This document shows, one piece after another, positions 1 to 64,000 of a stretch of DNA of 64,000 bases. Numbering within the stretch: the first letter of the stretch is position 1; every line of letters starts with the position of its first letter. This DNA is from Filomicrobium sp. (GTDB taxonomy: Bacteria > Pseudomonadota > Alphaproteobacteria > Rhizobiales > Hyphomicrobiaceae): contig JAVJSM010000003.1 of NCBI GenBank assembly GCA_040219445.1, positions 821,020 through 885,019 on the forward strand. Reading direction: 5' to 3'. The position numbers were made by a program, and so were the translations under genes. The notes under the pieces were generated by a model that was not told where the DNA came from, did no database searches, and saw only the letters and a program-made list of their open reading frames with translations.

Positions 1-576
1 GAAGATGCGCCCGATGAGGCGACCATCATTACCATCGGCTTCGAGAAGGGCGATGCGGTTTCCATCAATGGCGAGAAGCTTTCTCCTGCAACCTTGTTGG
101 CGCGGTTGAATGATCTGGGGCGCGATAACGGTATTGGCCGGGTCGATCTGGTTGAGAACCGGTTTGTTGGGATGAAGTCGCGTGGTGTTTATGAAACGCC
201 AGGCGGGACGATCTTGCTGGAAGCGCACCGGGCCATGGAAAGCCTCACACTCGATCGCGGAGCAGCGCACCTGAAAGATGAGCTGATGCCGCGGTATGCA
301 GAGCTCATTTACAATGGGTTCTGGTTCTCGCCTGAGCGCGAGATGTTGCAGGCAGCCATCGACCAGAGCCAAGAGCATGTTGAGGGCGAAGTTCGTCTCA
401 AGCTGTACAAGGGCAACGTGATTGTCATCGGTCGCGCCAGCCCGAAATCGCTTTACTCCGATCAGCTCGTTACCTTTGAAGACGACGAAGGTGCGTACGA
501 TCAGAAGGATGCTGAAGGGTTCATCAAATTGCAGGCGCTGCGTTTGCGGACGCTGGGCATGCGGGGCCGGAGCTGA
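1..576 (+). CDS. argG: Argininosuccinate synthase, C-terminal part. The gene starts upstream of the window.
   Basis: The frame is open from position 1. The translation ([26 protein letters not shown]...[15 protein letters not shown]) matches the conserved ArgG C-terminal region. Stop at 576. Confidence 0.9.
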
Positions 577-657
577 GCAGGCGGGCTGTTTGCGGTCTGG
601 TTCGTGTGTTGGTTTGGAGGGTGGGTGCGGTTGCGTGTAGCGCTGCGCCCGCTTTTT

Positions 658-1191
658 TTATCCGCCGCGCTGGTAGATCGGTTCGGTCTTCGCGCGGTTG
701 ATTTCGCGTTTTGCCTTGAGAGGTTTGTCGAGGGCCGCATAGGCTGCGTTCAGACGGCGTGACATCGCTTGGATGTAATCTGAAATCTCGTCTGGGAGAT
801 CAGCACCATTGAAGCGGTCGGGGTGATAGCGCCGTGCGAGCCGGTGGTAAGCTTCGCGGGCGGCTTCCATAGCAGCGCCGCGCGGTAAACCGAGGATCTT
901 GTAGGGGTCAAACTCATTCGGATTGGCTGAAGCGGTGGGCAGCGGTTTGGCAGCTGGCACTTTGGTGGGCCGGATGGTGCGGAGCGTGCTCTTGGCGATC
1001 AGTTCGCGCGGACCTTCGTAAGATTGAAAATCCAGAAAACCGCCGTTGTCGTTCATTTCGTCGTAGAGCTGCCGCGTTGAAACGAGGAAAACGCAGCCTT
1101 TCGCGATGCGGCCGTCATCCAGCTCCAGTTCAACGTGGATGGTATTTTCGCGCGTTCGTGAAGCGTTATCGATGCGGTTGCGTTCGAACAT
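658..1191 (-). CDS. J-domain (DnaJ-like) protein. The ORF extends to a TTG at 1308; the ATG at 1191 is preferred as start.
   Basis: J-domain signature DPYKILGLPRGAAMEAAREAYHRLARRYHPDR in the C-terminal half. Stop at 658. Start is ambiguous (TTG at 1308 or ATG at 1191). Confidence 0.6.
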   Translation of the reverse strand: MFERNRIDNASRTRENTIHVELELDDGRIAKGCVFLVSTRQLYDEMNDNGGFLDFQSYEGPRELIAKSTLRTIRPTKVPAAKPLPTASANPNEFDPYKILGLPRGAAMEAAREAYHRLARRYHPDRFNGADLPDEISDYIQAMSRRLNAAYAALDKPLKAKREINRAKTEPIYQRGG

Positions 1192-1402
1192 GGGAGCCTG
1201 CGGTGTTTCAAATCTGAGCAATTGGACAAACTTGAATGGGCTGCTGCAATTTGGAGGCCGGGCTTTCGCGCCAGGCTGCGGACCGGCCAAAACGGCGTTA
1301 AGTGCCAATTGCAGAGTTTCGTCAGGACGACAAACTGGCGTGCTTTTCTAACCCGACGCCCTGTGTGAGGCTCATTTGTTCGTTTGAGGAGTTCGTTCAC
1401 CA

Positions 1403-3379
1403 ATGGTCAATCGGGATGACAGCGATCTGAGCCGCTCGTACCAGTTTGAAAAGTCCGAAGATGAACCGGTTAACGTGACTGCAAATGCAACCTTTGGCGA
1501 TGTGCTGGCCGAACGGTTGTCGCGGCGCGATCTGATGCAAGGCGTATTGGCGACCACCGCGATTGCGGCTGCGGTTTCGCCTGCTGTTGTGCTGTCGGCT
1601 TGTTCGGAAGCTCCGTTGACGACGCCGAATTTCAACTTTCGGGAAGTCACCGCCGGGGAGAGTGAGCGCGATTACGTGGCGGACGGGTATCTGGCCGATG
1701 TGTTGATCGGCTGGGGCGATAAGGTCGAAGCTGATGCACCGAAGTTCGATGCTGAGAACCTGACTGCTGAAGCGCAGGCCAAGCAGTTTGGCTACAATAA
1801 CGACTTCCTCGGCTTCATTCCGCTGGCTGGACGCGCGGATCATGGTCTGCTTGTCGTCAACCATGAGTTCACGAACGAAGAACTTATGTTTCCTGGTATC
1901 GACCCGACGGACAAGAAATCAAAACGCTTTGAGCAAATGACGCCGGAGCGCGTTGCTGTGGAGATGATGGCGCATGGCGGTTCGGTGATTGAGGTTAAGC
2001 GCACGGCTGATACCTGGGCGGTGGTTGCCGACTCTGTTTATGCAAGGCGGATCACAGCGGAGACGCCGATTGAGATTACCGGTCCGGCGGCCGGTCATGA
2101 GAAAATGCGCACGAGCTACGATAAAGACGGCCGGAAGGTGCGCGGCATGCTCAACAACTGCGCCGGTGCTGTTACGCCGTGGGGGACGTGGCTGACGTGT
2201 GAAGAGAACTTCAACGGCTATTTCTTCAACAAGAACGCGGCGAAGAAATCACCTCAGTCGGCTTCGCTTCGCCGCTACGGAGCGCCAGCGGAGTTTTATA
2301 ACTGGGGTGAGCATCACGACCGGTTTGACGTTGCGAAGGAGCCCAATGAGGTTAACCGCTTTGGCTGGGTGGTCGAGATCGATCCGCTCGATCCCAACTC
2401 AACGCCGAAGAAGCGCACGGCGCTGGGCCGTTTCAAGCATGAGGGCGCAGGGAACATCGTCAATCGCGATGGCCGGTTTGTTGTCTACCAAGGCGATGAC
2501 CAGCGCTTTGAGTACATCTACCGGTTCGTGACCAAGGCAAAGGTTGATGAAGCGAGTCGTAAAGGTAACAAGGACATCCTCGATGATGGGACGCTTTATG
2601 TTGCGCGCTTGAACTCCGATGGTAGCGGGATCTGGTTGCCGCTGGTTTTCGGTGAGGGGCCGCTGACGCCATCGAGTGGATTTGCTGACCAGGGCGACGT
2701 GGTGATCAATACGCGGATTGCGGCTGATCTGCTTGGTGCAACGAAAATGGATCGGCCGGAGGATATCGAAGCCAATCCGCGCACCGGCAAGGTCTATTGC
2801 ATGCTTACCAACAATACAAAACGCACCGAAGTTGCGACGAATGCCGCCAATCCGCGGGCGTTCAACAAGTACGGCCATATCGTTGAGATCACGCCCGATG
2901 GGGGGGATCATACGGCGGCGACGTTTCGATGGGAGATCCTGGTGAAGTGCGGTGACCCGGAAGACGCCGAGGTTGGGGCGACGTTCAATCCGGCGACCAG
3001 CGAGAACGGCTGGTTTGCCAACCCCGATAACTGCGTTTTCGATGCTGAAGGGCGTTTGTGGATTGCGACAGACGGAAATTCGGGCCGTAAAACCGGGCGT
3101 GCTGATGGTCTCTGGGCGCTGGAGACGGACGGAAAGGCGCGTGGGACGGGCCGGTTGTTTTACAGATGCCCGGTCGGAGCGGAGCTGTGCGGGCCCTGCG
3201 TGACGCCTGATACAAAGACGTTTTTTGTTGCTGTCCAGCATCCGGGGGCTGGTGAAAAGGGCGTTGTTTCGACGTTCAAGAGCCCGCGCACCCGCTGGCC
3301 CGACTTTAAGTGGAGTGTGCCGCCGCGTCCGGCGGTGGTGGCCATTACCAAGAAGGGTGGTGGCAAAATCGGGGTTTAG
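1403..3379 (+). CDS. phoX: PhoX-family alkaline phosphatase (DUF839) with a twin-arginine signal peptide.
   Basis: 658 aa. N-terminal Tat motif SRRDLMQGVLATTAIAAA. Long beta-propeller-like body typical of PhoX. GAGGA Shine-Dalgarno about 11 nt upstream of the ATG. Confidence 0.85.
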   Translation: MVNRDDSDLSRSYQFEKSEDEPVNVTANATFGDVLAERLSRRDLMQGVLATTAIAAAVSPAVVLSACSEAPLTTPNFNFREVTAGESERDYVADGYLADVLIGWGDKVEADAPKFDAENLTAEAQAKQFGYNNDFLGFIPLAGRADHGLLVVNHEFTNEELMFPGIDPTDKKSKRFEQMTPERVAVEMMAHGGSVIEVKRTADTWAVVADSVYARRITAETPIEITGPAAGHEKMRTSYDKDGRKVRGMLNNCAGAVTPWGTWLTCEENFNGYFFNKNAAKKSPQSASLRRYGAPAEFYNWGEHHDRFDVAKEPNEVNRFGWVVEIDPLDPNSTPKKRTALGRFKHEGAGNIVNRDGRFVVYQGDDQRFEYIYRFVTKAKVDEASRKGNKDILDDGTLYVARLNSDGSGIWLPLVFGEGPLTPSSGFADQGDVVINTRIAADLLGATKMDRPEDIEANPRTGKVYCMLTNNTKRTEVATNAANPRAFNKYGHIVEITPDGGDHTAATFRWEILVKCGDPEDAEVGATFNPATSENGWFANPDNCVFDAEGRLWIATDGNSGRKTGRADGLWALETDGKARGTGRLFYRCPVGAELCGPCVTPDTKTFFVAVQHPGAGEKGVVSTFKSPRTRWPDFKWSVPPRPAVVAITKKGGGKIGV

Positions 3380-3674
3380 GGGCTGAAGGTCTTGGAAGGT
3401 CCCGGGTTTGCCGAGTTGAGGCGCAGGCGTTTTTGTATACCGGAGCTGACGAATTCCCTGGCTGGGCACTATAATGTGCTTTGCTTGCAGCTTAATCCCG
3501 CCGGTCATTGACGGATGGGTCTTAAACCTTAATTTGCCGGATCGAAGTCCAGGTAAACGCGACGAACGGCACCTTGCATCTTGAGGCGGGGCGGGACATT
3601 GATTGCGCCCGGATAAATTGAACACTGAATGTGAGCCGCAGGTTTGGCTGTTGCGGCAGGGAGATCGGATACGG

Positions 3675-4703
3675 ATGCTCGATAACCACGTGAGCGAAGA
3701 TCAGACTGAGCGCAGTGATGGTGCGGCAGAAGTTGGCGGGGGCCGCCATAACTGGACGCTTGCCGAAGCCCGGGCGATCTATGAGCTGCCGTTTAACGAT
3801 CTGCTGTTCCGCGCACAGTGTGTTCACCGCGAGCATTTCGATCCCAACGTTGTTCAGAAGAGCCAGCTGTTGTCGATCAAGACCGGTGGTTGTCCTGAGG
3901 ATTGCTCCTATTGCAGTCAGTCAGCCCGCTATCAGACGGGGCTAAAAGCTTCCAAGCTGATGGCGGTGGAAAAGGTGTTGGAGGGCGCGCGCGCGGCAAA
4001 GGCCAAAGGCGCGACCCGGTACTGCATGGGGGCGGCTTGGCGCAGCCCTAAGCAGCGCGACATGGATGTTGTGCTGGCGATGGTGGCAGGCGTCAAAAGC
4101 CTTGGCATGGAAACCTGCATGACACTGGGTATGTTGAGCGACGAAGAAGTTGCGCAGCTGCGTGAAGCGGGCCTCGATTACTACAACCACAACATCGATA
4201 CCTCAGAGCGGTATTATCCTGAGGTTATCACCTCGCGGACGTTTGTCGATCGCCTTGAGACGCTGGAGCGGGTCCGCAACTCGGGCATGAAAGTCTGTTC
4301 GGGTGGAATTCTCGGGATGGGGGAAACCGAGGACGACCGGCTCGATATGCTGGTTACGCTGGCGAACCTGCCGGAGCATCCAGAAAGCGTGCCGATCAAT
4401 ATGTTGATGGCCATGGAAGGCACGCCGCTGGAGAACATCGATAAGGTCGATGGCGTCGCCTTTGTGCGTGCGATTGCTGTTGCGCGGATCATGATGCCGA
4501 AGTCTCATGTGCGGCTGTCGGCTGGGCGCAGTGAGATGAGCGATGAGCTACAGGCGTTGTGCTTCTTTGCCGGTGCAAATTCGATTTTCTGCGGGGAGCA
4601 ATTGCTGACGGCGGATAATCCTGGCGAGGATGCTGATGATCGTCTGTTTGCCAAGCTGGGGTTACGTGGTGAGGCTGTGGGGAGTGCAGGAAACTCCGAT
4701 TGA
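3675..4703 (+). CDS. bioB: Biotin synthase.
   Basis: Radical-SAM CxxxCxxC motif ([13 protein letters not shown]). The N-terminus ([22 protein letters not shown]) aligns with BioB. ATG at 3675 is preceded by GGGAGA; the ORF track starts at an upstream TTG (3603). Confidence 0.9.
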
Positions 4704-5920
4704 GCAGCGATAGCGACACGACGACAAACCAATTTCGCGAACACGCGCAATCTCTGTTGGCGCTGGAGCGGCGTAACCGGTTGCGTCGTTTGACGCCGCG
4801 TCAGGGCCATGACTTCTCTTCCAATGATTATCTTGGGCTCGCTAATAGCGAGGAGCTTCGTCAGGCGATTGTTCGTGCGATAAGTCGAGGCGTGGCGATT
4901 GGTTCGGGTGGCTCGCGGCTGTTGCGCGGAAATGATCCAGAGCATGAGAAGCTCGAAGCGGAAGCGGCGGAGTTCTTCGGGGCGGAAGCAGCGCTTTATT
5001 TTGCTAGCGGTTTTTCTGCCAATGCGGCGGTGTTAGCGACGTTGCCGCAACGTGGTGACGTGATTGTTTATGACAATCTCATCCATGCCAGCGCCCATGA
5101 CGGCATGAAGCTATCGCGGGCGGAAAAAACCGCTGCCCGTCATAACGATGCGCAGGCCTTTGAGGACGTTATCAAGACGTGGCGCAAGGCCGGTGGTAAA
5201 GGCCGTCCATGGTTGGCGGTTGAGAGCCTCTACAGCATGGATGGGGATGTTGCTCCGCTCGATGATCTGATTGGGCTTGCGGAAGCACATGACGGCGTGT
5301 TGCTGATCGATGAGGCGCATGCAACCGGCGTGCTTGGCCCTCAGGGCCGCGGATTGGGTGCGCATCTTGAAGGCCGCGAGGATGTTTTGTCGCTGCATAC
5401 CTGTGGCAAGGCGTTGGGTGCGATGGGCGGTCTGGTTTGCGGGTCGCGGTTGCTGATCGACTATCTGGTTAATCGCTGCCGTCCCTTCATCTATTCTACT
5501 GCGCCATCCCCGCTTATGGCATCAGCCGTGCGCGCTGCCTTGGAGCTCGTCAAAGCTGACACTGGTGATGGTCCAGACAGCCGGCGTGCAGCACATCGGG
5601 AGCTTGTGACGTCGGCGGGTTCGCTGCTTGAGTCCCATTGCGGGATCAAACCGACCGGGACGCACATTCAGCCCGTGATAGTTGGCCGGGATGAACTGGC
5701 GGTGTGTGTTGCTGAAGCGATGCAGCGCCGCGGTTTTGATGTCCGGGCGATCCGGCCGCCGACCGTCCCGGAGGGGAGTGCGCGGCTTAGAGTTCCGATT
5801 ACGATGAATGTTGATGCATCGATTTTTGAGGCGTTTGCGTTAGCGCTCGCGGAAGAGCTTGCAAAAGTAGGCCTTGGCGCGGCTGAAATTGCTCAGGTGA
5901 ACCAGGGAGCAGCGGTTTGA
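4700..5920 (+). CDS. bioF: 8-amino-7-oxononanoate synthase.
   Basis: 406-aa PLP-dependent class II aminotransferase-fold protein in bio operon context. TTG start overlaps the bioB stop by 4 nt. Confidence 0.9.
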
Positions 5921-6549
5921 CGAAACAGCATCGGTTGGTTGTTGCCGGGACGGATACCGGCGTTGGCAAGACCGTGTTTTCCGCGGCGCTCGCTGGCGCG
6001 CTTGATGCCGATTATTGGAAGCCGGTCCAATCCGGGCTTGCCGATGGAACAGACCGTGAGTGCGTTGCGGAACTCAGTGGTTTGCCCGCAGAGCAGATCT
6101 TTCCTGAAGTTTACAAGCTGACTGAACCGATGTCGCCGCACCTTGCGGCTGAGATCGATGGCGTGACGGTGGATGCCGTGCGGCTTGTACCGCCGCAAAC
6201 GGAGCGTCCACTCGTTATTGAGCTCGCGGGCGGTTTGCTGGTTCCGCTTAACAATGACGACTTGCAGGTTGATGTCGTTGCCGGTTGGGCTGCACCTGTT
6301 GTGTTGGTGGCGCGCACGGCACTTGGTACGATCAACCACAGCTTGCTCTCGCTTGAAGCCCTGCGCGCGCGCAACATCCCGATCGTTGGCGTCGCTTTTG
6401 TTGGTGACCCCGAGCCAAAGGTTGAGGCGACGATCAGCCGGATGGGGCAGGTTAAACGTCTCGGGCGGTTGCCGTTCGTCTCGCCGTTGGACCAAGGGGC
6501 GTTGGCGCGGGCGTTTGCGGATAACTTCGATCTTAAGGATTTTTTGTGA
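5917..6549 (+). CDS. bioD: Dethiobiotin synthetase.
   Basis: P-loop [12 protein letters not shown] typical of BioD. 4-nt start/stop overlap with bioF. Confidence 0.9.
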
Positions 6550-7820
6550 CCACTTCGTCCCCGGTTTGGCATCCTTTTACGCAGCATCGGACAGCGCCGC
6601 CTGCGATTAACGTCGCGCGGGCGTCTGGTGCGCGACTACATCGGGCTGATGGCGGCACGCTTATTGATGCGATTTCGTCGTGGTGGGTCATCACACATGG
6701 GCATTGTCATCCGCGCATCGTGGAGGCGGTGAAACGGCAGGCTGAAGAGCTCGATCAGGTAATTTTTGCAGGCTTTACGCATCCGCCGGCTGAGCGGCTG
6801 GCGGAGGAACTGGTGAAGCTGGTTCCCGCTGAGCTGACCCGAGTATTCTATTCGGATTCGGGGTCTACTGCCGTTGAGGTCGCTCTGAAGATGGCGCTTG
6901 GCTATTGGCATAATCTCGGCCACCAGCGGACCCGTGTGATCGTGCTTGAGCATGCCTATCACGGTGACACCATCGGTACGATGTCGGCGGGTGAGCGCGG
7001 TGTTTTCAACGCGGCTTATGCGCCGCTGTTGTTTGATGTCGTGCGGTTGCCGTTTCCTGAAACCGGGCGTGAGGCTGCGGTTCTTGAGGAACTGGAAGCG
7101 CAATGCAGGACAGGCGACGTCGCGGCCCTTGTTGTGGAGCCGCTGGTCCTTGGGGCTGGCGGTATGTTGATGTGGGATGCAGCGACGCTGAAAGAGATGC
7201 GCCGGATCACCAAAGCGCACGATGTGTTGCTGATTGCCGATGAGGTGATGACCGGTTGGGGGCGGACGGGAACGGTGTTTGCCTGTGACCAAGCCGGTGT
7301 CACGCCCGATATCATGTGTATCGCGAAAGGGCTGACGGGCGGTTATCTGCCGCTTGCGGCCACGTTTGCGACCGAGCCCATCTTTGCTGCGCATTATTCG
7401 GAGGACCGTTCAAAAACTTTCTTTCACTCTTCATCGTTCACGGCAAACCCGCTGTGTTGCGCGGCGGCGCTTGAGAATGTCCAGATTTGGAAGGATGAGC
7501 CGGTTCGCGAGCGCATCACCCAGCTGGCCGAGAAGCAATCGGCAGCCTTGGCGAGGCAGAATGCAAGCGGGCTGTTCAAGAATTGCCGGCAGTGTGGAAC
7601 GATCACAGCCGTCGATATTGATGTTCCGGATTCTGGGTACCTGGCGGGTATCGGGCCTGCCCTTCAGCGGACTTTCCTGGAACGCGGTGTGCTGTTGCGG
7701 CCGTTGGGGAATACGATCTACGTGATGCCGCCCTACTGCATTTCCGATGATGAGCTTTCTCAGGTTTATGAGGTTCTGGAAGCGGGTGTTCGGTCTGTCT
7801 TGGCGGAGGCCCGCGCATGA
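6546..7820 (+). CDS. bioA: Adenosylmethionine-8-amino-7-oxononanoate aminotransferase.
   Basis: 424-aa class III aminotransferase. GTG start overlaps the bioD stop. Operon context. Confidence 0.9.
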
Positions 7821-8824
7821 CACTTGCGGTTAGGGGCGCAGCAGCCGGTGGTGTCAGGTTTGCTGGTTTTGGCCACTATGCGCCACAGCGAGTTGTCGTA
7901 AACGCTGAGATCGAGCAACGTTTGGGCCTCGAACCTGGCTGGATTGAGCGCCGCACGGGAATTCGGGAGCGGCGCTGGGCGGCGGATGGGGAAAAGCTTT
8001 CCGACATGGCGGTGGCTGCGGGGCGCATGGCGCTTGATGCGGCAGGTGATGCTGGAGGCGATGTCGGTCTTGTTTTGCTGGCGACTTCAACGCCTGACCA
8101 TTTGTTGCCGCCGACAGCCCCGCTTGTTGTGCACCGCCTAGGTTTGGGCTCTGCGGGCGGGATCGATTTGACGGGGGCCTGTGCCGGGTTTCTATATGCT
8201 CTGACCATGGCGGACGGATTTGTTCGACTGCACCAGAAGAAAGCGCTTGTGATCGCAGCCAATATCCTGTCGCGGCGGATCAATCCGAACGAAAAAGCCA
8301 GTTCTGTGTTGTTTGCTGATGCGGCCGGTGCCGTTTTGTTGACCCCTTGCGAGGATCGCGGGGCTGGCATTCTGGCGGCGGATCTGCGCACAGACGGAGA
8401 AGGATATGAGCTGATCAAGATCGCAGCTGGCGGCAGTGCGGAGCCGTTCGAACCGGGGCTGTCGCCCGAGGCCCTGCAAATGCAAATGCGAGACGGCCGA
8501 GCGGTTTTTCAAAAAGCTGTGTCCATGATGACGGATGCATCTCGGAATGTTTTGGAGACTGCGGGGCTCACCGCAGAGGATATCGATCACTTCGTGCCTC
8601 ACCAAGCGAATGTTCGGATTTTGGACGCTGTTTCCCGCAACCTAAAGATCCCACAGCGGACCTGTTGCACCACTTTGGAGGCCTTCGGGAACAGTTCTGC
8701 AGCGACAATCCCGTTCACTATGTCAAGTTTGTCTCAAACTCGTGGCTTCCAGGTTGGCGATCGCGTGTTACTGTGTGCAGCAGGGGCCGGCATGAACGGT
8801 GGTGCGGTTGTCGCTGGCTTGTAG
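7817..8824 (+). CDS. bioZ: KAS III (FabH)-like 3-oxoacyl-ACP synthase completing a bioBFDAZ operon (BioZ-type pimeloyl-ACP precursor synthase).
   Basis: 335-aa FabH-like thiolase fold (GACAGF active-site cysteine, HQAN motif). ATG overlaps the bioA stop (ATGA). The bioBFDAZ organisation is established in Agrobacterium, Mesorhizobium and Brucella. Confidence 0.8.
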
Positions 8825-8897
8825 GGTGCCTGCCGCGAAGAAGCCTTTGTTTTCCGGGTATTCTTTGTTCGGGCGAAGTGAAGGAGTGGCACGTCGA

Positions 8898-9338
8898 ATG
8901 GGTATGGATCAGGACGCTAAGTTGGCAGAAGTGCTGGCCGTCAACGAACACTTCTATGATGTTTTCCGTTCCGGTGACTTTGCGGCAATGGATGAGATGT
9001 GGTCACGGCGGGAGGATGTTTCGGTTTATCATCCCGATTGGCCAGGCATCACCGGTCGCGAGGACGTCATGGCTTCATGGCATCGGCTGATGATCAGCAA
9101 TGATCCGCCAGCTGTGTTCGTGCGTGACCCGATGGTGGTGCGCGAGGGCCGGGTCGCTGTGGTGTTTTGTTTCGAAGACGTTGAAGGTAGCACGATGACT
9201 GCTAGCAACGTTTTCGTAAAGGAAGACGGGGTTTGGAAAATTACCAGCCATCATGCACGCCCGTTGCCGCAGCTGGGCGAAGGCTCCGATGACGACGAAG
9301 CCGGTGATGCTGGTGGAACAGGTGATGGGGCTGCCTAG
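8898..9338 (+). CDS. SnoaL-like / NTF2-fold small protein (DUF4440-like) with an acidic C-terminal tail.
   Basis: ATG at 8898 with AAGGAG about 14 nt upstream. Sequence AVNEHFYDVFRSGDFAAMDEMWS...VWKITSHHA is typical of the NTF2-like superfamily. Confidence 0.55.
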   Translation: MGMDQDAKLAEVLAVNEHFYDVFRSGDFAAMDEMWSRREDVSVYHPDWPGITGREDVMASWHRLMISNDPPAVFVRDPMVVREGRVAVVFCFEDVEGSTMTASNVFVKEDGVWKITSHHARPLPQLGEGSDDDEAGDAGGTGDGAA

Positions 9339-9489
9339 GCCTCGTTTCCCCGATAACGTGATTTTTGAGAACCGGCGGCTACTTTAGGCGTCGGTTTTTT
9401 ATTGGCCTGAATCACTGGGTTCTGGGCAACTCTTCCAACTGGCGTTGGCCTCCAGTACAGCGGTGCGCCGGCAAGCGAATGTTTGAGTG

Positions 9490-11019
9490 TCAGGCGGCCT
9501 GTTTTCTACGCAGTGTTTCGCCCCGATAAGACAGTGCTTCTGCGATATGAAGGCGCGTTACCTGATCGGTTTCGTCCAGGTCAGCGAGTGTGCGTGCGAC
9601 ACGCAGTGTTCGGTGAAACCCGCGTGCTGATAATCCTAGGTTTTCGGCTGCTTGGCGAAGGAGCTTTTGCCCTGCTTCGTCTGGCATGGCGGTTTCTTCA
9701 AGGATTTGACCGGCACATTCCGCGTTGGTTCTGGTTCCTTTGACGCCGAGTGAGGCAAATCTTTCTAACTGGCGGTTGCGCGCACTCTCGACGCGGGCGC
9801 GTACTTCGGCGCTACCTTCTTTTGCTGGGGGCAAAACGAGGTCGGCTGCGGTTACAGCAGGGACTTCAATCTGAAGATCTATGCGATCCATCAGAGGGCC
9901 GGAGATCCGCGCCTGATAGTCTTCAGCGCACCTGGGACCACGCTTGCAGGACTGGCCCGGATTGCTTGTACCGCATCTGCAAGGGTTCATCGCGGCGATG
10001 AGCTGGATGCGCGAGGGGTAGGAGATCCGGTGATTGGCACGTGCAATGACCATTTCACCGGTTTCGAGCGGCTGACGCAGGCTATCGAGCACCTGTGGGT
10101 TGAACTCGGGAAGCTCATCGAGAAACAATACGCCCAGATGCGCTAGGCTCGCTTCGCCGGGGCGGGGGCGTGATCCGCCGCCGACGAGGGCGGCCATGCT
10201 TGCGGAATGGTGCGGTTGTCGGAAGGGGCGCTCGGAGGCAAGCTTGCCGCCCATCAATTCGCCAGCGAGCGAATGTACCATCGAGACTTCCAGCATTTCT
10301 TCTGGCGTGAGCGGTGGCAGGATGGATGGCAGGCGAGCTGCCAGCATTGATTTGCCTGACCCTGGTGGACCGATCATCAGCATGTTGTGGCCGCCGGCTG
10401 CAGCGATTTCGAGAACGCGTTTGGCGCTTTCCTGGCCTTTGATGTCTTTGAGGTCCGGCATCGGTTTCGCCGATTCGGCAATGCTTGGTTTGGGCCGGGA
10501 GAGGACTTGGTGACCTTTGAAATGATTGACCAAGCTTAAGAGGTGTTCAGGCGCGAGGATGTTCATTTCTTCCCCAGCCCAAGCGGCTTCAGAACCACAA
10601 GCTGCCGGGCAGATCAGCCCCTTGCCCAGAGCGTTAGCACCGATTGCAGCTGGGAGCGCACCGGGAACTTCCCTGATTGAGCCATCCAGGGCCAACTCAC
10701 CTATGGCGGCATATTCCGAGATAGCCTCCGGCGCGATTGCCCCCATCGCCGCCATCAGGGCGAGGGCGATGGCCAAATCGTAATGGCTGCCTTCTTTTGG
10801 GAGGTCGGCTGGAGCGAGATTTACGGTTAGGTGCTTATAAGGAAGGCCAAGGCCGACCGCGTGAAGTGCGTTGCGGACCCGTTTCCGGCTTTCTGCGACG
10901 GCTTTGTCGGGCAAACCCACGATCATGAAGGCTTGCTGTCCGGGTGTAATGCGGACTTGGACCTCGACAGCACGCGCTTCGACGCCGACAAAGGCGAGGG
11001 TCGAAATCTGAGCGTACAT
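9490..11019 (-). CDS. yifB: YifB/ComM-family Mg-chelatase-like AAA+ ATPase.
   Basis: N-terminal Lon-like domain (MYAQISTLAFVGVEARAVEVQV), Walker A GPPGSGKSML, and a C-terminal ChlI-like domain. Start taken at the ATG (MYAQ) rather than the upstream TTG. Confidence 0.85.
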   Translation of the reverse strand: MYAQISTLAFVGVEARAVEVQVRITPGQQAFMIVGLPDKAVAESRKRVRNALHAVGLGLPYKHLTVNLAPADLPKEGSHYDLAIALALMAAMGAIAPEAISEYAAIGELALDGSIREVPGALPAAIGANALGKGLICPAACGSEAAWAGEEMNILAPEHLLSLVNHFKGHQVLSRPKPSIAESAKPMPDLKDIKGQESAKRVLEIAAAGGHNMLMIGPPGSGKSMLAARLPSILPPLTPEEMLEVSMVHSLAGELMGGKLASERPFRQPHHSASMAALVGGGSRPRPGEASLAHLGVLFLDELPEFNPQVLDSLRQPLETGEMVIARANHRISYPSRIQLIAAMNPCRCGTSNPGQSCKRGPRCAEDYQARISGPLMDRIDLQIEVPAVTAADLVLPPAKEGSAEVRARVESARNRQLERFASLGVKGTRTNAECAGQILEETAMPDEAGQKLLRQAAENLGLSARGFHRTLRVARTLADLDETDQVTRLHIAEALSYRGETLRRKQAA

Positions 11020-11116
11020 GCACAGCCCCTGTTGGATTATCGGTTTCCCATGTTCACGAAACAACGTACGCCAAAGCAGCGGTACGCGCAAGAACAAATA
11101 GTGAACATTGGACTAT

Positions 11117-11521
11117 TTACAATGCGTTCGGCAAATGGATGGGAAGGTGCCACGGGAGTAGAAAGATCAAGTCGAAGCCGATGGTGTGCTCCTGATAGCG
11201 CGGATGCTTTGCCAACCAGAGGTCCGCAGCGTGCCGAGTGCGTTGGCGCTGTTTGGCTGTCACCGAGGCTTCAGCCAATTCGAGAGTTCTTCGCCGTTTT
11301 ACTTCGACAAATGCGATGCGTTTGCCGCGTGTTGCGATGAGATCGATTTCGCCAGCGGGCGTGCGGACCCTTGCGCCGAGGACGACATAGCCTTTCAAGA
11401 AAAGCCAGATGGCGGCTGTCCGCTCGGCTGCCAGGCCTGACTTGTAACGTTGACGGCGCGTGGTCGTTTCGCTGCTTGCGTCCTGGCTCCCGCCCCCGCT
11501 TTGGCTCGTACCTCGTCCCAT
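11117..11521 (-). CDS. yraN: YraN-family (UPF0102) endonuclease-like protein.
   Basis: 134 aa. GEIDLIATRGKRIAFVEVKRR core. Its start ATG overlaps the rsmI stop (TGATG). Confidence 0.8.
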   Translation of the reverse strand: MGRGTSQSGGGSQDASSETTTRRQRYKSGLAAERTAAIWLFLKGYVVLGARVRTPAGEIDLIATRGKRIAFVEVKRRRTLELAEASVTAKQRQRTRHAADLWLAKHPRYQEHTIGFDLIFLLPWHLPIHLPNAL

Positions 11522-12453
11522 CAGTCCCCGCCCTGGCGCAGCTTCAGACCCAGGTCATAAACGCGTTTGCGGGGAACTTTCAGGGATTCGGATACGGATT
11601 TTGCAGCATCGCGCAGCGACATAGACGGCATGGCATCCTGAAGTGCTTGGGAGATCCTGTCGTCGTCGACCATTTGCGGAGTTGGCGGGGCAATCACTAT
11701 GACGATTTCGCCTTTGATGCTGTCTCGATCAGAGAAATCTTGAGCAAGGCTCGATAGCGTTCCGCGCGCCAATTCCTCATTCAGCTTGGTAAGTTCCCGC
11801 GCGACAGCGGCCGGCCGGTCGCCTAATCCTTCAGCGAGTGCAGCGAGAGTGTCAGCCAAACGGCTTGGGGCTTCGAACAGGATCAATGTTGCCGGTAGCG
11901 CGCTGAGTTCGTCGATGCGGGATTTGCGCGCCGAGGCTTTGTTTGGGAGGAAGCCTGCGAACAAGAAGGTGTCGGTTGGTAGTCCGGAAGTGACCAATGC
12001 GGTGATGGGAGCTGCGGCACCTGGGATGCAGTCGACGGTATGTCCAGCTTCGGCGCAATCGCGGACAAGCTTGTAGCCTGGGTCTGAGATCAACGGGGTT
12101 CCAGCATCCGATATGAGTGCGATACTCCTTTGTTCGGCAAGCGCTGCTAAGATGGCCGGGCGCTCGTGGCTCGCGTTGTGCTCGTGATACGGTTTCAGTT
12201 TGGTTCGGATGCCAAAGTGACTGAGCAGCTTGCCGCTGTGGCGAGTGTCTTCGGCATAGACAACATCGGCGGTCGCCAGGATGGCGAGGGCGCGCAAAGT
12301 GATGTCGGAGAGATTGCCGATAGGCGTCGCGACGAGATGCAACCCGGGGCTATGAGCGCGTTGCAGAGCTTGTGCGAGTTCGCTTGAGACGCGATCCTTA
12401 AGGTGGGTGTGCGGACTGTCCGGGGACGCGGGCAATGGGCTGGTCTTTTCCAA
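11521..12453 (-). CDS. rsmI: 16S rRNA (cytidine1402-2'-O)-methyltransferase.
   Basis: LHLVATPIGNLSDITLRALAIL...YAEDTRHSGKLL tetrapyrrole-methylase fold typical of RsmI. Conserved synteny with yraN and lpoA. Start uncertain (the track uses TTG). Confidence 0.85.
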   Translation of the reverse strand: MEKTSPLPASPDSPHTHLKDRVSSELAQALQRAHSPGLHLVATPIGNLSDITLRALAILATADVVYAEDTRHSGKLLSHFGIRTKLKPYHEHNASHERPAILAALAEQRSIALISDAGTPLISDPGYKLVRDCAEAGHTVDCIPGAAAPITALVTSGLPTDTFLFAGFLPNKASARKSRIDELSALPATLILFEAPSRLADTLAALAEGLGDRPAAVARELTKLNEELARGTLSSLAQDFSDRDSIKGEIVIVIAPPTPQMVDDDRISQALQDAMPSMSLRDAAKSVSESLKVPRKRVYDLGLKLRQGGD

Positions 12454-12805
12454 ATTTTAAATGGGCGATGGCGAATGCAGCGCTTGCTCGATATTGATCT
12501 GTTCGCAGAGGATTGTGAGCTGTTGCACTGGGAGGTTCGAGGGCCCAAGTCCTCAAGGGGCAAATATAACCTGTCTTTTTGGTTTAGCACTTAGCCCCTG
12601 GTCGTGGGCAAATCGGCTGCAAGTGGTCAAATTTGCCAACTAATTGAGTTTTTGGGTGGTCGGACGCTGGCGGTCCATTCAACCCCTATCATAAGATACC
12701 TGCGAATCACTCGCGGGAGGCGGTCGATTGGTTGGCTTGGGGCTGATCTGTTATCGCGTTGTTTTTTCCGGTGTGGTCGGAACTGGTTATGGGGAGCGGG
12801 ACTAC

Positions 12806-14170
12806 TTGGTACTGCGCAATTCTATAAAGGCACTGTTTTGGCTCCTGGCATCTTTGGTGCTCGTGGCAGTGGCTGGTTGCGCGGCCAATTTGGACAGCAT
12901 GCCGTCCGCACCACAGGTCGGTGCCGGTGGACAATCTCCTGCGGTTGCTCCGAAAAAGCGACATCGTCCGGTTACGATTGCTATGTTGCTGCCGCTGAAG
13001 GGCTTCGGTCAGGCGGCGTTGATTGGCAAAGGTCTTAAACAGGCTGGAGAGCTAGCGCTTTTTGAATCCGACAATCCGCGGGTGCAACTTATCGTCAAGC
13101 ACGATGACGGTACTTCGCAGGGTGCGGAGGCGGCTGCCCGGGCGGCCATCGCGGAAGGCGCTGAAATTATCGTCGGCCCATTGTTTGGCCGGTCGGTGGG
13201 GCAGGTGGCAGCTGTCGCCCGGGCTTCAAACGTGCCGGTTTTGACGCTGTCGAATGATCGGTCGGTTGTGACCGGTGGCGTCTACCTGATGAGCTATCTT
13301 CCGCAAGCAGAAGTGGCGCGCATTGTTTCGTTTGCACTTCGCCAGGGTAAGCGGCGATACGCGGCGCTGATTCCGGCTGGAGCCTATGGTGATACGGTTG
13401 CGCAGGCATTCTCTGCGGCGGTGTCGCGCGGTGGCGGGCAGGTGGTGGCGCTGGAGCGTTATGAAGGTGGCGCAAACGCCATGCTGGAGCCGGCCAAGCG
13501 TGTGTTCGATGTGATCAACGAAGCGGCGCAATTGGGTGCGCCCGTTGATGCCTTCTTCCTGCCGGGCAACCGCGAGACTTTGCCCGTGCTCGGGCCGCAG
13601 CTCGCTTATGCCAATCTCGATACGCGGACGACGCAGCTCATAGGTCTTGGTGGCTGGGACTATCCCAATATCGGTCAGAATGCTGTTTTTGTGGGTGGCT
13701 GGTATCCTGGGCCTGATCCGCGTGGCTGGCAGGCGTTCGCTGAGCGTTTTTCGAAGACGTTCGGGCAGTCGCCGCCGCGGGTGGCAAGCCACGCCTACGA
13801 TGCAGTCAAGCTGGCGATTTCATTGTCTGACAGGCCGAAGGGCCAGCGTTATACGCAAGCCAATCTCGCTAACCCGGCGGGTTTTGATGGTGTTGATGGC
13901 CGGTTCGTCTTGCAAGCTGATGGGCTGTCGACGCGGCCGTTGGCTGTTTTGCAGGTTCAGAAATTTGGTGCGACCGTTGTTGAAGCGGCTGTTGCTACGG
14001 GTGTCGAACCGCAGGCAATTGGGTTTTCTGGTGGGATAAGCTCAACTGTGTTTGGCGCCTCGTCCGCGCTGGCAAACGAAGCGCAAAACAACAGGCCTGC
14101 ACCGGGATCGCGCCGCTCGAATACGGATGCGTCTGGCACGATGGATATCGACGGAGCCTCGCGGCTCTAG
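12806..14170 (+). CDS. lpoA: LpoA-like penicillin-binding-protein activator / periplasmic-binding-fold lipoprotein.
   Basis: Divergent from rsmI, as in the E. coli rsmI/lpoA/yraN arrangement. Lipoprotein signal LVLRNSIKALFWLLASLVLVAVAG-C. Leu/Ile/Val-binding-protein-like body. The ORF track starts at 12728 (TTG); start preferred at TTG 12806. Confidence 0.6.
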   Translation: MVLRNSIKALFWLLASLVLVAVAGCAANLDSMPSAPQVGAGGQSPAVAPKKRHRPVTIAMLLPLKGFGQAALIGKGLKQAGELALFESDNPRVQLIVKHDDGTSQGAEAAARAAIAEGAEIIVGPLFGRSVGQVAAVARASNVPVLTLSNDRSVVTGGVYLMSYLPQAEVARIVSFALRQGKRRYAALIPAGAYGDTVAQAFSAAVSRGGGQVVALERYEGGANAMLEPAKRVFDVINEAAQLGAPVDAFFLPGNRETLPVLGPQLAYANLDTRTTQLIGLGGWDYPNIGQNAVFVGGWYPGPDPRGWQAFAERFSKTFGQSPPRVASHAYDAVKLAISLSDRPKGQRYTQANLANPAGFDGVDGRFVLQADGLSTRPLAVLQVQKFGATVVEAAVATGVEPQAIGFSGGISSTVFGASSALANEAQNNRPAPGSRRSNTDASGTMDIDGASRL

Positions 14171-14246
14171 CTGATCATGCTTGCCGCTGCGGGCGTGCGA
14201 AAACCAAAGTTGCTCTCGTTAAAACGCGGGTCCGTCCGCCAACACC

Positions 14247-15953
14247 CTAGGCGTAAACCGCGCCCGGCGCGGTCGCCTCGGTGATGTCTCCGGTGACCGG
14301 CTCAATATCGAATGACAGTCCGAAATCGGCCCGCATATGCAACATCGCTCGCTCTGCAAGCGCGGTGATGGTGAACAGCGGATTGACACCGAGCGAGCGT
14401 GGGATAATCGAGCCATCGATGACGTAGAGGCCAGAGTGGACTGCGGTGGCGTCTGATCCAGCCGAGCGATCGAAGACCTGGCCTTTGTGGTTGACGACAC
14501 CACTTTGGCAGTCCGAACCCATGCCGCAGCCACCAAGCGGATGTGCGGTTGCAGGTTGGTTGCCCATGACCGTTCCAGCCAGTGGGTTCTGGACATAGCT
14601 CCCGCCGAGTTGTCCGGCGATCTTTGACAAGGCTTCACCGAGGCGTTGGTAGACGGGTTCGTCTTTGGCACCTGGCCAGCTGAGCGCAAGCTGATCGCCG
14701 TCGAGGCTGAATGCGCCGGATGCGCTGTCGTGGGAGACCGCGAAGAAAGTCTGCAACCGAGAAAACGGACCGTTATAGACACCGCTGATCAGGCTTTGGA
14801 CGGCACCGAGCAAACGTCCGTTGGGCAAGAACATCACTGGCAGGACCGGGGCGATGGGCGACGGCAAAGCGCCATCCTGGACGGCGAATTGATGATCCAG
14901 ATTGTCCGCATCGTGATGCTCGAGTTGCCCTGTGACGGCGCTGCCGACTTCGAAATTCTCAATCTTTGGTGGATGGCCTATGCCAATGGCGTTGACGGTT
15001 TGATCTCCGCCGTAGCCAAACGCGATGATGTCGCCATTGGCAGAGAACCTTTTGCCGAGTCGCTCGGATACGGCGAGGCCAGACTCAGCTGACCGAAGCA
15101 GGATTTCCGTTGAGCCAAGCGTGCCTGCAGCCAGGATAACGACGTTTGCTTCGATGGTGATCAAAGCGGCTTCGTCTTGTGATTTGCCGGATGATTTATG
15201 GTTGGTCGGCAGGGCTTCAATCTGCCAGCTGCCGTCGCTCCGTTTGACGACGCGGCGCACGCTGATCTCGGTGAAGATTTCGGCACCGTGGCGGGCAGCA
15301 TCCGGCAGGTACGATAAGGCGACGGTATTCTTGGCACCGACGTTGCAGCCTGAGCAGCAGTCACCGCATGAGGTGCAGGCGGTCTGGCGGACGCCCGCCG
15401 GGTTCACGTTGTCCTCGAAGCTTACTGCGACGGGTGTGTCGCGCATGGTGCAATTGGCGGCGTCGGCTGCGCTGGCGACGGCCTGATACTTTGTCATTTC
15501 GCTCGCGCGTGGATGCGTCGAGGGGCGGATCCACTTTTCGGCGTTGGCAAATCCTTTGTCGAGCAGGCCATCTTGACGGATTTGCCCCGGCCAGACTTCG
15601 TCGGCAAAGACACGGTTGTCTGGGCGAAGGGTGACGCCTGCATTAACGAGCGACCCGCCACCCAGGCCACAGCCTGTTAAGACGTGGATGTCTTTGCCCA
15701 GGCGAAGATCGAATAATGCGGTTGGTGAGCCGGAAACCGATGATTTGCTTGTGACGCGCATCTCATTGCGCAGCTCTGGAAAGCGGGAGGGGAATTCGCC
15801 AGTCAGAATTTCGCGGCCGCGCTCAAGGACAGCAACCTTTTTGCCCGCGCGTGCCAACCTGGATGCCGAGACACCCCCGCCGTAACCAGATCCGACGACA
15901 ACGACATCATAATGCGCGCGAAGGTCTTCCAGCGGTCGTGCAAGTCGGCTCAT
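14247..15953 (-). CDS. GMC-family FAD-dependent oxidoreductase (choline dehydrogenase / cholesterol oxidase-like).
   Basis: N-terminal Rossmann motif YDVVVVGSGYGGGVSASRLARAGKKVAVLERG. GMC C-terminal region. Start at ATG (MSRLARPLEDL) rather than the far-upstream TTG 16196. Confidence 0.8.
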   Translation of the reverse strand: MSRLARPLEDLRAHYDVVVVGSGYGGGVSASRLARAGKKVAVLERGREILTGEFPSRFPELRNEMRVTSKSSVSGSPTALFDLRLGKDIHVLTGCGLGGGSLVNAGVTLRPDNRVFADEVWPGQIRQDGLLDKGFANAEKWIRPSTHPRASEMTKYQAVASAADAANCTMRDTPVAVSFEDNVNPAGVRQTACTSCGDCCSGCNVGAKNTVALSYLPDAARHGAEIFTEISVRRVVKRSDGSWQIEALPTNHKSSGKSQDEAALITIEANVVILAAGTLGSTEILLRSAESGLAVSERLGKRFSANGDIIAFGYGGDQTVNAIGIGHPPKIENFEVGSAVTGQLEHHDADNLDHQFAVQDGALPSPIAPVLPVMFLPNGRLLGAVQSLISGVYNGPFSRLQTFFAVSHDSASGAFSLDGDQLALSWPGAKDEPVYQRLGEALSKIAGQLGGSYVQNPLAGTVMGNQPATAHPLGGCGMGSDCQSGVVNHKGQVFDRSAGSDATAVHSGLYVIDGSIIPRSLGVNPLFTITALAERAMLHMRADFGLSFDIEPVTGDITEATAPGAVYA

Positions 15954-16200
15954 TTCGGCTCCCCATCTCACATTGTGCCAAATGCATCCTGATCTCTTAC
16001 CGGCAATGCCGGCAAGCGTCACGGGAGCTGCGACACTGAAATTCGCAAATGTCCTTAAGATCAACGCTTTTGAAATATACTTTCGCCCAATTCCCCCCTT
16101 AGCTCTCCGCCTCCCTTGGGCAACGCCATGTGTTCGGGCTCTGTGAGACCCGTCTAGCGCGCCTCGCTTTGCGGTGCGTGTGTTCTGCAAGTTCAAGGTC

Positions 16201-16275
16201 GAGGCTATAGCTCAGAGGTAGAGCATCTGGGTCAGACCCGGAAGGACGAGGGTTCAAATCCCTTTAGCTTCTCCA
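16201..16275 (+). tRNA. 75-nt class I tRNA gene with encoded CCA and unusual identity. The acceptor stem has G3:U70 (the tRNA-Ala determinant) but the anticodon is CAG (Leu-decoding).
   Basis: Manual fold: acceptor GAGGCTA/TAGCTTC with G3:U70; D arm GCTC-AGAGGTA-GAGC; anticodon arm TCTGG-GTCAGAC-CCGGA; 5-nt variable loop; T arm GAGGG-TTCAAAT-CCCTT; discriminator T then CCA. Confidence 0.6.
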
Positions 16276-16276
16276 C

Positions 16277-16357
16277 GTTCGATGGTCGAACACTGGACTT
16301 TTAATCCAGCTAGCCGAAAGGCTTTCGCAGGTTCGAATCCTGCAATGCGTGTTACCA
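16277..16357 (+). other. tRNA-Sec (selC)-like partial tRNA structure lacking an acceptor stem.
   Basis: 6-bp D-like stem GTTCGA/TCGAAC with a 3-nt loop. Anticodon arm CTGGA-CTTTTAA-TCCAG (the E. coli selC stem is identical; the loop gives anticodon UUU). Long variable arm with GCC-GAAA-GGC. T arm GCAGG-TTCGAAT-CCTGC. No 5' strand pairs with the 3' AATGCGTG. A hairpin follows (ATGCGT...ACGCAT). Confidence 0.35.
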
Positions 16358-16770
16358 AACGCATCTGGTTAGGGGCCAGACCAAAGACTGATGGGAAGCC
16401 GGGCGTTGTGGTCCGGCGAGCTGCGGCAAACGCTTTTGGTTTCGGCCGAAGGTGGGCGCTGCGGTGAGCAGCACGGCTGCCAATATGTGCTGCCGCGGAT
16501 ACCGCTGCGGGACTGTGGCTGGCGCTTCGTGCCCCGGGTCGGTTTGCGCTTCCTTCGGGAAGGCGGTCGGCTCGCAGCGCGCGGCAAAGGTCACAGACCT
16601 GGAGCTTAAGCGGGAGCCCGTGGTCAGTCATGTGGGCTAGGGCGCTCGGCGACCCTTTCGAATGACGCAGCGTGGGCGTCGCAACGGTAGAGAGCACGGT
16701 TGGAGTTCAGGCAGTTCGCTGGTGGCTCCGACCAATATCAAAGGATCGAAATGAAGTAGGAATATGGATC

Positions 16771-17922
16771 ATGTTCGGCATTGGTTTTTTCACAGTAGAC
16801 GTCAAGGATAGCGAACGCGCGTTCTTGTCTCGCAACGGTCGTTTTGAACAATTGCTTGGTCCGGGCCGGTTCCGGACGCTAGATCTTGCCGGGCATTATG
16901 CGGCTGAGATCGTAAACGTTGCGCGTGCCGAAATTCCTGCTGAGCGGGCGTTGATGTTTGAAAAGACGCATCCGAAGCTTGCCGAAGAGAACTTCGTCAT
17001 CGTGCAGACCTCGGCTGAAGAGGTGGCGATTGTTTCTCTCGATGGTGAGCCTGTTCGGTTGGTGCGTCCAAACTCAACGCGCGCGTACTGGAAGACGTTG
17101 ACGCAAGTTGATGTGGAACGCATCGACGCGGCAAGCAACGCACGGTTGACCAACAAGGTTCTCGACCGGTTGGCGGATTTCCAGACCAACTTGTTCAAGG
17201 TCCATGTGATCGAGGAATACGAAGTTGGTTTGTTGTTCATCAACGGTGCGTTTGTTGAGACGCTTAAGCCTGGACGCCATGCCTTCTGGGAAGTCGGCCG
17301 AAAGGTAGAAGTGCGCCGGTTGGATCTCAGGCCGACGCCGCTTGAAGTGACGGCACAGGAGATTTTGACGAAGGACCGCGTTGGTATCCGTGTGACGCTT
17401 ACGGCCTTCTACAAAATCGTATCGCCGCAGAAGGCGGTGATGGGTTCGGGTGACGTTGCCAACACGCTTTACCGGATGGTGCAGTTTGCCATCCGTGAAG
17501 CGGTCGCGACGCGCACGCTCGACGATATCCTTGCCGCACGCGACACGATCGACCGCGAAGTTCGTTCGTTCGTGAGTAAGCGGGCTGAGGATCTTGGTGT
17601 CGAGATCGGTGAAATCGGCGTCAAGGATGTGATCTTGCCCGGCGACGTACGTTCGTTGCTTAACAAGGTCGTTGAGGCGGAGCGGGTTGCGAAGGCAAAC
17701 CTCATTCGCCGTCAGGAAGAAACGGCTGCAACGCGTTCGTTGCTCAACACAGCACGGTTGATGGAAGACAACCCGTTGTTGTTGCGGCTCAAGGAACTCG
17801 AAGCGTTGGAGAAGCTCGTGGAGAAGGTTGGCAAGATTGATTTGCACACCGGCGAAACGGGTGGTTTCGATGCGATGCTTCAGCGCCTCTACAAGTTGGG
17901 TGGCAGCAAAGCAGCTGAGTAA
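16771..17922 (+). CDS. SPFH/band-7 (slipin-like) domain protein.
   Basis: ATG at 16771. N-terminal hydrophobic MFGIGFFTV. SPFH-type core (VTLTAFYKIV...DVILPGDVRSLLNKVVEAERVAKANLIRRQEE). A strong terminator follows. Confidence 0.8.
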   Translation: MFGIGFFTVDVKDSERAFLSRNGRFEQLLGPGRFRTLDLAGHYAAEIVNVARAEIPAERALMFEKTHPKLAEENFVIVQTSAEEVAIVSLDGEPVRLVRPNSTRAYWKTLTQVDVERIDAASNARLTNKVLDRLADFQTNLFKVHVIEEYEVGLLFINGAFVETLKPGRHAFWEVGRKVEVRRLDLRPTPLEVTAQEILTKDRVGIRVTLTAFYKIVSPQKAVMGSGDVANTLYRMVQFAIREAVATRTLDDILAARDTIDREVRSFVSKRAEDLGVEIGEIGVKDVILPGDVRSLLNKVVEAERVAKANLIRRQEETAATRSLLNTARLMEDNPLLLRLKELEALEKLVEKVGKIDLHTGETGGFDAMLQRLYKLGGSKAAE

Positions 17923-17924
17923 GA

Positions 17925-17952
17925 GAGAGGGGGCTTCGGCCCCCTCTTTTTT
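17925..17952 (+). terminator. Rho-independent terminator of the SPFH gene.
   Basis: GAGGGGGC-TTCG-GCCCCCTC stem-loop followed by TTTTTT. Confidence 0.65.
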
Positions 17953-17975
17953 GGTTTCCGCTCGAGGCGGAATAG

Positions 17976-18054
17976 CACCGCCAGCCCGCTCCCCCTCCCG
18001 ACCGCCCATGACAGCATCCTTTTGGGTGGCCGGGAGGGGGAGCGGGCTGGTTCC
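17976..18054. repeat. Large near-perfect inverted repeat (RIME/REP-like extragenic palindrome).
   Basis: CCAGCCCGCTCCCCCTCCCG (17981-18000) is exactly complementary to CGGGAGGGGGAGCGGGCTGG (18031-18050). Flanking bases extend the pairing. The 30-nt spacer is itself partly palindromic. Confidence 0.5.
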
Positions 18055-18236
18055 AGCAACGGCTCCCTCTTTTCATTTTAAGCAGTGTTCACTTCAAGAT
18101 GAGGTCTGGCTGACCAGAGTTTCACCGAGGTGTGAAGGATTTCGTCAAAATCTGATTTGCGGTCGCGCGCGGCAACGTCCTAACTAGTGCGGGCGGGTAG
18201 GACGCACATCGAATGGTCCATAGGAGGCCTAGAGTT

Positions 18237-18554
18237 ATGAAGTACGTATTCGTACCAGTCGTCGGTGCATTGGCTGCGTTTGCATTTGGTGCCCAAGTTT
18301 CGCCCGCTGAAGCTAAGATCCGCTGCCAGGGTGCTTACCAGATCGTGCAAGGAAGTCCGATCGCGACCCCTTATTGCGGCGATAACCATCTTGCGCGTGT
18401 CGCCAAAGGATATGGGTCTAAGGTTTCCGCGCGGCAGATCCGGCAGAACCCATCGACGAAACGCGAGATCTGCCAGTGGATCGGACACGACATTCGCGTG
18501 CAGGATATCTGTGCTGGTTTCCGCAACGATGATGGTGGCTACGGCCGTAACTGA
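18237..18554 (+). CDS. Small secreted cysteine-containing protein of unknown function.
   Basis: AGGAGG Shine-Dalgarno 6 nt before the ATG. Signal peptide MKYVFVPVVGALAAFAFGAQVSPAEA. Four Cys. Followed by a bidirectional hairpin terminator. Confidence 0.55.
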   Translation: MKYVFVPVVGALAAFAFGAQVSPAEAKIRCQGAYQIVQGSPIATPYCGDNHLARVAKGYGSKVSARQIRQNPSTKREICQWIGHDIRVQDICAGFRNDDGGYGRN

Positions 18555-18581
18555 TCACCGATCGTTTGGTTTTCAAATCAA

Positions 18582-18620
18582 AAACGGCCGCCCGAGAGAT
18601 CGAGTGGCCGTTTGTTTTTG
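18582..18620. terminator. Bidirectional hairpin terminator between the small secreted-protein gene and folD.
   Basis: AAACGGCC...GGCCGTTT 8-bp stem with a T-run on the + side and a T-rich tract on the - side. Confidence 0.4.
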
Positions 18621-18643
18621 CGTTGATTAGGTGCGCATAGCGA

Positions 18644-19528
18644 TCAGGCGGTGATTTCGAGACCGCGCTGCATCTGAGCTGCTTGCAGCGTGTTCTTCAG
18701 CAGGCAGGCGATCGTCATCGGGCCGACGCCGCCTGGAACCGGCGTAATGGCACTGGCGACTTCTGCGGCTGGCGCGTAGTCGACGTCGCCTTTGAGTTTG
18801 GCTTTGCCGCCTGGGACTTCGACGCGGTTGATGCCGACATCGATTACGATGGCACCAGGCTTGATCCAGTCGCCCTTGACGAATTCAGCAATGCCGACCG
18901 CGGCTACGACCAAGTCGGCGCCTCTGACGACAGACGCGATATCCTTGGTGCGGCTGTGTGCGACCGTCACGGTGCAGTTCTCGCGAAGGAGCAGCGCGGC
19001 CATCGGTTTGCCAACGATGTTGGAACGTCCGATGACGACGGCGTTCATGCCGGAGAGGTTTTCCTGGACTGACTTGGCCAGGATGAGCGAGCCCGTTGGT
19101 GTGCAAGGCGCTAGCGCAGGTTCACCGACCCACAGGCGGCCGACGTTCACCGGGTGGAAGCCATCAACGTCCTTTGCTGGATCAATGGCATTGAGGACTT
19201 TCTCAGAATTGATGTGTTTTGGAACTGGTAGTTGGACCAAGATACCGTTAACGGCTGGGTCGTTATTCAGTTTGTCGACGAGCGCCAAGAGATCGGCTTC
19301 CGATGTCTCCGCTGGCAGTTTGTGCTCGATCGAGTTCATGCCGACTTCTTTGGTCTGCTGACCTTTGTTACGCACGTAGACTTGGCTTGCTGGATCCTCT
19401 CCAACGAGCACAACTGCGAGTCCTGGCGTGAAACCATGAGCACTTTTCAGTGCTTCAACTTTGGCGGCGAGATCCGCGCGGACCTGTGCGGCGACGGCTT
19501 TTCCGTCGATGACTCGTGCGCTCGACAT
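18644..19528 (-). CDS. folD: Bifunctional methylenetetrahydrofolate dehydrogenase/cyclohydrolase.
   Basis: Typical FolD sequence ([20 protein letters not shown]...[15 protein letters not shown]...[10 protein letters not shown]). ATG preceded by AGGAGGA; the track ORF starts further upstream (19600). Confidence 0.9.
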
Positions 19529-19596
19529 GTTTGATGTTTCCTCCTGCGTTTGTTGTGTGTTTTGCGGCTTTGACTTGCGGCCGAATAATCCAAAAA

Positions 19597-19941
19597 TCAT
19601 TTGCCCTGCCCGAGTACGTTCGTTTTGGCGCGAAGGCTATGTACTAAAGTACCCCCTTCCGCCTGGACATGCAGCAACTTGACGCGTGATTTGGTGCCTG
19701 CGCGAAGGTTAACGCTGGATTTTGGGAGATCGAGCCACTTGGCAATCAGTTTCTCGACGGCGGTATTGGCAGCGCCATTTTCCGGGATTGCGCGGACCTT
19801 GACCTGAAGAGCAGGGCCGTCAGCCGTTTCGCACCAACCAACGATTTTGTCCGTAGAGGCGTTTGGCGTCACGCGGACGCGGAGTGTGACGCCGGTTTCA
19901 GAGATTTGCCAAGGCTCATCAGGCTTACGTGCCGTGAGCAC
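19597..19941 (-). CDS. yggU: DUF167 (YggU-family) protein.
   Basis: 114 aa. [20 protein letters not shown]...[26 protein letters not shown] matches the YggU family. Confidence 0.75.
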
Positions 19942-19943
19942 TC

Positions 19944-20249
19944 TTAAAGGCCCAGCATCAATGGCAATTGCTGGATGATGGGAATGACCAGATACATCAA
20001 GACCAGAAGCAAAACGATCGGTGAAATGTCGACGGACCCGAGGTCTGGGAGAATGCGCCGGATTGGTCGTAGCGCTGGTTCAGTCAGAGCATCAATGGCC
20101 TGATGTATCGATCGAACGGTCGGGTTGTAGGGATTAACCACGCCAAACGCGATCAGCCAGCTGAATATGACGCCCGCGATCACGATGAAGACGTAGACCT
20201 GAATGGCCTGGACCAGGAAGTTCAGAAAGATGATCAGGATATTGCCCAT
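19944..20249 (-). CDS. yggT: YggT-family membrane protein.
   Basis: Two hydrophobic segments and the conserved YggT pattern (IVIAGVIFSWL...NPYNP...LRPIRRILP). Start at ATG MGNIL. Confidence 0.75.
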   Translation of the reverse strand: MGNILIIFLNFLVQAIQVYVFIVIAGVIFSWLIAFGVVNPYNPTVRSIHQAIDALTEPALRPIRRILPDLGSVDISPIVLLLVLMYLVIPIIQQLPLMLGL

Positions 20250-20605
20250 TTCGCCCCGCCTCGCAGTTGGAAGATCAATCGACGTGTAGCGTTGCGTCAA
20301 CGCTTCGGCAAGTGGCGAGGCTCCTTTGTTCCAGGCCTGTATTTGGTGCGACTTGGTGTGTTGGTGCAGTGGATTTGGGTAGTAATGTCTTAATCACCTC
20401 GTCTCGGCGGGAAAAACTGACTGGTGCGGCGAGGAACAACAAGTGTGCAGTGCAAAATCCAAAGCGCAGAGATAAGTATTAATCCCGAATTAAATTAGGA
20501 ATAATTCCCGTATTTTAGGGGGATTTAGTCATGCCTATTGCGGCGCAACAGGCGTGGGTGTAACTCGTTATTATGGTCATTCCAGCACTGATAAGGAGGT
20601 CTTAC

Positions 20606-20863
20606 ATGACTCGTTCTGTTGCCATCATCGCAGCTTTGGTTCTCGGCACATCGGCCGCTTTTGCCGACTCCAAGCCATCCGACGAAGAAGCCAAAAAGCT
20701 CGCTGAAGCGCTTGCGGCACTTGGTTGCGAAGGTGGCGAGCTGGAGAAAGAAACCGAAGGTAGCGGTACATTCGAAGTTGATGACGCCAAGTGCAAGTTC
20801 GGCGGTCAGTGGGACATCAAGTTCGACAGCAAATATCAGGCAACCAGCATGACCCGCGACTAA
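20606..20863 (+). CDS. Small secreted PepSY-like domain protein.
   Basis: AAGGAGG Shine-Dalgarno. Signal peptide MTRSVAIIAALVLGTSAAFA. Two Cys. Terminator downstream. Confidence 0.5.
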   Translation: MTRSVAIIAALVLGTSAAFADSKPSDEEAKKLAEALAALGCEGGELEKETEGSGTFEVDDAKCKFGGQWDIKFDSKYQATSMTRD

Positions 20864-20894
20864 TCTCGCGGAGCGTTGTTGCTCAGGATATGAA

Positions 20895-20931
20895 GGCAGT
20901 GATCGGTCGCGATCGCTGCCTTTTCTTTTTC
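20895..20931 (+). terminator. Rho-independent terminator.
   Basis: GGCAGTGATCG-GTCG-CGATCGCTGCC stem-loop followed by TTTTCTTTTT. Confidence 0.55.
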
Positions 20932-21021
20932 GGAAAGCCGGCTGTGTTTGGTGCTTCCTCGGGTCGTATGATGTGAACCAACAGTTTCGACTTCAACATG
21001 CCTGGCCGTCATAGTGAGGCG

Positions 21022-22230
21022 CTAGGCTGCCGGTACAGCGCAAACGCAGGTGCTATCGCTAGAGCGTACCGAGGGCTTTTTTCTGATGAACACTTTTGTT
21101 TTCGAATCCGGGCCAATGTAGCAATTGCGGCCGGCTTGCTTTGCCCGGTACATGCGTTGATCGGCGAGTTCAACGAGTTCCATAACGTGGGTGGATTTGT
21201 CCGCCGTTCGCTCAGCAATTCCTATGCTACCGGTTTGTGGCATGTGGTTTGGGCGCAAACCGATCCCATGTGCTGCAATCTTCTGGACAACGCGCTCTGC
21301 GCCGGTGCTGTCGGTTTCTGGAAGAAGAATGGCAAATTCCTCGCCGCCCCATCGAATGACGCTGTCCTGTTTCCGCAGGCAACGCGCAATAGACTGAGCC
21401 GCGTCCTGGAGGACTTGGTCGCCGCTCGCATGACCCCAACGGTCGTTAATCTGCTTGAACCGGTCTAGGTCGATAAATATCACCGATAGAGGCCTGTTTT
21501 GGCGTTCTGCCAGTGCGAAGGTTGCGATCAAGAGCTCACTGCCTGCGCGTCTGTTCAATGTCGCGGTCAGAGCGTCCCGTGACGAACGTTCGACGAGTCT
21601 CAACAGGAGCCGCAACTGGCTCATTGCGGAAACGGCACCAATTCCGATTAGCAAGGCGAGTATTACGACAATTGCGCCGACAGATATTGAAGGGTCAATG
21701 CTCGACCACAGAATTGCGGTCAGGGTCATCGTGCCCATCAGCGGCAAGGCGAGGATGAGGCACTCAAGAGCCGTCAGCGGAAAAAAGCTGAGACCGGCTG
21801 CGATCAGGAAGGGAGCGTAAAGGTATGTGTCAGCTGTAAAGTGAGATTGCGGTAAGCCGAACCACCAAAAGGATAAATTGGCAGCGAGGCAAAAAGCTAT
21901 TGCCGTTCCGATCAGGCCGCCAATAGCGATGTAGGCGTTTTTCAACGTCGCTTCGAACTTTTTGCGCGCGAGGTAGGCAAAGCCCACGGCTGCCAGAAGG
22001 CGGAAGGGAATGATGACGCCAGAGATCGGCCAGTCGATCGTCAGTGATTCGACTAGGATCCAAACGATCGTCAGGATGTAGAACACTCCCGCGATAGACT
22101 GGACGCGCCGGATAATCTGTCGATTTCGTTCAGTTTCGGCTTCTGGTGGGTGTGCCTTGGCGTGCAATAGTAGATCGGAAGCTTTTGGCCCAAAAAACCT
22201 ATCGATTGATGCCGAGACCAATGTCTGCAT
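21022..22230 (-). CDS. Membrane-anchored diguanylate cyclase (GGDEF domain).
   Basis: About 200-aa N-terminal polytopic membrane region. GGDEF domain with RWGGEEFAILL and DLDRFKQINDRWGH. Confidence 0.85.
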   Translation of the reverse strand: MQTLVSASIDRFFGPKASDLLLHAKAHPPEAETERNRQIIRRVQSIAGVFYILTIVWILVESLTIDWPISGVIIPFRLLAAVGFAYLARKKFEATLKNAYIAIGGLIGTAIAFCLAANLSFWWFGLPQSHFTADTYLYAPFLIAAGLSFFPLTALECLILALPLMGTMTLTAILWSSIDPSISVGAIVVILALLIGIGAVSAMSQLRLLLRLVERSSRDALTATLNRRAGSELLIATFALAERQNRPLSVIFIDLDRFKQINDRWGHASGDQVLQDAAQSIARCLRKQDSVIRWGGEEFAILLPETDSTGAERVVQKIAAHGIGLRPNHMPQTGSIGIAERTADKSTHVMELVELADQRMYRAKQAGRNCYIGPDSKTKVFIRKKPSVRSSDSTCVCAVPAA

Positions 22231-22438
22231 CTTTTTTCCTCACTTGGTCTCGCCCTAGAGAGTTTTTTGTCCGCTGGTTTGCGTAAAACCGGTATCGGAG
22301 CGGATCTTTTTTATGAGACTTCTATTCCCCTTTTTATCTGCCGTGGGTTTAGGAATAAGTTCCAGGCAATGTAATTTGCGTCCTTTGTTCTATGCATGAC
22401 TTCTGTGTGGACCGTAGTTTCGGGTTGATGGCTCGGTT

Positions 22439-23026
22439 TCAATCAGCGGCTGATTGAATGGCTGGCACGAGGTGTTCGGGTAGCGGCAGCTTGAGCGCGG
22501 CGTCGCGTCCTGGTTGAGACATCTTTCGCGCGGTTTTTTGGACGATGCGAAATAGTTCGTCTTCCGGCCGGTCTGCTGCGAACGGCGAGAAGTACCAACG
22601 CATGAAAACGAGGCAGGCGACGTCTTCCAACGTTTGGGCTTCGGCGTCTTTTTTTATTGCCCGTTTGGAAAGCAATAGCGCGACACGTTCGCAATCAGTC
22701 TGATCGTATCCCGCTTCAAGCATCAAATCAGATGCGCGTTGACCGTGAAATACTGCAGCGTCTTTGCGCCATGCAAGATAACCGGCACGGCCCTCGGGGT
22801 AGTCGCTGCGTTCTCTGGTCCAGCGTTCGATATGTTGCGCGCGTACGGCAATCTGAAGATGCTCGGACGCCTCAGGTTGAAACTCGCTTAGAACATTCGA
22901 CATGCGTTGGCCGTAAAGGAGTGCCGATGGCGTCGAACGTCCGTCGAGCTCGGTCATGTTTGGGTCGGCGGAATTTGCGTTATCGATTTTTTGGAGCACA
23001 GTTTCTAGGCGGGTTTGGTCCGACAT
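22439..23026 (-). CDS. DUF4202-family protein.
   Basis: 195 aa. AGGAG Shine-Dalgarno before the ATG. Family assignment is from memory of the DUF4202 pattern. Confidence 0.55.
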   Translation of the reverse strand: MSDQTRLETVLQKIDNANSADPNMTELDGRSTPSALLYGQRMSNVLSEFQPEASEHLQIAVRAQHIERWTRERSDYPEGRAGYLAWRKDAAVFHGQRASDLMLEAGYDQTDCERVALLLSKRAIKKDAEAQTLEDVACLVFMRWYFSPFAADRPEDELFRIVQKTARKMSQPGRDAALKLPLPEHLVPAIQSAAD

Positions 23027-23295
23027 TCAGTCGCTCCTGATTGGTTTCGAATAGTTGCCGTTGAGTGGTGGTGCCTACTCAACGTCTGATCATCACACTT
23101 GCGGATTGTTTTTTCCAGCGTTCGCTGCTTTCACTCCGACAGGTTTGGGATCGTGGGTGATTGTATCTCGCAACACGTGGCGACTTATGGAGTGCAGGCT
23201 GTGCTCTGATGGTCGGGGAATAATTGGGTGTGACGTTTGGCAGTTTGGCGTGGCGCTTGAATTCTTGTATAAGACTGTGAGGGAAAGGCAGCTGC

Positions 23296-23565
23296 GTGCC
23301 GCAGAATACCAAGTTCGAAGTTTGGCTTGTCTGGAGTGACCAGCGAATCGTCGTTCCTGAAAATGTTTCGTGCCTTGATGCGTTGATTGCTGCAGACGTG
23401 CCGATTGAGCCGGGGTGTCGGACAGGGGGCTGCGGAGAATGCGTCACGCAGTACGTCGAAGGCGAGGTGCTGCATAAGGATTCCTGCCTCAATGACGAGG
23501 AACGCAAGACGCAGTTTTGTCCATGCGTGTCGCGTGCAGTTGGGACGCTTGTGCTTCCGTTTTGA
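23296..23565 (+). CDS. Small 2Fe-2S ferredoxin-like protein.
   Basis: Cys pattern CRTGGCGEC...C...CPC typical of plant-type 2Fe-2S ferredoxins. GTG start. Confidence 0.55.
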   Translation: MPQNTKFEVWLVWSDQRIVVPENVSCLDALIAADVPIEPGCRTGGCGECVTQYVEGEVLHKDSCLNDEERKTQFCPCVSRAVGTLVLPF

Positions 23566-23682
23566 TGGCAGTCCACATGCATGCGTTTTCCTATGATGAG
23601 CATGGCTTGGAGCTGCTTTTTTGTTTGGGGTTGGCCGGTTCTCCGATTAGGTGGATTTTCTCAAGAAGGGTTTAGTTGAGAC

Positions 23683-24621
23683 GTGCTGGACGTCCTTTCG
23701 ATCATTGCGCCGGTGTTTGGGCTTATTGCGATTGGTTTTTTGTTTGGCCGGCTGCAATGGCTATCGCCGACGGCTGAAAAAGGCGTCTCAGAGTTCGCTT
23801 TTAACCTCGCCATTCCAGCTCTCCTGTTTAAGACGATTGCGACGATGGAACTCGGCGATGTTTCCGTCGCCGGGGTCTGGTTGAGTTTCTACGGTGCGAT
23901 TGCAACGGCGTATTTGCTGTCGGTATTGGGCACAAAGTTCGTCCTAAAGCGACCGATGCTCGATGGTGCTTCGATTGCGATGTCGACTGTGTTCGGAAAT
24001 GCCGTAATGCTGGGTATTCCGATTAGCCTTACAACATTCGGTACGCCTGCAGCTGCGCCACTCGCTCTAATCCTGTCAGTGCACGCTCCGTCGCTTTGGC
24101 TGGCGACAACACTGCATGCGCGTATGGCCGACCGGCAGGTTGGTGTCGGTCTTTCAACGGTTGCTGCCCGGTTGTTTGACGACCTCAGTCATAATCCGAT
24201 CATTCTCGGCATTGTTGCTGGCGTGTTGTGGCGGCTCTTCGGCTTCACAATGCCGGACGTTGGCTTGAAGGTTCTAAACTTGTTGGCGCAGGCGGGTGTT
24301 CCGGCTGCTTTGGTGGCGCTCGGGTTGTCGCTCGTTCGTTTTCAGATCAAAGGCCAGGTCCCAACGCTCACGATGATTATAGCGTTGAAGCTGTTGGCTA
24401 TGCCGATCGTGGCGTTTTCGCTCGGCTACTTTGTTTTGGGACTCGACCCGGTTTCGCTAGGTGTCGTAACGATCGTTGCGGCCGCGCCAACAGGGGCGAA
24501 CGCCTACATCTTTGCCAATAAGAATGGCCGTGCGGTCAATTCCGCATCAGGTGCCGTGGCGCTTGGTACCGTGCTCTCCGCAATCACGATGACGGTCGTA
24601 CTGACGGTCATAAAACCCTGA
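23683..24621 (+). CDS. AEC-family (auxin-efflux-carrier / MdcF-like) transporter.
   Basis: 312 aa with about 10 TM segments. N-terminal MLDVLSIIAPVFGLIAIGFLFGR is characteristic of the AEC family. Confidence 0.8.
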   Translation: MLDVLSIIAPVFGLIAIGFLFGRLQWLSPTAEKGVSEFAFNLAIPALLFKTIATMELGDVSVAGVWLSFYGAIATAYLLSVLGTKFVLKRPMLDGASIAMSTVFGNAVMLGIPISLTTFGTPAAAPLALILSVHAPSLWLATTLHARMADRQVGVGLSTVAARLFDDLSHNPIILGIVAGVLWRLFGFTMPDVGLKVLNLLAQAGVPAALVALGLSLVRFQIKGQVPTLTMIIALKLLAMPIVAFSLGYFVLGLDPVSLGVVTIVAAAPTGANAYIFANKNGRAVNSASGAVALGTVLSAITMTVVLTVIKP

Positions 24622-24688
24622 GCTGCACGGGAGGCGTTTCGTGTGCGCGGTGTGCGTCGGGCTGGGCAGTCGCGGAGCGCCCATAAGC

Positions 24689-25276
24689 TCAGCCGTGTAG
24701 AACCTTTGCGACCCGAGCTAGGTTTTCGATCAGGCTCTTGTAACGTTCTTGGGCTGCCTCGTCCGCCAGATTGCCATCTTCGTTGAAGGCATTCGCGGCG
24801 CGTGGCACAGCGATTTGTTCCGGCAGGACCAACGCTCCTAATCCGATTTCAAGAACGTGGCGCACCGTGTTCAGGCCGCGTAGTCCGCCCATGCCGCCAG
24901 GAGATGCAGAGGCCAGTGCGAAGACTCTGGTGCGGTAAACTTCGTTCATACCTTCACCTTCTTCTCGGACACGGCTGACCCAATCAAGCGTGTTTTTCAG
25001 AAGTGGTGAAATGGACGCGTTGTATTCTGGGCTGGCGATCAAAATGCCGGTGTGAAGCTGGAACAGAGCTTTCAATTTACGGGCATTTTCCGGAGGGCCT
25101 TCGCCTGCCTCCAGGTCTCCGTCGTAGACCGGCATTGGATAGTCGCCAAGATCTGCGAACGTGCTGGTTATGCCGTTGGCTTGAGCGATCTGTGCACCCA
25201 GGCGGGCAACCTTCTTGTTGAAAGACCCGCTGCGGGCGGAGCCTGCGATAAACAGCAGTCGTGTCGGTTCGCTCAT
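24689..25276 (-). CDS. NADPH-dependent FMN reductase-family flavoprotein.
   Basis: LLFIAGSARSGSFNKKVARL flavodoxin-like N-terminus typical of NADPH-dependent FMN reductases. AGGGAA Shine-Dalgarno. Confidence 0.8.
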   Translation of the reverse strand: MSEPTRLLFIAGSARSGSFNKKVARLGAQIAQANGITSTFADLGDYPMPVYDGDLEAGEGPPENARKLKALFQLHTGILIASPEYNASISPLLKNTLDWVSRVREEGEGMNEVYRTRVFALASASPGGMGGLRGLNTVRHVLEIGLGALVLPEQIAVPRAANAFNEDGNLADEAAQERYKSLIENLARVAKVLHG

Positions 25277-25304
25277 GATCGGAATTCCCTGGCTTCTTGT
25301 CGCT

Positions 25305-25775
25305 CTACTTTTTGGCGTTGCCGGGGAGGGTTTTCAAGTAGGCGATGACGGCCTTACGGTGCACGTGGTTCTCGATGCCGGTGTGGCGCATGCGGATGTC
25401 CGGCGTGTCGAACGTGGTTTGCGCTAGCCAGTTATCGAGCGTTGAGGGTGTCCATGGTGTGTTGATGCCCTTCATGTTCTCGGAATAGGTGAAGCCATCA
25501 AGACTACCGGGCGCACGGCCAAAAAGGTTGTGAAGGGGCGCTGCATAGCGGTCCTCTCCAGGTTCGAGCGCATGGCAGTTGGAGCAGCGCTGCAGGACGA
25601 GCATGTTGCCGAGTTTTAAAACCGCTTCTGGAGAAGGTTGTGGCGCGTTTTGAGGAGGACTTCCTGCTGACGCGGGGAGTGTCAGCGCCGAGAAGAGCGC
25701 CAACGCACAAATGGTAAATTTTGCTGCGGATTGGCGAACTACTTGGTTCAAGTGGGTCAATCGGAATGCGGTCAT
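25305..25775 (-). CDS. Periplasmic c-type cytochrome (class I).
   Basis: Signal peptide. Heme-binding CSNCH. GAAGGA Shine-Dalgarno before the ATG (MTAFRL). Confidence 0.75.
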   Translation of the reverse strand: MTAFRLTHLNQVVRQSAAKFTICALALFSALTLPASAGSPPQNAPQPSPEAVLKLGNMLVLQRCSNCHALEPGEDRYAAPLHNLFGRAPGSLDGFTYSENMKGINTPWTPSTLDNWLAQTTFDTPDIRMRHTGIENHVHRKAVIAYLKTLPGNAKK

Positions 25776-26036
25776 TTGGGTTTGTCCTTCTTTTTCGCGC
25801 ACGATCTTCAAAAAGCAGATACGCGTTTGCGGTGTGGATGGATCAAACCCGTTAATTTCGACTGGTCTTTGCCAACACGTGAGCCCTTGGGGCTGTGGAG
25901 GTGTATGCTTCACAAAAAAGGCACCGGTCCTGGGCTGGTCCGGTGCCTTTTGGGCTAATCTTTGATGCTCCGTGCGCGCAGTAGCATTCTGCGATTCAAA
26001 CCGCAGAACTCGCCGCGTGGTGCAGTCTGGCGCGAT

Positions 26037-26450
26037 TTATTTGGTGGTCAGCGATTCGATGTAAGCCAGGAGGAAGTCCTGTTCGGCTTTATCGGTAATG
26101 CCAACGTGGCGCATACGGGTGCCAGGCATGAAGCCGTCGTTGTCGGCCATCCAGGCGCGCAGGCTGTTCAGGTTCCAGACGATGCCGGAATTCTTCATGG
26201 CGTCTGAGTAATCGAAACCTTCCAACGTTCCGGCTTTGCGGCCGACCACGCCTAGCAGGCTTGGGCCATAAGCTTTGCGTTTAGGGTCATCGGCATGGCA
26301 GCTTTCGCAGCGCTGTTCGAACATGATTTTGCCGGCGGCCTGCATGGCTTTTTTGCCTGCTTCCGTCATTTCGGCATTAGCAACGCCCGCGTTCATCGAG
26401 ACTGCGGCGCAAAGGGTGGCAAGGGCCAGAAATTTTTTTGTGAGCTGCAT
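26037..26450 (-). CDS. Periplasmic c-type cytochrome, paralogous to the neighbouring cytochrome.
   Basis: Signal peptide MQLTKKFLALATLCAAVSMNAGVANA. CESCH heme motif. The downstream region is similar to the adjacent cytochrome (GTLEGFDYS / TRMRHVGI). Confidence 0.75.
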   Translation of the reverse strand: MQLTKKFLALATLCAAVSMNAGVANAEMTEAGKKAMQAAGKIMFEQRCESCHADDPKRKAYGPSLLGVVGRKAGTLEGFDYSDAMKNSGIVWNLNSLRAWMADNDGFMPGTRMRHVGITDKAEQDFLLAYIESLTTK

Positions 26451-26668
26451 GATCGCTATCTCCAGTTCCCCAAGATTCCTAGTGATCTTGGACGTTGGCA
26501 CACTAAGTCTCGTGCCAAGCTGAACTTTGATTGCGATCAAGAATCAATGGCAATAAGTCGCTTCCGACCGAAAGTCGAATCCGCGAATGCTCCGTGCCTA
26601 CAACCAAAGTTTATCGGGTCTGGCATTAGGCAGGCGTATGGGTGTGGTCGGATTCAAAATTAGTCGAA

Positions 26669-27823
26669 TCAGAGGTCTTTGCTATCGCCTTCAAAAAGGC
26701 CCTTAACCCGATCGAAAAAGCTTTGGCTTTCGGGGCTGGTTTTATCTCCAGATAGCTTTTGAAACTCTTCAAGCAGCTCGCGCTGGCGTTTGTTGAGATT
26801 GGTCGGCGTTTCAACTTCGACCTGGATGTACATGTCGCCGGTTAGCTTCGAGCGCAGGACCGGCATGCCTTTTCCTTTCAGCCGGAACTGTTTGCCGCTT
26901 TGTGTGGCCTCAGGGATTTTTACGCGAGACTTTGTGCCACTGACTGTTGGAACTTCGATGGTTCCACCCAGTGCAGCGGTGGTCATTGAAATTGGCACGC
27001 GGCAGAAAATATCTGAGCCGTCGCGCTGAAAGATTGGGTGCGGTTCGATCGACAAGAAGATGTAAAGGTCGCCGGTTGGGCCACCTCTCATGCCTGCTTC
27101 GCCTTCTCCAGACAAGCGGATGCGCGTGCCGTCTTCGACGCCCGCGGGAATGTTTACCGAAAGCGTGCGCTCTTTGGTCTTGCGACCCGTGCCTGAGCAG
27201 TCTGTGCATGGGTCTTCGATGACTTCGCCACGGCCCTGACAGTTGGGACAGGGGCGCTCAATGGTGAAGAAGCCTTGGCTTGCGCGGATTTTACCGGCAC
27301 CCGAACAGGCCGGGCAAGTTACCGGCTGTGTGCCTGGCTTTGCGCCGCTACCATTACAGGTCTCACAGATGACGCTGGTCGGGACGCGAATTTGTGCGGT
27401 CTTACCTTCGTAGGCTTCGTCGAGTTTGATGGTCATATTGTAGCGCAAGTCCGCGCCACGTTCATGCCCGCCGCGACGTCCGCCAGGTCCGCGCCGACCG
27501 CCCATGAATTCGCCGAACAGATCGTCGAAGATGTCAGACATCGACGACGCGAAATCTGGACCAAACCCACCTTGTCCGCCGGGGCCGCGTCCGGCTCCGT
27601 CGAAAGCGGCATGGCCGAATTGGTCGTAAGCGGCTCGCTTTTGCGGATCACGAAGCGCCTCGTAGGCTTCGTTCACCTCTTTGAAGTTCTTTTCAGCGTT
27701 TTCATCACCGGGGTTGGCATCCGGGTGGTATTTCTTGGCCAATTTTCGAAAAGCGGATTTCAAATCCTTTTCGTCTGCGCTGCGGTCAACGCCGAGAACC
27801 TCGTAATAGTCGCGCTTGGCCAT
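26669..27823 (-). CDS. dnaJ: Molecular chaperone DnaJ.
   Basis: [13 protein letters not shown]-domain. G/F-rich linker. Four CxxCxGxG zinc-finger repeats. C-terminal substrate-binding domain. Confidence 0.93.
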
Positions 27824-28061
27824 TGTCGTCATTGCTTTCCTTACAGCGGAGTTCGCGCACCTGGCGGGCGGTATCGGGGGACTGGACGAGACCGGCTTGA
27901 TGTCTGTAATGCGCGTTCGATCGTTAGCTCCCGCTTGCTCGGCTGGTGTGCCCGAGGGCCATCTTCAAAAAGAATCAGGGCCAGGGTCTTCAGATCCTTA
28001 TAAACGAATTTTGGGGCCCGGTCGAAAGCCGGACCCCACGTGGTAGGCGTAAATCGGCCGA

Positions 28062-29984
28062 TTAGGCCTTTTTCTTGTCGTCGTCGACTTCTTCAAAATC
28101 GGCATCGACGACATCGTCGGCTGGGTCTGACGAAGCGGCTGCATCGGCAGCTGCGTCAGCTTCAGCGGTTTCCTGCTGGCCGGCATAGACCGCTTCACCA
28201 ATCTTCATGGAAGCCTGGGTCAGGTTCGCAACAGCCGTCTTGATGGCTTCGAGATCCTCTTTGCCCATAGCTTCTTTGGTGTCGTTGATGGCTGCTTCAA
28301 CTTCGTCTTTAACAGCGGCGACCTTTTCGTTGTCCTTGTTCTCTTCAAGGGTTTTCTCGGTCGCGTGGACCATGGCTTCAGCTTGGTTGCGCGTCTCGAC
28401 GAGCTCACGGCGAACTTTGTCTTCGCTGGCGTGGGCTTCGGCGTCCTTGACCATTTTATCGATCTCGTCGTCCGTCAGACCGCCGGAAGCTTCAATGCGA
28501 ACCGATTGCTCTTTGCCGGTCGCTTTGTCTTTGGCCGAAACGTGGACGATACCATTGGCGTCGATGTCGAACGTGACCTCGATCTGCGGTACGCCGCGTG
28601 GTGCTGGTGGAATGCCGATAAGGTCGAACTGACCAAGTAGTTTGTTATCGGCAGCCATTTCGCGCTCGCCCTGCTGGACCCGGATCGTCACAGCGCTTTG
28701 GCCATCTTCAGCGGTGGAGAACACCTGGCTCTTTTTCGTTGGGATCGTGGTGTTGCGATCGATAAGGCGGGTAAACACACCGCCAAGTGTTTCGATGCCA
28801 AGCGACAGAGGCGTAACGTCAAGAAGCAGGACGTCTTTAACTTCACCTTTGAGAACACCGGCCTGGATGGCAGCGCCGACTGCAACGACCTCGTCCGGGT
28901 TGACGCCTTTATGAGGTTCTTTACCGAAGAGCTGTTTGACGACTTCCTGCACGCGCGGCATGCGCGTCATGCCACCAACGAGGACGACTTCGTCGATGTC
29001 TGCAGCTTTGAGACCGGCGTCTTTGATTGCTTGCTGACACGGACCTTTGGTGCGGTCGATCAGGTCGCTGACTAGGCTTTCCATCTTGGCCCGGGTCAGC
29101 TTCATGGTCAGGTGTTTCGGACCCGATTGATCCGCTGTGATGAACGGCAGGTTGACTTCCGTTTGCGAAGATGAGGACAGTTCGATCTTGGCTTTTTCAG
29201 CAGCTTCCTTGAGGCGCTGCAGGGCGAGCTTGTCCTGGCGCAGGTCGATTGAGTTTTCTTTCTTGAACTCATCAGCCAGATAAGAGACGAGCGCCATGTC
29301 GAAGTCTTCACCACCAAGGAAAGTATCGCCGTTGGTCGATTTCACTTCGAAGACACCGTCGCCGATCTCGAGGATCGATATATCGAAGGTACCTCCGCCA
29401 AGGTCATAGACAGCGATTGTGGTTGCGGTGTCTTTTTTGTCGAGGCCATAAGCCAGAGCGGCTGCGGTCGGCTCGTTAATGATGCGCAGCACTTCGAGGC
29501 CCGCGATTTTACCGGCGTCTTTGGTTGCCTGGCGCTGGGCGTCATTGAAGTAAGCCGGAACGGTGATGACTGCCTGAGTAACGGTCTCGCCGAGCTTCGC
29601 TTCAGCGGTTTCCTTCATCTTTTGCAGAATGAAGGCAGAGATTTCCTGCGGTGAATATTTCTTGCCGCCAGCTTCGATCCACGCGTCGCCACTTGGGCCT
29701 TCGACGATCTCATACGGAACGAGGTCCTGATCTTTCTTAACGGTTGGGTCATCGAAGCGTCGGCCGATGAGGCGCTTAATCGCGAACAAGGTGTTCAGTG
29801 GGTTCGTTACGGCCTGACGTTTTGCTGGCAGACCGACCAGACGCTCGCCATCTTCTGTGAAAGCGACGATCGAGGGTGTCGTATTGGCGCCTTCAGCGTT
29901 GTCGAGCACGCGAGGCTTGCCACCTTCCATAACAGCGACGCAGGAGTTCGTGGTTCCAAGGTCGATGCCGATAACTTTTGACAT
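28062..29984 (-). CDS. dnaK: Molecular chaperone DnaK (Hsp70).
   Basis: [21 protein letters not shown]. Full Hsp70 ATPase and substrate-binding domains. Acidic C-terminus. Confidence 0.95.
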
Positions 29985-30165
29985 TCTTCGTAATTCCTTT
30001 CGATTGCGGCAGACCGTCTGGGCCCTTTTTCTTCGGCGCCCCGGAATACCTACTCGCTCGTTGCGGAGTGACGCCTTCGACCGGCGCCTAGGTACGGTCC
30101 CCTTTGATACAGCCGACCGCAGCGCTCCCGGCCGCGGCGACTTGAGATCGTGACTTGATGGACAG

Positions 30166-30196
30166 ATATATAAGCGGCCTGTTTCGCCGTGCAACC
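30166..30196 (-). promoter_or_regulatory. Putative RpoH (sigma-32)-type heat-shock promoter upstream of dnaK.
   Basis: On the minus strand: GTTGCA, a 15-nt spacer, then CTTATATAT, about 180 nt upstream of the dnaK ATG. Resembles the alphaproteobacterial RpoH consensus (CTTG...CYTATNT). By eye only. Confidence 0.25.
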
Positions 30197-30332
30197 GCGC
30201 CAATTGTGGCGGTTGTTGAAGAAACACAGTAGAGAGGCGGCCCGGTCAGTTGGCGAATCGTCCAGAGACCGTCTGTTGCACTAGAACTTGTTGTCTTGTT
30301 GGCATTTTCTGTGTTGGAGCTTGCGTTAAGCG

Positions 30333-30941
30333 ATGGTCGAGGGATGCCGACATTTAGAGGGTTTTCTTAGTCTTTCGGAGCAGGAGAACCTGTTGAGCGA
30401 CTTAAGGGACGCCGCAAAAACGGCCCCTTACTTTCGACCTGTCATGCCGCGCTCGGGCCGTCCGTTCTCGGTGGAAATGACGAATTGCGGCTCATTGGGC
30501 TGGGTTTCCGACAAGGTAAAGGGCTACCGTTACCAAGACGTGCACCCTGAAACCGGACAGCCTTGGCCCGAAATTCCGCAACAGCTTCTCGATCTATGGC
30601 GTGCGGTGGCGGATTACCCCGGGATGCCCGAAGCCTGCTTGGTTAACTACTATGCTGACGGTGCGAAGATGGGCAGCCATGTGGATCGCGATGAAGAGGA
30701 AAGGGATGCTCCCGTTGTCTCCGTTTCTCTTGGTGACGAGGCTGTTTTCCACGTTGGCGGTTTGAAGCGCGGAGGGACCAAGACCCGATACAACTTGAAG
30801 TCGGGTGATGTGTTCGTCTTGGGCGGTAGTGCGCGGTTTGCGTATCACGGGATTGATCGTGTGATTTCCGGTTCTTCGTCGCTGTTGCCGGAAGGTGGGC
30901 GGATCAACATCACCATGCGTAGAGTTCGCCCTTTGGAATAG
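30333..30941 (+). CDS. alkB: Alpha-ketoglutarate/Fe(II)-dependent dioxygenase AlkB (DNA/RNA alkylation repair).
   Basis: Collinear with E. coli AlkB: SVEMTNCGSLGW, PWPEIP, GSHVDRDE (HxD), VVSVSLGDEAVFHVGG, ARFAYHGI. Confidence 0.85.
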   Translation: MVEGCRHLEGFLSLSEQENLLSDLRDAAKTAPYFRPVMPRSGRPFSVEMTNCGSLGWVSDKVKGYRYQDVHPETGQPWPEIPQQLLDLWRAVADYPGMPEACLVNYYADGAKMGSHVDRDEEERDAPVVSVSLGDEAVFHVGGLKRGGTKTRYNLKSGDVFVLGGSARFAYHGIDRVISGSSSLLPEGGRINITMRRVRPLE

Positions 30942-31075
30942 TGGTTCCTGGTTCGTTCTATTTCCTATTGCTCAATAAGCCTATGCAATTCGGTAATGAA
31001 TTATTGAATCCTGTCTCACAATAGTTCGCCAAAGACTCTCTTTTGATTCTGATTCTTTATTGGCGAGGCCTGGAA

Positions 31076-32926
31076 ATGCTGTACGTCATCTTAGGTTTTC
31101 TAGCACTTGCGTACGGTATCTGGCGTTTGGTCCGCGGCGGCGGGCAACTCAAGCTGCCTGCGCAGATCGGCGGTGAGGATGACAAAGGCGGACGGATGGC
31201 GAAGGCCCGACGTGTAGCACAGACAGCCGGTGGGTTACTCGGCGCTGTGGCTTCTATCGTCGTTGGCTTGTTCCTTCTCGCTTCGACCTCGTTTGTCTTG
31301 ATCGATGCCGATAGCGTGGGGCATCTGAAACGCATCTACGCTTTCCAGGAACTGCCCAAGGGTCGGATTATTGCGCTTTCTGGACAAAAGGGTCCGCAAG
31401 CGAAGATCTTGGGGCCGGGCTTCCATTTTATTCCGCTGGTTCGGGTTCTCTACGATGTGGAGAGCTATCCGGTTGTGAAGGTTCCGGAAGGCCACTACGG
31501 CGAGATTGTCGCCAGAGATGGCCAGGCTATGCCGGACGGTATGTTTATCGCGCCGAAGATCGCGGATGACCGGCTGACCGATATGCTGACGGCTGAGACC
31601 TTCTTGACCGAAGGTGGCTTTCGCGGTCCTCAGGAAACGGTTTTGAAACCGGGGGATTGGCGTCTTAACCGGTACTTGTTCGATGTTCGGGTGCAGGAGT
31701 TCGTTCCGGAGCGTGATGACGATACGCGCGCGACGATCATCCCGGCTGGTCATGTCGGCGTTGTGAAGAGTAACGTTTCGAAGCCGGGTGTTTCGTGCGT
31801 GAAGGAAGAAGTGAAGGCTAGCGAATTCGTTCCTGGTGCTTTGTCGGTACCACTGGTGCCGCCTGGATGTGTTGGGATCTGGCGCGAGCCGCTTTTGCCG
31901 GGTGCTTACTATCTCAACCGCAAAGCCTACGAAGTGACGCTTGTCGATACGCGTGTGAAGACCTGGGAATACAAAGGCGGTTTCACAAAGCGCATTATCG
32001 ATCTGTCGGTCGATCAGCAGGGTAACATCAAGCAGAACGAAAGGACTGAGACGCAGAAAGTCCCGGTCGAAGCTGCAGATCGTGCCGTGTTCGTTAAGGT
32101 AGAGGGTTGGGATATCCCACAAGAGCTGCGTGTGCTTGTGCAGGTCAACCCGAAGAATGCGCCGATTGTTGTTGGTGCTGTTGGCGGGCTTGAGGAGATC
32201 GAGAACCGGATCCTGACGCCGGTTATTCGATCCATTGTTCGCAACGTTGCGGGGTCGGAAATCGAAGTGCCTGATCCGAATGATCCAACGAAGACCATTC
32301 GGCGCAAGACGGAGGTGCTCGATCTCATCGAAAACCGCGATGCGCTTGAGCAGAACATTGAAGATGCGGTGAAACGTGAAGGCCGCAAAGCCGGTGTTGA
32401 AATCCAGGAGATCCGTCTTGGCGAACCGGCTGTGCCGCCAGAGCTTCTTGTGCAGCGTTTGCGTGAGCAGTTAGCAGATCAGCTCTCAAAAGCTTACGAG
32501 CGTGAAACGGCGGCGCAAGCCAAGCGCATCGAGACCGAGCAGGCACGTGCGACGGCAAACGAGCAGCCGCGGCTCGTTGAGGCGCAGATTGCTGTGCAGG
32601 TCGCGAAGCAGCGTGAAGCGGAGCGGGCTGCGCTTGGTAGCGCGGAGCGCCAGTTCCTCGAAGAGCTGGCACGCGGTCAACGGGCCCAGGCTGAAGTTCT
32701 TGGGCAAGACCGGGTTGCACTGTTGCAGGCGTTAGAAAAAACGCTGGCAGCATTACAAGAGAAGCCTGAGTTGGTCGGGCTTATCTCACGGCTTGTTCCA
32801 CATACCATGGTGACCGGCGGTGGCGATGGTGGCTTGGCCGGTGCTGCCGCGATTTTGTCGGGTGTCGTCGGCCAGGGCGGGTCACCCGGCAACCGTTCGC
32901 CTGCCGCGGGTGCGCCGGCGCAGTAG
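31076..32926 (+). CDS. Flotillin-like SPFH-domain membrane protein.
   Basis: N-terminal TM (LYVILGFLALAYGIWRLV) and a second hydrophobic stretch. SPFH-like region. C-terminal alanine/glutamate-rich coiled coil (ERETAAQAKRIETEQARA...AERAALGSAERQ). The track ORF begins at TTG 31043; ATG 31076 is preferred. Confidence 0.6.
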   Translation: MLYVILGFLALAYGIWRLVRGGGQLKLPAQIGGEDDKGGRMAKARRVAQTAGGLLGAVASIVVGLFLLASTSFVLIDADSVGHLKRIYAFQELPKGRIIALSGQKGPQAKILGPGFHFIPLVRVLYDVESYPVVKVPEGHYGEIVARDGQAMPDGMFIAPKIADDRLTDMLTAETFLTEGGFRGPQETVLKPGDWRLNRYLFDVRVQEFVPERDDDTRATIIPAGHVGVVKSNVSKPGVSCVKEEVKASEFVPGALSVPLVPPGCVGIWREPLLPGAYYLNRKAYEVTLVDTRVKTWEYKGGFTKRIIDLSVDQQGNIKQNERTETQKVPVEAADRAVFVKVEGWDIPQELRVLVQVNPKNAPIVVGAVGGLEEIENRILTPVIRSIVRNVAGSEIEVPDPNDPTKTIRRKTEVLDLIENRDALEQNIEDAVKREGRKAGVEIQEIRLGEPAVPPELLVQRLREQLADQLSKAYERETAAQAKRIETEQARATANEQPRLVEAQIAVQVAKQREAERAALGSAERQFLEELARGQRAQAEVLGQDRVALLQALEKTLAALQEKPELVGLISRLVPHTMVTGGGDGGLAGAAAILSGVVGQGGSPGNRSPAAGAPAQ

Positions 32927-32946
32927 TACAACTTGGTTCTTAACTA

Positions 32947-32986
32947 AAAGGGTCGGAACTTTCTGGTTCCGACCCTTTAATTTTTT
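32947..32986. terminator. Bidirectional terminator between the flotillin-like gene and grpE.
   Basis: AAAGGGTCGGAAC-TTTCTG-GTTCCGACCCTTT stem-loop followed by AATTTTTT. Confidence 0.55.
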
Positions 32987-33042
32987 AAGCGCGGTTCAGT
33001 GCCGTGTGCGGTTCTTAAGGCGTTGAAAACTGGAACCTGTCG

Positions 33043-33876
33043 TCAAGTTTGCTCCGTTCCGTTCTTCGGAGCTTCGCTTTCTTCTGAGGCGTTTGCTTCT
33101 ACATCAGGTTGGACATTTGCCTCGTCAGGTGCGCTAACGTCTTCTTCTGGCTTTTCTTCTTCTTTTTGTTCTTTCACCGGTTTCGGACCACCTTTGGCGA
33201 CGACGACCATTGCTGGTCGCAGCACGCGGTCGGCGATCATGTAGCCGGCTTGGTACACCTGCAGCACGGTCCCGGCTGGAACGGCTTTGTCATCCTGTTC
33301 CATTACGGCTTGGTGCTTATGCGGGTCGAATAGCTCGTCCTTGGGTGAGATACGCTGGACGCCGTGACGCTCGAGCACGTTCAAGAATTCGCGCTCGGTC
33401 ATGGTGACGCCGTCGAGCAGCGATTTCAGAACCGGATTATCGACGAGGGCGTCTTCTGGGACGGATGAAATTGCCCGCTCGAAGTTGTCGGCAACCGCGA
33501 CCGTATCGCGTGCGAACTTCGTGATCGCATATTTTCCGGCTTCTTCGATTTCCTTCTCGCGGCGGCGATGCAGGTTTTGGATTTCTGCCTGATTGCGGTG
33601 GATTTCCTTTTGCGCTTCAGCGAGGCGTTCAGCAAGTTCTGCCTGCTGTTCCTCCATGGTTTCTAGCTGTGCTTGGAGCATTTCCACCGCGTCGACGGGG
33701 GAGTCGGCGAAGTCTAGTGGGTCCATATTGCCGGCTTCCTGTTCGAAATCAGATTGTAGTGAGTCAAATGCCGCTGTGCCTGGGATTTCGGGTGTTTCGG
33801 TTTTTTTGGATGGTTGGTCGGCGTCCGACAGCGGCGTGTTGTCGTTTTGACCGGTTTTTTTGGTGTCGTCGGTCAT
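33043..33876 (-). CDS. grpE: Nucleotide exchange factor GrpE.
   Basis: GrpE core (KYAITKFARDTVAVADNFERA...DPHKHQAVM...GYMIADRVLRPAMVVV) with a long acidic N-terminus and a charged C-terminus. GGAGATAGG Shine-Dalgarno. Confidence 0.9.
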   Translation of the reverse strand: MTDDTKKTGQNDNTPLSDADQPSKKTETPEIPGTAAFDSLQSDFEQEAGNMDPLDFADSPVDAVEMLQAQLETMEEQQAELAERLAEAQKEIHRNQAEIQNLHRRREKEIEEAGKYAITKFARDTVAVADNFERAISSVPEDALVDNPVLKSLLDGVTMTEREFLNVLERHGVQRISPKDELFDPHKHQAVMEQDDKAVPAGTVLQVYQAGYMIADRVLRPAMVVVAKGGPKPVKEQKEEEKPEEDVSAPDEANVQPDVEANASEESEAPKNGTEQT

Positions 33877-34001
33877 CCTATCTCCGATTCCCTAGTGGTT
33901 GCGCCGGTGCCCAGCTGGTCGGTCAGACCTCAAAAGGTTGAACAGACCGCGTGCGAGCTGGTGCGCAGCGCCCTTTCGATATCAGTGAGAGCCTGTCGAA
34001 T

Positions 34002-35081
34002 TCAAGTCAGCAGCTTGCTTACCAGCTTGGCTGTGTAGTCGACCATTGGAATAATCCGCGCATAATTGAGGCGGGTTGGGCCGATAATCCCGATAACACC
34101 GACGATTTTACGGTGGTCGTCGCGGAAGGGTGCGACAATCATTGACGAGCCGGACAAGGAAAACAGTTTGTTTTCCGAGCCAATAAAGATTTTGACGCCT
34201 TCAGCAGCTTCGGCGATGCCGAGAACCTGCATCAGATCCTGCTTCTTTTCCAAGTCATCGAACAGGTGGCGGATGCGCTCCAAGTCTTCCTGGGCGGTGA
34301 CCTCTTTCAACAGATTGGATTGACCTCTGACGATCAGGCTCTTGCGGTCATCAAGCGTGCCGGACCATTCCGCCAAGCCGGAGTTGATAACGCGTTGGGT
34401 GAGTTCGTCGAGTTCGGCTTTCGTTTTTTCATGTTCAGAATTGAGTTTGGCGATGGCTTCGCCAATCGTTAAGCCTTGGATATGAGCGTTCAGGTAGTTG
34501 CTGGCTTTAGTCAGTGCGCCCGAAGGCAGACCTTCTGGCAATTCAAGGATGCGGTTTTCGACTTCGCCAGATTCCCCAACGAGAATGACAAGCGCTTTGT
34601 GCGGGTCGAGCGGGACGAACTCAACTTGCTTCAGGCGCTCTACCTGTTTGTCGGCCAATACAACGCCAGCGCAGTGGGAAAGGCCGGAAATCATTTCTCC
34701 TGCTTCATTGAGGAGCGTATCGAATGAACTTTGATTCCCTCCGGAGATTTGCGCTTCGATCGAACGGCGTTCGTCGTCACTGAGATCCCCCAGCTCCAGT
34801 AGGCCGTCGACGAACATGCGCAGTCCTGACTGCGTTGGTAACCGGCCAGCTGAGGTATGTGGGGCAGCGATCAATCCCAGGTGCTCCAGATCCGACATGA
34901 CGTTACGGATCGAGGCTGGCGAGAGGCTCATCGGCAGCGAGCGGGCGAGATTGCGCGACCCCACCGGTTCGCCGGTGTGCAGGTAGGATTCCACGATTTG
35001 GCGGAGGATGGTTCGCGAGCGCTCGTTTAGCTCGTCAATCTTGAGGAGACGATCGCCTGGCTCCAGCCGTGCTTCACTCAT
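34002..35081 (-). CDS. hrcA: Heat-inducible transcription repressor HrcA.
   Basis: N-terminal winged-helix region ([29 protein letters not shown]). Full-length HrcA. Immediately upstream of grpE. Confidence 0.9.
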
Positions 35082-35394
35082 CGCTATCTATTGCCTGAAT
35101 TTCGTTTCGCAGCGCGGGACAGTCTAGCTTTTGGGCGGCCAGCTATCCAGAGGCTGGGTTGTGGGCAGAATCTAGGTGTGGGTACAGGGGCTTTACAAGG
35201 CCGTACAGGGCCGTTTGATTTCGGGCGTTTGCTGATTTGGCGCAGCAATTCCCGCACTTTATTTTATCTGTTGAACCCGAGGCGGGCCTCTTCTAGGTTC
35301 GCGCAACTTCCAATTCTCTCCACTTTAACGGGTCTTGCCGGGCTGCTTACTGGTCATGCTGCGGTCGTTGGCCCCCTATCAGAGCTCTAGTTTT

Positions 35395-36108
35395 ATGCGC
35401 CCATCCAACCGCCAGCCCGACGAACTGCGCCGCGTTTCAATCGATCGTGCCGTTTCTCTTCACGCCGAGGGGTCATGCCTCATTAAATTCGGAAACACGC
35501 ATGTTCTTTGCACGGCGACGCTTGAAGAGCGGGTGCCGCCCTGGCTCAAGGGGCAGGGTCGCGGCTGGGTAACGGCCGAATATGCGATGTTGCCACGGGC
35601 GACGCTTGAGCGGACGCGTCGCGAGGTGACGCGCGGGTCGCCGTCTGGTCGGACGCATGAGATTCAGCGGCTGATCGGGCGAGCGTTACGGGCGATTGTG
35701 GATTTAGAAAAGCTCGGCGAGCGTCAGATCACGATCGACTGCGATGTTATCCAGGCCGATGGCGGGACGCGAACTGCTGCGATCACCGGTGCATGGGTCG
35801 CACTCAGCGACTGTATCGAGTGGATGAAAGTCCGCGATATGGTGAAAGACGATGTGCTAACCGATCAGGTGGCGGCGATTTCGTGTGGTCTCTATAAAGG
35901 CACGCCTGTGCTCGACCTTGATTATGCTGAAGATTCTAATGCTGACGCAGACGCGAACTTCGTGATGACCGGCAACGGCGGCATTGTCGAAATTCAAGGC
36001 ACTGCGGAGACCTCGCCGTTTAGCCACGAGAACTTCGAAGCGTTGATGGACTTGGCGAAAAAAGGCATCGGCGAATTGTTGCAACTCCAAAAGCTCACCA
36101 TCAGCTAA
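35395..36108 (+). CDS. rph: Ribonuclease PH.
   Basis: [20 protein letters not shown]...[17 protein letters not shown]. 237 aa. Start at the ATG downstream of the track TTG. Confidence 0.9.
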
Positions 36109-36177
36109 GCTCAGGTTGCTTGCGGCCGTCTGCGGCTGACCTCTGCCAATGCTCTTATTCAGCCTACCGGGAAAAGC

Positions 36178-37083
36178 GTGATGACGAACGAACTGTCCGC
36201 TGGAATGCGGCTTGTCGTGGCAAGCCACAACCAAGGGAAAGTTTGGGAAATCAAACAGTTGATTGCTCCGTTTGGGCTTGATGCTGTGTCGGCTGGTGAT
36301 TTGAACCTGCCTGAGCCTGAAGAGACCGAGCCGACCTTTGCGGGCAATGCGAAGTTGAAAGCGGTGGCGGCTGCGACGGCATCCGGTTTGCCTGCGTTGG
36401 CTGACGATTCAGGGCTTGAGGTTGAATGTCTCGGTGGGGCTCCTGGCATTTACTCTGCGCGCTGGGCGGGGCCTTCAAAAGACTTTGCACTGGCGATGCA
36501 GAAGGTCGATGAGGAGATTGAGAAGCGTCAAGGTTGGGCGGCACCGGGGCCTCGCGCCAACTTTATCTGCACGCTTTGTTTAGCGTGGCCGGATGGGCAG
36601 GCTGAAGTTTTCGAAGGTCGGGTCGATGGCATTCTGGTGCGTCCGGTGCGCGGTGGAAATGGATTTGGGTACGACCCCATGTTCCAGCCCGATGGTCATG
36701 AGTTGACCTTTGGCGAGATGGAGCCTGACCAGAAGCATGCCATGTCGCATCGCTCGAGAGCATTCCAGAGGTTTAAGGAAACGAAGCTGGCAGGCTTACC
36801 GCTTCGGGATGCGGCAGTTGCTGAGCTTTCAAAATCAGGAGCCGGTGCTTATGAGGGGCTATCTGCGGCGGCGGCTAATTTGTCGACGCGCGCTGAACTT
36901 GGCACCTTTATCGATAACCTTGCAGCTGACCTCGCGGCCAACCCTGGTGAGTGGGACAATCGTGAGCTTGCGGCTTATCTCAAGGCGTTGAAGATCTGGG
37001 TTTCTAAGAACGATAATCTTGAATCAGAACCGCGCTGGCGCTTACTTGCGAAGACGCTGCTGGCAGGCCGTTCGCAGACTTAG
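36178..37083 (+). CDS. rdgB: RdgB/HAM1 non-canonical purine NTP pyrophosphatase with an extra C-terminal region of about 95 aa.
   Basis: Ham1 motifs ([44 protein letters not shown]) end near residue 205. About 95 more residues ([11 protein letters not shown]...[14 protein letters not shown]...) continue in frame. Confidence 0.8.
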
Positions 37084-37150
37084 AGCGTTCCATATTACCT
37101 TCGTTTTCTGCGGCGACCTGAGTTCGATGTTTGAGAGGTAAAGCTGCTCC

Positions 37151-38392
37151 GTGCGAGACCCCGCTGGCTTTGGTGTTTATGTGCATTGGCCGTTTTGCGC
37201 GCAGAAGTGCCCTTACTGCGACTTCAACAGTCATGTTCGTTTTGGCGGTTCGGATGGTCATAGCGGCTGGGACGAAGCGCGGTTTTTGAGTGCTTACCTT
37301 CGCGAGCTGAGTTATCTGCGGGAGCGGACCGGGCCTCGGCGTGCGACGTCTGTTTTCTTCGGTGGCGGTACGCCATCGTTGATGCAGCCGGAGACAGTTT
37401 CGAAAATTCTGGAAGAAATCGGCCGGTTGTGGCCGCTTGTCGAAGATGCGGAAATTACGCTGGAAGCGAATCCGGGCTCAGTCGAGGCAGCGCGGTTCCA
37501 GGGTTATCGGCGGGCGGGAATTAACCGGGTTTCGATTGGCGTGCAGTCACTGCTGGACGACGACCTGAAAGCGCTGGGCCGAATTCACTCCGTTGAAGAA
37601 GCGCGACGGGCGTTGGAGATCGCAGTCACGACCTTTGAGAGAGTTTCGTTCGACCTGATTTATGCGCGTAGCGGGCAGACGCTTGCGGCATGGAAGGCTG
37701 AGCTTGATGAGGCTTTGCGGTTCGGGCCGTCGCACTTGTCGCTTTATCAGCTCACCATTGAGCCCGGCACGGTTTTCGAGAAGCTCTCTCAGGCGGGTAA
37801 GCTGGTTGTCCCAGATGGCGACTTGGCTGCGGATTTTTACAGTCTGACAGAAGAGATGACTGCTGCCGCTGGATTGCCGGCTTACGAAGTTTCTAACTAT
37901 GCAAAGCCTGGGCAAGAAAGCCGCCATAACCTGACCTATTGGCGTTACGGTGCCTATGTTGGCGCAGGTCCGGGCGCGCACGGGCGTCTTGTTGAAGATG
38001 GCGGTGTGGCTGAAACCAATAATTCGGTACGAGTTGGCACGGAGACCGAAAAGCACCCTGAGACATGGGCGACGCAGGTCGAGGCGCGGGGGCACGGCCT
38101 CAGTGTTTATGAGCCGATCGGACGTGAAGCTGCGGCAGATGAGATTTTGCTTATGGGGTTGCGTCTTCGAGAGGGGCTTGATCTGAAACGCCTTGCCGAT
38201 ATTGGCCGTGTGCGACCTTCAGTCTCCGTGATCGACCGGCTCATCGATCAGGGTGTGCTCGGCCAAAGTTCGGATGGTCGGAGGCTGAAAGCCGTCGGTT
38301 CAGGGCGCTTGTTGATCGACGAACTGGTGTTGCAACTTTCCAATAGCTTTGAGCCGGTATCGCCAAGTGCCATGCCGTTGTCGTCTTCTTAA
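37151..38392 (+). CDS. hemW: Radical-SAM heme chaperone HemW (coproporphyrinogen III oxidase-like).
   Basis: VHWPFCAQKCPYCDFNS CxxxCxxC. HemN-like body. Conserved rph-rdgB-hemW synteny. Confidence 0.85.
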   Translation: MRDPAGFGVYVHWPFCAQKCPYCDFNSHVRFGGSDGHSGWDEARFLSAYLRELSYLRERTGPRRATSVFFGGGTPSLMQPETVSKILEEIGRLWPLVEDAEITLEANPGSVEAARFQGYRRAGINRVSIGVQSLLDDDLKALGRIHSVEEARRALEIAVTTFERVSFDLIYARSGQTLAAWKAELDEALRFGPSHLSLYQLTIEPGTVFEKLSQAGKLVVPDGDLAADFYSLTEEMTAAAGLPAYEVSNYAKPGQESRHNLTYWRYGAYVGAGPGAHGRLVEDGGVAETNNSVRVGTETEKHPETWATQVEARGHGLSVYEPIGREAAADEILLMGLRLREGLDLKRLADIGRVRPSVSVIDRLIDQGVLGQSSDGRRLKAVGSGRLLIDELVLQLSNSFEPVSPSAMPLSSS

Positions 38393-38509
38393 GCGAATTG
38401 GAAGTAGACAGGCTAAACGCGATCGAATAGACGGCCTGCATCCCGCCTTCCTTTGCTGACCTTCGTCGCGAGGCGGTCCCACCTCGAAGCAGTTTAAGTT
38501 CCCGGTGCT

Positions 38510-39091
38510 ATGATCAGAAGCCTTTATGACTGGACGATGCGGGCTGCCAGCGACAAGCGCGCGGTGCCAGCTCTTTTTGGCGTGTCTTTTGTTGAGAGCT
38601 CGTTTTTCCCGATACCGCCTGATGTGATGCTGATCCCAATGGTCTTGGCAGAGCGGGCCAAGGCTTGGTATTTCGCTGCCGTAGCGACCGTGGGTTCGGT
38701 GCTTGGCGGGATCTTTGGTTATCTCATTGGCTTGTTTTTGTTCGATACCGTTGGTCAGCCGGTGCTTGAGCTTTACGGCTACAGCGAAAAGTTCCAGCAG
38801 TTTGCTTCGCAATACAATGAATACGGCGCTTGGATCGTGTTCGTGTTCGGCGTGACGCCATTTCCCTACAAAGTGATTACCATTGCGAGCGGAGCGACCC
38901 AGCTCAGCGTGATTTCGTTCATTTTGGCGAGTGTGTTATCGCGCGGATTGCGATTTTTCGTTGTGGCCGCTTTGCTTTATTGGTTCGGTCCACCAATCAA
39001 GGACTTCATCGAAAAGCGGCTGGGGCTGGTGTTTACCGTGTTTGTTGCTCTTCTGATCGGTGGGTTCATTGCCATCAAGTTTTTGCTGTAA
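38510..39091 (+). CDS. YqaA/DedA-family (VTT-domain) membrane protein.
   Basis: 193 aa with 4-5 TM segments. FVESSFFPIPPDVMLIPM motif typical of the DedA/YqaA family. Confidence 0.7.
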   Translation: MIRSLYDWTMRAASDKRAVPALFGVSFVESSFFPIPPDVMLIPMVLAERAKAWYFAAVATVGSVLGGIFGYLIGLFLFDTVGQPVLELYGYSEKFQQFASQYNEYGAWIVFVFGVTPFPYKVITIASGATQLSVISFILASVLSRGLRFFVVAALLYWFGPPIKDFIEKRLGLVFTVFVALLIGGFIAIKFLL

Positions 39092-39130
39092 AGGGTTGTT
39101 GGCGACAGCGTGCGGGTTGAGGAGAAGCTT

Positions 39131-39652
39131 ATGGCAGGCCAGTCGGGGAATGCGTTGAAATCGCAAGCATATGAGCTGGGCAGCTGGATGCTTTTTCTGG
39201 CTGCGGCCGTCATTGTTGCGGCTTTGGCTTTCGAGTTTCTGGGCGGTTATCGGCCCTGCCCGCTTTGTCTGCAGCAGCGCTACGCCTACTATGCTGGCAT
39301 TCCACTACTTTTCGGTGCGCTCGTGCTGTTGAGTTCTGAAAAAGAGCGGACGGCTGCCATCTTATTTTTCGTCGTCTCGCTGGCGTTCCTGTTTAACTCT
39401 GGGTTGGGAGTATATCAGGCGGGGGCCGAGTATGGTTTCTGGCCGGGGCCTCAGGCCTGCGCGGGTGGACAAGACATCACGACCTCAGCCGAAGGGCTGC
39501 TTGGTGCTTTGGAAGAGACCAAAGTGGTCCGCTGTGATGAGCCCGAGTTCTGGTTCCTGGGGCTCACTTTTGCAGGTTGGAATGCTGTGCTTTCGTTTGT
39601 CCTCTTCATCGGATCGTTGAAAGCCGCATTTGCCGCTGTCGATCAGCGCTAA
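39131..39652 (+). CDS. dsbB: Disulfide bond formation protein DsbB-like.
   Basis: GAGGAGAAG Shine-Dalgarno before the ATG. Four TM segments. Cys pairs CPLC (first periplasmic loop) and C...C (second loop). Confidence 0.7.
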   Translation: MAGQSGNALKSQAYELGSWMLFLAAAVIVAALAFEFLGGYRPCPLCLQQRYAYYAGIPLLFGALVLLSSEKERTAAILFFVVSLAFLFNSGLGVYQAGAEYGFWPGPQACAGGQDITTSAEGLLGALEETKVVRCDEPEFWFLGLTFAGWNAVLSFVLFIGSLKAAFAAVDQR

Positions 39653-40870
39653 ATCAATTTCGTCATCAGATTCAGATCACTAGTTGCAAGCTCGGTTGCG
39701 CAGAGAAAAGCGCTTCCGGGGCTTCTGTGGTTTGTTCATCCACTGTCAATTAATTCACCGTCCACAGGCCCAGTTCCTGTCTTTATGTTGCCCAAATGAA
39801 ACGGTTAATAGTTTCTTAACGAAGGGGCGCACCTCGGAGCTGAGTTTGCAAAGAGGAAGTTGAGTGTAGAGCGCCCTGGCAGGCTGAGTTGAGTGAGTTG
39901 GACGTTGTTGTCGTCAGCCTCGTTTTTGTTCTTCGCGGCCTGTGTCTCGGCCGCTGCCTGAGTGCCCTCTCCAGGCAATTGTACCCGCCGCGTTTTGAGT
40001 ATGGCGAACCCGAGTTGTTTGTTTCGAGTCGTTAGAAGTGCGTGGCGTTTCCCCATGAGTCGTTCTCAAGTTTCGTGTGCCGTTTCCCGTTCCGAGTTGG
40101 TTCTTCGTGAGTTGGTGAGCGTTGGTACCCAGTCGTCGAGTTCTGCGACTGAGTTTGTTGCCTACCGTAAGCGTAAGAGTGGTGCGTTGGTTTCGGGGCC
40201 CTCTCCCAAGGACATGCTCCCCGCAGTGTTCGAAGGATTGAGGCGTTCTGTCCGGGCGAAGAAATGTAAGCGTATTGGCCGGCAGGTTAACGCTTCGGCG
40301 AGAGCTCCTGAGTTGCGTTCTGATGCGTTGTGTTGAGTTGGTTGCCTAAGGCGTTGGTACTTCGTTGCGTTTGTGAAGCGTTGTTTTCGTTTGTGATGCG
40401 TATTCCCGGGTCCCCGCCCTGGAAGATGGAACTTGGCCATGACCGGTGACGGTCAGATGCGGATTTGAACCGGCCGGTCGTGGCTTTGTTATCTGAAGGT
40501 TATGTTGGTTTGTGTTGGAGGCGTGTTGTGGAGAGTGATGAGTCGAGTTGGCGTCCGTTGAGTGATGTCGTGACGGATTTGATCGGCGGCGTAACGATTG
40601 AAGCTGACGAATCCTGATGAGCTTTAAGTGGCGTTGGTTGTCGTGTGTTTGTTTGCGTTAAGTGCGGAAATTAAGAGTTTGCCCCGGAAGATTTGAGTTC
40701 GAGACGTTTGAACCTTTGAGGGTTCCGTCTCTTCCAGTTGGCAGATGCGTCGAGCGCTTGAGACTTCGCCTCAAACGAAGTGCTGTATGTCCCGGTTGCG
40801 CGTAGCAGCACGTCAGCGTTCCTCGCATCTGCCGCCCTCAAGACCGGGCGTCGCGGAAGTAAATGGAGCA

Positions 40871-41101
40871 ATGCAAATGCAGATGAGCCCAGAGTATGTC
40901 GACCAGATGCAATGGCACCAAACCCTTGGCTTTGCCCGCCAAGCTTGTGCTCGCGTGTTTCGCGATGGCGGAACGCCTGCTGATGCGCTGAAAGCCTTTG
41001 GGTTTTCGCACAAGGCGCAAGACGTTGGGAATGACTGGAGCAAGGCGGTTGAAGTCATCGCCGAACGCATGTGTGCGACGTCCGATAAAAAGGCGGCCTA
41101 G
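40871..41101 (+). CDS. Small hypothetical protein (77 aa).
   Basis: ATG-start ORF (MQMQMSPEYVDQMQWHQTLGFARQACARVF...) of ordinary composition. Sits immediately after the GT-skewed non-coding region and is followed by a canonical terminator. Confidence 0.4.
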   Translation: MQMQMSPEYVDQMQWHQTLGFARQACARVFRDGGTPADALKAFGFSHKAQDVGNDWSKAVEVIAERMCATSDKKAA

Positions 41102-41162
41102 GTTGGCGCCCGGACGGGCTTACGCTTTGATCACTAGGTTATCAGCCAGTCCTGCAAATTTA

Positions 41163-41190
41163 AGGGCGCCGAGAGGCGCCCTTTTTTGTT
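41163..41190 (+). terminator. Rho-independent terminator.
   Basis: AGGGCGCC-GAGA-GGCGCCCT stem-loop followed by TTTTTT. Confidence 0.6.
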
Positions 41191-41216
41191 GTCCGCTTGC
41201 ATGATGTTGGTGCCGT

Positions 41217-41822
41217 TTAAGGCTCCAGCTCGGTGTCCCAATAGAGGTAATCGAGCCAGCTTTCATGCAGATAGTTCGGTGGAAACATCCGACCATTGCG
41301 GTGTAACTCAAATACTGTTGGGCGGTAGGGAGCCTGCATCGGCAGCATGCCGGCGACTTCAGGCATATCCCCACCCTTTTTGAGGTTACATGGCGCGCAA
41401 GCCGTTACGACGTTGTCCCAACGTGTCAGTCCCCCGCGCGAGCGTGGGATTACGTGGTCGAACGTCAGGTCTTCCTGAATACCGCAGTACTGACAGGTAA
41501 ACCGGTCGCGCAGAAATACATTGAAGCGCGTGAAAGCAGGGAAGAGGGCCGGCTTTACGTAGCTCTTCAACGAGACAACGCTCGGCAGTCTCATTTTAAA
41601 GTTCGGGCTGGAAACATGGCGATCGTACTCAGAGACGATGTTCACACGATCGAGGAACACAGCCTTCACCGCTTCCTGCCAACTCCAGAGCGATAGCGGA
41701 TAATAGCTCAGGGGCCGGAAGTCGGCATTGAGAACCAGGGCCGGAGAGTTGTCCAGCATTGCAGCAGAACGATTCACGTTCGTGCCTCCTGTTGGGTCTT
41801 TTCCAGAATCGGTCCGCGCCAC
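41217..41822 (-). CDS. HNH endonuclease-family protein (McrA-like).
   Basis: C-terminal HNH motif CQYCG...LTFDHVIPRSRGG...NVVTACAPCNLKK. Alternative ATG start at about 41759 (MLDNSPALVLNADF). Confidence 0.8.
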   Translation of the reverse strand: MARTDSGKDPTGGTNVNRSAAMLDNSPALVLNADFRPLSYYPLSLWSWQEAVKAVFLDRVNIVSEYDRHVSSPNFKMRLPSVVSLKSYVKPALFPAFTRFNVFLRDRFTCQYCGIQEDLTFDHVIPRSRGGLTRWDNVVTACAPCNLKKGGDMPEVAGMLPMQAPYRPTVFELHRNGRMFPPNYLHESWLDYLYWDTELEP

Positions 41823-42028
41823 CAGACCGACGCCGGGATACTAAACGTGCATGTCAGCTCTGTGAAGCTCTCCTGTGAGAAGTATCAAAGGGTTGCAAAA
41901 AAGCCGATTTGCATCATTCCCATCCTGCAAACCGAAGCTTCATAGAACTTGCGATCGCTGCGCAAATGGCGCTGGGGCTGTGCAAATACAAGGGTTTGCG
42001 GCTGAAAAAGGCGGGTCGGTCCGTTTCT

Positions 42029-42685
42029 TTACTCGGCGCGGTGGGGTTTCGTTGCGTAGTAGGCCCACAAGAGCCTGGCAGCGACGCCGCGCCAGGGCCG
42101 CCAGCGTTCAGCGAGCTCTACAAGCTCATTTTGTGACGGGCGTGATTCGGTTTTGAGAGCTATCCGCGCCGCTTCCTGCAGCGCCAGATCTCCAGGTGCA
42201 AACGCGTCTTGGGTGCCGATGCAGAATAGGCAATAGATGTCCGCCGTCCATGGGCCGATGCCGGGTAAGGCGGTGAGGTGCTCATGGATTTCGTCGATGC
42301 TGGCGGTTTCGAGCTGGCTGAAATTGAGGGTGCCTTCACTTGCTGCCATTGCGATTCCGCGCAGGGTTTTCGTTTTTCCGCGCGATAACCCGACGGACCT
42401 TAGGGTTTCGTCGTTGTGGTTTAAGAAGGTGTCCGGAGAGAATGGTTGGGTCGTGGTTTCAAGCCGCTTCCAGATAGCACCTGCACTGGCAATCGAGAGT
42501 TGTTGGCCCACAACGATGCGGGCTAAGCCGGGAAATCCAGCCGTGTGGCGTCGCAGCGGTGGGTCTCCGATCTGCTTGTGGATCGCTTTGAGGTTGGGGC
42601 AAAGTTTGCGTAATTGTCGGCAGCCGCGTTTGATATCGGCTGTGGTTTCGATGATTGGTTTAGCTGGTTTTTTTCGCGGTGGCAT
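42029..42685 (-). CDS. HhH-GPD DNA glycosylase (AlkA-like DNA-3-methyladenine glycosylase II).
   Basis: Helix-hairpin-helix GPD region LTALPGIGPWTADIYCLFCIGTQDAFAPGDLAL with the catalytic Asp. Confidence 0.8.
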   Translation of the reverse strand: MPPRKKPAKPIIETTADIKRGCRQLRKLCPNLKAIHKQIGDPPLRRHTAGFPGLARIVVGQQLSIASAGAIWKRLETTTQPFSPDTFLNHNDETLRSVGLSRGKTKTLRGIAMAASEGTLNFSQLETASIDEIHEHLTALPGIGPWTADIYCLFCIGTQDAFAPGDLALQEAARIALKTESRPSQNELVELAERWRPWRGVAARLLWAYYATKPHRAE

Positions 42686-42846
42686 TGAGCGGTCAGTCCT
42701 GGCGGCATTGTTGTGTGTCGGCAGGTTTGGGTTTTGAGTGGCGTGGAGTTAGATGAGCCGCTCCACTGTCAAACTCTGCATTGTTGCCGATTGCCCGGTG
42801 CGTGCCAATGCCAATTGATGGAGCATGATCACTTGGAGCCTCATCG

Positions 42847-43761
42847 ATGAGCCAACCTGTGTTGCGGTTTGCACCGAGCCCTAATGGGTTGCTGCACCTC
42901 GGGCATGCGGCATCGGCTCTGCATAACCAACTGCAAGCACGTCGATTGGGCGGAAAAGTGCTGTTGCGCATAGAGGACATTGATGTCGGGCGCACGCGCG
43001 AAGAGTTCGTTGCCGCGATTGAAGAGGATCTCCATTGGATTGGGTTTGAATGGGAAGGCGAGGTGCGGCGCCAATCTGAGCACTTCGATGACTATCGGGC
43101 GGCGGCGGCAAGGCTGGAGGGCATGGGGGTGCTCTATCCTTGCTTTGCGACGAGAGCCGAGATCGATGAGGTGGCGAAGGTTTCAGATGCGCCACGCGAT
43201 CCCGATGGGGCTTGGGTTTATCCGGGTTTGTGGCGGGGGCGATCTGCCGTAGCGGTTCAGGAGCAGTTAGCTCGCGGTACGCCGTTTGCGATGCGGCTTG
43301 ATATGGCGGCGGCCCGGAAGCTCTGTCGTGAGCGTCTTGCGCAATCATGTGCGGACCTCACTAGCCCGGGCGGCTCCCAGTCGGCTGGCCTTGGCTATGT
43401 TGAGATGGCGGCAGATGGGGAGCATTGTGAGCGAAGTGTCGATCCTGTCGTGTGGGGTGACGTTGTCATCCAGCGCAAGGATGTGCCGACGAGTTATCAT
43501 CTTTCCGTCGTGTTGGACGATACGCTGCAAGGCGTGACGCATGTGGTGCGGGGGCAGGATCTGCAGCCGGCAACCGGTGTTCATCGGCTGCTGCAAGTTC
43601 TGCTTGACCTACCAGAGCCGATCTATTCGCATCATGAGCTGATCTGTGGCGCAGACGGGCGCAAGCTTGCAAAAAGCAATTCCGACACGAGTTTGCGCGC
43701 GCTCCGTGAGGCAGGTTGGTCGCGTGAAGATGTTCGTCGTGAGGTTGGCTTCGGCTCGTGA
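42847..43761 (+). CDS. gluQ: Glutamyl-Q tRNA(Asp) synthetase (truncated GluRS paralogue).
   Basis: 304 aa. Class I HIGH motif (PSPNGLLHLGHAASAL) and KLAKS (KMSKS-like). No anticodon-binding domain. Confidence 0.85.
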   Translation: MSQPVLRFAPSPNGLLHLGHAASALHNQLQARRLGGKVLLRIEDIDVGRTREEFVAAIEEDLHWIGFEWEGEVRRQSEHFDDYRAAAARLEGMGVLYPCFATRAEIDEVAKVSDAPRDPDGAWVYPGLWRGRSAVAVQEQLARGTPFAMRLDMAAARKLCRERLAQSCADLTSPGGSQSAGLGYVEMAADGEHCERSVDPVVWGDVVIQRKDVPTSYHLSVVLDDTLQGVTHVVRGQDLQPATGVHRLLQVLLDLPEPIYSHHELICGADGRKLAKSNSDTSLRALREAGWSREDVRREVGFGS

Positions 43762-43932
43762 GATGCGTTTTGCTGAAGGTATTTTCTCGGTTGCTTTTGG
43801 GCGCAATGTGCGCCGCAGCTGAACGATAGTTTTTCCGCCGAAACCTATGGACTTGGGTGTTCCAAGATGGTTAATTGTCGCAGTGTTGGCGTTGCGGTCG
43901 CCATCCTCTTCTAAATTCTGGAGACACGAGTA

Positions 43933-44577
43933 GTGTTCGCCCTTGTTTGCAGTGCGGCGCGGAGTGCGGTCGTCTTGGTGTTGATGTCGGCGATTGGGCT
44001 GGTTGGCTCTAGCGATGTCGGGTTTGCCAAGGCTCAGGCGGGCGGTGAAGTCGTTTTCGCCCAGAAGCTGGTTGCAGCCGCGCGTGAGCAGCGCACTGTT
44101 CCCGTCATTTATGATCCCAGTTATCGCCAGCTCGAATATCCGATGGGCGATGTGCCGTGGTACGTTGGCGTTTGCACAGATGTTGTCATTCGCGCCTACC
44201 GCAAACTCGGAATTGACCTGCAGCCGCTTGTTCACCGATCACGGTTGGGTTCAGGGGACCGCAACATCGATCATCGGCGTGTCCGAGTTCTGAAAAAGTA
44301 CTTTTCCCGCTATGGCACCAGTTTGAAGGTGAGCAAAGATCCTGGGAATTACATGCCAGGCGATTTGGTTACCTATTACGTGCCCGACGGTACTTTCTCC
44401 AAGACGCATATTGCGATTGTTTCGGACAAACAGACTCTCGCCGGCGTTCCATTTGTGATTCATAACCGTGGTTATGGTGTGCGGGAAGAGGATTGGCTTT
44501 TCGGAAGCGAAATTACCGGACACTATCGTTTCAAAAGGGCTCCGAATATCGAAGGATGGAGTTCTAAGGCCAAATAG
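43933..44577 (+). CDS. DUF1287-domain secreted protein.
   Basis: Signal peptide. Conserved stretch (YDPSYRQLEYPMGDVPWYVGVCTDVVIRAYRKLGIDLQ...HIAIVSD) that I recognise as the DUF1287 family. Confidence 0.65.
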   Translation: MFALVCSAARSAVVLVLMSAIGLVGSSDVGFAKAQAGGEVVFAQKLVAAAREQRTVPVIYDPSYRQLEYPMGDVPWYVGVCTDVVIRAYRKLGIDLQPLVHRSRLGSGDRNIDHRRVRVLKKYFSRYGTSLKVSKDPGNYMPGDLVTYYVPDGTFSKTHIAIVSDKQTLAGVPFVIHNRGYGVREEDWLFGSEITGHYRFKRAPNIEGWSSKAK

Positions 44578-44947
44578 ACTTCTGATTTTGCACCTCGCCG
44601 CAGTGCTTTATCTAGTGTGTTAGGTGGCCGGATATGGCGTTGCTCAATGTCATCTCGACCAGGTTTGGCGGCCCAAAGCTGCACAGACGTGTGCTAGTTA
44701 ACGCGGTTAAATGTGCGCGGCACTTTTCTGCGTGTTCGCGCTTTTCATCCCTGAATATAATTCATAAGAAATCTTCTCATTATCGTTAATTTAACGCTAA
44801 ACATTTTGATGATTTTGAAGTAGAATATTCGAGCATAAATTGATTCTTCTTTCCGGCTGATTTTTGAGTTGGAGGGTCAATCTAAATTGACGGCGGCTCA
44901 TTCCGCTAGAGATTAGCCTCGTGCTCAGAAGCTTGGTGTTGGAGCGA

Positions 44948-45784
44948 ATGAATCTTTTGCCCTTAATAGGAACGGAAGGCCTCATCATCTTTATGGTGAT
45001 CGTGCTCGTTAGCTTGATCGCGGTTCGGATGTTGGCGCCGTACAGCGTTCATACTGAGGTTCCTTTGGGGTTGGCTGCTGCTGAGGATGATCGTCCTCAG
45101 CCAAAGCGGGTGACTGCAACTCGTCGCGTTGTTCGTAAGTCTTCAGGTTTTCGATTGCCGGTTGTTTCGGCTCTTCCCGTAGATCGGGCTCAAATCGCTG
45201 CTGCCAAGTACCGGCAGGCGGCGCTTGGTGCGATTGATCGGGGTGCAGCCTTTGCTGGCAAGGCTCGCGGCTCGGTTCGTGCGTTTTTGAACGGAGCTGC
45301 CGAAAAGAAGGGGGCATATCGGCGGGCTTCGGTTCGGCCGATGTTTGCGATGAGCGCAGAAAAACAAAATCTTGATGAAGCTGCAACTTCGGTGGTGCGG
45401 GACGCGCATGATGAGTTGCATCTGGATGGCGATGTGCAGTGGGACCGTCTGAATGACTTTGTTGCAGAGGGTATCGCTAGAACACAGCAGGTTGAAGATT
45501 TGCACGATGCGGCTGCGCGCCAACTCGATGCTGTTGATTACGCTTACGAGCGGATGCTGCTCGAACTGAGCGAGGTCTTGCCCGGTGTTGTTGGTGCCCA
45601 GGAAACGTGCCGCAGCAATCGTGATGAAGCCTATGGCGTGGCTCAGTCCAGCGGTGAGGTGACGGGGTCGGAGCCGCTATCTCGGGCAGCTGCTGCCGCA
45701 ACAGAAAATTCCGGATCCGCTCTCGCGACGGATAGGCACGCTGAGCCAGTTCGATCGTCTTCTTCTGAACCAGTCGCAGCATAA
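44948..45784 (+). CDS. Hypothetical membrane-anchored protein, preceded by an AT-rich segment.
   Basis: N-terminal TM (LIIFMVIVLVSLIAV). Ala/Arg-rich body with no recognisable motifs. The upstream 44740-44900 is strongly AT-rich relative to the 60% GC background. Confidence 0.45.
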   Translation: MNLLPLIGTEGLIIFMVIVLVSLIAVRMLAPYSVHTEVPLGLAAAEDDRPQPKRVTATRRVVRKSSGFRLPVVSALPVDRAQIAAAKYRQAALGAIDRGAAFAGKARGSVRAFLNGAAEKKGAYRRASVRPMFAMSAEKQNLDEAATSVVRDAHDELHLDGDVQWDRLNDFVAEGIARTQQVEDLHDAAARQLDAVDYAYERMLLELSEVLPGVVGAQETCRSNRDEAYGVAQSSGEVTGSEPLSRAAAAATENSGSALATDRHAEPVRSSSSEPVAA

Positions 45785-45947
45785 ATAATCTGCCGGAAGT
45801 AGCCTTTGTCCAGCTTCACTTCAGTGTGTTGGTCGCTGGCCGGGTCGGCGGAAACGTCTGCAATCTATCAGCGTGTTTGGGACAGTGTTTCCTGTGGTGC
45901 AACGACAAGTTGGTTTGTTGAGTGACAAACACTCAGCCAATAGAAAA

Positions 45948-45972
45948 GGCGCGACGTTTTGCGGTCGCGCCT
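45948..45972 (-). terminator. Terminator of the DUF4399 gene.
   Basis: GGCGCGAC-GTTTTGC-GGTCGCGCC hairpin. On the minus strand it is followed by TTTTCTATT. Confidence 0.5.
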
Positions 45973-45998
45973 TGCTATGTTTTTAGGCCCGTCTCGTT

Positions 45999-46415
45999 TT
46001 ACTTCACTGTGATCGTAATGACTTCGCTTTGGACCGGTGGGGCGTGCGGAATGTGGTTTTGGTCGGCCAAAATGAGTTGCAAGGTGTGCTTGCCGGGTTT
46101 TAGTTCGATTGTCGTTTCCGTCTGACCGCCGCCGAAATGCTTGTGGGTGTCGTCAGCGGGGATCGGGGCGCTATAGTCTTCGAGCTTCTGGTTGATCAGA
46201 AGATGATGGTGACCTGTCTTTGCTTTCTCGACACCAGCGGGCGCAACGCCCATACCCGATAATCCGAACTGGACAGTAACCGGGCTTGAAACTTCAGCCC
46301 CATTGGCGGGCGCGATGAAGTAAACTTTTGCGCCTTCAGGAGAGGCTGTTTGAGCCATGGCGGCTCCGGCAAAAATCAAGCTAAAAGCTGAACTCAAAAG
46401 CAGTGCACGTTTCAT
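45999..46415 (-). CDS. DUF4399-like secreted protein.
   Basis: Signal peptide MKRALLLSSAFSLIFAGAAMA. His-rich motif (KTGHHHLLIN). Beta-rich body. Confidence 0.6.
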   Translation of the reverse strand: MKRALLLSSAFSLIFAGAAMAQTASPEGAKVYFIAPANGAEVSSPVTVQFGLSGMGVAPAGVEKAKTGHHHLLINQKLEDYSAPIPADDTHKHFGGGQTETTIELKPGKHTLQLILADQNHIPHAPPVQSEVITITVK

Positions 46416-46523
46416 GGGCTGATCCTCCAAATTATAGTTGAGTGTTCAGTGTCGGTTTGAATATTGGCTCCAGCAAGAAAAAAAGTATCAAGTGTCGGTT
46501 TTGCGAGTGATCACAAACTTGAG

Positions 46524-47279
46524 ATGACAAGTTCGAAGAGACAGCGGTTGGACCAAGAGTTGGTGCGACGCGGCATGGTTCAGTCGCGTTCGCGGGCCCG
46601 TGATCTGGTGGCGCGGGGTGCTGTTTGGGTTGCCGGGATGGTTGCCGCGAAGGCCGGGCAGTTGGTGGATGCTGCGACTTCGATTGAGATTGATGAAGAG
46701 GCCAACGCTTATGTTGCCCGAAGCGGTGCCAAGCTGTTGGCCGGCTTGCGTGAATTCGGTTTCGGTTGCGATGGCGTAACGGCCCTTGATATCGGTGCTT
46801 CGACGGGTGGCTTTACGCAGGTTTTGCTAGAATCTGGTGCAGCTCGCGTCTATGCCGTCGATGTCGGGCAGGATCAGCTTGATGAGAGCTTGCTTGAGGA
46901 TCAACGCGTTGTGGTTTTGGAGGGGCAGGACGCGCGGAAGCTTACTGCGTCCCATGTGCCGGAACGCGTAGGGGCCATTGTCATCGATGTGAGTTTTATC
47001 TCGGTCACGAAGGTTTTGCCGCACATCGACAAGTTTGCGGGTCCTCAGTGCTGGCTCGTAGCTTTGGTCAAACCACAGTTTGAGCTCGGTCGGGAAGCGC
47101 TTGGAAAAGGAGGCGTCGTGCGTGATGCAGACGCTGGGTTGATGGCGTGCGAGAACGTGCGTGTTGTCCTTGAGGGGCTCGGGTGGCAGGTGACCGAAAC
47201 TATTGCTTCACCGCTACCGGGCAAGAAAGGTAACGTTGAGTTTCTTCTTGGGGCCCAACGCATTGGTGGCGGTGTTTAA
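46524..47279 (+). CDS. tlyA: TlyA-family rRNA 2'-O-methyltransferase (hemolysin A-like).
   Basis: S4 domain (RLDQELVRRGMVQSRSRARDLVARGAV). FtsJ-like methyltransferase with ALDIGASTGGFTQVLL. Confidence 0.85.
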   Translation: MTSSKRQRLDQELVRRGMVQSRSRARDLVARGAVWVAGMVAAKAGQLVDAATSIEIDEEANAYVARSGAKLLAGLREFGFGCDGVTALDIGASTGGFTQVLLESGAARVYAVDVGQDQLDESLLEDQRVVVLEGQDARKLTASHVPERVGAIVIDVSFISVTKVLPHIDKFAGPQCWLVALVKPQFELGREALGKGGVVRDADAGLMACENVRVVLEGLGWQVTETIASPLPGKKGNVEFLLGAQRIGGGV

Positions 47280-47349
47280 GGCGCAGGTTGCGGTAATGGT
47301 GCTGGGTTTTGAGAGAATCCATCTTCATCAGTCATAGAGAGAGACTAGG

Positions 47350-48576
47350 TTGCGGGTCACGATCGATAAGCTTGGCGCACAAGGCGATGGGATTGCCCGG
47401 ATCGGGGACCAGGATGTTTTTGTCCCGTTTGCACTGCCGGGCGAAGAAGTCGAGGTTGCGCTTGAAGATGAACGCGCGCAGCTGATGGATGTCGTCGCGC
47501 CATCGCCGCAACGGATTCAACCTGTTTGTGAGCACTTTGGTGTTTGCGGAGGCTGCAGTTTGCAGCACCTGAACCGTGACGACTACCGGGCATGGAAGCG
47601 TAGTTTGGTGAGCTCAGCTTTTGCGGCACGCGGAATTGCTGTTGATTTATCGCCTACGGTTGAGGTCGGTTTGGGTGGGCGCCGCCGGGTCGTTTTGACA
47701 GCGCGTAGGCAGGGTCGCGACATTGAGCTGGGTTTTTTGCAGGCAGGTCGCCATGTGCTGGTTGACCTTGCCGAGTGTCCGGTTGCGGCACCCGATATTC
47801 TTCGGGTGTTGCCGGGGTTGCGGCAGCTGCTGGTGCCGTTGGTTTCTAGCGGTGAAGATGTTCGCGTCACGATTTTGCGTGCCGAGAATGGCCTCGATGT
47901 GAATGTTGTGGGTGGGGCGGAGAAGCTCTCGCCGCGCGTGAGTGCTGAGCTTTCGCAGCGATCGGCTGAACTTGGGCTTTTGCGTCTGAGCCTTGATGAT
48001 GACCCGATTTATCAGGCCGGGTTACCTATCATCAAATGCGGGCCAGCTGAGGTGGCTCCTCCGCCGGGCGTGTTCCTTCAAGCCTCAGCTGAGGCCGAGT
48101 CAGAGATGGCTAAGTTGATCGTCTCGGCTTTTGGAAAACGTGCCAAGCGCGTGGCTGATCTTTTCTGCGGGGTAGGTGCGTTTTCGTTTCCGTTGGCAAG
48201 CCGGGCGAAGGTCCTTGCAATCGATAGCGAGGCGCGGGCAATCGATGCGCTTGAAGAAGCGGATCGGCGGACACAGGGCGTCAAAGGAATTGAAACGCGG
48301 GTGCGGGACTTGTTCCAGGAACCGCTTTCGCGCAAGGAGCTCGAGCCTTTTGATCTTGTCGTGTTCGATCCGCCGCGGGCCGGAGCAAAAGCCCAAGCGG
48401 CAAGCCTTGCTAAATCGAAGGTGCCCATTGTTGTGGCGGTGTCTTGCAATCTCGCAACGGCTGCGCGGGATCTGCGTACCTTGATTGATGGCGGCTACAG
48501 GCTGGTGCAGGTGACGCCGATCGATCAGTTCTTGTTTTCACCGCATGTCGAGGTCGTTTGCGTGCTGAAGCGATAG
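47350..48576 (+). CDS. 23S rRNA (uracil-5)-methyltransferase RlmD/RumA-like (TRAM domain, Fe-S, SAM methyltransferase).
   Basis: TRAM-like N-terminus. Cys cluster CEHFGVCGGCSLQH. C-terminal class I methyltransferase (DLFCGVGAFS, VFDPPRAG). TTG start. Confidence 0.8.
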   Translation: MRVTIDKLGAQGDGIARIGDQDVFVPFALPGEEVEVALEDERAQLMDVVAPSPQRIQPVCEHFGVCGGCSLQHLNRDDYRAWKRSLVSSAFAARGIAVDLSPTVEVGLGGRRRVVLTARRQGRDIELGFLQAGRHVLVDLAECPVAAPDILRVLPGLRQLLVPLVSSGEDVRVTILRAENGLDVNVVGGAEKLSPRVSAELSQRSAELGLLRLSLDDDPIYQAGLPIIKCGPAEVAPPPGVFLQASAEAESEMAKLIVSAFGKRAKRVADLFCGVGAFSFPLASRAKVLAIDSEARAIDALEEADRRTQGVKGIETRVRDLFQEPLSRKELEPFDLVVFDPPRAGAKAQAASLAKSKVPIVVAVSCNLATAARDLRTLIDGGYRLVQVTPIDQFLFSPHVEVVCVLKR

Positions 48577-48639
48577 GGTACGCGGCGGTAAGCCGTACGA
48601 CCAGCACTGCAATTCCACGTGAGTCTGTTTCTATCGAAA

Positions 48640-49371
48640 TTAAGCGGCCTGGCACCGTTCGAATGGTTGGCCTGAGAGAAGGTGCTCAACGTAAGCTGGA
48701 ACGATTTCGGTCGCGTGCCCGTGGTGGCATTCGGCGAAATGGCTTGCGGTGAAGGACGGCTCCAGGTTGAGTTCCACGGTATGCGCGCCTGCGTCGATGG
48801 CGGCAGCGACAAATCCAGCTGCCGGGTAGACATTGCCGCTGGTGCCGATCGAAAGAAACAGATCGCACTTTGACAGTGCATCAGCGATGCGCGGTAGGTG
48901 GTATGGCACTTCGCCAAACCAAACAACGTTGGGACGCAAGCCGCCGCTCAGTTCACATTCTGGACAGGTCAGTTCGTCGGAAAGATCGGTAGTCCAGGGT
49001 AGATGCGCATCACAGTGGGTGCAGACCATAGACTGCATGTCGCCGTGCATATGAAGCAGTTCGCTCGAGCCGGCCGCTTCGTGCAAACAGTCGATGTTTT
49101 GAGTGACGATCAAAACGTCGCCAGGATGGTTTTTTTGAAGGTGAGCGAGCGCGGCGTGCGCGTGGTTGGGCTGTGCTTTAGCGCCCTCTTTGCGGCGCAT
49201 GTTGTAAAATTCATAGACGAGGTGAGGATTGCGCTGGAAGCCTTCCGGGGTGGCGACGTCGCGATAATCGTATTTGTTCCAAATTCCGTCTTTGTCGCGG
49301 AAGGTTGCCAGTCCGGATTCGGCGGAAAGACCAGCACCCGAGAGAATTACAATACGCTCATATCCTGACAT
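48640..49371 (-). CDS. cobB: NAD-dependent protein deacylase (Sir2 family, CobB).
   Basis: GAGLSAESGLATFRD Rossmann motif. Zn ribbon (CTHCDAH...CPECE). VTQNIDCLHEAAG. Confidence 0.85.
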   Translation of the reverse strand: MSGYERIVILSGAGLSAESGLATFRDKDGIWNKYDYRDVATPEGFQRNPHLVYEFYNMRRKEGAKAQPNHAHAALAHLQKNHPGDVLIVTQNIDCLHEAAGSSELLHMHGDMQSMVCTHCDAHLPWTTDLSDELTCPECELSGGLRPNVVWFGEVPYHLPRIADALSKCDLFLSIGTSGNVYPAAGFVAAAIDAGAHTVELNLEPSFTASHFAECHHGHATEIVPAYVEHLLSGQPFERCQAA

Positions 49372-49763
49372 TGCAGCGCCTACTCCTGGGATTATGTCCT
49401 TTTGTTAGCATTTGCACAAAATCGTCATTAGCGGAAGCTAATCAAGAGGACGAAGGCATAGGAAGTTCCCATGTTGCGAATGGTTTTTCCTATTGGGTTA
49501 ACCGGGCTGCAATATGCTGCAGGCGGTGTTGTTGTGACTTTTTCCTTTCGAAATCAGAATCTTGTTTGGGCAATCATGATTTTTAGTTTGAGCTTCTGAT
49601 GCGGTGATCCTGCGCGGATCTTGTCGAAATTAGTTCTTTCGTTGAAATTGTTTCTAGGACCTAACTTTGCGGCGCTGGTCCCTCCGGTAAGCAACTCTGA
49701 CTTGAGCATTTGCGAGAAGAGATTATCGTTCTGGGTGTAGTCTGAAAGAAGCGTTGATGATGC

Positions 49764-50822
49764 GTGCAGGTGACCAGTATGGCGAACCAACTTGAAATGG
49801 CCGTGCAGTTTGCCGGGAACATGGCACGCATGTCCTGGTACAGCGGACTTAGCTGGATGATGCAACGGCAGTCGCGCCGGTTTGCGCCGCCTGTTTCGTT
49901 TACGCCGACCAAACCAGTTCCCGACCGCAAAGAGCTGCTTGCTGACCTACGTTCGCTCTTGCGAGCTGACGCACAGGCGGTTGCGCAAGGCGCTATGCCG
50001 ATGGGCCATGAAGAAGTGACTGGGCCTATCGAACACTTCCGTCGCATTCGCGGGATGTTTGCTGATCTGCCGGGTGTTGCTGAGCGTCGGCGCAATCGAG
50101 ACTCGTCAACGGTCGATGATGTTGTTGATGACGACGGGGATGAACTGCCCGACTACTTCAAGCAAGATTTCCATTTTCAGACTGGTGGCTATTTGTCGGA
50201 AGAGTCTGCGAAACTCTACGACATACAAGTTGAGACGCTGTTCAACGGTGCGGCTGCGGCCATGCGCAGGAAAGCGTTGGTGCCACTTCATGAAGTTATG
50301 GCTGCGAGAGACCAGCGAAAGGTTTCTTTGTGCGACGTGGCTTGCGGGACGGGACGTTTGCTCAAGGATGTTCGTCGGCTGTACCCTGCGATGCGCTTAA
50401 CCGGGCTTGATCTTAGTGCGACCTATCTGGAGGAGGCGCAACGGCATCTTGGCTCTCTTCGGAAGGTCGACTGGTTGAACGCGAATGCAGAAGAGATGCC
50501 TTTAGAAGACGCGAGCCAAGATGTGGTCACCAGCGTCTTTCTGTTTCACGAACTGCCGCCGATGGTTCGCCGCAATGTTGCTTGCGAAGTTGCGCGCATA
50601 CTGAAACCTGGCGGGTGTTTCATCTTCATCGACAGCTTGCAGATTGGCGATAAGCCAGGTTGGGACGGATTGCTGGAGGCGTTTCCGGTCCGCTTCCATG
50701 AGCCGTACTACCGCGGTTACGCGATTGATGACCTCGACGGTGTGTTTAGGGGTGCGGGGCTGACGATTGAATGCCAGAAGCTGGCTTTTCTTTCCAAAAT
50801 GCTGGTCTGCCGAAAGCCTTAA
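49764..50822 (+). CDS. Class I SAM-dependent methyltransferase.
   Basis: Motif I (VACGTGRLL). VTSVFLFHEL. Methyltransferase-11-like fold. Confidence 0.7.
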   Translation: MQVTSMANQLEMAVQFAGNMARMSWYSGLSWMMQRQSRRFAPPVSFTPTKPVPDRKELLADLRSLLRADAQAVAQGAMPMGHEEVTGPIEHFRRIRGMFADLPGVAERRRNRDSSTVDDVVDDDGDELPDYFKQDFHFQTGGYLSEESAKLYDIQVETLFNGAAAAMRRKALVPLHEVMAARDQRKVSLCDVACGTGRLLKDVRRLYPAMRLTGLDLSATYLEEAQRHLGSLRKVDWLNANAEEMPLEDASQDVVTSVFLFHELPPMVRRNVACEVARILKPGGCFIFIDSLQIGDKPGWDGLLEAFPVRFHEPYYRGYAIDDLDGVFRGAGLTIECQKLAFLSKMLVCRKP

Positions 50823-51180
50823 CTCTTCGCTATTCGGCCTGTCGTTTCCGTTGACGCTACTGCATTTCGCTCCCGGCTGTGGTCCCTGGGGGTGGGCGAT
50901 AACAGCTGGCATCTGCGTTTCTTAGCAATATCTTTACGCTGCCTCATTATGGTAATTCGGGCAGCAATCCTCTCTTGTTTCGAGACTGGAGACGGGTGCT
51001 GTGTTCGGGTGGCCGATAGATGCAGCCGTTGGCGCGTTTTCGGCACCAGTTCCAAGTAGAAGCCATCAGGCGTGCAGACCTCTATCTGGGCGGCTTTTGA
51101 GCACTTCGTCATAATCGGTTCAATCCGCTGGGTGGAATTCGCCGGGAGGTCGGGCCGAACAGTTCGGGCGTTTCATACCC

Positions 51181-52065
51181 ATGACCAAGTTCAATCCTCA
51201 GCGTAATTCGACCGTTGTGGCGGAACTGAAGCTCTTGAACCCGTGGGTTGAGAACACCGACTATGGCGATGATGTCGTGCAACTTGCGCGGGCTCTGCTT
51301 GGCGACATCGGGCCCATTTCCGAAAAAGCACATTTCGAGCAGCGCTTGGCGACGATGGGTCGGTTTGCAGCCGGTCGGCAAACTTGGAATGCCTGGGCGC
51401 AGGACATGATGGATGTCCGCAGCCTCGCCGTTGCCGACCCTGCTTTGTCAGCCGTTTGCGACGCTCTGGCGATTGCGAATTTTTCCGGTGCTTGTTTTAC
51501 CGAAACGGTCGACTTTGCCGCCCTGCTGTTCCCTGGCAGAGCGGATTTTAGCGGAAGTGAATTCGAGGCTGACTGCTGGATGCAGGGTTCCACGTTCTAT
51601 GGACCAGCCGCCTTCCGACAAGTTTCGTTTATGGGAGACACGAACTTCGAGCGTTCCACTTTTTACGGGACCGCCGATTTCTCCAACTCGATGTTTTCGC
51701 GCCAGGGTCAGTTTCGGAAGTTCCAAGTTCTGGGGCAGGCGATTTTTGAGCATACCGATTTTGCCAGATGCGCTTGGTTCGCCGATGCCAAGATGCACGA
51801 AGCGTCCTTCGGCAAGGCGCGGTTTGCGGATGCCGCGGCGTTCACGGATTGCGAGTTCTCCGGCAAGGCGTCGTTTGAGCGCGCATGGTTTCAGAAATCG
51901 TGCGGGTTTGAAGGCGCGGTGTTTGGCCAAGATGTGAATTTTCGGGACGTCGATGTGGCGGGTGCGGCGTGGTTCTCAGGTGCGAAGTTTGCACAGGCTG
52001 CAATGTTTGAGGGCATGACGGTTGCTGGCGGCGGAGATTTCGCAGACATGTTTGAGCCGGCCTAA
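51181..52065 (+). CDS. Pentapeptide-repeat protein.
   Basis: Tandem A(D/N)LSG-type pentapeptides over about 200 aa (ANFSGACFTETVDFAALLFPGRADFSGSEFEAD...). Confidence 0.8.
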   Translation: MTKFNPQRNSTVVAELKLLNPWVENTDYGDDVVQLARALLGDIGPISEKAHFEQRLATMGRFAAGRQTWNAWAQDMMDVRSLAVADPALSAVCDALAIANFSGACFTETVDFAALLFPGRADFSGSEFEADCWMQGSTFYGPAAFRQVSFMGDTNFERSTFYGTADFSNSMFSRQGQFRKFQVLGQAIFEHTDFARCAWFADAKMHEASFGKARFADAAAFTDCEFSGKASFERAWFQKSCGFEGAVFGQDVNFRDVDVAGAAWFSGAKFAQAAMFEGMTVAGGGDFADMFEPA

Positions 52066-52110
52066 GGGCTCTGCGCATTGCCGATTTGATCAAAGTGAGG
52101 CGGATCAGTT

Positions 52111-53583
52111 TTGTTAAAAGAACCCGACATCAAGCCGCAAGTGACGCAGCAGGCGCCGTCGGCCGGCAAACGCATCTCTGTTTCTCTTGAGTCTTTCGAG
52201 CAGGTTCGTAGCTTGCTGTCGAAATTCAATGAAGATTACGAGATTACGTTCGTCGTCGCATTGCAGGACCAGTCGGGTATTCAGATTGCGTCAAGCGTCG
52301 ACAGCCGCCCGGCCGTGATCGACGGGAAAGCGGCACGGCGGAGCGGACAAAGCGGAAAAGTCCAACTCGTGTCGTGCGAAGATGAGCGCGACCCAGCACT
52401 CGAAGAGGCAATGCTGGCTTACTTTGACCAGCTGGAAGTTGCTGAGGCCGGCGGTGAGTTTGTTTTCAAATCAACACGGACGGAGTTCGATCACCGTACG
52501 GTTGGATTTCTGATTACGTCTTCACGCCAGGAACCCAGTGCAGAATCCGCCGCCAGCGAACCTCGGATGTTCGAGATCAAGCGGCTTTTTGATGCGCTGA
52601 TCTACGTCTCGCTTCAGTACTGCTTATCTCCGCGCCAATCGGATACCTTCTTTGGTTTAGCTCCAGACCTTCTTTCGCGTGCCGCAGCTCAGCTTTTCCT
52701 GCAAAAGCTATCGCAAGAAGCGACCGGCCGGATGAACTACGGGCTCTATGAGCTCTGCTGCGATTTGGCTGCAGCCCAGTACGAAGGCCGGGCGGGTGCT
52801 GGTTACATCGTGTTGGCAAAACGGGGTGCGGCCAACATTAAGCCAAGCATCGAATTCCGGCGTCCTGTGCATCTTTCGCACAAGACCGGTGCGCGCAAAT
52901 TGATCGAAATGGCCTCGCAGCAGTTCGCGTTGCTGTTTGATGGCGACTACTTCTATGGCTTTTGCGACTTCGACCAAATCCAGGATTGTCCGCATGTTCT
53001 GTTCAAGGGGCGTGGGATCTGGACGATGCAGCGTGGCGAGCAGTTGCTCGCGATGATCTCTTACGGCACTCCGGTTGAAGCCGAACGTATTCTGACCAAG
53101 CAGATCTTCCAGGCGCACATCAAAAAGTGTTTGCCGATGGTCGATGAGGAAGGGTTGGAGACGCTCTGGAACATTGCGATTATCGCAGCCCAACAGCCTG
53201 TGGGAACGAACATTCTCTTTACGCCAGCAGCTCCGAAAGAAGCGCAGCGGCTCTCGTCTCAATGTATCCCGATCCGGCCGGTGGCTCTGACACCGGAAGT
53301 TACAACGCAGCTCACGGCTATCGACGGGACTCTGATCGCAGATGTCGGCGGCAACGTGCATGCTGTTGGCGCGATCATGGATGGTGGTTCAACGTCGAGC
53401 GGCACATGGCAGCGGGGCGGGCGCTATAACTCGGCAGCGAATTACGTGACCAGCTCTCCACATCCGGCATTGATTTTCATTGTTTCCCAAGACGGGTACG
53501 TCGATATCGTGCCGCCAATGAATCCGAAGGGCGATAAATGGTCCATGAAGCGGTACCTAAAGTTGAACTCCACTGCCATCTGA
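52111..53583 (+). CDS. Hypothetical 490-aa protein whose C-terminal domain resembles a diadenylate-cyclase (DAC/DisA_N) fold with non-canonical motifs.
   Basis: C-terminal block IDGTLIADVGGNVHAVGAIMDGGSTSSGTWQRGGRYNSAANY parallels the DAC motif block DGA...(same 34-residue spacing)...GTRHRAA. The preceding VGTNILFT parallels the DAC GALIV motif. No TM segments. The N-terminal 350 aa are uncharacterised. Overlaps the next gene by 46 nt. Confidence 0.45.
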   Translation: MLKEPDIKPQVTQQAPSAGKRISVSLESFEQVRSLLSKFNEDYEITFVVALQDQSGIQIASSVDSRPAVIDGKAARRSGQSGKVQLVSCEDERDPALEEAMLAYFDQLEVAEAGGEFVFKSTRTEFDHRTVGFLITSSRQEPSAESAASEPRMFEIKRLFDALIYVSLQYCLSPRQSDTFFGLAPDLLSRAAAQLFLQKLSQEATGRMNYGLYELCCDLAAAQYEGRAGAGYIVLAKRGAANIKPSIEFRRPVHLSHKTGARKLIEMASQQFALLFDGDYFYGFCDFDQIQDCPHVLFKGRGIWTMQRGEQLLAMISYGTPVEAERILTKQIFQAHIKKCLPMVDEEGLETLWNIAIIAAQQPVGTNILFTPAAPKEAQRLSSQCIPIRPVALTPEVTTQLTAIDGTLIADVGGNVHAVGAIMDGGSTSSGTWQRGGRYNSAANYVTSSPHPALIFIVSQDGYVDIVPPMNPKGDKWSMKRYLKLNSTAI

Positions 53584-54545
53584 TCGGAGTTTTGACGCCG
53601 GCGCTCCTGTGGGATCTGCGTGCTGGTGGGGAAGAGATCCTGGTTGCGCCGGAGGCTGCCAAACCGGTTTCGTTTGGGGAAGGTCCTGACGGATTTGGGC
53701 AATGGCTCATGCGCGTTGAGCCCTATAAGACGGCTAGCTGGCGCACCTATCTGCCAATTCTTGGCTGGCATATCGAACAGCTCGTCGCGCAAGGTGTCGT
53801 CTATGCGGAGATGATGATTTCTCCGATGATGTTCTCGCGCGATTTTGGTGCACTTGCAGAGGAGTTCGCAGAATTCCGTACTTGGGTACGCGAGCGTGAA
53901 GCTGGGCGTATTCAGCTTGAGTTCTTGTTTCTCGTTCCGCGCAGTTTGCCCGACGAATTTATTGTCAAGGATACAGAGCGGTGCATCTTTCTGGCGAAAG
54001 AAGAAGGGATTGCCGGGATCTCAATTGCGGGCCTTGAAACCGACCAACCGGCGACCCGCTTTTCGCGGATGTGCCGGGAGCTGAAAGATCATGGTCTTGG
54101 CATCGAGATCCACGCCGGTGAGCTTGGCGGGCCGGATGAAGTCATAGAAGCAATTGACGTTTGTGGCGCAGACCGGATCGGTCACGGTATTGCGGCGTTT
54201 GAAGATCAGGATTTGGTCGAGCGCTTGCGCGATGAGCAAGTGCATCTGGAATTCTGCCCGACCAGCAACCTCAAGATGGGGGCTGCCGCATCCATTCCGC
54301 AACACCCTATCGGGCAAGCGCGAGACCTGGGGCTCAATTTTTCGATCAATACCGACGATCCGGGAGCGTTTGGTTGCACGATGGCCAGCGAGTTTGAGTT
54401 AGTGCGTGAGCACTTCGGTTTTTCTGATCGTGACTTTGAAGCCGTAGCCAGGAACTCTTTGGCCTCAAGTTTCGCAAAACAGATTCGTGTTAGTGGAATG
54501 AGTCTAGAGGTTGCGCGGCGCCCCACAACCGCCGACGTGAGCTAA
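53538..54545 (+). CDS. Adenosine/adenine-deaminase-family metal-dependent hydrolase.
   Basis: ADA-superfamily motifs: ELHCHL (HxH), IHAGE, DRIGHG, CPTSN, SINTDDPG. Its start lies inside the end of the upstream gene. Confidence 0.8.
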   Translation: MVHEAVPKVELHCHLIGVLTPALLWDLRAGGEEILVAPEAAKPVSFGEGPDGFGQWLMRVEPYKTASWRTYLPILGWHIEQLVAQGVVYAEMMISPMMFSRDFGALAEEFAEFRTWVREREAGRIQLEFLFLVPRSLPDEFIVKDTERCIFLAKEEGIAGISIAGLETDQPATRFSRMCRELKDHGLGIEIHAGELGGPDEVIEAIDVCGADRIGHGIAAFEDQDLVERLRDEQVHLEFCPTSNLKMGAAASIPQHPIGQARDLGLNFSINTDDPGAFGCTMASEFELVREHFGFSDRDFEAVARNSLASSFAKQIRVSGMSLEVARRPTTADVS

Positions 54546-54814
54546 GTCGCAGTATTAGCTGCTTTATTTGTTTGAGTTGGCAGGGCGACTGGTTGGTTAT
54601 TGCCCTGTTTTCATCCACATTGGGCGGGTTCGCTGGTTTGCTATGGATGCCGGTGGCCGTTAAGTTTCCTAGATTAGTTGAAGAGTGAGTCTCCGGCCTG
54701 GGCATGAGCTGGAAAGTCTCGATTTGCGTTTATTGATACTTGGGCAAAGCACAAGACCGTTTGTGGGGGTTCGATCTGGGATAGCGCTGGGTCGCACGGT
54801 CGATTGGGGGCATC

Positions 54815-56572
54815 ATGAGCAACGCATTTAGCGACGCTTTGGATAGCGGCTATCGCCTGTCTGACAAGACAGTGACTTATGCGTTCAGCGACGACTACTT
54901 TGCTTGGAACAGTTACGAGATGGCGCAGTTCCGAGCGGCTCTCGAACAGTGGTCGAACGTTGCGGACCTGCGGTTCGTGCAGACGGCCAATGAAGCCCAG
55001 GCCGACTTCTTGTTGCATAACGTCAATGACGCGGTGTTTGGCCAAGAAGGTATTCTCGGTGCCTTCTTTTTTCCCGGGAACGGACAGCAGGACGGATACT
55101 TCAATTGGCAGGGTGTTGGCTGGGATTACACCAACTCTACTGGTGGCCTGGAACAGGGTGGGTTTGGTTTCTCGACAATCCTGCATGAAGTTGGTCACGG
55201 GTTGGGTCTTGCGCATCCGCATGATGATGGCGGCACATCAACGGTGTTTACCGGCGTCACCAGCCCTTGGGTTACCGGGTACTTAAATTACAATCAGAGC
55301 TTCCACACGGTCATGAGCTACATCGACGGCCGTGTCGGCGATAATCTCAATCCCTATTCGACGCCAAACTACGGCTGGTCTGGCGGCCCTATGGCGTTTG
55401 ACATCTACACAATCCAGCAGATGTATGGAGCCAATCAGTCCTACAAGACCGGCAACGACACCTATCAGCTGATGGCTTCCAACGGGACGGGGACCTACTA
55501 CCAGGCGCTGTGGGATGCTGGCGGTATAGATACGATTGAGCATCGGGGCAGCGCTGCTTCGACCATCGATTTGCGGGCCGCCTCTGTGAACTTTGGCGAT
55601 CCTTACGCCGGTGGATACCTGTCGAGCGTAAATGGTGTCTACGGTGGCTATACCATTGCAAATGGTGTTGTGATCGAAAACGCCCGCGGAGGTTCAGGCA
55701 GAGATTTTATTTTTGGCAACTCTTCGAACAATGTTCTTATCGGCAACAACGGACATGACCGGCTGTTCGGTATGGATGGCCGCGATGTTTTGAAGGGGGG
55801 CGACGGCCACGACTTACTTGATGGTGGTCTGGGCAACGATGTTCTTCGCGGCGGTGATGGTAACGATACAATCAAGACCGGTGAAGGTGCGAATGCTGCC
55901 TATGGTGGTTTTGGCCATGATGTTCTGACCGGTGGGTCGTTGCGCGACACACTGGTTGGAGATCAACACAACGACCGCCTTATCGGTGGTGGCGGTTTTG
56001 ACAGACTGTTTGGAGGTTCGGGACGAGATGCCCTTCTTGGTGGGACTGGTAATGATAGGCTTGCTGGAGGGACGGAGAATGATGTCTTGAACGGTGGTTC
56101 AGGCAATGACTTGCTCTATGGCGAAGCGGGCAATGACAGACTGTTTGGGCTTGCCGGTGATGACATCCTTCATGGTGGCTCTGGTCGGGACTTGTTGCGT
56201 GGGGGAGATGGTCGAGACCGGCTGATTGGATCTACCGGCGACGATCTGCTCGATGGTGGTGCTGGTAACGACTTTCTAGCAGGGGGGGCTGGCCGCGATC
56301 GCTATTGGGGCGGTGAAGGCAATGATACCTATGCCTTTGCCAACGGTAGCGACACCGCAAGTTTTAGCGACAACTGGGGCGATGATGTTGTTCGTGGTTT
56401 TCGCTTGGGCGAGGACCGTCTCGATTTGCGAGACGTCACGGGGCTCAATCGGATCGGTCAGCTTACGATTGAAGCAGATGGCCGTGATACCTTAATTTCG
56501 TTTGGCGGAAATAGCATCCGCTTGCTCAAAGTGGATGCTCAGCAAATCGATGCTGACGATATTTTGCTTTGA
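54815..56572 (+). CDS. Serralysin-family (M10B) zinc metalloprotease with RTX calcium-binding repeats. Likely type I secretion substrate.
   Basis: HEVGHGLGLAHPHD zinc motif. Met-turn TVMSY. More than 15 GGxGxDxL nonapeptide repeats. No N-terminal signal peptide. Confidence 0.8.
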   Translation: MSNAFSDALDSGYRLSDKTVTYAFSDDYFAWNSYEMAQFRAALEQWSNVADLRFVQTANEAQADFLLHNVNDAVFGQEGILGAFFFPGNGQQDGYFNWQGVGWDYTNSTGGLEQGGFGFSTILHEVGHGLGLAHPHDDGGTSTVFTGVTSPWVTGYLNYNQSFHTVMSYIDGRVGDNLNPYSTPNYGWSGGPMAFDIYTIQQMYGANQSYKTGNDTYQLMASNGTGTYYQALWDAGGIDTIEHRGSAASTIDLRAASVNFGDPYAGGYLSSVNGVYGGYTIANGVVIENARGGSGRDFIFGNSSNNVLIGNNGHDRLFGMDGRDVLKGGDGHDLLDGGLGNDVLRGGDGNDTIKTGEGANAAYGGFGHDVLTGGSLRDTLVGDQHNDRLIGGGGFDRLFGGSGRDALLGGTGNDRLAGGTENDVLNGGSGNDLLYGEAGNDRLFGLAGDDILHGGSGRDLLRGGDGRDRLIGSTGDDLLDGGAGNDFLAGGAGRDRYWGGEGNDTYAFANGSDTASFSDNWGDDVVRGFRLGEDRLDLRDVTGLNRIGQLTIEADGRDTLISFGGNSIRLLKVDAQQIDADDILL

Positions 56573-56682
56573 TTTTTGCTTGGTACGGGCACTAGGTGGT
56601 CGCTTTCACGCATAAATGAAAAAAATACGGCGTGATCTTGGATCGAGGAGCGCACTGATTTTGGAGCAGCCAATTCTGCTGC

Positions 56683-57825
56683 TTATTCGTCGTTTTCCAA
56701 ATCATCCAACGGTTCAGAGCTAGTTGCCGTTGCGCTCGGAACGGGGTCGCGGCCGTCCAGAACGGTGTCATGTACGAACCGGATCTGGTCCAGGTCTTGG
56801 ATGATCGATTGGGAATTTGAAAGTACGCTTCGAATAAAGATGAATAGAAAGCGAATGAGTAGGAAACCGATCAGGAGGTAAATCAGACGCTCGGTTGTTG
56901 TCTCCATTGAAGAAAGCACCACAATGGCTGTTGCTAGGACCGCGCCAGAGACAACTGCGAACACAAGGTCTGGGCTCGATTGACCTTTCAGCATGGTTTG
57001 ACGCTTGTCCGATACCTTGCCAGTTAGGCGAAGATAATCCTGGGTCAATGCTGTAAGCTGCTCTTTAGTGATAGGGGTTGCCGGCTGTTTTCGTTTGGCC
57101 CTTTTCGGTAGCATTTGCTTGAAGACTTCGCTGCGCTCCTTTTCAAGATTGGAAATTGTTTTGCTTGCAACGTGCGCGCGGCGGCCGGCCACAAGATAGA
57201 CGGCTTGCAGCGGTAGCAGGGCAGCCAGTGCGAAGATGATCAACATCGGTAATACTAGGCTTAGCAAGGCAAGGATCAAGCCGCACATGGCTGTGTATGA
57301 AATTGCTTCGGCTAAGTTGACGCTTGCCCGGGCGTAGGCACCGATGCTGCGCATTGCGCTCGCGCGGGTGTCGCGTTCGGCGATAAATTCTGTCACGCGT
57401 GGTTGCTCGAAGAAGGAGCTTAACAACGCATGTTCGCCATTGATCCTCATTTTGTATTTGAGAAGCTTTTGGAAATAGCCTGCCAGTCCCGCACTCACGT
57501 AGAGCAGGACGATCAATCCGCCGCCAATCCAAGCGACGTCGGGTTTTGTTAGGCTGCTGCCGTCAAAGCCAAGCGCGTTGGCGATACCCTTTGCTTGTTC
57601 CCACTGAAAAAAAACTACGGCAGCAATTTTGATCGTTCCAGCCAGCGCTGCAAGGTTCAAGCCTCGGGCAATCAGGCCAAGTAGGACAACTAACGTGAAA
57701 TCGAATGTGAGTTTGTGACACACATAGTGGACGAACCGCCTCAGTGTGCTCAACGCCTTCTTTATCGAATTCGGATTGAGTGCCGAGAGGTGGTCCCACA
57801 AGCCGGTGGTCGTTGAGTTGCCCAT
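56683..57825 (-). CDS. Polytopic membrane protein resembling an ABC-exporter transmembrane domain without an ATPase (SbmA/BacA-like possibility).
   Basis: 380 aa with about 6 TM helices and an acidic C-terminal tail. No nucleotide-binding motifs. Confidence 0.45.
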   Translation of the reverse strand: MGNSTTTGLWDHLSALNPNSIKKALSTLRRFVHYVCHKLTFDFTLVVLLGLIARGLNLAALAGTIKIAAVVFFQWEQAKGIANALGFDGSSLTKPDVAWIGGGLIVLLYVSAGLAGYFQKLLKYKMRINGEHALLSSFFEQPRVTEFIAERDTRASAMRSIGAYARASVNLAEAISYTAMCGLILALLSLVLPMLIIFALAALLPLQAVYLVAGRRAHVASKTISNLEKERSEVFKQMLPKRAKRKQPATPITKEQLTALTQDYLRLTGKVSDKRQTMLKGQSSPDLVFAVVSGAVLATAIVVLSSMETTTERLIYLLIGFLLIRFLFIFIRSVLSNSQSIIQDLDQIRFVHDTVLDGRDPVPSATATSSEPLDDLENDE

Positions 57826-57996
57826 ATGGCAAGGCTCCCTGTGGCTCCGTTAACTTATTCGCGCTGCCGAACGAAGCCTCCGGCAATTTTGAAAGGACCT
57901 TTGTTTTGCTTGGTCTTTTGGGCAGGTCTTTGTTCATTACTCTCGCGACCAGCCCGCAGGATTGCAACCGGATCGCGAGAAATTGGTCAATGGCAT

Positions 57997-59919
57997 CTAG
58001 ACTTCGTCGATGATACCGGCGGCTGTTAGGTGTTCAATTAGTTCATCAACCAGGGTTTCGGGGGATTTTGATCCACCGTGGAGGACGTATTCCGGCTCTG
58101 TTGGTGGTTCGTAGGGTGAAGAGATCCCGGTGAAGTTCTTGATTTCGCCCGCACGTGCTTTGGCATAAAGGCCTTTAGGGTCGCGGGTTTCGCAAACCTC
58201 GATTGGCGTGTCGACGTAGAGCTCCAGGAACTCGCCCGTATCAAACCGCTCACGAGCAAAACGACGTTCAGCCCGGAATGGTGAGATGAAGGAGACGACG
58301 GTGATGAGGCCCGCGTCAACCATCAGGCGCGCGACTTCGGTGACACGGCGGATGTTCTCAACGCGGTCGGCGTCGGTGAAGCCGAGGTCGCGGTTGAGGC
58401 CGTGGCGGACGTTATCGCCATCGAGCAGATAGGTGTGGCGGCCCTGCGAATAGAGGCGCTTTTCGAGCAGGTTTGCGATTGTCGATTTGCCCGAGCCGGA
58501 CAATCCGGTGAACCAAAGGCAGCACGCCTTCTGGTGTTTAATCGATGCACGCGCCGTTTTTTGGATGTCGACAGCTTGCCAATGGACGTTGTGTGCCCGG
58601 CGCAATGAGAACCGGATCATGCCAGCGCCGACTGTTTCGTTGGTCAGTCGGTCAATGAGAATGAAGCCGCCATTCTCGCGATTATCCTCGTAGCGGTCGA
58701 AGACGATTGGTTTGGAGACTGACAGATTACACAAGCCAATATCGTTAAGCTCCATCTGGCGGCTTGCGATGTGCTCCAGGGTTTCGACATTGAGTTTGTG
58801 TTTGAGCTCGCTGATCTGACAAACGGCCGATTGTTGGCCGATGCGTAAGAGGTACGGGCGGCCTTTGAGAAGTGGGCGTTCGCTCATCCAGACAATGTCG
58901 GCGGCGAACTGATCGGCGACTTCGGCACGGTCGTTGGCTGCGCAGATAACATCCCCGCGGGAGATGTCGATTTCATCTGCGAGTGTCAGCATAACCGCAT
59001 CGCCAGCGTTCGCTTCAGGCAGGTCACCGTCGGCAGTAACGATGCGTTGCAGCGTGCTGGTGCGGGCGCTTGGCAAGGCGACGACGCTGTCTCCTGGCTT
59101 AACGGAGCCTGAGACGAGTGTTCCGGCATAGCCGCGGAAATCAAGATCTGGGCGACAGACCCATTGCACCGGCATGCGAAGAGGCCCGCCCGCCGAAGCT
59201 GTGCTGACGTCAACGGTTTCCAGTTTTTCCAACAGGGTCGGGCCGCTGTACCACAGTGTCTTTTCGCTGCGGCTGGAAATGTTATCGCCGGTCAGTGCGG
59301 AGAGCGGGATCGTTGTGATGTGTGGAATGCCGAGGGCTCCGGCAAACTCCATGTATTCCTTTTCGATCTCAGCAAAGCGGATGGCGTCGAAGTCGACCAA
59401 GTCCATTTTGTTGACAGCGACAACAACGTGTTTGATGCCGAGGAGATGAGCGATACAGCTGTGGCGGCGGGTTTGCGTGATCACGCCTTTGCGGGCGTCG
59501 ACCAGGATGATGGCCAGATCGCAGCGTGAGGCACCTGTTGCCATGTTGCGCGTGTACTGTTCATGACCTGGTGTGTCGGCGACGATGAACTTGCGTTGCG
59601 GCGTTGAGAAGTAGCGATAAGCAACATCGATGGTGATGCCCTGTTCGCGTTCAGCCTGCAGTCCGTCGACCAAGAGCGCCAGGTCGAGTTCGCCGCCGGT
59701 GGTGCCGAAGTTGCGGCTTTCGGCTGACAAGCTCTCCAGGGTGTCTTCGTGGATGAGCTGGCAGTCAAAAAGCAGGCGCCCGATGAGAGTTGACTTTCCA
59801 TCATCAACGCTGCCGCAGGTGAGAAAGCGAAGGATCGGGAGTTCGCCGTCGGACCCGGGGTTGATTGTTGCGTCGGGGTTAGAGCCTGAGGCGGCTGGGC
59901 GCGCTGTTTCTGCGTCCAT
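57997..59919 (-). CDS. cysNC: Bifunctional sulfate adenylyltransferase subunit 1 / adenylylsulfate kinase (CysN-CysC fusion, NodQ-like).
   Basis: GTPase motifs (GSVDDGKSTLIGRL). C-terminal APS kinase P-loop (WFTGLSGSGKSTIA). Confidence 0.9.
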   Translation of the reverse strand: MDAETARPAASGSNPDATINPGSDGELPILRFLTCGSVDDGKSTLIGRLLFDCQLIHEDTLESLSAESRNFGTTGGELDLALLVDGLQAEREQGITIDVAYRYFSTPQRKFIVADTPGHEQYTRNMATGASRCDLAIILVDARKGVITQTRRHSCIAHLLGIKHVVVAVNKMDLVDFDAIRFAEIEKEYMEFAGALGIPHITTIPLSALTGDNISSRSEKTLWYSGPTLLEKLETVDVSTASAGGPLRMPVQWVCRPDLDFRGYAGTLVSGSVKPGDSVVALPSARTSTLQRIVTADGDLPEANAGDAVMLTLADEIDISRGDVICAANDRAEVADQFAADIVWMSERPLLKGRPYLLRIGQQSAVCQISELKHKLNVETLEHIASRQMELNDIGLCNLSVSKPIVFDRYEDNRENGGFILIDRLTNETVGAGMIRFSLRRAHNVHWQAVDIQKTARASIKHQKACCLWFTGLSGSGKSTIANLLEKRLYSQGRHTYLLDGDNVRHGLNRDLGFTDADRVENIRRVTEVARLMVDAGLITVVSFISPFRAERRFARERFDTGEFLELYVDTPIEVCETRDPKGLYAKARAGEIKNFTGISSPYEPPTEPEYVLHGGSKSPETLVDELIEHLTAAGIIDEV

Positions 59920-60821
59920 CAGAAGTACCCCTCTTCTTTTTTCTTTTCCATTGAGCCTGCCTGATCGCGATCGATCATACGGCCTTGGCGCTCGGAGGTC
60001 CGGGCGGCTTTAATCTCGTTGACGATGTCCGCGATTGTTGTTGCCGGAGACTCGATGGCCCCAGTGAGCGGATAGCAGCCGAGCGTACGGAAGCGGACCT
60101 GCCGCATTTGCGGGGTTTCGCCGTCGTTTAGCGGGAGGCGTTCATCATCGACCATCATGATCATGCCATCACGTTCGACGACCGGGCGTTCGGCTGAGAA
60201 GTACAATGGGACGATCGGGATTTCTTCGACAAGGATGTATTCCCAGATGTCGAGTTCGGTCCAGTTCGACAGTGGGAAGACGCGCATCGTTTCGCCTGGT
60301 GAGAGGCGACCGTTGTATGTTTGCCAGAGTTCCGGGCGTTGCTTTTTGGGGTCCCAGCGGTGATCCGCTGTTCGGTGTGAGAAAACACGTTCCTTCGCGC
60401 GGGATTTCTCTTCGTCGCGTCGTGCGCCACCGATGGCTGCATCGAACTTGTGCGCTTCCAAGGCCTGGCGCAGCGCTTGGGTCTTCATAATGTCAGTATG
60501 TAGTGCGCTACCGTGGGTGAAGGGGCCTATTCCTTCCGCGACACCTTCCTGGTTGATATGCACGATCATGTCGAGGCCGTGTTTTTTGGCGGTCTCATCG
60601 CGGAACGAAATCATCTCGCGGAACTTCCACGTCGTATCCACGTGAAGTAGCGGATAAGGCGGTTTGGCGGGATAGAACGCCTTTAGGGCGAGATGCAATA
60701 GGACTGAAGAGTCCTTGCCGATCGAATACATCAAGACCGGACGTTCAAACTGTCCGGCCACTTCGCGCAGGATATGGATGCTTTCGGCTTCCAAGTCCTT
60801 CAAATGCCTGCTTTTGTGCAC
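59919..60821 (-). CDS. cysD: Sulfate adenylyltransferase subunit 2 (NodP-like).
   Basis: PAPS-reductase-like fold ([15 protein letters not shown]). Stop overlaps the cysNC start. Confidence 0.9.
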
Positions 60822-61333
60822 AGATCCTCGCTCGGTTGCGGTTCTTTTATCGCGTTCGATTCGCAGCTGGCGTTTATCTACTAGGATGGCTAGGTGCTGC
60901 CAAGTCGTCTAAGTGGCACTAATGCGGGTGTGTGTGGATGTCTTCGCCGCACTCTGGAGGAAACCTCACAATCCACTCAGTTGATTGGGAAAACCGCTTT
61001 TGCCCGGTTTGTAGGATAACTAGGTCAAAACCCTGCTCGTTGCTGACTCTCATCATCGTTTGTTGTCGTAAAACCGGCTGTTGGCGACGATTATTCCAGC
61101 AAAGCCGGTGTCACTCGCGGTGTCGCTCGTTCACGGACGTCAGCCAATAGGCCGCAGCTCGCTGCTGAACCTTAGGATCGGTTCTATGCATTCGGCGTCC
61201 ATGCCTAACATTGCGACATGTAAGAAAATTCAGGCTGATCCGAGGTCCGCAAGGTGGTACAGACAGGGGGTGTGAGAACGATTGACCGGGTTTGTTCGAA
61301 CCCGGCTCGATATTGAGAATATGGATGGGATGA

Positions 61334-62131
61334 ATGGCTGCTGCAACCCAAGCTGAAAAAGATGCTTTGCCAAGTGATTTCGTTGTTGATTCTGTTGCTT
61401 TTGATGCGCCGTGGGCTTGGCTTGCAGCGGGCTGGAGGGATCTAACAGAGACGCCTAAACTTAGTCTGGGCTATGGTGCAGTCTTTGCTGCGATCTCGCT
61501 CGCTCTTGTTTACGGACTTTTCCAAGCCGGTTGGCAATCTGTGATTGTAGCTCTGTCGGGCGGTTTCTTAATCCTAGGGCCTCTGTTGGCCATCGGCCTT
61601 TATGAGATTTCCCGGCGCCGGGCGGCAAACGAAGAGCTCTCTTTAGACAAGATCGCATGGGTCAAGGCAGCATCGCCGTTACAGTTGGCGTACATGGGCT
61701 TTGTGCTGCTGTTTATCTTTTCTTCGTGGCTACGCATCGCATTCTTGCTGTTTGCCATCTTCTTCGGTGACGCGACGTTGCCAGCGGCTGAGCAGTTTAT
61801 TCCCGAGCTGTTGTTTACGACGCACGGATTGGGGCTCTTGATTGTCGGCACGATTGTGGGTGGCGTCCTAGCGTTCTTCGCTTTTAGTGTCTCTGCGATA
61901 TCAGTCCCGTTGTTGGTGTACCATCGTGTTGACTTTCTGACTGCGATGACGGTGAGCGTTCGAGCGGTTGCAAAGAACCTGCATGCGATGTTGTTGTGGG
62001 CTGCCTTGATTGCAGGGATCATGGCCTGCGGCATCGCGACGATGTTTATTGGTTTGGTCGTTGCATTCCCGCTTGTCGGGCACGCTACGTGGCATGCTTA
62101 CGCCGAACTCGTTCGGCGAGCGGATGAGTAG
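61334..62131 (+). CDS. DUF2189-domain integral membrane protein.
   Basis: 265 aa with about 6 TM segments. Family recognised by pattern. Typically found beside cbb3-oxidase assembly / copper ATPase genes, which matches the context here. Confidence 0.65.
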   Translation: MAAATQAEKDALPSDFVVDSVAFDAPWAWLAAGWRDLTETPKLSLGYGAVFAAISLALVYGLFQAGWQSVIVALSGGFLILGPLLAIGLYEISRRRAANEELSLDKIAWVKAASPLQLAYMGFVLLFIFSSWLRIAFLLFAIFFGDATLPAAEQFIPELLFTTHGLGLLIVGTIVGGVLAFFAFSVSAISVPLLVYHRVDFLTAMTVSVRAVAKNLHAMLLWAALIAGIMACGIATMFIGLVVAFPLVGHATWHAYAELVRRADE

Positions 62132-62165
62132 GCGATAGGTGCCAACGTAATCGCGGAGTTAGGGA

Positions 62166-62194
62166 AGAGCGGGGCTTGAGAGCTCCGCTTTTTT
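62166..62194 (+). terminator. Rho-independent terminator.
   Basis: GAGCGGGGC...GCTCCGC stem followed by TTTTTTT. Confidence 0.5.
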
Positions 62195-62204
62195 TGTGCC
62201 GTTA

Positions 62205-62384
62205 CTAGTCTTGCTTGTCGATTTGGTCTGCTTTTTTCTGTGACGGCTCATCGTCATCCAGGATGCGGTAGGCGGCTCCCTCGAGATCTTCAAACTGGCC
62301 AGATCTCAATGCCCAAAGGAATGCGCCGAGGCCCAGGAGGCCCAGGAACAGTGCAGCTGGGATAAGCCAGGACAATGAGACCAT
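62205..62384 (-). CDS. ccoS: cbb3-type cytochrome oxidase maturation protein CcoS/FixS (59 aa). Absent from the ORF track because it is under 60 aa.
   Basis: Minus-strand translation MVSLSWLIPAALFLGLLGLGAFLWALRSGQFEDLEGAAYRILDDDEPSQKKADQIDKQD matches the CcoS family pattern (WALKSGQFDDLEG...RIL). Lies immediately downstream of the copper ATPase gene. Coordinates are +/-1. Confidence 0.6.
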   Translation of the reverse strand: MVSLSWLIPAALFLGLLGLGAFLWALRSGQFEDLEGAAYRILDDDEPSQKKADQIDKQD

Positions 62385-62552
62385 GTTCGGACCTCTGTTA
62401 ACTGGAGCTAATCACTTGGTTTCGAGATTTAGTCGAGTTTTGTGCTGACGACCAGTGCTTCTCGCAGGCTACCGGATCTGGCTGCGACCTCATCTGCGGC
62501 GCGGGACGGTGGCGATTTGTGCCGCCAGCCCCGGCTTGACCGTGCTGGCTCC

Positions 62553-64000
62553 TCACAGCGTTAGCTTTGCTGTCGTCAGGCGAAGCGCATTTGCAGTCAC
62601 GATGATGGATGAGGCTGACATCGCAATTGCTGCGATCAAGGGTGTGACGAAGCCAGCCATTGCCAGTGGAATGCAGATGGCGTTGTAGGCGGCGGCGATA
62701 CCGAAGTTTTGCAGCGACATTCTGCGCGTATGGTGCGCGACCGAGATTGTTTCTTTAACGGGTGTCAGGCGATGGCCTTGCATAATGCCATCGGATGCGA
62801 TCTGGCTGACTTCGGCTGCTGAGGACGGCGACAGCGAAGCGTGCGCGGTTGCCAATGCTGGCGCATCGTTCAGACCGTCGCCGACCATTAGCACCCGACT
62901 GCCTTCGCTTTCGAGCTTTTTCAGAAGCGCGATCTTTTCGTTGGGGCGCTGCTCAGCATGCCACTCGTCGATTCCGGCAGCGGCAGCGGTTTGGGTGACG
63001 GCGGATTGGCGGTCACCAGATAGCAGGATCACGCGGAGGCCTGCGTTTTTCGCGTTGGCGATGGTTTCAGCGGCACCTTCTCTTAGTGCATCTGTAAAGT
63101 GGAACGCGACTGGGTTACCACCAGCAGGTCGGTACCACATGGAAGCTTCCGCTAGCTCCGAGGTGGTGTTGTGGACGTCGCACCATGTCGGCGAACCAAG
63201 GCGTGCTTCCCGGTCGTTTTCATCGCGCCATGATAGGCCGCAACCGGGTGTTTCTTCGACGCCTGTGACAGGCGTGATGGACAGGCCACGCGCGTTGGCC
63301 GCTTGCAGGACGGCCTGTGCATAGGGGTGGCGACTGTGGGCTGCGAGGCTGGCTGCGTCGGACAGGATGGTATCGGAGATCTCGTTCCCATTTGTGAGTT
63401 CGGGTTCGCCGCGCGTCAGCGTGCCGGTTTTATCAAACACGATGGTGTCGATCTCCGCCAAGCGTTCGAGGCCATCAGCGGACGTCATGATAACGCCGCG
63501 GCCAAACAGGCGGCTCGTTGCGGCGACCTGTACGGCTGGAACGGCGAGCGCTAGGGCACATGGGCAGGTGATGATGAGAACCGAAATTGCAGTGGTCAGT
63601 GCAGTTTCCCAGCCTGCACCGAGCACCATCCAGCCGATGAAGGTGGCAAGCCCGAGTGCGTGGACGAGAGGCGCATAAATGCCTGCGGCCTTGTCAGCAA
63701 GGCGGACATAGCGTCCCTTGTTTTGTTCGGCGGTTTCCATGAGCCGGGCGATTTCGGCAAGCAGTGTATCGTTGTCGGCTGCCGTTGCTTCGACTTCAAT
63801 CGGGGCGGTGAGCGAGATCGTTCCGGCGTAAACTGCGTCTCCGGTGGTGGCTGCACGAGGTACGGTTTCACCGGTGATGAGTTGTTCGTCGACGTCTGTT
63901 GTTCCAGAGACGATGCGGCCATCGACAGCGATGCGTTCTCCGGTAGCAACGAGCACGCGCATGCCAGGCATGAGCGCGCGGGCGGGTAGACGCTCGCTGC
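62553..64000 (-). CDS. ccoI: Copper-translocating P1B-type ATPase (CcoI/FixI-like). The N-terminal part lies beyond the window end.
   Basis: ITCPCAL, DKTGTLT, GDGLNDAP and HP motifs. The reading frame stays open upstream of the first ATG to position 64000. Confidence 0.85.
   Translation of the reverse strand, partial: SERLPARALMPGMRVLVATGERIAVDGRIVSGTTDVDEQLITGETVPRAATTGDAVYAGTISLTAPIEVEATAADNDTLLAEIARLMETAEQNKGRYVRLADKAAGIYAPLVHALGLATFIGWMVLGAGWETALTTAISVLIITCPCALALAVPAVQVAATSRLFGRGVIMTSADGLERLAEIDTIVFDKTGTLTRGEPELTNGNEISDTILSDAASLAAHSRHPYAQAVLQAANARGLSITPVTGVEETPGCGLSWRDENDREARLGSPTWCDVHNTTSELAEASMWYRPAGGNPVAFHFTDALREGAAETIANAKNAGLRVILLSGDRQSAVTQTAAAAGIDEWHAEQRPNEKIALLKKLESEGSRVLMVGDGLNDAPALATAHASLSPSSAAEVSQIASDGIMQGHRLTPVKETISVAHHTRRMSLQNFGIAAAYNAICIPLAMAGFVTPLIAAIAMSASSIIVTANALRLTTAKLTL

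What the first reader, a model, noticed from the sequence alone, without database searches (positions are those of the whole stretch)
16201..16275. tRNA gene combining the alanine identity pair G3:U70 with a CAG (leucine-decoding) anticodon
A clean 75-nt cloverleaf with encoded CCA folds by hand. The acceptor stem GAGGCUA/UAGCUUC carries G3:U70, the principal AlaRS determinant. The 7-nt anticodon loop GUCAGAC gives anticodon CAG with purine 37. The short 5-nt variable loop excludes a genuine class II tRNA-Leu. Such a molecule would be predicted to be charged with Ala while reading CUG. It could be a mistranslating or regulatory tRNA, a recoding element, or a decaying tRNA-Ala derivative; it also carries three G:U pairs. 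Standard pipelines will label it tRNA-Leu or undetermined.
Basis: seen in the sequence. Interest (0 to 1): 0.55.

Follow-up and report, generated by a model that had tools for sequence, protein, structure and literature searches.

The report
Alanine-type tRNA mimic inside conserved RNA
The cloverleaf is real, but it is one of two tRNA-like modules built into a conserved, roughly 560-base structured RNA that precedes a stomatin-like gene in Hyphomicrobiaceae. Its alanine-type acceptor end is conserved, whereas the CAG 'anticodon' occurs only in this genome, where the neighbouring gene has lost every CUG codon.

Summary
The 75-nt cloverleaf at 16201-16275 (G3:U70, UCCA, loop GUCAGAC) is present exactly as described. 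ARAGORN calls it tRNA-Leu(CAG). It is not a lone tRNA gene. In about 65 related Hyphomicrobiaceae loci the same site holds a conserved, covariation-supported RNA of about 560 nt: a 5' three-way junction, tRNA-like 1 (the finding), tRNA-like 2, hairpins, and a 290-nt closed 3' domain. A slipin (SPFH) gene always lies downstream. Rfam 15 matches only the tRNA model there.

Across 67 copies of tRNA-like 1, G3:U70 (84%) and NCCA (91%) are kept. Some lineages reduce it to a 6-7 bp microhelix-Ala followed by NCCA. The 'anticodon' arm is usually a stem capped by four nucleotides. Only 10 copies have 7-nt loops, and CAG is unique to this window. So the alanine-type acceptor is the conserved feature and the Leu anticodon is not.

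The adjacent slipin gene has 0 CUG among 44 Leu codons. Its nearest relative has 13, 50 orthologs have 7-35, and flanking genes are normal. This purge is specific to one codon, one gene and one lineage, and it keeps the Ala-reads-CUG idea alive. A counter-example (L246) stops it from being general.

The parts
16076..16081 (+). Putative -10 promoter element (TATACT) for the RNA. Inferred only.
   Evidence: The upstream alignment of 53 loci has a conserved T-A/T-rich hexamer (TATACT, TTTAAT or TTTCAT) followed by TCGCC, about 25-30 nt before the first conserved helix. The sigma-70 consensus scan found no full promoter.
16109..16199 (+). 5' domain, a three-way junction: P1 16122-16126/16187-16191, P2 hairpin 16132-16140/16146-16154, P3 hairpin 16156-16165/16174-16184.
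   Evidence: An nhmmer profile of 53 loci matches window 16109-16199 (E = 5.9e-18). RNAalifold predicts 20 pairs, 11 with compensatory changes. The same helices appear in the full-length fold.
16201..16275 (+). tRNA-like 1 (TL1, the finding): a tRNA-Ala-derived cloverleaf with G3:U70, U73 and CCA. Its 'anticodon' arm is capped by GUCAGAC.
   Evidence: Covariation in 38 copies: 98.6% of cells paired, 15 of 21 pairs with double changes, 0 of 500 shuffles reach the observed values. Model R1 scores it 84.6 bits.
16277..16343 (+). tRNA-like 2 (TL2): D arm 16277-16291, anticodon arm 16293-16309 (loop CUUUUAA), long variable arm, T arm 16327-16343. It has no acceptor stem and no CCA.
   Evidence: Rfam tRNA 34.4 bits over model positions 10-63. 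It is present 0-5 nt after the CCA of TL1 in nearly all loci, with a 7-nt loop of variable sequence (CUGUUAA is the most common) and a 3-7 bp acceptor stem outside the Filomicrobium clade.
16345..16379 (+). Two linker hairpins: AUGCGU/ACGCAU at 16345-16364 and CUGG/CCAG at 16365-16379.
   Evidence: One or two hairpins of variable sequence occupy this place in all loci.
16384..16664 (+). 3' domain of about 280 nt, closed by a 12-bp long-range helix (16393-16406/16642-16655). Inner helices: 16432-16440/16445-16453, 16481-16496/16610-16622 and 16504-16511/16598-16605. It carries the near-invariant motifs GGGAAGCCGG, GCGGAUACCGC, GGCUNAAGCG and GCCCGNG, and a T-rich tract follows it in many loci.
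   Evidence: nhmmer matches 16384-16664 (E = 5.8e-30). RNAalifold predicts 35 pairs, 26 with compensatory changes. Full-length fold. Terminator-like hairpins at this end in L017 and L014.
16771..17922 (+). Slipin (SPFH/Band 7) gene that always follows the RNA. In this genome it contains no CUG codon.
   Evidence: Pfam Band_7. The start codon ATG 16771 and its SD were placed from the alignment of loci. P0001 is named 'slipin family protein [Filomicrobium sp.]'. Codon analysis. The predicted fold is MVP/stomatin-like.

Best explanation
The finding is the first of two tRNA-shaped modules embedded in a previously undescribed, conserved structured RNA of about 560 nt. The RNA is laid out as 5' three-way junction, TL1, TL2, hairpins, then a closed 3' domain. 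It is transcribed in the same direction as a slipin/SPFH gene and sits just upstream of it in Filomicrobium, Hyphomicrobium and related alphaproteobacteria.

Shown:
- TL1 descends from tRNA-Ala. It keeps the tRNA core, the G3:U70 acceptor helix and NCCA.
- It has no conserved anticodon. Its anticodon arm is normally a closed stem with a 4-nt cap, often GNRA.
- The CAG of this window is a lineage-specific cap variant.

Inferred:
- TL1 works through its acceptor end. Most likely it is cut out and charged with alanine by AlaRS as an anticodon-less acceptor, comparable to the tRNA-like domain of tmRNA or to a minihelix-Ala. RNase P would cut at its 5' end. In most lineages RNase P would also cut at the 5' end of TL2, which begins right after the CCA.
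- The use of that alanine is unknown.
- In this one genome the cap happens to look like an anticodon loop (U33-CAG-A37). The complete, codon-specific loss of CUG from the adjacent slipin gene suggests that this variant is seen by ribosomes translating that gene. This last step rests on a single lineage.
For: A conserved larger RNA:
- All loci with enough upstream sequence carry the 5' and 3' domains (63 and 64 of 67).
- Covariation supports the 5' domain (11 of 20 pairs compensatory), TL1 (15 of 21) and the 3' domain (26 of 35).
- Rfam 15 matches only its tRNA model, even at E <= 10, in two species.

The anticodon is not conserved:
- ARAGORN assigns a different 'anticodon' in almost every locus, many of 2 or 4 nt.
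- Among the first 55 copies the cap length is 0-8 nt, with 4 nt in 24. Only 10 of all 67 copies have 7-nt caps.
- CAG is unique to the window.
- The nearest relatives L239 (87% aa) and L001 have a 7-bp stem with a CAUU loop.
- The window's loop folds into a 7-bp stem with a triloop.

The acceptor end is the selected part:
- 3:70 is G:U in 56 of 67 copies, while 2:71, 5:68, 6:67 and 7:66 covary.
- NCCA is present in 61 of 67 copies.
- L011, L018, L020, L025 and L062 replace the cloverleaf with a 6-7 bp helix that keeps G3:U70 plus NCCA.
- The L018 helix GGGGCCG-GGAA-CGGCUCC-ACCA is identical to the acceptor stem of the genuine tRNA-Ala(CGC) of L001.
- The best-scoring true tRNA against the TL1 model is that tRNA-Ala (77 bits).
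- G3:U70 is the major AlaRS determinant, and AlaRS charges minihelices (PMC9976931).

The CUG purge:
- Slipin has 0 in-frame CTG among 44 Leu codons, against 13.2 expected from neighbouring genes (p = 1.6e-7). Out-of-frame CTG is normal.
- All 13 CTG codons of L239 at conserved Leu sites are replaced (9 TTG, 3 CTT, 1 CTC) and none is gained.
- In the flanking genes 17 of 28 CTG are kept and 16 are gained (Fisher p = 1.5e-4 and 2e-3).
- CTG is the only codon whose usage changed strongly between the window and L239 (p = 2.4e-5).
- Fifty orthologs have 7-35 CTG.
Against: - No expression, processing or charging data exist.
- The minor bacterial Ala determinants are missing in this copy: A2:U71 instead of G2:C71, U73 instead of A73, and U20 instead of G20.
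- 11 of 67 copies lack G3:U70, and L050 lacks TL1 altogether.
- In the window's clade TL2 has no acceptor stem, so it is unclear how a free CCA end would be produced.
- No aminoacyl-tRNA-using enzyme was found next to the RNA.
- The codon link is not general. L246 has G3:U70, UCCA and a CAA loop, yet its slipin keeps 7 UUG codons.
- Codons cognate to the TL2 loops are not depleted (mean rank 0.52, n = 45).
- The window's loop can close to a triloop, like other caps in its clade.
- A proteome-wide Ala-for-Leu decoder should also depress CUG in other genes, and it does not (26% of Leu codons in neighbouring genes).
Confidence: 0.6

Rival explanations
1. One reading: a stand-alone, functional elongator tRNA that AlaRS charges with alanine and that decodes CUG, causing regulated Leu-to-Ala mistranslation or recoding.
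For: - The cloverleaf, G3:U70, encoded CCA, U33 and A37 are all present.
- CUG is completely and specifically purged from the co-oriented downstream gene.
- Copies whose canonical-looking loops are cognate to abundant slipin codons have lost G3:U70. L240 has CUC with 38 of 38 GAG, A3:U70 and G1.A72. L047 has UAG with A3:U70.
Against: - CAG is absent from all 66 other copies, including the 87%-identical relative.
- The element is embedded in a larger conserved RNA.
- G32:C38 and U33:A37 close the loop.
- CUG remains at 26% of Leu codons in neighbouring genes, with gains since the split from L239.
- L246 (CAA loop, G3:U70) shows no UUG loss.
- Relatives carry ordinary class II tRNA-Leu(CAG) genes.
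Confidence: 0.2
2. The modules are purely architectural or processing elements. TL1 and TL2 would be tRNA mimics that fold the RNA and recruit tRNA-binding factors such as RNase P (which also recognises NCCA), modification enzymes, or the slipin cage itself. There would be no aminoacylation. CAG would be a neutral cap variant, and the CUG-free slipin would be an unrelated, codon-based regulatory quirk.
For: - The tRNA core nucleotides are invariant (U8, A14, G18, the G53-U54-U55-C56 T-loop run, A58).
- GNRA-type caps are common, which is typical of tertiary docking.
- TL2 has no CCA and only a truncated acceptor stem, yet it is equally conserved.
- In the window's clade nothing obvious would free the CCA end.
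- L246 is a counter-example to the codon link.
- In this clade the 7-nt caps read as a 7-bp stem with a triloop.
Against: - It does not explain why G3:U70 is held as a wobble pair while its neighbours covary.
- It does not explain why lineages that delete the whole tRNA body keep exactly a G3:U70 helix plus NCCA, identical to a tRNA-Ala acceptor stem.
- The CUG purge would then coincide by chance with the only CAG cap among about 67 lineages.
Confidence: 0.3
3. A decaying tRNA gene pair (pseudogenes), or a remnant of a mobile-element attachment site.
For: The anticodon is odd, TL2 lacks an acceptor stem, and some relatives have tRNA gene arrays nearby.
Against: - The cloverleaf pairs are kept through compensatory changes across deep divergence.
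- The flanking 5' and 3' domains are conserved and covary.
- No integrase or repeat lies nearby, and the flanking genes are housekeeping genes.
- No PADLOC hits.
Confidence: 0.03

Closest known systems
tRNA-like domain of tmRNA (SsrA)
   Same: An alanine-type acceptor helix (G3:U70 plus NCCA) and a T arm without a decoding anticodon, carried within a larger structured RNA. This follows from established knowledge of tmRNA. Here G3:U70 and NCCA are conserved.
   Different: - TL1 is a complete, contiguous cloverleaf in the middle of the RNA, not formed by the 5' and 3' ends.
- No tag reading frame is conserved.
- Neither ARAGORN nor the Rfam tmRNA models report a tmRNA here.
- There is a second tRNA-like module and unrelated flanking domains.
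Synthetic minihelix-Ala and microhelix-Ala substrates of AlaRS (Francklyn and Schimmel 1989, cited in PMC9976931)
   Same: In L018, L020, L062, L011 and L025 the element is a 6-7 bp hairpin with G3:U70 followed by NCCA. In L018 the stem equals a tRNA-Ala acceptor stem.
   Different: These are natural, genome-encoded and embedded in a precursor RNA. Charging has not been tested.
Non-proteinogenic tRNAs such as the Staphylococcus aureus cell-wall tRNA-Gly (PMC9976931)
   Same: Chargeable tRNAs diverted from ribosomal decoding. TL1 has a wobble pair at 49:65, one of the T-stem positions (49-65, 51-63) that the review says are replaced in those tRNAs to escape EF-Tu (G:U in 26 of 38 copies).
   Different: Those tRNAs keep a normal anticodon and are separate genes. 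No Fem or MprF-type user enzyme was identified here.
tRNA-Ala(CAG) of the yeast Pachysolen tannophilus, and anticodon-mutant tRNA-Ala mistranslators (from my own knowledge, not checked here)
   Different: Those are bona fide tRNA genes with a conserved anticodon and genome-wide effects on CUG. Here CAG is one cap variant of a normally anticodon-less module, and only the adjacent gene lacks CUG.
tRNA-mimicking ncRNA modules: bacterial YrlA (Y RNA-like), mascRNA/MALAT1, plant-virus 3' tRNA-like structures
   Same: A tRNA-shaped domain within a larger RNA, recognised by tRNA enzymes. There are weak sub-threshold Rfam matches to YrlA (20.9 bits against a threshold of 69) and to mascRNA (21 against 42.5) over TL1 of L012.
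   Different: All matches fall below the family thresholds. There is no rsr/Ro gene nearby. The architecture has two tandem modules and the flanking domains are different.
Vault particle (major vault protein plus vault RNA)
   Same: The gene always linked to the RNA encodes an SPFH protein that appears soluble. Its predicted fold gives its longest structural alignments to major vault protein (query TM-score 0.42-0.46 over 430-488 columns).
   Different: This is an analogy only. No binding has been shown, vault RNAs are not tRNA-shaped, and the best E-values are to stomatin and HflK/C.

Membership tests
Canonical elongator tRNA (decoding) | Cloverleaf with conserved tertiary core (U8, A14, G18-G19, T-loop) | tested here: met
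   Rfam tRNA 61.5 bits. The core nucleotides are invariant in 38 copies, and covariation supports the fold.
Canonical elongator tRNA (decoding) | Open 7-nt anticodon loop whose anticodon is conserved among orthologs | tested here: not met
   Only 10 of 67 copies have a 7-nt cap. There are ten caps with eight different central triplets, and CAG occurs in the window only. The window's loop closes through G32:C38 and U33:A37.
Canonical elongator tRNA (decoding) | Independent gene that yields a mature, aminoacylated RNA of about 76 nt | not testable with these tools
   No expression or charging data. The element lies inside a conserved RNA of about 560 nt.
tRNA-Ala (bacterial identity set A73, G2:C71, G3:U70, G4:C69, G20; PMC9976931) | G3:U70 wobble pair | tested here: met
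   Present in the window, and G:U in 56 of 67 copies.
tRNA-Ala (bacterial identity set A73, G2:C71, G3:U70, G4:C69, G20; PMC9976931) | Minor determinants A73, G2:C71 and G20 | tested here: not met
   The window has U73, A2:U71 and U20. A2:U71 occurs in 42 of 55 copies and U73 in 36 of 55, counting all tails that begin with U. The microhelix lineages L011, L018 and L025 do have G2:C71 and A73; L020 and L062 have G2:C71 with U73. G4:C69 is met (50 of 55).
tRNA-Ala (bacterial identity set A73, G2:C71, G3:U70, G4:C69, G20; PMC9976931) | Alanine anticodon (NGC) | tested here: not met
   No copy has an NGC anticodon loop.
tRNA-Leu (class II) | Long variable arm and A73 | tested here: not met
   The variable loop is 5 nt and the discriminator is U73. 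Genuine tRNA-Leu(cag) genes of relatives are 84-86 nt.
tmRNA (one-piece or alphaproteobacterial two-piece) | tRNA-like domain formed from the RNA ends, plus a tag reading frame and pseudoknots; recognised by ARAGORN or the Rfam tmRNA models | tested here: not met
   ARAGORN finds no tmRNA. The only Rfam matches reported over this region are to the tRNA model, and lower-scoring same-clan matches were not listed. No conserved ORF is seen in the 5' or 3' domains, where helices covary instead.
T-box-like tRNA sensing | A leader nucleotide that covaries with the discriminator base (UGGN:NCCA), or a specifier that pairs with the anticodon | tested here: not met
   No column of the 5' or 3' domain is complementary to N73 (highest mutual information 0.33, not complementary). 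The TL2 loop has no consistent partner.
YrlA / Y RNA-like | Rfam RF02553 match at the gathering score and linkage to rsr | tested here: not met
   20.9 bits against a threshold of 69. No Ro/TROVE gene among the flanking genes examined.

The most novel reading that the evidence does not exclude
TL1 is a dedicated alanine acceptor released from a large precursor RNA. It is a natural anticodon-less tRNA-Ala, reduced in some lineages to a bare microhelix-Ala, and it feeds alanine into a codon-independent process linked to a vault-like SPFH cage. In this Filomicrobium lineage its cap mutated into a working CAG anticodon, so the molecule now inserts Ala at CUG. The co-expressed slipin gene escaped by replacing all of its CUG codons. 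That would be a natural, ongoing case of codon capture or avoidance driven by a mischarging tRNA in a bacterium.
Probability: 0.25. Interest if true: 0.9.

Novelty: new variant of a known kind. Interest (0 to 1): 0.74.

Why it matters
- It gives pipelines a rule. Dozens of Hyphomicrobiaceae genomes carry these elements, which ARAGORN here labelled as tRNAs with odd or undetermined anticodons (Leu, Gln, Thr, SeC, Stop, '???'). They should be annotated as modules of one RNA family, not as decoding tRNAs.
- The RNA is a sizeable, well-structured family of about 560 nt. It is absent from Rfam 15 and was not found in the literature searched. It contains the only natural microhelix-Ala-like hairpins I am aware of.
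- This makes two questions directly testable. Do bacteria use anticodon-less, AlaRS-chargeable RNAs other than tmRNA? What does the linked, apparently soluble, MVP-like SPFH protein do with such an RNA?
- The CUG-free slipin gene next to the only CAG-capped copy is a rare natural experiment on how a potential mistranslating tRNA and its neighbouring gene co-evolve.

Tried and rejected
- tmRNA, including the permuted alphaproteobacterial type: no ARAGORN or Rfam tmRNA hit and no conserved tag ORF.
- A known Rfam family for the flanking domains: nothing at E <= 10 in two species.
- T-box-like pairing with the NCCA end: no covarying partner for N73.
- TL2 anticodon pairing with another part of the RNA, or a kissing loop with the downstream hairpin: no consistent or covarying partner.
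- General avoidance in slipin of codons cognate to the tRNA-like loops: rejected for TL2 (mean rank 0.52). The low AAA count in the window's slipin is shared by all orthologs, so its link to TL2(UUU) is spurious.
- A helix tethering the 5' and 3' domains: none in the full-length consensus fold.
- Integrative-element att site or defence island: no integrase, housekeeping flanks, no PADLOC hits.
- Small ORFs on the minus strand over the RNA (16254-16697, 16352-16594): discounted because the helices covary.
- Metagenome scan with GGAAGCCGG-N(65-95)-CGGATACCG: the pattern was too loose. Only 3 of 171 hits were real (L090, L096, L158), and they have the same architecture.
- Two protein searches meant to reach slipin outgroups returned only close relatives (>= 59% identity), so the phylogenetic edge of the RNA was not found.
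- Literature searches for a described equivalent found nothing.
Full report
OBSERVATION

ARAGORN reports it as tRNA-Leu(cag), the only tRNA in the 64 kb. The Rfam tRNA model scores it 61.5 bits, E = 6.9e-11. The acceptor stem GAGGCUA/UAGCUUC contains G3:U70 and is followed by U73 and an encoded CCA.

Two things were missed. First, G32:C38 and U33:A37 can close the 'anticodon loop'. RNAfold's minimum-energy and centroid structures show a 7-bp stem with a CAG triloop. Second, a further tRNA-like element (TL2) begins two bases after the CCA, at 16277-16343. It has D, anticodon (loop CUUUUAA), long variable and T arms, but no acceptor stem and no CCA (Rfam tRNA 34.4 bits over model positions 10-63).

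CONTEXT

The element lies in an 817-nt non-coding gap. On one side is a divergent GMC oxidoreductase gene, whose real start is near 15953. On the other is a co-oriented SPFH/slipin gene whose real start is ATG 16771. The surrounding genes are housekeeping genes: comM, rsmI, lpoA-like, folD, yggU, yggT. No integrase is nearby. The slipin protein is 100% identical to a protein annotated in a Filomicrobium sp. MAG.

COMPARATIVE ANALYSIS

Using the slipin protein I fetched 67 loci from species-representative genomes, almost all Hyphomicrobiaceae, Filomicrobium, Hyphomicrobium or Rhodomicrobium. ARAGORN finds a tandem pair of 'tRNAs' at the same place in most of them. It assigns almost every locus a different anticodon, and many are 2- or 4-nt 'anticodons' labelled tRNA-???.

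The sequences show one large conserved non-coding unit.
- 5' domain. A -10-like hexamer is followed by a three-way junction. RNAalifold predicts 20 pairs, 11 with compensatory changes. Window helices are 16122-16126/16187-16191, 16132-16140/16146-16154 and 16156-16165/16174-16184.
- TL1, the finding.
- TL2.
- One or two hairpins.
- 3' domain of about 280 nt, closed by a 12-bp long-range helix (16393-16406/16642-16655), with near-invariant motifs such as GCGGAUACCGC. RNAalifold predicts 35 pairs, 26 compensatory.

nhmmer profiles of the 5' and 3' domains hit 63 and 64 of the 67 loci. The misses are contig edges, truncated slipins or the distant Shewanella outlier L067. L036 has two tandem copies. 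In L036 and L063 a dapA-like gene lies between the RNA and slipin, and in L028 an HdeA-family gene does. Several loci have a T-rich tract or a terminator-like hairpin at the 3' end of the RNA. The RNA is therefore probably its own gene with read-through into slipin, rather than a classical leader. Slipin is the only syntenic neighbour, although the loci were chosen through slipin. Rfam 15 matches only its tRNA model in this region, even at E <= 10, in two species. Five literature searches found no description.

ANATOMY OF TL1 ACROSS LINEAGES

In 38 copies the cloverleaf is strongly supported. 98.6% of cells are paired, 15 of 21 pairs show double changes, and none of 500 shuffles reaches the observed values. 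The tRNA core nucleotides are invariant.

I built a covariance model (R1) and combined its hits with later look-ups, giving 67 cloverleaf copies.
- 3:70 is G:U in 56 copies (84%), although 2:71, 5:68, 6:67 and 7:66 covary freely.
- The tail is NCCA in 61 copies (91%).
- In the first 55 copies the 'anticodon' cap is 0-8 nt long. It is 4 nt in 24 of them, mostly GNRA-like (GCAA, GAAA, GAGA, GGAA).
- Only 10 of the 67 caps are 7 nt. Their central triplets are CAG (window only), UUG three times, ACA, UAG, UGG, CUC, UGA and CAA.
- The two closest relatives (L239 at 87% aa identity, and L001) have a 7-bp stem with a CAUU loop.

In L011, L018, L020, L025 and L062 the whole tRNA body is replaced by a 6-7 bp hairpin that still has G3:U70 and NCCA. 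The L018 hairpin GGGGCCG-GGAA-CGGCUCC-ACCA is identical to the acceptor stem of the genuine tRNA-Ala(CGC) of L001. That tRNA is also the best-scoring true tRNA against model R1 (77 bits).

So the acceptor helix with the alanine identity pair and the CCA end is what selection keeps, and the anticodon is what it does not keep. G3:U70 is the major AlaRS determinant and AlaRS charges minihelices (PMC9976931). The minor bacterial determinants (A73, G2:C71, G20) are absent from the window's copy.

TL2

TL2 keeps a 7-nt loop, usually with U33 and a purine at 37, but its triplet varies (GUU is the most common). It has no CCA. Its acceptor stem is 3-7 bp and starts 0-5 nt after the CCA of TL1. In the Filomicrobium clade the acceptor stem is missing altogether. 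Outside that clade an RNase P cut at TL2 would leave TL1 with a mature CCA end. This is an inference.

TESTS THAT FAILED

- No column of the RNA is complementary to the discriminator base, so there is no T-box-like pairing.
- The TL2 loop has no consistent partner.
- No helix links the 5' and 3' domains.

THE UNEXPECTED RESULT

To test for recoding I checked CUG codons in the adjacent slipin gene.
- The gene has none: 0 of 44 Leu codons (CTC 10, CTT 11, CTA 1, TTG 22). Eight neighbouring genes use CTG for 26% of Leu, so 13.2 were expected (p = 1.6e-7). CTG out of frame occurs at a normal rate.
- Fifty slipin orthologs have 7-35 CTG each.
- Against the nearest relative L239, all 13 CTG at conserved Leu positions are replaced (9 TTG, 3 CTT, 1 CTC), and none of the 27 other Leu codons became CTG. 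This is in a gene where 60% of codons at identical residues are unchanged.
- In the four flanking genes 17 of 28 CTG are retained and 16 are gained (Fisher p = 1.5e-4 and 2e-3).
- CTG is the only codon whose usage differs strongly between the two slipin genes (p = 2.4e-5; TTG p = 0.013; all others p > 0.06).
- No other real gene in the window is CTG-free.

The one genome whose TL1 cap reads U33-CAG-A37 is therefore also the one genome whose downstream gene has been purged, in frame, of the cognate codon.

IS THIS GENERAL?

- For TL2 it is not. The mean rank of cognate-codon usage is 0.52 over 45 loci. L054 has CUU with AAG at 20 of 20, and L029 has GAU with AUC at 22 of 22. The low AAA count in the window's slipin is shared by all orthologs.
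- For TL1 with 7-nt caps the picture is mixed.
  - L240 has CUC, cognate to 38 of 38 Glu codons, but A3:U70 and a G1.A72 mismatch.
  - L047 (UAG) has A3:U70, and L048 (UGG) has G3:C70.
  - L037 (UUG) and L243 (UGA) keep G3:U70, and their exact cognate codons are absent from slipin, but those codons are rare everywhere.
  - L246 keeps G3:U70 and UCCA and has a CAA cap, yet its slipin retains 7 UUG codons. This is a clear counter-example.
- Most 7-nt caps in this clade, including the window's, can also be read as a 7-bp stem with a triloop.

The CUG purge is statistically solid but rests on a single lineage. I treat its link to the CAG cap as plausible, roughly one chance in three, and not as shown. 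A freely diffusing Ala-tRNA(CAG) should also depress CUG in other genes, and it does not. If the link is real, the effect must be either local to the slipin transcript or especially harmful to this oligomeric protein.

MECHANISM, WITH STEPS MARKED

- Shown: a conserved multi-domain RNA. TL1 is a tRNA-Ala-derived module whose acceptor end is conserved and whose anticodon is not. CAG is lineage-specific. Slipin lacks CUG.
- Inferred: TL1 is excised and alanylated as an anticodon-less acceptor, analogous to the tmRNA tRNA-like domain or to a minihelix-Ala. TL2 and the 5' leader provide the processing sites.
- Speculative: the alanine is used in a codon-independent process connected with slipin. 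In this genome the cap variant gives TL1 some access to CUG codons.
- Main rival: a purely architectural or processing tRNA mimic, with the CUG purge coincidental.

SIDE OBSERVATION ON THE PARTNER GENE

The slipin has no obvious membrane segment. Its AlphaFold model (pLDDT 79) consists of N-terminal beta-repeat domains, an SPFH domain and a long helix. The best Foldseek E-values are to stomatin, HflK/C and prohibitin. The longest alignments and highest query TM-scores (0.42-0.46) are to major vault protein. An RNA that travels with a vault-like cage protein is an attractive but untested idea.

VERDICT

It is partly wrong: this is not a stand-alone tRNA, the anticodon is not a conserved feature, and the element is not decaying. 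The underlying object is an undescribed RNA family with embedded tRNA mimics.

Noticed in passing
window 16277-16343: A second tRNA-like element (TL2) directly follows the CCA of the finding. It has D, anticodon (loop CUUUUAA), long variable and T arms, but no acceptor stem and no CCA. It is conserved in nearly all related loci with a variable 'anticodon'.
   Followed up: yes
window 16771-17922: The slipin gene has 0 CTG among 44 Leu codons. All 50 orthologs examined and the neighbouring genes use CTG freely. The nearest relative (L239) has 13 CTG, and all of them are replaced here.
   Followed up: yes
window 16771-17922 (protein): The slipin appears soluble, with no obvious TM segment. Its predicted fold (beta-repeat domains, SPFH domain, long helix) gives its longest structural alignments to major vault protein.
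   Followed up: partly
L012 7759-10243; L016 7368-8456; L023 7822-10586; L055 7430-9330: Long arrays of 8-20 canonical tRNA genes, including class II tRNA-Leu(cag), lie 0.7-4.5 kb downstream of slipin in several Hyphomicrobiaceae MAGs. The window has no such array.
   Followed up: no
window 20300-21020 versus L001 9721-9796 and L239 6647-6722: The tRNA-Ala(CGC) gene that follows yggT in the two closest relatives is absent from the equivalent place in the window. That place instead holds AT-rich DNA and a small ORF that begins with a hydrophobic, signal-like segment.
   Followed up: partly
L036 2845-3329 and 3465-3969: The whole RNA (5' domain, tRNA-like modules and 3' domain) is tandemly duplicated in this MAG. 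A dapA-like gene lies between the second copy and slipin.
   Followed up: partly
L020, L050, L052, L062 (TL2): In one subclade the TL2 loop is CUUCAAC, so ARAGORN calls it tRNA-SeC(tca), which looks like an opal suppressor. This is the same subclade in which TL1 is reduced to a microhelix (L020, L062), degenerate (L052) or lost (L050).
   Followed up: no
window 31025-32923: A second, larger SPFH/Band 7 (flotillin-like) gene lies 13 kb downstream. Its CTG usage is normal (16 CTG).
   Followed up: no
window 22439-23026 (-): A DUF4202 gene has only 1 CTG among 20 Leu codons. This is mildly low and was not analysed further.
   Followed up: no
L066 5924-6031: In this MAG only the 5' domain of the RNA remains, abutting a slipin fragment that matches only query residues 326-416. 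This looks like a deletion that removed the tRNA-like modules, the 3' domain and most of slipin together.
   Followed up: no

Follow-up and report, generated by a model that had tools for sequence, protein, structure and literature searches.

tRNA mimicry within larger RNAs is a kind of architecture that is already known, represented by t-elements, mascRNA, tmRNA, YrlA and viral tRNA-like structures. Plant-mitochondrial t-elements are tRNA-shaped, non-decoding structures located beside coding regions, and they have been proposed to define mRNA ends via tRNA-processing nucleases (PMC1920247). The mascRNA and menRNA elements of MALAT1 and NEAT1 are tRNA-like, carry a reduced anticodon arm within a long transcript, and are released by RNase P and RNase Z, with a CCA end (RF01684; PMC8457004). 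In bacteria, YrlA (RF02553) combines a tRNA-mimicking D/T elbow with an acceptor-like helix inside a larger protein-binding RNA (bioRxiv 10.1101/312249). The tRNA-like domain of tmRNA shares with the first module of the RNA described here the G3·U70 pair, the NCCA end, the T arm, the lack of an anticodon and the placement in a larger structured RNA, but it is built from the 5' and 3' ends of its RNA, is devoid of a D stem and an anticodon arm, and is accompanied by pseudoknots and a tag reading frame. Tandem tRNAs ahead of a protein gene in one transcript are found in E. coli thrU-tyrU-glyT-thrT-tufB, where the units are genuine decoding tRNAs with conserved anticodons.

The locus analysed here lies in chromosomal DNA of a Filomicrobium sp. 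MAG (Hyphomicrobiaceae), near genes for DnaK, DnaJ, FolD, RsmI and other housekeeping proteins. The stretch of DNA that was analysed as a whole, 64 kb in length, is referred to as the window, and the RNA occurs in it as a single copy. Judged from alignments with relatives, positions 16277-16343 are the second of two tRNA-derived, tRNA-shaped modules in a conserved structured RNA of ~570 nt, with the parts arranged in the order leader three-way junction, module 1, module 2, one or two hairpins, a 263-nt rod, a linker and the slipin gene. Gene order indicates that this RNA is the probable 5' leader of slipin mRNA in Hyphomicrobiaceae and would be co-transcribed with it. What appears to be new is the combination of tandem modules with a junction and a rod, the association with slipin, the anticodon-less G3·U70 module and the rebuilt acceptor helix.

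Comparison with the described systems brings out several differences. t-elements are single and short and usually comprise an acceptor stem and a T arm, whereas the slipin leader contains two full modules, a junction and the 263-nt rod (PMC1920247); in the window, module 2 is also without a two-strand acceptor stem, and cleavage of the slipin leader is presumed. mascRNA is eukaryotic and sits at the 3' end of a long non-coding RNA, whereas the slipin leader is bacterial, and the RF01684 model reaches 18.6 bits on a relative against a cut-off of 42.5, so far below it that the two are not homologous. YrlA has one mimic domain and is linked to Ro60/Rsr operons, whereas the slipin leader has two modules and is linked to slipin; the RF02553 model gives 18.3 bits on a typical relative against a cut-off of 69, and no rsr gene was found among the ten window ORFs near the locus that were scanned with Pfam. 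Set against the thrU-tufB type, the slipin leader has anticodon loops that drift freely or have become tetraloops, and additional conserved structure surrounds its units. tmRNA, including its two-piece alphaproteobacterial form, was considered and dropped, with no ARAGORN match and no Rfam match at E up to 10. Rfam 15, searched with window positions 15900-17000 and with a typical relative (L040), returned only tRNA at E up to 10, and eight further loci returned tRNA alone at the gathering cut-off. Full-text literature searches found no description of a slipin leader RNA. The RNA apparently represents an undescribed large structured family with more than 100 sequences and without an Rfam model beyond generic tRNA.

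Two tRNA-shaped modules in tandem

The CCA of the upstream tRNA-like element occupies positions 16273-16275 and is followed by C16276, with module 2 beginning at 16277 on the + strand. The D arm of module 2 (16277-16291), GUUCG(A)-UGG-(U)CGAAC, has a 5-bp stem with a possible 6-bp reading (GUUCGA-UGG-UCGAAC). It is followed by an anticodon-type arm, CUGGA-CUUUUAA-UCCAG (16293-16309), a 17-nt spacer (16310-16326) that contains AGCC-GAAA-GGCU, forming a GAAA-capped extra arm (16312-16323), and a T arm, GCAGG-UUCGAAU-CCUGC (16327-16343). There is no 5' acceptor strand, no 7-bp acceptor stem and no free NCCA 3' end; the sequence instead continues into hairpins. One nucleotide past the T stem, at the place of an acceptor stem, lies the post-T hairpin AUGCGU-GUUACCAA-ACGCAU (16345-16364, + strand), in which AUGCGU (16345-16350) pairs with the downstream ACGCAU (16359-16364). 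The structural description of 16277-16357 given in the initial annotation agrees with the sequence in each of its statements, and the same holds for its account of the downstream sequence as GC-rich, hairpin-rich and non-coding; this stretch measures ~427 nt (16344-16770) and includes a CUUCC-UUCG-GGAAG hairpin.

Covariance-model search supports a tRNA-like fold beyond chance, as had been proposed. The Rfam tRNA model RF00005, whose gathering cut-off is 29 bits, matches module 2 with 34.4 bits (E=0.002 for the 64-kb window); the local match is confined to model positions 10-63 and thus leaves out the acceptor stem. ARAGORN made no call at 16277-16343 and called only the upstream element. On module 2 the general tRNA model scores higher than the other members of its Rfam clan, a clan to which tRNA-Sec presumably belongs, the dropped models being unnamed in the output. 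Likeness to tRNA-Sec or allo-tRNA is seen only in the window's version of the module and comprises the long extra arm, the possible 6-bp D stem and the CUGGA/UCCAG stem. The extended 8+5 acceptor/T helix of tRNA-Sec and the 8/4 or 9/3 geometry of allo-tRNA are not found in module 2. A special closeness to E. coli selC, stressed in the initial annotation, did not hold up, with the best E. coli matches being the T arms of tRNA-Lys, tRNA-Arg and tRNA-Ile rather than selC.

In most relatives the body of module 2 is ordinary and tRNA-Asn-like, with a D stem of 5 bp. This common subtype, for which the module counts rest on 94 unique sequences, has no extra arm in any member and forms a short acceptor stem of 3-5 bp that starts 0-5 nt past the CCA of module 1; its acceptor pairs include CGAC/GUCG, CAAC/GUUG, UGAC/GUCA and GGC/GCC, and it carries no CCA of its own. 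The anticodon-type loop is 7 nt long in 89 of the 94 and occurs in ~40 different sequences, the commonest of which, CUGUUAA, is present in 26. The Filomicrobium clade, together with a few other sequences, lacks the 5' acceptor strand and carries a hairpin after the T arm; the "anticodons" of the clade read UUU, GCU, GUU, GCG, CUU and AUU. The Filomicrobium-type set comprises 12 sequences (the window, L001-L004, L006, L025, L026, L037, L043, L080 and L116). RNAalifold applied to these 12 recovers the D, anticodon-type and T stems as well as the post-T hairpin, with compensatory changes in 13 of 20 pairs; the post-T hairpin itself varies as UGCGU/ACGCA, GCGUU/AACGC, UGUGC/GCACA and CUCGC/GCGAG. 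An extra arm with a stable tetraloop is usual in this subtype and absent in L004.

An HMM built from the common subtype only matches window positions 16200-16343 with E=4e-22, and the two subtypes of module 2 are therefore homologous. In the Filomicrobium clade, the alignments indicate that the two-strand acceptor stem has been replaced by the hairpin at 16345-16364 and that an extra arm has been gained, with the hairpin probably stacking on the T stem. The helix adjoining the T arm is thus kept but built with a downstream strand, which points to selection for tRNA shape rather than tRNA function in the Filomicrobium-type module. Module 2 would in this way keep its L-shape after its acceptor stem was rebuilt with another strand topology.

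Module 1 (16201-16275, + strand), which appeared in the initial annotation as an odd tRNA, folds into a complete cloverleaf that has G3·U70, U73 and CCA but lacks a conserved anticodon. It scores 61.5 bits on the Rfam tRNA model, is labelled Leu-CAG by ARAGORN and, outside the anticodon arm, resembles a nearby genuine tRNA-Ala(CGC). In the 94 unique common-subtype sequences the acceptor stem is full, with 7 bp. The four end-proximal pairs are nearly fixed, with G1-C72 retained in 84/94, G3·U70 in 78/94 (A-U in 10) and G4-C69 in 80/94, while pairs 5-7 covary freely. In 75/94 the stem continues into an NCCA end (UCCA, ACCA or GCCA); most members have U73 as discriminator, and pair 2:71 is mostly A-U. 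The anticodon-arm loop ranges from 2 to 9 nt and has 4 nt in 49/94 (GCAA in 15, GAAA in 9, UUCG in 3, and others); module 1 is therefore without an anticodon. The Leu-CAG label given to module 1 of the window is accidental, since in this clade the loop, which is unconserved, has grown to 6-8 nt. The sole relative with a loop read as UCA by ARAGORN, L023, has it in module 1. Masking of the slipin Shine-Dalgarno sequence (GGAG) by the 3' end of module 1 (CUUCUCCA) was also considered; no covariation was seen, and the reading was dropped because members with A73 retain GGAG.

Both modules keep their D, anticodon-type and T stems with many compensatory changes across the 94 common-subtype sequences, and the elbow nucleotides, GG in the D loop and GTTCRA in the T loop, are retained while the stems covary. 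This pattern of conservation argues that the D stem, the G18G19-type D loop and the T arm are under selection in both modules and the "anticodons" are not, and that neither module decodes. The locus provides a natural system for asking which features of a tRNA are recognised through shape.

Leader junction, rod domain and linkage to slipin

Upstream of the modules, the conserved 5' leader junction (16120-16200, + strand) is nearly invariant in all relatives and holds two hairpins. Hairpin A (16135-16152) reads CGGGCUC-UGU-GAGACCCG, and hairpin B (16157-16184) is formed by GCGCGC...GCGUGU enclosing CGC-UUU-GCG. The near-invariant leader sequence among relatives is GUCCGGGCUCG.UGAGACCCGGCUGGCGCGC..CGC..UGCGG..GUGUUCCGC. 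Hairpin A shows a compensatory swap from CCGGG/CCCGG to CCCGG/CCGGG in L011, L017 and L044, and the junction contains conserved G·U pairs that are possible on the + strand only. The presumed start of the leader RNA is marked by a putative promoter (16076-16087, + strand) with a -10 element (TATACT) and a conserved TTTCGCC, and the block (G)CTWTAMWTTYCGCC is conserved upstream of the leader RNA among relatives. The promoter statements come from alignments inspected by eye, a sigma-70 consensus scan of the window found no promoter for the leader RNA, and the assignment of promoter and transcription start to 16076-16087 is to be read as tentative.

Beyond module 2 and its post-T hairpin, a small hairpin, CUGG-UUAGGGG-CCAG (16365-16379, + strand), has stems that covary among relatives as CUGG/CCAG, UUGG/CCAA and UCGG/CCGA. 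The 3' rod domain (16393-16655, + strand; 263 nt) is closed by the helix GGGAAGCCGG / CCGGCGACC, which carries a conserved AA/GA internal loop, and contains the invariant junction GCGGAUACCGC / GCUNAAGC together with UUCG-capped branches. The strands of the closing helix and of the junction (GGGAAGCCGG, GCGGAUACCGC, GCUNAAGC, CCGGCGACC) also stand out as conserved blocks in the intergenic gap of relatives. RNAalifold on 42 sequences predicts a long branched shape with 52 pairs, 34 of them with compensatory changes. Rod cells are paired in 92.5% versus 78.2% after shuffling, a level equalled by 0 of 500 shuffles. The covariation score is 0.429 versus 0.176 for shuffled alignments and falls below 0.1 when the partners are slid by 1-3 columns. 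The fold of the rod alignment reaches -64 versus -26 for its reverse complement, and the minimum free energy of 16344-16770 is -223 kcal/mol (z=-3.2) on the + strand versus -172 on the - strand. A local hairpin that competes at the rod closing helix, along with U-runs in some lineages, hints at a switch. The strings GUCCGGGCUC and CCGCAGC, which we take to resemble RNase P RNA, SRP and group I introns, were also considered but set aside, since no model matched and the strands pair otherwise here.

The element lies within an ~820-nt intergenic region, with a GMC oxidoreductase gene upstream on the opposite strand and the slipin (stomatin-like SPFH) gene downstream at 16771-17922 (+ strand). The slipin has 383 aa, a Pfam Band_7 match and no predicted transmembrane segment; it is 100% identical to the 383-aa NCBI entry 'slipin family protein [Filomicrobium sp.]', and its start was set at ATG 16771 because of this identity. 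Between the rod and the gene runs an unconserved linker (16656-16770, + strand) with a Shine-Dalgarno sequence, AGGA, at 16758-16761, and a terminator scan of the window found no terminator between the RNA and slipin. Eight loci with slipin orthologues of 61-87% identity all have a 700-1100-nt gap upstream of slipin, which aligns along its full length among relatives and contains two tRNA-like units in tandem. The gene upstream differs, being a GMC oxidoreductase, a Zip transporter, an FAA hydrolase or an ADP-ribosylglycohydrolase. Alignment of the syntenic relatives, the comparison named in the initial annotation, thus finds the entire intergenic region conserved. The same annotation had allowed for a plain 5' UTR of the SPFH gene without conserved structure; the placement in the SPFH (slipin) 5' UTR stands, while the supposed lack of structure is contradicted by strong conservation and covariation.

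A pattern derived from the 3' blocks, scanned on 185,579 species-representative genomes, yielded 36 loci, all in Hyphomicrobiaceae-type MAGs labelled Hyphomicrobium, Filomicrobium or Rhodomicrobium, with a few labelled Devosia, Bradyrhizobiaceae or Alphaproteobacteria. Slipin is directly downstream in 34 of the 36, which are all 34 with enough downstream DNA. An independent leader-only pattern retrieved 90 metagenome contigs, of which the 66 with at least 900 nt downstream were informative; slipin is present in 63 of these 66, with a median start 549 nt from the leader anchor. The remaining three contigs are L070, with a complete RNA followed by sufS-like genes and no slipin, L072, with an ORF inserted between the RNA and slipin, and L073, with a broken 3' domain. 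The position of slipin directly downstream in both surveys argues that the RNA is the slipin 5' leader. The distance from CCGGCGACC to the slipin start codon varies from ~20 to ~210 nt among relatives; at ~20 nt, as in L030, L036, L038 and L039, there is space for a ribosome-binding site only and no room for a separate promoter, which argues that the RNA is the 5' leader of slipin mRNA or is processed from it. tRNA genes appear to have been recruited here as building blocks of an mRNA leader.

The structural model of the slipin predicts an extra N-terminal beta domain, the SPFH domain and a long helix, without a membrane segment. Foldseek with this model gives the best E-values for stomatin and HflK/C and the longest alignment for major vault protein (TM about 0.4). 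Pfam returned no match on the N-terminal 146 aa; slipin and the ORFs downstream of it, scanned for defence systems and with NCBIfam, gave no defence family and only weak HflK/C similarity. The leader RNA opens a way into the biology of the soluble SPFH (slipin) proteins of bacteria.

Proposed processing of the leader and alternative readings

On balance, the modules are probably tRNA mimics read by shape, in a leader that is cut by the tRNA-processing machinery. RNase P and the tRNA 3'-end machinery would cut the leader at module 1, and a second cut would fall at the junction of modules 1 and 2 where module 2 has an acceptor stem. Module 1 would come free as a tRNA-like RNA with a CCA end and no anticodon, possibly an alanine-accepting by-product, while module 2 and the rod would remain as the folded 5' end of slipin mRNA, where they may affect mRNA stability, translation or partner binding. 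We infer RNase P processing because the acceptor stem and NCCA of module 1 are intact and the spacing to module 2 is tight, and also by analogy with plant-mitochondrial t-elements and MALAT1/mascRNA; the transcription start and the cleavage sites of the leader RNA are likewise presumed positions. Among the options listed in the initial annotation, a tRNA-like processing or structural element describes the locus well, with a non-decoding, tRNA-shaped and covarying fold inside the presumed slipin leader transcript.

A model of a pure processing signal gives no reason why module 1 keeps G3·U70 and its four uppermost acceptor pairs while pairs 5-7 covary, or why the 263-nt rod and the almost invariant leader junction are needed; the local hairpin that competes with the closing helix and the U-runs of some lineages likewise find no explanation in it. 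Module 2 of the Filomicrobium clade has no acceptor stem and should therefore not be an RNase P substrate. Separately, the complete RNA without slipin in L070 counts against the model of a processed slipin leader.

The fixed acceptor end of module 1 bears on a reading in which the locus exists for the sake of module 1 itself. AlaRS recognises its substrates mainly through G3·U70, a pair that tmRNA uses as well. Retention of this pair and of NCCA suggests that module 1 may be alanylated as tmRNA is; module 1 would then be an alanine-accepting, anticodon-less and non-decoding tRNA-like RNA, with the rest of the leader serving its maturation or delivery. G1-C72, N2-N71, G3·U70, G4-C69 and NCCA are kept while pairs 5-7 covary, the body of the module resembles the local tRNA-Ala, and a tetraloop replaces the anticodon loop in half of the members, so that an alanine identity pair and CCA persist although the anticodon became a tetraloop. 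However, position 73 is mostly U and pair 2:71 mostly A-U, where tRNA-Ala has A73 and G2-C71, and the conservation could reflect tRNA-Ala ancestry retained for RNase P or CCA-end recognition. The rod domain and the slipin linkage are also left unexplained, and the Pfam scan of ten ORFs near the locus found no aminoacyl-transferase gene; with these points taken together, we hold this reading to be distinctly unlikely. The almost exceptionless coupling of RNA and slipin, kept although the upstream genes vary, would be accommodated by a mainly trans-acting or protein-bound non-coding RNA derived from the slipin transcript, with the elbows and the rod docking, for example, on a soluble slipin oligomer to form an RNP. 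Such a slipin-leader RNP is conceivable from the structural model, in which the slipin has no membrane segment and the longest alignment is to major vault protein, the shell of an RNA-containing particle. The invariant internal loops of the rod are typical of protein sites, and L070 retains the RNA without slipin. Conversely, scans of the slipin found no RNA-binding domain, the likeness to vault protein is low and of a sort that any SPFH protein would show, and in several species the RNA lies right next to the slipin start codon, as a cis element would, making an RNP of this kind unlikely, albeit with an appreciable chance. A more elaborate proposal, that the slipin leader is the RNA half of a previously unseen bacterial RNP in which module 1 is released charged with alanine while module 2 and the rod tether or package RNA in a cage of the soluble, vault-like slipin, is highly improbable; if true, module 1 would be a non-ribosomal aminoacyl carrier or a tmRNA-like tool.

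The closing helix of the rod admits a further reading, as a riboswitch-like attenuator in which GGGAAGCCGG/CCGGCGACC alternates with a local hairpin and sets slipin termination or translation, the choice being made by a ligand, by a protein or by some tRNA-related factor recognising the tRNA-like modules. Every clade conserves a local partner for the 5' strand of the helix, namely GGAAGC-N5-GCUUCC with the compensatory form GGGAGC/GCUCCC, and AGCCGG..CCGGCU in the clade of the window. Of these segments 82% reach -8 kcal/mol or better versus 50% of shuffles, a control whose height shows how easily GC-rich palindromic strands form local hairpins. A U-run follows straight after the 3' strand in 14 of 80 sequences, some ~20 nt before the start codon, but most members, the window included, have none. 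The RNA is also far larger than known riboswitches and presents no recognisable ligand pocket, and an attenuator appears a rather doubtful interpretation. A decaying tRNA, selC or allo-tRNA gene or an integration scar, without function, would account for the missing acceptor stem and the place directly behind a tRNA-like gene, and the long extra arm and the 6-bp D stem in the window had lent it some appeal; it is nevertheless extremely improbable, given that over 100 independent sequences share its position and fold and that every stem shows compensatory changes. The selC-like traits are clade-specific, and the anticodon is not UCA and not conserved. The proposal of a selC pseudogene is countered by the loop CUUUUAA and by the confinement of the CUGGA/UCCAG stem, the extra arm and the 6-bp D stem to the Filomicrobium clade, while that of a 5'-truncated allo-tRNA conflicts with the lack of an acceptor stem, the 5-bp T stem, the clade-specific variable arm and the breadth of conservation of the fold. 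An integration scar is at odds with the housekeeping neighbours, the absence of a flanking integrase, direct repeats or foreign composition, the even GC content and the compensatory changes in the stems. Neither a blastn comparison with phage and plasmid sequences nor a pattern search in viral contigs gave a relevant match, and the element is therefore not a mobile one.

In practical terms, the locus is prone to wrong annotation: tRNA finders report the modules as tRNAs for Leu, Asn, Trp or Sec or of undetermined type, and gene callers predict spurious ORFs across the leader RNA.

Module 1 and the region upstream of the leader RNA

Module 1 of the slipin leader RNA (window 16201-16275), called Leu-CAG by the tRNA finder ARAGORN, retains the NCCA end, the G3·U70 pair and the four acceptor pairs closest to the stem end as conserved features. 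Its anticodon loop is a tetraloop in most relatives, and the local tRNA-Ala is similar to it. Annotating window 16201-16275 as a decoding tRNA-Leu should be avoided. Upstream of the RNA, a possible operator for some regulator is the imperfect DNA palindrome AATTCCGCCGGAATT (window 16076-16095 and relatives), which in many relatives overlaps the conserved TTTCGCC/-10-like region; the window's version is degenerate.

Alternative pairing of the rod and downstream U-runs

The 5' strand of the helix that closes the rod (window 16393-16417 and 16647-16655, and relatives) has a second, local partner that is also conserved. The local pairing takes the form GGAAGC-N5-GCUUCC, with AGCCGG..CCGGCU in the window's clade. 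The long-range closing helix and the local hairpin are mutually exclusive, and the two pairings may therefore constitute a conformational switch. In 14 of the 80 unique members the rod's 3' strand leads straight into a stretch of 5-6 U, as exemplified just 3' of CGGCGACC in the relatives' loci L030, L036, L038, L039, L010, L055 and L097; the window has none. This stretch looks like a terminator, and in some members a U-run lies about 20 nt upstream of the slipin start codon.

Gene calls, copy number and linkage to slipin

Mechanically called ORFs overlap the structured RNA, as do gene calls from public assemblies; they encompass window 16254-16697 (minus strand), 2150-2668 (minus) in the relative's locus L001, and 2394-2597 (minus) and 2707-2994 (plus) in L005. 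These ORFs are probably false gene calls, since they have neither a Pfam match nor conservation.

Exceptions to slipin linkage are rare, involving the loci L070, L072 and L073. In L070 (1-3800), SufS-like and Fe-S assembly genes come after the complete RNA; L072 carries an additional ORF between the RNA and slipin, and in L073 a rearrangement breaks the 3' domain. The 1068-nt contig L116 holds a tandem pair of leader RNA copies, the first with a window-like module 2 (extra arm, lacking an acceptor stem) and the second with the common type. Two MAGs contain two RNA loci each, namely CAXXFS01 (L025 and L037) and JBIOWI01 (L012 and L029), reflecting either paralogous cassettes or bins with mixed strains. 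Slipin follows both loci only in CAXXFS01, the L029 sequence in JBIOWI01 ending 98 nt past the RNA.

The slipin protein and its downstream ORF

The slipin (window 16771-17922) lacks a membrane segment. At its N-terminus lies a beta domain, about 140 aa long, that is a repeat of the SPFH part's first beta-meander; the 456-aa slipin of the relative's locus L008 (3001-4371) has two copies of this domain. The longest alignment of the slipin model is with major vault protein, at a TM of about 0.4. A small ORF 3' of slipin (window 18213-18554, plus strand), with no match in Pfam, NCBIfam or PADLOC, has a signal-peptide-like start and several cysteines, and ORFs of 105-107 aa occupy the equivalent position in the relatives' loci L001-L004.

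Follow-up and report, generated by a model that had tools for sequence, protein, structure and literature searches.

The interval between dsbB and the next gene in a 64,000-nucleotide window (the whole stretch of DNA that was analysed, from a Filomicrobium-like alphaproteobacterium) is probably one conserved, essentially unannotated transcription unit specific to the Hyphomicrobiaceae, whose parts would be transcribed together. Its order would be a promoter block, a 5' hairpin, a G/U-rich leader, ORF1, a spacer, ORF2, a second spacer, a hairpin (P0) with a structured RNA, ORF3 and a terminator. ORF1 would encode a protein with a disordered, S/R/V/A/L-rich N-terminus and a basic helix, ORF2 a helix peptide and ORF3 a four-helix protein. 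The matrix in which these islands lie is a degenerate five-base repeat, G(C/A)GTY, which is strand-specific. In the explanation that we favour, and hold to be reasonably likely as a whole, this conserved unit would carry a self-renewing repeat, kept up by short tandem duplications, and the structured RNA would most likely be a cis-acting leader for ORF3. The repeat itself would be a fast-evolving, largely unstructured G/U-rich spacer and a template for a disordered protein region, its presence rather than its exact sequence being selected.

The borders of the interval are as the first-pass annotation of this DNA had placed them. The 3' end of dsbB lies at position 39652 (Pfam DsbB match, E=3.8e-26), and the small ATG ORF followed by a terminator at the far end proved to be a 74-aa gene (40877-41101) and a strong hairpin (41162-41183) with a T-run. 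The gene order dedA-dsbB-[0.85-1.44 kb]-74-aa gene is kept in 56-57 related species, whose dsbB identity of 47-79% corresponds to family-level divergence. Synteny and gap length were reproduced in loci retrieved via ORF3, and the same internal parts recur in the gap across relatives with shared gene order. Conservation and covariation, proposed at the outset as a check, were both found, the gap, its ORFs and its repeat being kept and the RNA element showing strong covariation. The statement that no plausible ORF exists on either strand was mistaken, as two conserved small ORFs lie inside (40055-40336 and 40528-40617). Since they make up about one third of the stretch, the latter is not a 1.2-kb non-coding leader or sRNA. 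What survives of the long structured leader is a covarying RNA just 5' of the small ORF, the stretch as a whole not being non-coding. At gathering threshold, Rfam 15 returned only tRNAs for the window and eight relatives; at E <= 10 over 39500-41300, no match exceeded 18 bits or overlapped 40735-40838 in a meaningful way. Long direct or inverted repeats were sought in the region, and only short cryptic ones were found, plus the P1 stem described below. A replication origin was ruled out, the cumulative GC skew climbing monotonically through the region.

All features described here are on the plus strand. The first is a conserved block at 39718-39811, recognised in an alignment of 12 relatives, in which CTTnATGTTGCCCAAA..ACGGTTAAT is invariant, and with an nhmmer profile, which places it about 80-250 nt 3' of dsbB in at least 35 loci. 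This block is promoter-like, with TTTATG (39782-39787) as candidate -35 and TTAATA (39805-39810) as candidate -10 element. A CtrA-box-like TTAA-N7-TTAA occupies 39805-39819; the full box is limited to four close relatives. At the presumed 5' end of the transcript is a short GC hairpin (39822-39840), judged by eye, whose weak form in the window contrasts with a stronger one in relatives. There its sequences vary and the pairing is kept (CGGGG..CCCCG, GCCGGGGG..CCCGGC, CGGCGG..CCGCCG, by eye), and in distant relatives this position is occupied by the palindrome GTTCGCGGAAC, likewise by eye. It is followed by a G+U-rich leader of degenerate G(C/A)GTY units (39841-40054; G+T 0.625, four copies of GAGTT[GT]) in which no unusual structure is predicted (folding z = -0.6). 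The last 25 nt or so of the leader (CGTCGTAACGGTGAGTGGCGTTTCCCC in relatives) are conserved up to the ATG of ORF1. SEL/PEL-like peptides are found in other frames of the leader.

ORF1 (93 aa, 40055-40336) is predicted to be a conserved protein-coding frame on the basis of jackhmmer searches and codon-position entropy. It was found in 43 of the 57 gaps, with first-pass phmmer E-values of 1e-33 to 1e-4; failure to detect it in the other 14 may reflect divergence or real absence. Variation is concentrated at third codon positions, the entropies at positions one, two and three being 0.16/0.27/1.85 bits for Pro, 0.37/0/1.83 for Leu and 0.43/0.67/1.69 for Ala. Mismatches between the window and L001, its closest relative, are likewise enriched in the third-position phase. 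The N-terminal half is of S/R/V/A/L-rich low complexity and is encoded by the pentamer repeat, whereas the C-terminal half carries a conserved basic helix, SPKxxLxxVFxxLRRxARxxKxxRIxxxL. The conserved core has ordinary codon usage, a skew to CGT, GTT, GCG and TTG being found solely in the low-complexity half. The ATG and an upstream block are conserved; GGTGAG stands about 15 nt away, and there is no well-placed ribosome-binding site. The product is identical to P0091 and matches only five proteins among 5.8 billion, gene callers hardly ever predicting this ORF, and neither Pfam nor NCBIfam has a match to it. For a relative in which ORF1 and ORF2 are fused, AF2 predicts low-confidence helices and a disordered N-terminus; as the pLDDT is low (56.6), this model was used only for the positions of the helices.

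Downstream, spacer 1 (40337-40527) is the most G+T-rich part of the unit (0.686), with a predicted fold of -65.5 kcal/mol (z = -1.9) that includes a stable hairpin at about 40433-40487. Its segment 40373-40460 is about 80% identical to L001, without codon periodicity. The spacer also holds GGAGG (40516-40520), the putative ribosome-binding site of ORF2 (29 aa, VESDESSWRPLSDVVTDLIGGVTIEADES, 40528-40617), which starts with GTG. A GGAGG or GAGAGG 6-7 nt 5' of this invariant GTG is kept in 11 relatives. The peptide motif sWRP(I/L)SD(V/I)V..l..gV occurs as a separate ORF in about 20 loci, in all three frame relations to ORF1, and synonymous variation is visible by eye in the nucleotide alignment. 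ORF2 is thus predicted, from peptide conservation, to be a conserved small protein-coding frame, which in some relatives forms the second half of the same protein as ORF1. It was not detected in more than half of the 57 gaps, perhaps owing to divergence or to real absence. Spacer 2 (40618-40700) is again G+U-rich (G+T 0.672 over 40618-40739).

Directly 5' of the structured RNA is the hairpin P0 (40701-40731), which has no U-tract after it and reappears when the single sequence is folded. Nearly all of 35 relatives are likewise predicted to form a stable hairpin, of differing sequence, whose end lies 8-10 nt short of the RNA element. The element itself (40735-40838, helices within 40740-40833) was delineated with RNAalifold and a covariance model. 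It comprises 23 pairs in three helices, namely a long closing stem (P1/P1b) and the hairpins P2 and P3, the loop of P3 (C.GGTy..GCGT) being nearly invariant. Across 57 sequences, 96.4% of the cells are paired and 22 of the 23 pairs show compensatory changes; when the structure was slid along the alignment only 21-46% were paired, and none of 500 shuffles reached the observed values. The covariance model has one match per locus in 58 sources, and in the window it scores 99.5 bits on the plus strand against 27.9 on the minus strand. The single-sequence fold has a z of -3.47. An internal loop, UUCCUC, is limited to close relatives.

The element lies on the coding strand 40-270 nt 5' of ORF3, mostly less than 200 nt. 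Both occur together in 55 of 56 loci and both are absent from 19, and the element is absent wherever ORF3 is. A conserved, compensated structure at a constant position 5' of one gene family has the marks of a leader RNA, and most likely the element acts in cis to control ORF3. Like cis-regulatory RNAs of 5' untranslated regions, it is a compact, strongly covarying structure of several stems, with loop and junction nucleotides that hardly vary, and is always 5' of the same family. It differs from them in that it matches no Rfam 15 family and that no terminator or site-sequestering platform was recognised: the ribosome-binding site of ORF3 stays free in the predicted minimum-free-energy fold, and none of the stems has a U-tract after it. 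The downstream gene also differs, encoding a 74-aa hypothetical protein rather than an enzyme or transporter.

As for ORF3 (P0001), 90 homologues were collected, none with a Pfam domain, and a profile search found 104 clusters among 1.84 billion representatives. Neither Pfam nor NCBIfam matches ORF3 itself, and sequence and fold searches of the PDB gave no significant match. AF2 predicts a four-helix protein (pLDDT 86.5); weak profile matches to TPR proteins suggest merely a helical-hairpin resemblance. Its C-terminal AA is nearly invariant and its third codon positions are ordinary. Identity with FcrX was ruled out by the size of the latter (116 aa), its location next to ctrA and its relationship to FliJ (PMC11929396). 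The intrinsic terminator of the unit (41162-41193) consists of a 9-bp stem (41162-41183) with seven GC pairs, followed by TTTTTGTTGTC.

The composition that first drew attention to the region can now be described more precisely. Among 600-nt segments of the 64 kb, those with the highest G+T fall here (0.653 against a mean of 0.561, sd 0.028); as this amounts to about +3 sd, calling the skew extreme was an overstatement, and the surrounding DNA, put at 60% GC, has a measured G+C of 0.55-0.58. GAGTTG occurs in eight exact copies, all on the plus strand within 39886-40550, which confirms the suspected enrichment: the remainder of the window would predict 0.23 copies and dinucleotide-shuffled versions of the region 1.7, and none of 1000 shuffles reached eight. 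The dozen or more copies mentioned initially are reached only by counting variants, GAGTT occurring 13 times and G[ACT]GTTG 17 times in the core; our list of sites holds 11 GAGTT[GT] and nine G[CT]GTTG. GTTG is found 31 times on the plus strand and never on the minus strand, and nowhere else in the window is the motif so asymmetric (29 per 600 nt, where the mean is 2.3 and the sd 4.3). Five CcrM sites (GANTC) lie in the gap, three of them GAGTC; by eye, they are common to L001 and absent from more distant relatives, and they are therefore taken as a by-product of GAGTY units.

Comparison of the orthologous gaps shows that what the family conserves is not GAGUUG but a strand-specific tetramer in a pentamer register, G(C/A)GT, of which GAGTTG is the local version. 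There are 1342 copies of GCGT to 90 of ACGC, and 493 of GAGT to 44 of ACTC; the complements are thus 11-15 times rarer, whereas GGGT is symmetric. This asymmetry persists even where G+T is 0.50, and in all 57 of the 57 loci it peaks, over some 12 kb of sequence, inside this gap. Pooled over the 57 orthologous regions, G[CA]GT has a 5-nt register (power 14.2 against at most 1.2 in shuffles), with spacing peaks at 5, 10 and 15 bp. The absence of tandem periodicity noted in the first-pass annotation therefore holds for the window alone, where TRF reports one weak period-10 array (40312-40345, 3.5 copies of a 10-mer, 76% match), and not for the family. Among 112 TRF arrays in relatives, 61 have a period of 5, 10, 15, 20 or 30. 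They are short and degenerate, with 2-7 copies and 69-100% matches. Both the G+T skew and the dispersed GAGTTG copies are accounted for by this one-stranded, degenerate five-base repeat.

The repeat takes up the leader and the spacers as well as the low-complexity N-terminal half of ORF1, with which the spacers share k-mers. Since its period is not divisible by three, the unit falls in all codon phases (138/172/203 for GCGT), and the motif therefore acts at the nucleotide level. Its presence inside ORF1 would be tolerated because (GCGTY)n is stop-free in every forward frame and gives the same residue mix (A/L-S/R/C-R/V) in each. Individual copies turn over, and their conservation (0.70) does not exceed that of the adjoining sequence (0.695). 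Slippage alone does not easily account for the same tetramer on the same strand in 57 species, and this persistence at family-level divergence favours selection on the motif itself. Contingency loci, such as those with pentanucleotide CTCTT repeats in Neisseria opa genes, have long, perfect, frame-switching arrays. The present repeat resembles them in being a pentanucleotide, partly in a coding region and, as we propose, renewed by slippage. Its arrays, by contrast, are short and degenerate; they are scattered across some 900 nt and have been kept at the same orthologous site throughout the family. A phase-variable locus was rejected, the single array of the window being 3.5 imperfect 10-mers (76%) and those of relatives short and imperfect as well. 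The consensus of elemental RNA-polymerase pause sites is G-10 Y-1 G+1. An array of such sites was also rejected, as the repeat cores hold 53.4 of them per kb and the remainder of the window 52.3, and the share of YG steps with G at -10 (0.29) shows no enrichment.

What is selected might be a binding platform, a possibility that we regard as tentative. The G(C/A)GU units on their 5-nt register would then form a multivalent single-stranded surface for an oligomeric RNA-binding protein, perhaps the arginine-rich ORF1 product. Its binding would regulate the small ORFs and ORF3, through their stability or their translation, or would serve to titrate the protein. Selection at the nucleotide level in all codon phases and in the non-coding parts argues for it, as do the restriction of the motif to this locus on the same strand in 57 of 57 species, its persistence without any G+T bias, and the rarity of its complement, which would keep the units unpaired. 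The structured RNA adds to this an invariant GCGU in its P3 loop and GAGUU flanking its P1 stem. Against it, single copies show no more conservation than the background, uninterrupted runs never exceed five units, one third of the region codes for protein, and the binder is hypothetical. Predicted accessibility at the motif is raised in the window (0.57 against 0.36), whereas L002 and L031 show no such rise, and no consistent unpaired or loop context is found across species. Of the original idea of a GAGUUG binding platform there remains a strand-specific, nucleotide-level motif in every relative; its copies lack single conservation and a loop context.

The closest parallel is the trp leader bound by TRAP in Bacillus subtilis, in which a short purine-rich unit is also reiterated on one strand of a leader, in a register of about 5 nt. 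TRAP recognises 9-11 (G/U)AG triplets in one run, with 2-3-nt spacers, and its model ligand is (GAGUU)11 (PMC1474065); GAGUU is one of the two main units here, and the 5-nt register is the geometry of that ligand. The differences are substantial, however. The TRAP triplets are contiguous, whereas the longest (G/U)AG run here is two in the window and three in any of the 57 gaps, which led us to reject a TRAP-type array, and the longest G[CA]G run is five. The dominant unit in the family, GCGU, is without the A that is essential to TRAP sites, the array stretches over some 900 nt and takes in coding sequence, and TRAP (MtrB) is a protein of Bacillota. Sponges of the CsrB/RsmY type for CsrA/RsmA are non-coding RNAs of 100-350 nt with GGA in hairpin loops. 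They resemble the unit in having many dispersed, irregularly spaced motif copies in one transcript, with copy turnover between species. The initial comparison with sponge RNAs thus holds for a reiterated, strand-specific motif. It fails on the unit, which is G(C/A)GU rather than GGA, on the two conserved ORFs inside and on the accessibility, which is inconsistent between species. No Rfam sponge family matches the region.

A further possibility, which we consider unlikely, is that the stretch is the remnant of one longer gene of 130-330 codons for a protein made of a low-complexity region, the basic helix, a linker and the WRPxSDVV helix. Stops or frameshifts would have broken it in the lineage of the window, and much of the DNA first taken as non-coding would be decaying coding sequence. 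The ORF2 peptide is indeed fused to the ORF1 core in single polypeptides (P0093-P0095), and there are ORFs of 266-330 aa in L044, L065 and L073 and a 318-aa gene call in L083. In the 330-aa ORF of L044 a similar stretch was seen by eye; the ORF2 profile search did not report L044. The k-mers that the spacers share with the ORF1 N-terminus and the peptides in other frames of the leader would also fit. Nevertheless, ORF1 and ORF2 are both intact here, the ribosome-binding site and GTG of ORF2 are kept in 11 relatives, and the leader 5' of ORF1 contains the repeat too. Furthermore, the three frame relations of ORF2 to ORF1 in about 20 loci indicate that the split form is old and maintained rather than a recent lesion. 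The early alternative of a decayed remnant or frameshifted pseudogene holds in part only: ORF1 and ORF2 are joined in some relatives, yet a pseudogene is rejected for the window, where both parts are intact and the start signals of ORF2 conserved.

It is very unlikely that the skew is a mutational by-product of very heavy transcription or R-loops, without any selected role; deamination would then have changed C to T and A to G on the non-template strand while this was exposed. All the codon shifts in ORF1 have this direction (CGC to CGT, GTC to GTT, GGC to GGT, AGC to AGT, CTG to TTG, GAA to GAG), and G exceeds C on the non-template strand. However, the G(C/A)GT asymmetry remains where G+T is 0.50, a 5-nt register is not expected, and the ORF1 core has ordinary codons. 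The skew also ends abruptly before the RNA element and ORF3, the latter presumably belonging to the same transcript and yet having ordinary third positions. Polarised changes (C-to-T 0.109 and G-to-A 0.051, against 0.134 and 0.080 in the neighbouring plus-strand genes dedA and dsbB) show no difference, the counts being small. The chance that the repeat is an oriented array of sites for a DNA-binding protein on double-stranded DNA appears close to negligible: peaks at 5, 10 and 15 bp fit helical phasing and a CtrA-box-like sequence stands at the promoter, but the strict single-strand polarity over about 900 bp, the continuation of the array through coding sequence and beside an RNA structure, the turnover of individual sites and the restriction of the full CtrA box to four close relatives speak against it.

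Our preferred reading, a conserved unit with a self-renewing repeat and an RNA leader for ORF3, has several implications. Three kinds of unannotated elements sit in an intergenic kilobase left empty by annotation pipelines, a reminder that a 'no ORF' call can be wrong where the composition of the DNA is odd. ORF1 and ORF2 represent two small-protein families almost missing from a database of 5.8 billion proteins. The RNA element, with unusually clean covariation and no Rfam family, is a candidate for a new class of cis-regulatory RNA. It is tempting to speculate further, on rather doubtful grounds, that the repeat is a selected multivalent RNA platform of an undescribed kind, written through a coding region. 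The arginine-rich ORF1/ORF2 protein, or another oligomeric binder, would coat or wrap the RNA and, together with the three-helix RNA, would time the expression of ORF3, which might be a short-lived four-helix regulator with its C-terminal AA. If so, one sequence would be both an RNA-binding array and the template for a disordered protein region. Be that as it may, a whole family of budding, prosthecate alphaproteobacteria has retained the repeat at a single orthologous site, and with its stop-free five-base unit, which gives the same residue mix in each frame, the repeat offers a natural case in which nucleotide-level and coding constraints share the same DNA.

The interval between dsbB and ORF3 is a compact, conserved and unannotated locus. 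The first-pass annotation, which presented it as an empty non-coding kilobase with no plausible ORF, made an observation that is real in its descriptive part, yet mis-described: two small ORFs lie inside, in a conserved setting. The landmarks that it named hold, with dsbB as upstream flank matched by Pfam at 39131-39652 and a strong intrinsic terminator at 41162-41183, 3' of ORF3. The small ATG ORF that it placed at 40871-41101 is also real, with 90 homologues, but starts at 40877 (40877-41101, plus strand). Judged by its proteins, the source is a Filomicrobium-like bacterium of the Hyphomicrobiaceae: a Filomicrobium MAG encodes a hypothetical protein identical to the 74-aa ORF3 product, and the nearest dsbB relatives all belong to Filomicrobium or Hyphomicrobiaceae. 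A DsbB-anchored scan with one genome per species yielded 80 loci, 56 of which keep the order dedA-dsbB-[847-1441 nt]-74-aa gene, and look-ups anchored on distant ORF3 homologues returned the same gene context. In most of the 56 loci, a minus-strand HNH endonuclease gene comes next (41217-41822 in the window), convergent with ORF3 and conserved in that place; farther on, at 42029-42685, the window encodes an AlkA-like glycosylase. Elsewhere in the window, two tRNA matches stand 5 nt apart at 16201-16343, the first a tRNA of 61.5 bits and the second weaker and partial (34.4 bits, covering model positions 10-63), and G+C drops to 0.41-0.43 at 44550-45000, against ~0.56 elsewhere, a stretch that may be foreign or regulatory DNA.

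When the window gap was compared with the other gaps by BLASTN, three conserved islands emerged and the rest was unalignable. Island 3 (40735-40838, plus strand) is a structured RNA of three helices and 23 pairs. In RNAalifold analyses of first 32 and then 57 sequences, the larger set had 96.4% of cells paired and changes on both sides in 22 of the 23 pairs. The Rfam search proposed in the first-pass annotation gave no family matching this RNA. None of 500 shuffles reached the observed values, and slid partners gave 21-46% pairing. Helix P2 seems to covary by eye but is uncounted, the alignment being out of register there. Searches with a covariance model give a single copy at each locus (58 sources); in the window the plus strand scores 99.5 bits and the minus strand 27.9 bits. 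A single-sequence fold of 40695-40890 recovers every helix (z = -3.47), and a further hairpin, P0 (40701-40731), lies upstream of the RNA in nearly all relatives. The RNA and ORF3 occur together in 55 of 56 loci and are jointly absent in 19, and the predicted fold leaves the ORF3 ribosome-binding site unsequestered.

The ORF3 family is small (104 clusters among 1.84 billion representatives). AF2 gives a confident four-helix prediction (pLDDT 86.5), PDB searches returned no match, and the one clue is a weak profile resemblance to TPR hairpins. Of the 68 aligned family members, more than 90% end in AA (RRAA, KKAA, LALAA), presumably resembling a ClpXP degron of the ssrA or CtrA type.

At island 1 (39718-39811), the promoter-like block CTTnATGTTGCCCAAA-ACGGTTAAT does not vary among 12 relatives and can be recognised in at least 35 loci. 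TTTATG and TTAATA, 17 nt apart, can plausibly be read as -35 and -10 elements; a consensus promoter scan did not call them. Overlapping the putative -10 is a CtrA-box-like TTAA-N7-TTAA of the consensus form (39805-39819), complete only in the window and three related loci (L001, L004, L011), the half-site ACGGTTAAT being family-wide. The GC hairpin 3' of the block differs in sequence between relatives while its pairing stays, and in distant relatives the palindrome GTTCGCGGAAC replaces it.

Island 2 (~40184-40290), where the alignment varies mainly at every third base, is coding on this sequence criterion. It belongs to ORF1, whose frame is that of a 39962-40336 ORF; translation from a conserved ATG at 40055 would give 93 aa, the same sequence as the database protein P0091. 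Family members lie in stop-free plus-strand segments of 43 of 57 gaps (first-pass phmmer E 1e-33 to 1e-4) and share the core SPKxxLxxVFxxLRRxARxxKxxRIxxxL. Entropies at codon positions 1/2/3 are 0.16/0.27/1.85 bits for the conserved Pro of this core, 0.37/0/1.83 for Leu and 0.43/0.67/1.69 for Ala, a pattern that we read as the signature of translation. Because the ORF1 profile finds only five members among 5.8 billion proteins, the family is effectively unannotated.

ORF2 (40528-40617, 29 aa; sWRP(I/L)SD(V/I)V..l..gV) starts at an invariant GTG preceded at 6-7 nt by GGAGG or GAGAGG, and recurs in ~20 loci, among which all three possible frames relative to ORF1 are represented. Three database proteins (P0093-P0095) join the ORF1 core and the ORF2 motif in one polypeptide, and a 330-aa ORF of locus L044 (183-1172 of its gap) contains, judged by eye, an ORF2-like stretch. 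The window ORFs therefore look like a maintained split of one gene whose fused product reaches up to 330 aa in relatives. In a low-confidence AF2 model (pLDDT 56.6) of a fused relative, both conserved segments are helical and the N-terminus is disordered. Between the two ORFs lies a stable GC-rich hairpin (GGCCAUGACCGGUGACGGUC...GACCGGCCGGUCGUGGCU, 40433-40487), ~80% identical to L001 and without codon periodicity.

The skew called extreme in the first-pass annotation is moderate, although no other 600-nt windows in the 64 kb are richer in G+T (peak 0.653 G+T; mean 0.561, sd 0.028; whole gap, 39653-40870, 0.61). The GAGTTG enrichment is confirmed: eight copies, all on the plus strand, against 0.23 expected from the rest of the window and 1.7 from dinucleotide shuffles, none of 1000 reaching eight. 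TGAGT occurs 15 times (4.3 expected), GTTG 31 times on the plus strand and never on the minus strand, and G[CA]GT exceeds its complement by 29 per 600 nt, versus 2.3 ± 4.3 elsewhere in the window. When the 57 gaps were pooled, with promoter and RNA element trimmed off, the top words were TTGCGT, GTTGCG and GCGTTG, then GAGTTG; GCGT outnumbers ACGC 1342 to 90 and GAGT outnumbers ACTC 493 to 44, GGGT being symmetric. The invariant feature across gaps is the tetramer G(C/A)GT. Its all-pair spacings peak at 5, 10, 15, 20 and 25 nt, with a period-5 power of 14.2 versus at most 1.2 in shuffles, and 61 of 112 short TRF arrays have a period that is a multiple of five (units such as CGTTGCGTCC). When 500-nt windows were compared over ~12 kb per locus, the most asymmetric one fell in the gap at every one of the 57 loci (mean 15.7 inside, 0.3 outside). 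GAGTTG is therefore how a degenerate pentanucleotide repeat, G(C/A)GTY, appears locally in the window. A different array, a 47-nt unit repeated 3.8 times at 96% identity, occupies 784-961 of the L027 gap. Three GAGTC sites (CcrM GANTC methylation motif) lie within the repeat at 40026, 40057 and 40540, one overlapping the ORF1 start codon; they are kept in the closest relative only.

Within ORF1, GAGTT is in phase 0 in 54 of 83 cases, encoding Glu-Leu or Glu-Phe, as are all four GAGTT[GT] copies of the window ORF1. The commoner GCGT occupies all three phases (138/172/203). CGT makes up 59% of Arg codons in the low-complexity N-terminal half, versus 13% in flanking genes, with GTT, GCG and TTG likewise raised; codon usage in the conserved C-terminal core is ordinary. 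As the same words also fill the non-coding leader and spacers, the repeat comes first and the protein sequence is secondary to it. Read in any of the three forward frames, a perfect (GCGTY)n is free of stop codons and gives the residues A, L/S, R, C/R and V; the five commonest ORF1 residues are S, R, V, A and L.

We favour, with some reservation, an architecture in which one transcription unit would bear the small ORFs together with a structured RNA acting in cis, all set within a pentamer repeat that renews itself. On the role of the repeat the evidence points both ways, and a selected RNA platform for a specific binder seems rather unlikely. The repeat does persist universally on one strand of one locus, independently of composition and with its complement rare, and the invariant P3 loop of the island 3 RNA contains the same tetramer. 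Against this, runs are short, accessibility is inconsistent, and copies turn over, since their conservation between the window and L001 is no better than background (0.70 vs 0.695). The earlier idea of a sponge RNA survives only in a modified, unproven form. The remaining readings do less well. A purely mutational origin of the skew is unlikely because the asymmetry persists without G+T bias (12:1 in locus L081, at G+T 0.50), breaks off abruptly ahead of ORF3 and keeps a 5-nt register. Substitution directions, counted on few events, gave no difference from neighbouring genes. A test for an array of elemental pause sites came out negative, and the repeat fails, in a run test, the defining feature of a TRAP-type site (PMC1474065).

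The structured RNA and the two small ORFs are the most solid additions to this locus; the most curious is the family-wide pentamer repeat common to its coding and non-coding sequence.
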